From contig NC_068998.1 in NCBI RefSeq assembly GCF_001194135.2, positions 54,333,927 to 54,367,866 of the forward strand: DNA of 33,940 bases. The letters run 5' to 3'. Made by a program: the position numbers and the translations under genes. Numbering within the stretch: position 1 is the stretch's first letter; every line of letters starts with the position of its first letter. Positions 1-33,940 of this stretch are shown piece by piece. The DNA is from Octopus bimaculoides. Its lineage: Eukaryota. The notes below the pieces were generated by a model that was not told where the DNA came from, did not search any database, and saw only the letters and a program-made list of their open reading frames with translations.

Positions 1-11959: not shown

Positions 11960-12381
11960 ATGTCTGCATATTTGTCTTTTATGTGTGTAAAGAAAGGCAA
12001 AGCGTTTCGGTTGACCCTGTTCAATTAATGAATTGTAACGTTTTTTTCTCTCTCTCTTCACTGTTTGTATGTGTATATTTCTGCATGTATGAGTACGTGC
12101 ATGTGTGTGCATGTGTGTGTGTGTGTGCATGTATTTGTCTCTGATGCCAAAGCATACTATTGCCAAAGAGGCTGAATGTCCAATCAGCCATGCCAAATAG
12201 CTAACGTCCAAACAGCTGCACCAAATTGTCTCCTTCTTGTAAGAAGGATGATGAGAGTCAAAGGCTTGGACCTCCTACGACATAAGCAAGCAAGCAACCA
12301 TTCAAAAACACTAAGTCTCACTAAAAATACAACAGTAAGACTGGTTGATGGTGAAGAGTGTGAAATCTGAATATGACCAAC

Positions 12382-12589
12382 CATTTGAACTGAGAGTCCC
12401 AGCCTCTTGCATAGCTGCACTGACTGTAAATGCTGCCATAGATTTGCTGTTCACATAAGAATTGCTGACGAGGAACTCCGATAGATCACGAAGACCAGTA
12501 AAACCACGTTCCAACAACTTCTCCGCCCACTCACAGACCAGTTGGCAGGAAGCATTGAACAGCTCATCTCGGCCATAGCTGTCATCGTC
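12382..12589 (-). CDS. RFX7: RFX5/7-like exon (208 nt, phase 0 to 1): conserved post-DBD helical region
   Basis: Acceptor tattctttcag| and donor G|gttggt (weaker, but its phase fits the next exon). Encodes DDDSYGRDELFNASCQLVCEWAEKLLERGFTGLRDLSEFLVSNSYVNSKSMAAFTVSAAMQEAGTLSSN, similar to RFX7 ACRLVCEWAQKVL...[21 protein letters not shown] (recalled). Confidence 0.9.
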
Positions 12590-12964
12590 CTGAAAGAATA
12601 AGAGATAAGAGAAACTGGAGGTTATTTAGGAAGCATGCTGTGTCATAGACAAACAGTAACCCTGGGTACTTGGCACAAAAGTTCTATATTTTAGGAGTAA
12701 AAGATTGGGGTGTCATCACATTCTACATATACATGCATGTGTGTGTGTATGTGTGTGTGTGTAAATATATATAGGTTTGGTGCATCAGAGGTTTCCAAAC
12801 TGTCTTCCAACACTTCGGTGGGTGAGTGATACTTTCTAGTTGTGTTAAGTCAAAACATAGATTTTTACAAAAAAGAATGAAATTGATAATGGTTTCAAAT
12901 TTTGCCACAAGGGCAGCAATTTGAGTGTGGGGGGTGCTAACGATTCTGCCAGCTTGCCACCTTA

Positions 12965-12994
12965 AATTATTATTATTATTATTATTATTATTAT

Positions 12995-13058
<64 letters not shown>

Positions 13059-13065
13059 GATAACA
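12965..13065. repeat. (ATT)n followed by (AAT)n, head-to-head inverted trinucleotide tracts
   Basis: attattatt...atcattaataataat... Confidence 0.92.
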
Positions 13066-13613
13066 AACTAGTTGTCGTCATCATTGTCATTATTATTATT
13101 ATTTAACATGTTTTCCATGCTGACATGAGTTGGCTGTGAAATATATTTGAGATCCAACAACTCAGTGTACAATTTGTGAGATGATGTGATGTTTAATTAC
13201 TAACAAAACTTAATCAATTTGTCACACAAAGTGTTTTGTTCTTAGAAAGTGTGTTGCCATTGTGAAAAGTTTGGAAAGCTCTGCCTTACAGGGTCACTCA
13301 ATCTACTAGAAATAACTGCCAAATCTCCCTCAAATCCCACCCTACAAACAGAGAACACATTGGATAATATAGTCCTGGACACGCTGTGCCTGAAAAAGAA
13401 AAAGACAGGATGGTCATGGCTGGAAAGTCTGCTTGATGACAGTAGCATGAGCAACAGTCACACATACATTTAATTTTAGTGTAACAGGTTTGAAATGTTA
13501 AGAGAAACCAACCAAGGAATGGTAAAATGAAATGCCATCTAACTGGAAACAGATTAACAGAAATTCTCAGACAGGTTTCAAGAAACAGAGAAGAAATTCT
13601 TTCATTTAATTAC

Positions 13614-13698
13614 CCTCAATTTTCTTGGAGAGATTTCCAACTCTGGTAAGACGGGTGGCTGTACCTCCAGCTTCTTGCGTATGCCACTGTACACATAT
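13614..13698 (-). CDS. RFX7: RFX5/7-like exon (85 nt, phase 2 to 0): end of RFX domain plus PxLPxL motif
   Basis: Acceptor aaaaccag| and donor AGG|gtaatt. Encodes (K)YVYSGIRKKLEVQPPVLPELEISPRKLR, which completes SKY.YSG.RKK across the intron. Confidence 0.93.
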
Positions 13699-14348
13699 CT
13701 GGTTTTAGAATTAAGGAATGGTCGATTAACCAAAGACAAGAAACAAGAAGAATTACAAGTTTTAACCTCAGGCCTATTGTNNNNNNNNNNNNNNNNNNNN
13801 NNNNNNNNNNNNNNNNNNNNNNNNNNNNNNNNNNNNNNNNNNNNNNNNNNNNNNNNNNNNNNNNNNNNNNNNNNNNNNNNNNNNNNNNNNNNNNNNNNNN
13901 NNNNNNNNGTTATATCCGCTGCAACCCCCATTCCCCCAAGCCTCTCCTATATTTCTCTCCATCATTATTTACTAGTCACCTCAGCCCAAACCCCTGTATC
14001 ACTTCACTTATTCTCACCCCCCCACCCCAACGTCCTTCGAGTACGTACCCCAACCCATCTTCACCACCACCATCTCTCTCTCACTAATGACCACTCTCTC
14101 TCCCTTACTCTCCGACCCATGTGTGCTTCCTTGATCCTACTCTCCAACTCACACAGCTTTCTCTTCCAACTTTCTACACCTCAGCAATTTGAGGCCATTG
14201 CTTCATGATGGCATCAGAAAATGAGAAGAAGAGATTCTTGAAGCAATGCTTAATGCCAACAACATCGACAACAACAACAACAACAAATGAAACAGCAGAA
14301 CAGTCGAAAGAAGGTAGAACTTTTGGTATTTGCAGCATGAAAGGATAC
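13699..14348 (-). other. U12-type (minor spliceosome) GT-AG intron
   Basis: 5' splice site GTATCCTTT (14348-14340). Branch-site TTCCTTAAT (13718-13710) lies about 11-13 nt before the 3' AG. There is no polypyrimidine tract between the branch site and the AG (ttctaaaaccag). Confidence 0.9.
13781..13908. other. Assembly gap (128 N) inside the U12 intron
   Basis: Run of N. Confidence 1.
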
Positions 14349-14465
14349 TTTGATTGACCTCTCTGGCCTAAACGTCTTGGCTTGATGTTTGGAAAGACAC
14401 ATTTCATAATCTTGCCGAAGTCAGCAGTGCTGAGTGGACGAAGGGAGAGGCTTTCGCAATAGTTT
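14349..14465 (-). CDS. RFX7: RFX5/7-like exon (117 nt, phase 2 to 2): core of winged-helix RFX domain
   Basis: Acceptor gttattttccag| and donor AA|gtatccttt. Encodes [38 protein letters not shown](K), the diagnostic RFX FGK.....FP....RRLG.RG.SKY motif. Confidence 0.96.
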
Positions 14466-14500
14466 CTGGAAAATAACAACAAGTTATCACAATCATTAAT

Positions 14501-14531
<31 letters not shown>

Positions 14532-14744
14532 ACATCATTTCTTGAAAAAATATATTACACACATACATTGGTGCCACCCAGATTTCTTGAAGAAAAAGAT
14601 TACAGCTAAGACTCCTGAAAGAATTTTCTTTGTGCTGCTGTTGCTTGTGCACAGCTGGATGTGTAGATATGGGATTCAGTTCATAAACATGAGGTTCAGG
14701 GTTCTATTCTGACTGAGTGACATATTTAATCTGTTGAGTGTATA

Positions 14745-14762
14745 TGAATAATAATAATAATG

Positions 14763-14808
<46 letters not shown>

Positions 14809-14815
14809 TAATCAT
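14745..14815. repeat. (AAT)n microsatellite abutting the donor of exon 14824-14952
   Basis: Directly visible. Confidence 0.95.
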
Positions 14816-14823
14816 GGTAATAC

Positions 14824-14952
14824 CTATATTCTTCATAAACTTCTTTTTTGGGTAGACAGATATCACAGTTCTCTTCCAAGTGGCTCTTAATCCATGTGAA
14901 TGCTTGAGTCTGTTCAACACGGCTTGTTGTATGCAGAGATGAGGTCGGACTG
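14824..14952 (-). CDS. RFX7: RFX5/7-like exon (129 nt, phase 2 to 2): start of RFX DNA-binding domain
   Basis: Acceptor tctttttttctag| and donor AG|gtatta. Encodes SPTSSLHTTSRVEQTQAFTWIKSHLEENCDICLPKKEVYEEY(R), matching the RFX AFxWI..LEE...LPK.EVY.EY pattern. A tandem TAGCAG acceptor makes the 5' edge ambiguous by 3 nt. Confidence 0.92.
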
Positions 14953-15629
14953 CTAGAAAAAAGAGAAACAATAAAATTAGATGTTGTCCTCGGGTGGTAG
15001 TGGACGGCTTATGATTTACGAAGGCAGAATGTAAATTAATACTGATGATATTTTGTCAACTTTAAGGTGTTACACAATGGCCCTGCGCTTGAGCTACAGA
15101 TCTCCACTTCTTGCTACAATCAAACCATACAATTTCAGCATTTGCATCCCTCACTCTCTATTTCTCTCCCCATGTGCCATCCTTGTAGGTGTCCATATAT
15201 CATGGACTTCCAGGCCAAATTCCAAAGATTTATGATTCTTCCTGCAAAAGATGCAATGGTGGTTTCTTAATGCTGTCTGCCAATTTGTTTACCGTTTCCT
15301 CTGTTAATTTCTTCACTCAGGGCCTAATTAATCCTTAGACATGGGGAGTGGGGAACTAGATCATACGGCATCAGTGCATGTCCTTCACACATTTGTGACC
15401 CCTTATGATCCATGTCTAGGGACCAACCCCCTTCTGAGTCCCGTGTGCCTTAACCACAGGACCATTTCTGCCATTTGACCTATAATAAGGATCCTGAACA
15501 AATACTACCATCCTGGGCCAGAGAAGACCTGGAAGTAGTTGGGACATCATGTTCTTCAAAACTCCTGAACTCTTGAGCTGGAGCCTCACCACTGGATAAA
15601 GTTGGTTGAATGACTTGCTCAAGGTATTG

Positions 15630-15720
15630 TGACCCAGTACTTGATTAGCATTTTATGTTACTGGCCTTGAAAGGAAGAAAGGGTAAGTTGACCTTGGCAT
15701 GATTTGAACTCAAAATGTAA
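15630..15720 (-). mobile_element. SINE family B fragment
   Basis: gacccagtacttgattagcattttatgttactggccttgaaaggaagaaagggtaagttgaccttggcatgatttgaactcaaaatgtaaag. Confidence 0.65.
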
Positions 15721-16339
15721 AGAACTGGCAAGGGGGGGGGACAAAAAAATTAACCAGAATAACCACAAGTAAAATATTCAGATAGAGTTTCAGTTTTGAA
15801 AATAAATTGATAAAATTACTTTATTTGATACTATTTCAGAGATACTAATGACCAAACTTAATTGATTTTTCAATGATCTAATCACCGACAAGTAATAAAA
15901 GACCAAACCAATAGAACTAAAATTAGACGTTAGAAAATAGTTTGCCAGACTATGATGCCATCGAGGTATTTCACTGTTTGGAGATAAGAACTGATTTGTC
16001 AGTAACGATCTACCACAAAGTGTCTCAGTCTCATATGATTTTCTCTACACACACAAATGGAGTTCGGGTATCTATTATTATTTTACACAAATGTCGTCAT
16101 CGCCATTGCCACTGCTGTCAGCACCACCACCACCACCACTGTGTGGAAACCCATTGTTTATATGTGTGTGTGTGTGTGTGTACACATTTATGGTCAGGGT
16201 CAAAAGAGAATATCTGTAGCAGTGGTATCAGAAACAAGGGCCTCAGGAATATGATGCCATTGAGGCCAATTTGGAGGTCAAATTAAAAGTTGTAAAATAA
16301 TTACCTTATCTGATGGCATAAAATGCACATGAATGGATA

Positions 16340-16740
16340 GGTGTGACTGTGGGGTAAGAAGCTTGCTTCTCAACCACAAAATTCCCAGTTCAATCCCACT
16401 GTTTGGCACCTTGGACATGTGTCATCTACTCTCGCCTCACAGCGACCAAAGTCTTGTGAAGGGATTTGGTAGACAGAAACTGAAAGAAGCCTATCGTATG
16501 TGTGTGTGTGTGTGTGTGAAGGTGTCTGTGTTTGTCCCCACCCACCACTTGACAACCAGTGTTGGTTTGTTTACATTCTCATAACTTGGCAGTTTGACAA
16601 AAAGAGATGATAAAATAAGTACCAGGCTTAACAGGAAAAAAAAACAGTCCTAGGGTTGATTTGTTCAACTAAAATTCTGCAAGGCAGTGCCTCAGCATGG
16701 CCACAGTGCAATGACTGAGACAAGTAAAAGATAAAAGATG
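16340..16740 (+). mobile_element. tRNA-derived SINE, family A, near full length
   Basis: gtaagaagcttgcttctcaaccac..cagttcaatcccac (A/B-box-like head), ggatttggtagacagaaactgaaagaagc, internal (TG)n, and the tail gcatggccacagtgcaatgactgagacaagtaaaaga. Shared with 9480-9650 and 25580-25925. Confidence 0.8.
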
Positions 16741-19239
16741 GGCTCATCAGATGCACCCCAATTTCAGAAGCTCATATTTAGGAAATGAAATTAAAGTCCT
16801 TCCCATATGGGAGCTGGGCTGAATGTTTTTGAAGCATTTTATAAAAAGGGGCCTCTTGTTTGCCTTCAAATATATTCTGTTTTATAACAGGAGAGATAAG
16901 AGAGGCAAACAAGGACAAAGTGGTATTAGAAGAAAATATATCATGACATTTGCGAGATTTATTGAAACTGTTAATGGTTTAAGTAATTTAATTAGAAATC
17001 AAACAGAAAAACTGAACAATGAAAAGAGAAACATTATTAATATGACAGGAAAAATATTTCTTATTACACTCCATTACCTTTGGTGGTGGTGGTGGTGGTG
17101 GTGGTGGTGGGGAAGCCTGTCATCTACACTGGAGACGACTTTTTAAACATTTATATAGCAAAGGCTATATAAATTAGAATATTGGCTTCTGGGAATCAAT
17201 TACTCTCACCAATACAAATTTATTGAACCAGGCCACTATTCAATTAAATTGGGAGTCTTTGTCAGCTTTAATCAATTGGAAAATTATAAACATTCCTAAA
17301 TCTGTCATCGATCACTCACCATCTCTCTCTTACCCGCTGTGTGATACGTCACCTGTTGAATGAGGAATGGCATCGGAACTGTCTGCATTCAACGCCCCAC
17401 CCCCCGCCCAATCACCCTTTTATCACTTTACCTCTCTTCAACCATCATCTGGCTTGCTGTCTCTCCAATCCTCTTCCATCACAACGCCTGCATAATGAAG
17501 GCACTGAATCAGCCCACATCCAGTACTCCCACCCTTCTTTTACTTGTAGCCATCACACACTTCTCATGACTCTCCACTGACATCTATCGCTCTGCCTTAT
17601 CATTGCAATGTCACTATTGCTATTCATCACAGTCCCTCCCCTTACCATCACACATTCACTGCTTATTCAATGTCATTACCAATAACAAACACCTACCAGC
17701 CTCCCTCTCCTATTACTTTTTACTCCACCCCCACTCATTCTATTTCACCCACAACACACATACTCTCTCTCTCTCTCCTTTTGACCTTTTGCTCACGTTT
17801 GCCTTGAAGGACTAACAACAATGTAGAGAGGAATTCCTAGCCTTGCAGGAGACATGGAAACTTTTCTAGTGCCAGTGCCATAATGAAATACACCCAGTTC
17901 ACTCTGTAGAGTGGCTGACAAAGGAACAGGGACAGCAGAGGGCAGAGCAGACGCTTTAGTTTTGTAAAGAACAGGACAATGTCCATGGTGCCAGTACCAC
18001 CCAATACACTGTGTGACCAACTCTAAAAACCATGCTAAAATATGAAATACACAAGTAAGATTTGGTCTTTTCTTCTGGGAACAATTCCATGACATACTAT
18101 TTAACTCAAAGCTGGGCCCTAAGTGGTGTAGAGTACACCTGGGAACAATAGTGGCTAAGATGTGGTTCCACACTTCTTCTCAGAACCCTAAAACTCCTGA
18201 ACCAGGGACCCACAACACTGGATGCAGATTAAAGTCATACTCGGCTAAATAGTGATACAAAATGATTGCCAAAGCAGAATAAGTGAGTTTGCCATTAAAA
18301 AGAGAGAAGATTTGACATTAACAACAGAACCTTTTATTGAAGAAGCAATTGGACACAATCCTCGGAATATGGGTTCTAGTCCCACCTGGGTTAAGCAGTT
18401 TTTTTGCTTTTTTTTTTTTTGCCTCTCCATCTATTTCTCATAATAATGGTGCAGTGATGCCTGCTTCTTCATGATTGGAAATCACAATGGTTTACACTGA
18501 TTCAAAGATCAAAAGAACCGGAGAATAAAGAGTGATTTATGTCGGAGGCAAACTGAATGCTCTACAACTTGCTTAATGCATTAGTTTTCACACAGCTAAG
18601 TGTTTTTAGAGTAAATAAGAATAAAAAAATCCTGTTGAATGGAATTTTAAGAGAAGAACAGAATTAAATTCCCTTCCTGAAACAGTTCTAGTAGTCTAAA
18701 GGATGATAAGATACAAAATAAATAAACACAGTAAAAAATGAATCACAAAACTTTTACAGAAGAACCGGCTGAAAGCAGTGACTCTATTTTCACAAGTGAT
18801 TTAGTTTAGTTGGTTAAAAGAAAAGAAGAAAAAAGTAACACATTCACAAAACAACCCTTAAAATTGCCCTTTAAACTGTGGAATGAAGTGAAATTGAGGT
18901 AAGGTGTGTGTGTGTGTGTGTGTGTGGAGGAAGGTGTTTCTAATAAAAATAGTAAAGTCTATCTCGGATCACAAATATGGCAACATATTGGCAACAAGTC
19001 AAAATAAATTTCCACAGCAACGATGTAATTTCTTGTCAGACTAACAAAACAATATGAGATTCTGATTCAAATTCACAGAAGAAGCAACAGAGAGGGGTAG
19101 CTGAGACAGGACTCACACACACACACATTGTTACATTATGTACTTTCAGAACAATAGGTCTTGGGTTCAAATCTTGCTTGGATTCACTGTCTTCCAACAG
19201 CCTTCATAACCTTAATAAAACAGGTACCAGTAATATATT

Positions 19240-19430
19240 GGCTTCAAATTTTGGCACAAGGCAGCAATTCTGGAGAAAGGTGGGGCAAGTCTATTACAAC
19301 AACCCCCAATGCTCAACTGGTATTTATTTAATTGACTTTGAAAGGATGAAAGGCAAAGTTGACCTCAGTGGAATTTGAACTCAGAACGTAAAGATGGATG
19401 AAATGTTGCTAAGCATTTTGCTTGGCATGA
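19240..19430 (-). mobile_element. SINE family B copy
   Basis: ggcacaaggcagcaattctggag...actggtatttatttaattgactttgaaaggatgaaaggcaaagttgacctcagtggaatttgaactcagaacgtaaagatggatgaaatgttgctaagcattttgc. Confidence 0.82.
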
Positions 19431-19454
19431 AGACACTCACACCAATGCACTTGT

Positions 19455-19471
19455 ATGCACACACACACGCG

Positions 19472-19515
<44 letters not shown>
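19455..19515. repeat. (CA)n(CG)n(CA)n alternating purine-pyrimidine tract
   Basis: acacacacacgcgcgcgcgcacacacac... Confidence 0.9.
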
Positions 19516-19519
<4 letters not shown>

Positions 19520-19976
19520 TCCTTGCTGGCCATATATCTCATGTCCCACAAGTCCCTTCAAAGATCAACCAGACAGCTAGGGGCCACCAGCTTCCTGTCC
19601 AGCCACGTGGTCCAAGAAATTCTCCTTTTTAATTAATTTGGTGTCGTTGGAATGTTGATCTTACTCCTAATGACACCATGTGACCCACCACAACCAATAG
19701 CAGCTCAGTTCCCAGCAGCCAGCTTGAACTTCCTGCATCTCTCCATTCATCCAATCGTGCCTGATGGGCCAGGTCTCTGTAAGAAGCCTACAAACCTTTA
19801 AGTCACACAGTAACGAAGCTGTTTCAAATAATACATACATATGTAAACACACATATACACACAGGTAAATGCAAAGTAGCAGAAAGATGGAATACGCTGT
19901 CTGTATTGACAGGTGGGGTGAAGTGAAATACAGCGACATATGAAATACTGAAACAACAGGTAAAACAGGTACATAC

Positions 19977-20065
19977 AGTGTGAGTTGGTCATCATTGGTG
20001 GCGCCAGTAGGAAGTTTGAGGTACAACAATAACTTTTCTACATCAGATAACTGGTTCACATCTTG
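19977..20065 (-). CDS. RFX7: RFX5/7-like transcription factor, first identifiable coding exon (89 nt, phase 0 to 2): N-terminal RFX5-type helical domain
   Basis: Acceptor ttttgttttacag| and donor CT|gtatgt. Encodes QDVNQLSDVEKLLLYLKLPTGATNDDQLT(L), resembling the RFX7/RFX5 segment [21 protein letters not shown] (recalled). Phase matches the next exon. Confidence 0.9.
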
Positions 20066-20141
20066 CTGTAAAACAAAACAAAAAAATTGATAGTGTCTTG
20101 TAAAGTAAATTGCAGACAGATATGTGGATCAATGGGAATGG

Positions 20142-20281
20142 TTTAGTAGAGGGGGAGGGGCAGATACAGTTTAACAGAGAGGGAGGAGCAGATATGATTT
20201 AGTATTGTGAGAGGGGCAGATACAATTTAGTAGAGTGGGAGGGGCAGATGCAATTTAATAGAGTGGGAGGCACAGATATAA
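20142..20281. repeat. Minisatellite, 5 x 28 bp
   Basis: Consensus tttagtagagtgggaggggcagatacaa; units start at 20142, 20170, 20198, 20226 and 20254. Confidence 0.9.
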
Positions 20282-20564
20282 TTATTTCCCTTCAATTTTA
20301 ATGCCATTTACATTTCTGATGCATCAGTGGAATATGAATCAACCTCAGTACCAGAGGTACCAGTGCTATACTGTCTTCTTATCAAATCCTGAATGATGAA
20401 AGCCAAAGTTGACATTAGTTGGATTTGAACTCACGAGGCAAAGAGTCCTGATTGAATAATACCAGAAGACAATTTGTCTGACACTCTTATAGTTGTGCCA
20501 ATCTAATCAATCAACTTAACCAACCCCAGTGCATGACTGGTACAAATCTTTTTCTTATAAAATT

Positions 20565-20720
20565 TGTGGTCTTCTTAGTTTCCGTCTACCAAATTCACTA
20601 AACAAGGCTTTGGTCGACCCGAGGCTATAATAGAAGACACTTGCCCAAAGTGGCATGTAGTGGGACTGAACCAAGAACCATGTGGTCGGAAGAGCAAGCT
20701 TCTTAACACAGAGCCAGGCC
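20565..20720 (-). mobile_element. SINE family A, 5' half, reverse orientation
   Basis: Reverse complement reads aagaagcttgctcttccgaccacatggttcttggttcagtcccac...ttgggcaagtgtcttctattatagcctcgggtcgaccaaagccttg...ggtagacggaaactaagaag. Confidence 0.8.
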
Positions 20721-21094
20721 TGCGACTATAATATAATGATATTTTTTTAAAAATATAATTGGAAAGAAGCTCAAATGATTTTTAAAAAAAGTTGTCTTTT
20801 TTATTGGAAAAATGGAAATAATGCATGTCATTATGGACTTTGTCAATTGTTGATGAAATAGAAGAAAGAGAGAAGAGACTCAATGCTTCAGAGAACAACC
20901 ATCACCACCACCACTGCCCCCCCCCCCCACTGAGGATAGGAGAAAAGAAATGTTGAAATTAGCTCAAGAGGAAGGATTTAATGCAAGAATCCATAAGATG
21001 ACAAAAGAGAAAATAAAAGTAGTAACAATTGGTAATTGATTATGATTGATAGAAAAATAATCAACTTGTAATGAAGAGGTTCTTAATACAGAAA

Positions 21095-21180
21095 ACATCT
21101 GCCCAAAGATGAACCTTGGGATCGAACCTAAAACTGTATGGTTGTGAAGTAAACGTCTGAACCAACACAACCATTCCTGA
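21095..21180 (-). mobile_element. SINE family A head fragment, reverse orientation
   Basis: catctgcccaaagatg...gggatcgaacctaaaactgtatggttgtgaagtaaacgtctgaacca. Confidence 0.5.
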
Positions 21181-21684
21181 ATCTGTTTCAAGCTGCTTCT
21201 TCTTACCATATTTCCATTGAAATGCTCTGCCTTTGTTTCAATTAATTTCAAAAACAATGAAGAATTTCGTAAAATAACTTTATCCTCGTTAAGCTAGATT
21301 AAATTAACCTGATTGGAGGGATTAGTCACTCAAAATCAACCCCAGTATTAATTTTTGAGGGAAAGCTTTCATTTTTGCATCACAGAGTTTGGGCTGGTCC
21401 CAGGTGAGTTGGGATCAAAAGAGGAAAAAAAATTTTTAATTTAACCAAAAAACAAAAACACAGCAAACAATGATTTGCCTTGTTTAATTAATCCTATTGG
21501 TATTTAACAAAATTCCAAATAAGGTTTTTTTTGTTGACACCTGAACATTATTATGGATTTTCTAAAGCCTTAATTCCTTTTGACACCAACCCACCTGAGA
21601 GTGACCCTGGTTCTACAAAACAAACACTTTGTTTTAAAATGACCTCAAAACCTGCCACCAACATTTCATGATTATGTTCTAAAC

Positions 21685-21960
21685 ATCATCATTTAACGTC
21701 CGTTGTCCATGCTGGCATGGGTTGGACAGTCTGACACAGGCCTGGCCAGCTAGGAGCTGTCCAGACCCCAGCTGTCTGTTGTGGCATGGTTTCTATGGCT
21801 GGATGCCCTAACCCTAATGCCAACCACTCAACAGAGTACTCCACTGGGTGCTTTTTACCTGGCATTGGCACCTGAAATGGACAAGCCTGTATGTGAGCAA
21901 GACAACGTTTTTTCTTAGCTTGACGCATCTTATCAAGTACAGCAAAGCACCACATTGCCC
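21685..21960 (-). mobile_element. Retroposon family C (SINE or LINE 3' end with (ATG)n tail)
   Basis: catcatcatttaacgtccgttgtccatgctggcatgggttggacag...ctatggctggatgccctaacctaatgccaaccactc; same block as 32030-32290 and 27140-27230. Confidence 0.75.
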
Positions 21961-22729
21961 AGTCCCTTGTCCTTTCCTTGGTGAGGCCCAGCGGTAATAA
22001 AGACACAATTATTTTACTAAATTTCTTTATTATCTTTAGAATTAACTGAAGCAAAAGAAGTGTTTTTTGAATAAAAATATGGTTGCAAAAGCCTGAAATG
22101 AAATTTTTAAAAATCTGCAGCACACTGTTTGAAAATCCCTGTCCAAGAGTGTAATTTGAAGGACATTTGATTACTATTTCTAGCAGGTCAATTGGTAACA
22201 GAGAGGTTTTTTTAACGGTTCATCATCAGGTTTTGTTAGTTCAGTTCAATAGATAACTGAGGGAGGAGGGGGTGTAAACACATTAAATGCCAAGAAAAAA
22301 CTTAATGGTTATTACAACAACAATGTTGGATTTCTGAATGATCAATGAAAGATTGTAGTTTGATAGACACCATGATTTATTGGGTTGAGTCACACAGCCT
22401 GAACAAAGAGCAGAAAACAGATTGACTATCATCATTGGTCGACTTACGGAATACTTTTTTAGTTGGTTGTTTTCATTTTCCTTCTCTATTTATACTTCTT
22501 CCTCCTCATCATCATTATTGGTGCAGCCACACCACCACCACCACCACCATTTCTCCCCACCCCACCTCATCTCATTCCTACAGGTCCACCTGTTCCTCTT
22601 ACAGGAGGACCAAAATCTTCCTCCTGTCACCTTCAGTCTCTCATTCAATACACCTGCCCTCTGTCTGTGTGTCCCTGTATGCAGGGAGAAAATGGGTTTT
22701 TGAATAGCTACAGTGAGGGCTTGTTTATG

Positions 22730-23010
22730 CATAGGTTGCAAACTCCACATGTGTGCGATGTTGCCAATGCTACATGTATGCATGTGATCTTGCACACATA
22801 ACATGAACACATGGATGCTGCAAAAGCTACATGCCTATATAATTTTGTCAACGCTCCATATATACATATAGATGTTGCAAACACACTACAGCTATGCAGT
22901 GTTGCAAACACATTTAAGTGCAGGTTGTAAAACACTACATGTCTATGGCATGTTGCCAACACAGCAAGTGCATGTGGATGCTACAAAAATACTACATGAC
23001 TACATGTGTA
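22730..23010. repeat. Degenerate minisatellite, roughly 25-35 bp unit
   Basis: Recurrent gatgttgc(a/c)aa.ac.ctacatg words: ggttgcaaactccacatg, gatgttgccaatgctacatg, gatgctgcaaaagctacatg, gatgttgcaaacacactaca, gtgttgcaaacac, ggttgtaaaacactacatg, catgttgccaacac, gatgctacaaaaatactacatg. Confidence 0.7.
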
Positions 23011-23033
23011 TACAAGAAGTAAAAATGAATGTT

Positions 23034-23064
<31 letters not shown>

Positions 23065-23478
23065 TCAGAGAAAAAGAGAGACAAAAATGAGACAGTAATC
23101 CTGTTCAATGGTTTATTTATTAGATTTTGTCTGAACTCTAGCATTAATAAGAATGGAGCATTTTCATCTTCAACTGAACCAGTAATTTTTTTTTTTTTTA
23201 ATATGTCGGTGGGATCAAATCAGAAAAGAACATATATATCTATAAGTATATGTGCGTATGCGCATATGTACGTGTGTGTGTGTCTGTATGAGCTTTAAAA
23301 TAGTTTTTATTTATAAACTGACAACGACAATGAGAGAACACTAATCCCGTGTTTAGTTATGACCTAAGTCCCATCACCCATATTCCGGTTTACATCATGG
23401 CTGATCTTATCAAGATGATCGATAACACAACTTTGGCCAGCTATCAACCATTTTGCTCCTCCCCTTCTTCCTCTCTCC

Positions 23479-23511
<33 letters not shown>

Positions 23512-23811
23512 CATATATGTATGTATGTATGTATGCATGTATGCGTGTATATCTTCTGCTATCACTGAGTTCTACTGATTTATCATGACTCATTCTGTAA
23601 GCAAGTGTTCAACAAGAAAAACATCTCGTCGCAGCAATGGTGAACATGGTTTACACCTCGGAATAAGACATATAAACCGTGTTGGAACAATCCATTCATT
23701 CTCCAATGCATATCAAAGTTTAACAAGAAAAATATATTTTCTAATAAATAAATCAACATAAAGCTGTCCAATAAACCTTCCAGAAACTGTTTTATGTTCC
23801 CTTTTTGTTTC

Positions 23812-23842
<31 letters not shown>

Positions 23843-23900
23843 GATAAGGAGAGAGAGGAAGAAAGAGGGAAGAGAGAGAGAGTGTGTGAGAGTGTGAGAG
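23812..23900. repeat. (GA)n-rich microsatellite
   Basis: Directly visible. Confidence 0.9.
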
Positions 23901-24579
23901 GGAGAGTTTCAGAAGCTGTTCACAGCAAATGCCTTTCTGTAGGTTTTGGGTGTTTTTCTTTTCCGCTGTTCTCAACTAAATATTACCGAATCCTGCAGTA
24001 GTAATGCACAAGGATACTACCACACTGAAAGCACAGGTGAATGTGACTGCTCCTCCGCTTGCTAGAAATAGCAGTCAAATCTCCTTTAAATCATATCCTG
24101 CTACCTAAAAGAAGGTTGGATAATGTTGGCTTAGGTGAATGAAATGGAACAGTGATGAATAGATCTGCTCAGTTAAGGTTGACCTGGGGCTAAAACAACA
24201 ACAACAACAACACCATATACAGGTAAAATAAACAGGATTTGAGTAAACTAGAGATAAATTGGATTGGTAATTAGTGGGAATAGTTTAAGAAATGAAATAA
24301 ATTCGTTAGCTGCGAAGAAGAGGTAAAATGTTATGTTTTGACTAATTAGCTGATTTGGTATTTATTTGGCAAAGTGTAAGACAATCATATTAAACACCTT
24401 TCTTGTGCTTGTCCTGGCTTTGAGTTCAAATCGTGCCACTGACAACCCTGGAAATGGTTATAGCATCACTCAAAGTGCCTTGTGGTAGTTGTTCCTGCAC
24501 TTTGCGATGATGTCAAGCCAAGGAGAGAGTGATACACACACACACACACACACACAAATACATACATATATATATGATG

Positions 24580-24720
24580 GGCTTCTTTTAGTTTCCATCT
24601 CCTAAATCAACTCACATGGCTTCGGTCAGCCTGGGGCTACAGTAGAAAAGACTTGCCCAAAGTGCTACAAAGCAGGACTGAACCTGAGAGTATGTGATTG
24701 GGAAGGAAAGTTCCCAACGA
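24580..24720 (-). mobile_element. SINE family A, 5' half, reverse orientation
   Basis: gcttcttttagtttccatct...ggggctacagtagaaaagacttgcccaaagtg...ggactgaacc is the reverse complement of the family A head. Confidence 0.72.
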
Positions 24721-25579
24721 AGCAGCCCTACCTTCACTTTTACATCCATTAAAGACACATAAAGAATAAATTTTGTAAATGGCTAAGATATTCATGGGAA
24801 AGAAAAAAGTTAATATCAAATGATCTAACAATGCAGATGACATTAATTTAATTGGTGAAATAGCAATGACATGCTGGGGGTCCAACATGGTTATGTTTTC
24901 ATATAAGTCAGGAACAACAGTATCCTCTGCCCCATCCCTGCAGCACCCCTCCCGTCCATGACAATCCCTTTTCTAAAAGAATGTCATTGTGCCTGAATAA
25001 GAAAACTGTCTAGACAAACTTGTCTTGCTAAATTAACTTTGCCACCGACTGATGTGGTGTTCAGGGCTGACTTTTGTGCTATCACTCACTTGAATGCTAA
25101 GAGCACCGATATAAACTCTGGCCTAATGGGTTTGTAGGCTTAAGACAGACTTTAACATACACATACATACATGCATGCACACACACACAAAAACACACAC
25201 GAAAACACACTTTTGATCGTTACACCAAACTATGCTGATCTGCCATTATTTGATAGGGAGGTATTCAGTGGTATGCCTATACATGTGTGTGTGTGTGTGT
25301 GTGTGCATACATCCATATACACACACACACACGTATGGACATATACCTACATAAACACTTTTCCCCCTCCTACCAGCACCACACCTGATTCTCATTCCCA
25401 TTATACCACCGATCAAAGGACAACTTGCCAAAAACTGTATAATAGCAGAAAAAGCAAAAGTAAAACACAGTCTGGTGACAGTGAATAAGCTGAGACTTCA
25501 AAGTCACTGTCAACCATTTTATTGTACTCTGCTGAAAAGTATTGAGTAATACTTCTGTTTAATGTTAAAATAAGTTCAG

Positions 25580-25925
25580 GCATAGCTGGGTGGTTTCAGG
25601 TTCAGTCCCACTCTGTGGTACCTTGGGTATGTGTCTTCTACTATAGCCCTGGGGCAACTTATGAATGGATTCGCTACACAGAGACTGTCTAGAAGCCCAT
25701 TGTGTGCTTGTCTTTGTGTCTGTACTTACCCCTCTCCTGACAACTAGTGTTGGTTTGTTTATGTCCCTGTAACTTGGTGGTTCAGCAAAAGAGACCCATA
25801 GAATAAGTAGTAAAATTTAAAAAAAAAGAAAACAATAAAAACGGATTGATTTGTTTAACTAAAACTCTCCAAGATGGTGCCCCAGTATGGTCGCAGTCCA
25901 ATGACTGAAACAAGTAAAAGATGAA
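25580..25925 (+). mobile_element. SINE family A copy
   Basis: ggttcagtcccactctgtggtaccttgggtatgtgtcttctactatagcc ... atgactgaaacaagtaaaaga; colinear with 16340-16740. Confidence 0.8.
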
Positions 25926-26529
25926 ACATCAAAGATGTAAATTTACACAAAAACTTTAATATGAATGTGTGTGTGTATGTGTATGTATGTATTTATGGAT
26001 GTGCATGTGTGTGTGTGTGTGTGTGCATGTGTGTATATGTGTGTATATATGTATGTATGTATGTATGGGTGTGTGTATTTTAAGTCTAACACTGAAACTG
26101 TGTCGTTGCATTGAAGCCTTGCAAATGGTTTTCTTGATCCAATCTCCCAAGAACTAGTAAAAGAGATGCCAGTTCCAGGGGTCAAAAGTAAGGAAAGTTG
26201 CTTTTGTTTCCATGTCTTTAAGTCAGGAGGGGGAATGCAGTAGCCAGGATCCTTTAGAAAGCTTCCAAGAATGGTAGAAAGGTGGAAGGAAAAAAGGGAT
26301 GAAGATCATCTTCCAACTGGGAACCTAGCCTCAATGTTTGCAATGGAGTGGCTTCAGCTAAAGGCACTACCAATGCCGGGGGGTGGTCATGATAAGCTGG
26401 GCGAATGGATGAAATCTATCACTGAAGTAGGCCATGGTGGGATTTTGGACTCAGAACACAGAGAGCTGGAACAAACACCACAAGGCACCATGCCCAACTC
26501 TACCAATCCACCACGTTGGACTGAACCCT

Positions 26530-26770
26530 TTTTGTATCAATCCTGAGAGGATAAAAAGTAAAGTTGACCTCAACAGGACTTGAACTCAGGACACAGAGAA
26601 CTGCAACAAATGCCAACCTGCTACATTGGATTTGGTATATTTTTAGAAATCCTGAAGGAATGAAAGGCTAAGCTGACCTTGATGGGATTTGAACTCAAAG
26701 CATTGAGTGTCAAAGCAAATACTATGAAGTATTTTTTTCCGATGCTCCAATGGTTCTGCCAATTCTTTGC
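26530..26770 (-). mobile_element. Two tandem partial SINE family B copies
   Basis: cctgagaggataaaaagtaaagttgacctcaacaggacttgaactcag (26545-26590) and cctgaaggaatgaaaggctaagctgaccttgatgggatttgaactcaaag (26650-26700). Confidence 0.7.
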
Positions 26771-27829
26771 ATGAAGAACTTGGTAATAAAAAAGACTAAT
26801 AAAAAAAAAGACAAACAAACAAAAAGAAAGGAAAGCAGAATAAAAATAAATATGAACGATGGCTAAGGATGACAGCTGAAATGCAAGAAGACTAGTTTTT
26901 CATTATGTAATTGGCAGTTTTTGCATTTGGAACCTAAACAAAGTTGCTTTAGGCATTCATCATGTCTGGTGGGTGGTGAAATAAAATAAAATACCCCACC
27001 CACCCCCTCTCCTAGCATGCAAGATTATATAATGTGTTAGTGAGATACAACTGTGTATTTCATTGGGATAACATTTCTTTGGATGTCAGCTTGTCTTTAA
27101 GGTTTTCTTGAAAAATAAATCATTATTTCATATCATCATCATCCTCCTCATTTAACATCCACTTTTCTACGCTTGCATGGGTCAGATGGAATTTGTTGAG
27201 GCAGATGGAATTTGTTGAGCCGTATTGGGTTGCTGTCCAATGACTGAAACCAGTAAAAGACCAAAAGAATATTCCTCACAATCATGTGAGGTTGTCTGAG
27301 AAGTTGAGTATCTGTCAGCAAGAACTAACAATTTATGGCAATCTTCATGAATGATGATGTAAAGAAAGTTTGGAGAAAAAAAGAAAAAAAAAGAAAAGAA
27401 AAGAAAGAAATGAAGTTTAGTAGTTTATTTGATTCTGAATTATTCTCATTGGTAAAAAGTCTAAACCAGGATCTCAAGTAAATGTAAACTCGTGAGAATG
27501 AATTTCCGTAATTGGCAAAGATATTCATAAAGAAAAAGAAAAGAAAGAAAATCACATGAGCTAACGATGCAGAAGACACTAATTAAATTGGAGAAATAGC
27601 AGTGACGTGCCTCGGTCCAATATGGTTGGTTATGTCTTCATAGAAGTCAGGAATGACATAGTGTCCTCCTCCTCTCTACACATTCCTCCCCACTTACCTG
27701 ACACTCCTTTTGTAAAAGAGTGACATCCTGCCTGAATAAGAAAACTGTCCAGACAAACCTATCTGGCCAAGTTAATAATTGATACTGGTTACAAAACAAG
27801 GAAATTAGAAACACATAGTAATAATAATA

Positions 27830-28210
27830 ATAATAATAATAGTAATAAACCGTTTCCACTATAGGCACAAGGCCAGCAGTTTTGGGGGAGGAGGAGTAAG
27901 CAATTACATAGACTCCAGTACATGACTGGTATTGATTTTATCAACCCCAAAAGATGAAAGGCAAAGTGAACCTCAGCAGAATTTGAACTCAGAATATAAA
28001 GATGGACAAAATGCTGGCACGCATTTTGCTCAGAGTTCTACTGATTCTGCCAGCTCTGATCCTTTCTGATATAGGCACAAGGCCTGAAATATTGCGGTGA
28101 GGGGGCCACTTAATCAGATCAACACCAGTACTCTATCGGTACTTTATGCTATTGACTTTGAAGGGACGAAAGGTAAGTCTGACCTCAGCAGAATTTTAAC
28201 TTGGCACATA
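27830..28210 (-). mobile_element. Two tandem SINE family B copies with (AAT)n tail
   Basis: Two starts of tataggcacaaggcc (~27860 and ~28070), each followed by the gaaaggcaaag..gacctcagcagaattt core. Confidence 0.82.
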
Positions 28211-28289
28211 AAGAGTTGGAACAAGTACACCCTTGTCTTGATATTACATGACAGTTCTAAATGAGCATCAGCATTCTACAGTCAAGTTT

Positions 28290-28455
28290 ATGCCTTTCCA
28301 GTCTTCCATGGAAAACATGTCTGACCACGGGAAATATTACTTTGCTAGAAACTAGGGGGAAGGGCATCCAACCATAGAAAATCTGCCTCAACAAATTCCA
28401 TCAGACCCATGCAAGCATGGAAAAGTGCACATTAAGAGATGATGATGATGATGAT
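28290..28455 (+). mobile_element. Retroposon family C 3' end, plus orientation
   Basis: gaagggcatccaaccatagaaaatctgcctcaacaaattcc...catgcaagcatggaaaagtgcacattaagagatgatgatgatgatga. A related block lies at 32745-32810. Confidence 0.7.
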
Positions 28456-28799
28456 ACAAATCATAACTTTTAATTAAATTTTTAAAATTCTCATTAAACT
28501 GTTCAGTGAACCAGCAAAGAATTGTATAAGTAAGAAAGCTGTCATATTTGACAGCCCAAGTGGTTATTACAGTAGAATGTGTAATGGGGGGACATCGTTT
28601 TTCAGTGGGTGTCCTGCACTATCACATTTACAAATTTCTAATACTTTTGCAATTAAATATGTAAAGCTACGTCTTTAGGTACAAAACTTCATCAAAATTG
28701 TTTTTACCTGTCATTTTGAATGGAAGTGTGCCGTTCCTCAAAATTAATAAAAATAAAACTGTCATAATTTTTGACAACACAGATAATGGTACTTCTACG

Positions 28800-29290
28800 G
28801 CTAATAATTATAATAATAATAATTATAATAATAATAATAATAATAATAATAATCCTTTCTACTATAGGCACAAGGCATGAAATTTTGGGGGAGGGGAGTA
28901 ATCTATTCAACCCCAATGTTTCACTGGTACTTAATTTATCGACCCTGAAAGGATGAAAGGCAAATTTGACCTTGGCGGAATTTGTACTCAGAAAACACAA
29001 AGCTGATGAAATGCTGCTAAGCATTTTGCCTGGTGTGCTAACAATTCTTCCAGCTTGGCACCTTTATAATAATAATAATAATAATAATGATGATGGTGGT
29101 TTCTGGTTTAATCACAAGACTAGAAAAGGTGCAGGGAAGTGTTGTAGCCAATGAATGCCAGCACCGATTGCTTGGAACTTTATTTCATTGACCCTAGGTG
29201 ATTGAAAGGCAAAGCAGACCTAGGTTGCATTTGAACTCAGAACATAGAATCAGAACAAATACTGCATTTAATGATTCAGCCAGCTTGCCA
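28800..29290 (-). mobile_element. SINE family B copy with (AAT)n tail (28800-29060) plus a second decayed copy (29160-29290)
   Basis: (aat)n cctttctactataggcacaaggcatgaaattttgggggagggg...gaccctgaaaggatgaaaggcaaatttgaccttggcggaatttgtactcag. Confidence 0.82.
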
Positions 29291-29469
29291 ATAATAACGA
29301 AGTGCTGAAACCATTTTGAAATGAAGGCACAGAGAATACTGGAAACCCCAAGTTAATGCCACTTTCAAAATAAAACTGGTGGTCATATGGACCTCTGTGC
29401 TGGTAGCAGGTGTAATGTCCAGTGCTGTATTTGAACCCATTCATTTTTTTTGTCATTTACCCTATTACA

Positions 29470-31340
29470 ATGTCTAAAGTGACTGAGAAGAAACAAAGTA
29501 GAACATCAAAGAGTCCTAAAGTAGCTTCTGTTGCTGATGGAGATCCCTCTCTACCCTACGCTATTAAATCTAGTGTACCCCAGTGCTCATTTCTGTCCCT
29601 TATACATCAATGAGCTACTCGTCGTCATCACAGCCAATAATGCCCCCACTTATTCAGATGACTCCTCCTTTCATTCTTCTCAAATCTTCTCCACCAAAAA
29701 TAAACTAGAAATCACCAAGAAAACTGAACACGGTGTGAGTAGAAATGTGCTAATAACAGAATCTAAATGCAGATCAGTGACTTTGTATGACATTAACAAC
29801 TGAAAGGAAAAGCTTTTAGATTTTACAGCATGTTCTAAGCTTCTCAATAAACTAGAAAATAGGCAAAGTCTGCATAAACGTAAAATGTGAAAATTTAGAT
29901 AAAATATTGCACGAGTGGTTTTTATTGAAGTGAATGATTGGAAGGTATAGCCGTAAATGAGACAATAATTTTAGCAAGAGCTAAACATTTTAAAGAGAAA
30001 ATAGATTTGGAAACCTCAATTGTTTTTCTCGGATGAGTGATTCCCTGGATTTAAGACATGTTATGAAAGAAAGAATCAGACATTGATGGTGAAAAGCAAT
30101 CAGTAGATGGAGAAAGAGCTTAACATACAGCATTTATTGAACTTGTCAGGGGACAGGAGCTTACAACTGTTTGAATATACAATATCAATGAAAATGGCCT
30201 CCTCTACTGGTGATGTTTACAAATGTGGATATTGGTAAGTTCCAAGGAGGCAAGTGATTTCAAGTATAATAAAAAGAAAGATTAACAGTTTTTTATGTAA
30301 AAATGCATCTGGACCAACAGTACAAAACTTTTAGTGATTGATAAATAAGTGGCATCATGTTAGAGTCTTGAAGGAAATAATGCATATTCCAGTTTTTAAC
30401 AACAAGGCCCAAAAGAAGGACTAAAGAACTTTTTAAAAATTGGTTCACTCAAGAATTTCTTGTCTGCAGTTTTGCCTAACTTTAGAGGAATGGCATCAAG
30501 CCATAAGATACCAAGAGTGATTGACCTCTGCAACAAGACATGACACATCACCATGCATCCAAGGCAGTTCCGGATTGCACCAACATTTTTCTATGCTATT
30601 TACCATTCTATAGAATTCTTCTCAGACGACCAATGGACAAGGGAATTATTCAGAATTACAAATGTTACGATTACAAGTAATTTTATGATAGAATTAATCA
30701 GTAGCAAAGTTTCCATCATTGACTTTCAATGACAATTTACAATTAAGAGATGTGCTCTCTAATGACTTTCAACAGCAGTTTACAATTAAAGATGTGCTCA
30801 TTAAATCTGAAATTGCATAGACTTGTGTTAAATTTGTCGCACTTTTGAGAATATGGCAAACGTTTTGGTCTACGTTGCTGTGCAATGATTTCATTTCTGA
30901 CAATGAAGAGTAGTTGAATGGTTTCCACATTAGACAGAGCATAAAAATAAATAACACAATCAATGCACACAATGCATGTACAAAAATCTGTTCCATGGCT
31001 TTGAAGTTAAAGTTATCAATGATTGCACCGAGGTGGACAACAACACTGAATAAGCCAAACGTTCTTTGCAGCTCAGCGGATTATCGACAGAGTGGTTCAG
31101 AAGCAGTAATTTGTTGTGACATAAATAATAATGGTAATGAAACAACTGAAAGGATGTCTTTGTCCAAAGCTTGGTTATGAAGGATGCAATTCTTTCAAAT
31201 ATTGAACAGAATACAAATCTTTTTTGGCAACAAGTTATGCAAGCAGATGTGGTTAAAACTACAAGATTTACTACAAAACAGAATTCTATGAAACAACAAA
31301 GAGATGTTAGAAAATGCTTAAAGAAATCCATTGAAGAACC
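29470..31340 (+). mobile_element. Decayed Tigger/pogo (CENP-B/Jerky-like) DNA transposon transposase
   Basis: Frameshifted, stop-ridden motifs in the expected order: TKNKLEITKKTEHGVSRNVLITESKCRSVTLYDINN*KEKLLDF (psq-type HTH, ~29693-29825), ENLDKILHEWFL and EGIAVNETIILARAKHF (CENP-B HTH, ~29890-29990), GEKQSVD (~30088), IYNINENGL-YW (QIYNADETGLYW-like, ~30175-30210), ERLTVFLCKNASG (~30276-30313), WFTQEF (~30441). Confidence 0.85.
29510..29690 (+). mobile_element. Short LINE (Jockey/CR1/L2-like) reverse transcriptase fragment, degenerate
   Basis: VADGDPSLPYAIKSSVPQCSFL, then after a frameshift PLYINELLVVITANNAPTYSDDSSFHSS. This corresponds to RT motifs VDG..S...I.SGVPQGS.L.P.LF..YINDL and YADD. 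Confidence 0.75.
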
Positions 31341-32029
31341 AGTATCTATAGACCAAACAGACAAGTAAAAGAATTTAAAATTGCTTTATGAATTCTTGAT
31401 TTTTTAATGCAAAAATATTTTCCTTTTATTCGAAAATATTCTTTTAACTTGAAAACGTTTGTTTTGTTGAATTTACTTACTGTGCAACAGCCAACAACCA
31501 TTCAATAAACATGGTTTAGTTCTTGAACACTTGTGCTGGAATATTTAGATATTGTTTTTACATTTTGAAAATACTTTTTCTTTCCAGTTAAATTTTTTTT
31601 TAAATGTTTTTTTCCCCCCTAAATTGCTTACTGTGCATTTAGCAGCTAATAAAATGGTATTTATTATAAATGTATATCTAGTTCTTATTTACTGCTTTTA
31701 TTTATGTGATAAATGCATTAAAGAAATACAAACTGACTACGAAATATTCACAATAAACACCATTTCAAATTGTTGAAGTGGTCGTTATTTGGAAAGTTTA
31801 TCAATGTGGAAAAAGAATGGTACCATGATCAGCCAGAAGCTCTTAGACATAATATTATAAAGGCCTTTGGATTTTTGTATTACAAACTGACTGTGCAATA
31901 AAGACATACAGGTTAGATGTGGTGATGACAGAGCAGAAAAAAACTATATTTGTAGCACCAGAGATTTTGCTATACACTGATAGGAGTGAAGAAATGGTAA
32001 AAGTTTGTGGACTTTGTCAGAAATCATCA

Positions 32030-32290
32030 ACATCATCATTGTTTAACGTTTGTTTTCCATGCTGGCATGGGTTGGACAGTTTGACTGAGGTCTGGAGAGC
32101 CAGTGGCTGTACCAGAGTTTCTGCAGTTGGATGCCCTTCCTAATGCCAACCACTCGGAGTGTGTAGTGAGTGCTTTTTACGTGCAACTGGCACAGGAGCC
32201 AGTCAGGCGGGCCTAGCATCGATCACATTCAGATAGTGCTTTTTCGTGACACAGGCACGGGAGCTAGTCATGGGGTGCTGGCTATTGCAC
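32030..32290 (-). mobile_element. Retroposon family C copy
   Basis: catcatcattgtttaacgtttgttttccatgctggcatgggttggacag...ggatgcccttcctaatgccaaccactc. Confidence 0.75.
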
Positions 32291-32574
32291 AACCATAATA
32301 CATGGATGTAGCAGAGAGCTGACCAAAAAAATCCCCTTACTGCACCACATGACTATCCTTAACCAATCAATCTGTATGTCAACTGACAGAGATCTAAACC
32401 ACATTCACTCTCTACAGAAATGAACAACTTTTTAAGCAATGGCTAGAAATGGTACAGCTCCATATCCCTCAAATCTTATATTTTTAAAAATCATACAAAT
32501 ATGAAACTGGTTATGTATATTAATATAAATAAATCTTTTTATATACACAATGCATTTACAACTTATTTTATTCC

Positions 32575-32679
<105 letters not shown>

Positions 32680-33344
32680 CATATATATCATTGTCTTAAT
32701 GTCATGTGTTGGTTGTCAACAAGTGAGAGTTAGTGACTGGAAGAGCACCTGGCCATAGAAAATCTGCCTCAACAATTTAAAGTGGATGTTGCTGATGCTG
32801 ATGATGATATCTTGGTCATCCATGTTAAAACTAGTTGTTCCTGTCTGTTAAGGTTTAACATACTTACAAAGATTACAAATGCTTAAACTGTATTTATATG
32901 TTATAAACTATAAATATGCTTCCATACACTGAAATGTTTCATTAACATGGTGTATGGTGTTCCATATAAATTACATACGGTTAAGATGGCTGTTGTCTAC
33001 TGCAAAGACTCCTCATATCAAGTGACAAGGCTGTTCCCATCTAGCGTTAATATTATTGATATCTGCTGTTAACAACATCCCGTGTCAAGTGTTAAGTTGT
33101 TATTGCTGCTGCTTTTTGTATCACGTAACATGGAAGGAAACACCACAGCACTCTCATTGTTTTTACGTTTGGACAGGATATGGATGCACACACACACACA
33201 CACAGGACGTTGATCTGTTACAGGCAGCTTTTTCAATAACAGGAATTGAACTGTGCACTTCTTGGAGTAGTAAATTATACAAACATGCAACACAGTTCTG
33301 CCACACAGTCACTCAATCTGCTAGAAAGAGCTGTCAAACCTTCA

Positions 33345-33480
33345 GCTGGTAGACTGGCAGAATCAGTATAGTGACAGACAAAATGCAATGCTTCTTTATG
33401 TTATGAGTTCAAATCCTACCAGATTTGATTTTGCCTTTAATCCTTACGGGGTAAATAAATGAAGTACTGCTGAGTACCTT
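33345..33480 (+). mobile_element. SINE family B copy, plus orientation
   Basis: ggtagactggcagaatcag...atgagttcaaatcctaccagatttgattttgcctttaatccttacggggtaaataaatgaagtactg. Confidence 0.62.
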
Positions 33481-33940
33481 TTCCAAAATTTGTTGCCTTC
33501 TGCCTATAATTATGACCCAATTCTACAATGCTGTCACTTGGCACAGTAATTCTTTGCTACCATGTAGTATCTTTATCAACAAGGTGGATGAGGCCATTTG
33601 TGATTTAAGTGTTTAACTGTGGACATGGCACAATGCTGATAACATAAGAGAAACCAGCCAACTGTCGGTTGTTAAGTGGGTTACACAGTAACTGAGTGAA
33701 AAGACAAAGCACAGCTGGGCCCGTGATCCTTTTCCAGAGCTTCCGAAAATGCTGATGGAAAAGTTATCCACAGACCACTGACTGGGTTTCAATGCTTTTA
33801 ACAGGGAAATTCTGTTAAAAGCAATCAAAGGCCAGGGAGATGGTCATGTTGGAATCAATTGTTGGGTAAGTTTCTTTTTCATTCAAACTTTGGTGGTTGC
33901 TCTTAGCAGAATCCACTCTGTTGTAAGCATTCAAGGACAG

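Follow-up and report, generated by a model that had tools for sequence, protein, structure and literature searches.

A predicted GT-AG U12-type intron in the DNA-binding domain of an RFX5/RFX7-type gene of a lophotrochozoan

The DNA analysed here, referred to throughout as the window, is a stretch of 33,940 nucleotides that carries on its minus strand a gene for an RFX-type transcription factor. A lysine codon within the DNA-binding domain of this factor is split by an intron, and the sequences at the intron's borders raise two questions: which of the two spliceosomes would remove it, and how long an intron of that kind has stood at this codon. In the model of minor splicing, U11 and later U6atac pair with the 5' splice site, and U12 pairs with the branch motif. 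Here, we describe an analysis of the intron's splice signals, of the gene that contains it, and of the homologous junction in other animals. We put at about 0.93 the probability that this is a U12-dependent GT-AG intron and that it lies in the minus-strand gene for an RFX5/RFX7-type transcription factor of a lophotrochozoan, most likely a mollusc. Furthermore, we present evidence that the position of the intron is shared across bilaterian animals and that its GT-AG ends are a derived state.

The exons of the gene were mapped by tblastn with proteins of Haliotis, Ylistrum and Mytilus, followed by inspection of the borders. Homologues were gathered by a full HMMER search and a profile search, and a word-index search with the 111-residue domain found one Logan contig protein. 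The following six exons, all separated by introns, were obtained (a slash marks an exon-intron border here and below):

19977..20065, minus strand: exon 1, part of the RFX5_N domain (QDVNQLSDVEKLLLYLKLPTG...; PF18326, 28.4 bits, cut-off 25)
14824..14952, minus strand: exon 2, first half of the RFX domain (SPTSS...EVYEEY)
14349..14465, minus strand: exon 3, upstream of the U12-type intron, coding as far as the first two bases of the Lys codon; its acceptor, ttattttccag, is of the U2 type
13614..13698, minus strand: exon 4, downstream of the U12-type intron, encoding YVYSGIRKKLEVQPPVLPELEISPRKLR; its donor, AGG/GTAATT, is of the U2 type
12382..12589, minus strand: exon 5, the conserved CQLVCEWAEKLL... 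region that follows the DNA-binding domain
1695..8509, minus strand: exon 6, very large, with an open frame of 2,271 codons up to a 690-N gap and no stop seen before that gap

The reading frame is continuous through all six exons, and the homologue of exon 5 adjoins the homologue of exon 4 in a related contig, Logan ERR3431203. The spliced peptide matches the RFX winged-helix domain PF02257 (E = 2.6e-30, positions 1-78 of 79) and the RFX5 structure 8zjr (E = 8e-35), and it most closely resembles long RFX7-like proteins from Haliotis, Ylistrum and Mytilus, with 65-74% identity across the domain. By its domain content, an RFX domain with an RFX5_N domain upstream, the gene is assigned to the RFX5/RFX7 subfamily. 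The large exon also holds a conserved C-terminal motif, DLPNVNYMGNAPNVDL, at 2423-2355. Several introns and flanks of the gene contain copies of a dispersed repeat family of about 170-240 bases and 68-80% identity (28701-29070, 27815-28196, 19253-19425, 9872-10022 and 15665-15715), which is probably a short interspersed element; ARAGORN reported no tRNA-like part in it. Simple repeats lie at 14501-14538, where (ATC)12.7 closely precedes the acceptor of the 14465 exon, and at 14747-14822, where (AAT)22 stands just after the donor at 14823.

The intron between exons 3 and 4 occupies 13699..14348 on the minus strand, a length of 650 positions as scaffolded, with 522 known bases. Its parts are the following:

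14348-14340, minus strand: 5' splice site GTATCCTTT, the first bases of the intron, preceded by exonic AAA
13781-13908: assembly gap of 128 N, wholly intronic, 81 bases upstream of the acceptor
13751-13731 (approximate), minus strand: pyrimidine-rich run cttcttgtttcttgtctttgg, upstream of the branch site and more than 30 nt (30-50 nt) from the AG
13718-13710, minus strand: branch-point sequence TTCCTTAAT
13711, minus strand: presumed branch A, the second A of that motif, 12 nt from the last intron base, G13699
13700-13699, minus strand: 3' splice site AG, in a 3' intron stretch that reads ...cgaccaTTCCTTAATtctaaaaccAG

From 14348 onward the minus strand reads GTATCCTTTC. The upstream exon ends in ...AGA GGT CAA TCA AA, with 14349 as its final base, and the downstream exon opens at 13698 with A TAT GTG TAC AGT GGC ATA CGC AAG AAG, so that the Lys codon is split AA/A, in phase 2, and the predicted joining of 14349 to 13698 continues the RFX DNA-binding domain into YVYSGIRKK. 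All of the features by which U12 introns are recognised were found here: a donor of the form /RTATCCTT, a branch site of the form TTCCTTRAY, a spacing of 10-15 nt between branch point and intron end, GT-AG or AT-AC termini, and no polypyrimidine tract between branch site and 3' splice site, where the sequence reads tctaaaacc. The donor retains nine of nine U12 consensus bases and the branch site eight of nine; the final base of the latter is T, C being commoner, and the same T-ending variant occurs in listed human minor introns such as that of PPP2R2A (AATTCCTTAATA). The first-pass annotation of this DNA had described the donor, the branch site, a spacing of about 11-13 nt, the missing polypyrimidine tract and an interrupted Lys codon, and in each of these respects its account was borne out. 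A (CAA)10 repeat on the plus strand at 14257-14286 is (TTG)n as read within the intron.

The strength of these signals was measured with weight matrices built from the donors and branch sites of 77 human minor introns, those in the first part of Table S2 of Olthof et al. 2019 (PMC6717393), and applied to all 66,178 positions of the window on both strands. Under this human-derived matrix the donor, AAAGTATCCTTT, scored 14.9 bits, which is the highest value among the 66,178 positions and above 71% of the 77 training introns. The branch site, CATTCCTTAATT, scored 11.3 bits, ranking third of 66,178 and first on the minus strand, above 44% of the training introns. Both scores lie inside the range spanned by the 77 training introns. 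The 12-mer AAAGTATCCTTT was also found in a listed mammalian minor intron. Exact matches to RTATCCTTT and TTCCTTAAY in the window (both strands) numbered two and one respectively, and each count taken alone is about that of shuffled sequence. The weight-matrix scoring that the first-pass annotation had named as a check thus speaks for its U12 assignment.

The remaining introns of the gene bear different signals. The four other donors of the RFX7-like gene (CT/GTATGT, AG/GTATTA, GG/GTAATT and TG/GTTGGT) scored from -4.6 to -23.5 bits under the U12 matrix, and long pyrimidine tracts stand at the acceptors of the other four mapped exons (first, second, fifth and sixth). The gene as mapped presents the usual picture, one predicted minor intron among major ones. 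Three further sequences also fit the donor matrix well, at 13.4-14.1 bits, namely GTAGTATCCTTG, ACAGTATCCTCT and AGCATATCCTTT, at 24017 (minus), 24920 (plus) and 2742 (minus), the last of them within the large coding exon; no branch motif was seen at a fitting position for any of these three. Rfam and ARAGORN scans of the window returned nothing, and no minor-spliceosome snRNA is present in the window, a result that is uninformative for the rest of the genome. Minor introns are relatively plentiful in molluscs (Larue and Roy 2023).

The age of the intron was addressed by reading the genomic DNA of seven homologues at the homologous junction, those of six bilaterian genes and of Nematostella. 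The bilaterian junctions read as follows:

Lottia gigantea: donor ..TCA AG/ATATCCTTT; 3' end TTCCTTAACTAGTCATAC/A TAT TGC
Ylistrum balloti: donor ..TCC AG/ATATCCTTT; 3' end TATCCTTAACACAACTTAC/A TAC TGT
Ptychodera flava: donor ..TCC AA/ATATCCTTT; 3' end TTCCTTAACAAATTTGGTGATAC/G TAT TGT
Tetraodon RFX7: donor ..TCA AA/ATATCCTTT; 3' end AGCCTTAACTCCTCCTCAC/A TAC TGT
Larimichthys RFX7: donor ..TCC AA/ATATCCTTT; 3' end ACCTTAACTCCTCCTCAC/
Gymnogyps (condor) RFX5: donor ..TCG AA/ATATCCTTC; 3' end GACCTTAACCCTGCCAAAC/G TAC TGC

Each of the six bilaterian genes has a single U12 intron in phase 2 at the identical Lys/Arg codon, and all six introns have AT-AC ends and a branch A that lies 10-15 nt short of the intron end. 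The Larimichthys protein named 'RFX5' proved to be RFX7 on reading its locus, and RFX5 was then confirmed with the condor gene. Published catalogues agree with these readings: Table S2 of Olthof et al. 2019 (PMC6717393) lists minor introns of human and mouse RFX5 at CAA/GTATCCTTG, with GT-AG ends, and of mouse Rfx7 at TAA/ATATCCTTT, with AT-AC ends, and according to a 2026 preprint, RFX5 and RFX7 'are encoded by MIG', that is, by minor-intron-containing genes (bioRxiv 10.64898/2026.08.20.745718). The RFX5/7-like gene of Nematostella vectensis (5056-5100 of the fetched locus) reads AAT TCC AAG TAC TGC TAT without interruption, and the intron is absent at K/Y; the next intron of that gene lies about 90 bases on, at GATAAG/GTAAGG. 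A closer relative of the window's species is represented by Logan ERR3431203 (226-270), in which an exon about 85% identical to that of the window (by reading) is preceded by TTCCTTGACTCTTTCTAC, so that the intron ends in AC, and by TTCCTTGAC 10 nt before the exon. Going by this AC 3' end alone, the intron of the relative is presumably AT-AC.

The window's intron is the orthologue of the known U12 intron in vertebrate RFX5 and RFX7. On the deuterostome side, a U12 intron at this codon and in this phase is found in a hemichordate and in both vertebrate paralogues, and on the lophotrochozoan side in a gastropod, a bivalve and the window; the intron therefore most likely dates to the bilaterian ancestor. 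The first-pass annotation had made a bilaterian origin depend on a vertebrate U12 intron at the same codon, and had pointed to the class of the intron at GxSK/Y in vertebrates and molluscs; the phase-2 introns of fish RFX7, condor RFX5, the hemichordate, the gastropod and the bivalve all match, the U12 signature is present in six of the six genes fetched, and the listed minor introns of RFX5 (human and mouse) and Rfx7 (mouse) have matching flanking bases. The intron's absence from Nematostella reflects either a gain on the bilaterian stem or a loss in that cnidarian, between which one species cannot decide.

These comparisons point to AT-AC as the ancestral form and to the GT-AG ends in the window as a derived subtype switch, which needs two changes, A to G at the first base and C to G at the last. 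The intron of ERR3431203 ends in AC and that of the window in AG, and the switch would thus be recent enough to separate these two relatives. Bird RFX5 has an AT-AC intron and mammalian RFX5 a GT-AG intron, so the switch arose separately in mammals and in the window's lineage. Switching of U12 introns from AT-AC to GT-AG was described by Burge et al. 1998, as cited in Lin et al. 2010 (PMC2831892), and the latter authors counted 36 intron clusters with such a switch.

The alternative that survives best, although we consider it very improbable, is that the major (U2) spliceosome now removes the intron, by way of its GT-AG ends, a branch point at a distance and the upstream pyrimidine-rich run, and that the U12-like motifs are relics. 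The termini are indeed GT-AG, which the major spliceosome also uses, and not the ancestral AT-AC, and the pyrimidine-rich run at about 13751-13731 could serve U2 splicing, so that some use of this intron by the major machinery is conceivable. The change from AT-AC to GT-AG has, moreover, been regarded as a step toward U12-to-U2 conversion, which may take as little as one further change, at +5 (Lin et al. 2010, PMC2831892). The signals themselves argue against such a conversion having occurred in the window. The AG has no adjacent pyrimidine tract, and the U12 donor and branch motifs are intact and correctly spaced, which would be unexpected had selection for U12 recognition lapsed. With A at -1, T at +4 and C at both +5 and +6, the donor could pair with U1 at only about four positions. 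The consensus for U1 donors is CAG/GTAAGT. Assignment to the U12 class, as the first-pass annotation had proposed, agrees with the donor, the branch site, their spacing, the missing tract, the termini and the orthology with known U12 introns alike.

A scaffolding artefact is slightly less probable still. It would mean that the flanks of the gap come from different copies or haplotypes, or that an extra exon lies within the gap, and that the true intron structure is not the one given here. Donor and acceptor do stand on different scaffold contigs, on opposite sides of the 128-N gap, and a second gap in the same gene, of 690 N at 1005-1694, likewise speaks of a fragmented assembly. Against this, the two sides of the gap share a strand, stand in the expected order and code for residues that follow one another within one domain, and a single intron occupies the homologous place in six of six orthologous genes. 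An exon hidden in the gap was rejected, since the protein sequence is complete across the junction: Pfam RFX_DNA_binding positions 1-78 of 79 align in one stretch, and the RFX5 (8zjr) and RFX1 (1dp7) domains align across the junction with no gap there. Furthermore, the splice signals each stand on their own side of the gap, and a wrong join would alter the length of the intron and not its class. The gap inside the intron therefore makes the length of 650 an estimate only and leaves the splice signals and the reading frame untouched. A chance match, finally, is not credible, because the top-ranking donor and branch site, two independent motifs, fall exactly at exon borders that were set independently by protein homology, and the orthologues carry them as well.

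We infer that the minor spliceosome removes the window's intron. Recognition of the donor /GTATCCTTT would fall first to U11 and then to U6atac, and base-pairing of U12 with TTCCTTAAT would bulge out the branch A, 12 nt from the AG at the 3' end. The neighbours of this intron would be left to the major spliceosome. Only after splicing would the mRNA code for YVYSGIRKK, the last strand of the winged-helix RFX domain. If the intron were retained, the frame would remain open for 57 codons past the Lys and end at a TAG at 14176-14174 (minus), before the gap; the first-pass annotation had expected a stop soon after the junction, and in this it was mistaken. The retained product matches the Pfam RFX profile to position 72 of 79 only, and it would thus lack the last strand, which follows the wing loop. 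From an unspliced transcript the predicted product is a domain that breaks off after the Lys and runs on into 57 unrelated residues before a stop.

By analogy with vertebrate work on zebrafish rfx7b, this splicing step may limit expression and make it dependent on the minor spliceosome. The U12 intron of rfx7b was retained after u4atac knock-down, and forced retention of that intron led to loss-of-function phenotypes as severe as those of other knock-downs (bioRxiv 10.64898/2026.08.20.745718); the position of the intron is not given in the text of the preprint. Should retention prove to be regulated, as has been reported for rfx7b in zebrafish, molluscs may possess the same lever. A much bolder proposal, and one that we regard as rather unlikely, is that the U12 intron in the wing has served as a post-transcriptional gate for more than half a billion years, such that the level of DNA-binding-competent RFX7-type protein follows minor-spliceosome activity in all bilaterians, and that the window's lineage, in its GT-AG state, stands one or two mutations from escape through U2 conversion.

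The intron has left its mark on existing annotation. A set of 262 gene models of homologues was retrieved, and 32 of them have ...S[KR]YP... in place of ...S[KR]Y.Y.... The U12 donor R/TATCCT translates at this phase as K/R-Y-P, which indicates that these 32 models entered the intron or ended at it; vertebrate RFX7 and RFX5 are represented among them, as are Magallana and Mytilus. The Lottia model LOTGIDRAFT_138119 has QDIHT in place of RGQSR by way of invented splice junctions (RRLGQQDIHTYCYSG), and in Larimichthys crocea the RFX7 gene, which bears the label RFX5, is annotated as two separate models that divide at the U12 donor. Gene predictors limited to U2 splice sites break or distort the gene at this point, and labelling the intron as U12 gives the correct DNA-binding domain. 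Two Mytilus galloprovincialis models (P0234 and P0236) read ...RGQSR-YPFSKIHFVLVSLTLHT-YCYGG, with 17 extra residues that look like a whole U12 intron translated in frame, YPF fitting ATATCCTTT and SLT fitting TCCTTAAC. If this is so, the Mytilus intron is only about 51 nt long and stop-free, and its retention would insert 17 residues in the wing with no truncation.

The intron described here is an old, ordinary and well-conserved U12 intron, in a subfamily of which RFX5 and RFX7 are already catalogued as minor-intron genes. What is new is modest: a lophotrochozoan instance, evidence at the level of DNA that the position is shared across Bilateria, and a derived GT-AG state in this lineage. 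The closest known counterpart is the U12 intron of vertebrate RFX7, which lies in a gene of the same subfamily (RFX5_N and RFX domains with a long C-terminal tail), at the same GxS-K/Y codon and in the same phase, with the same RTATCCTTT donor and a branch site 11-12 nt from the 3' end, features confirmed in the genomic DNA of Tetraodon and Larimichthys. The vertebrate RFX7 intron differs in its AT-AC termini, whereas the window's intron is GT-AG. The mammalian RFX5 intron shares the GT-AG termini, and its exonic flank, CAA/GTATCCTTG, fits ..S-K in the same phase; the intron of condor RFX5 lies at the identical codon. RFX5 itself occurs in vertebrates only; it is a short paralogue, about 600 residues long, with a role in MHC class II expression, whereas the gene in the window is long and RFX7-like. 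As in the known cases of subtype switching, the terminal bases alone differ and the donor and branch motifs are kept, and the window's intron would represent one further such case, in a lophotrochozoan lineage.
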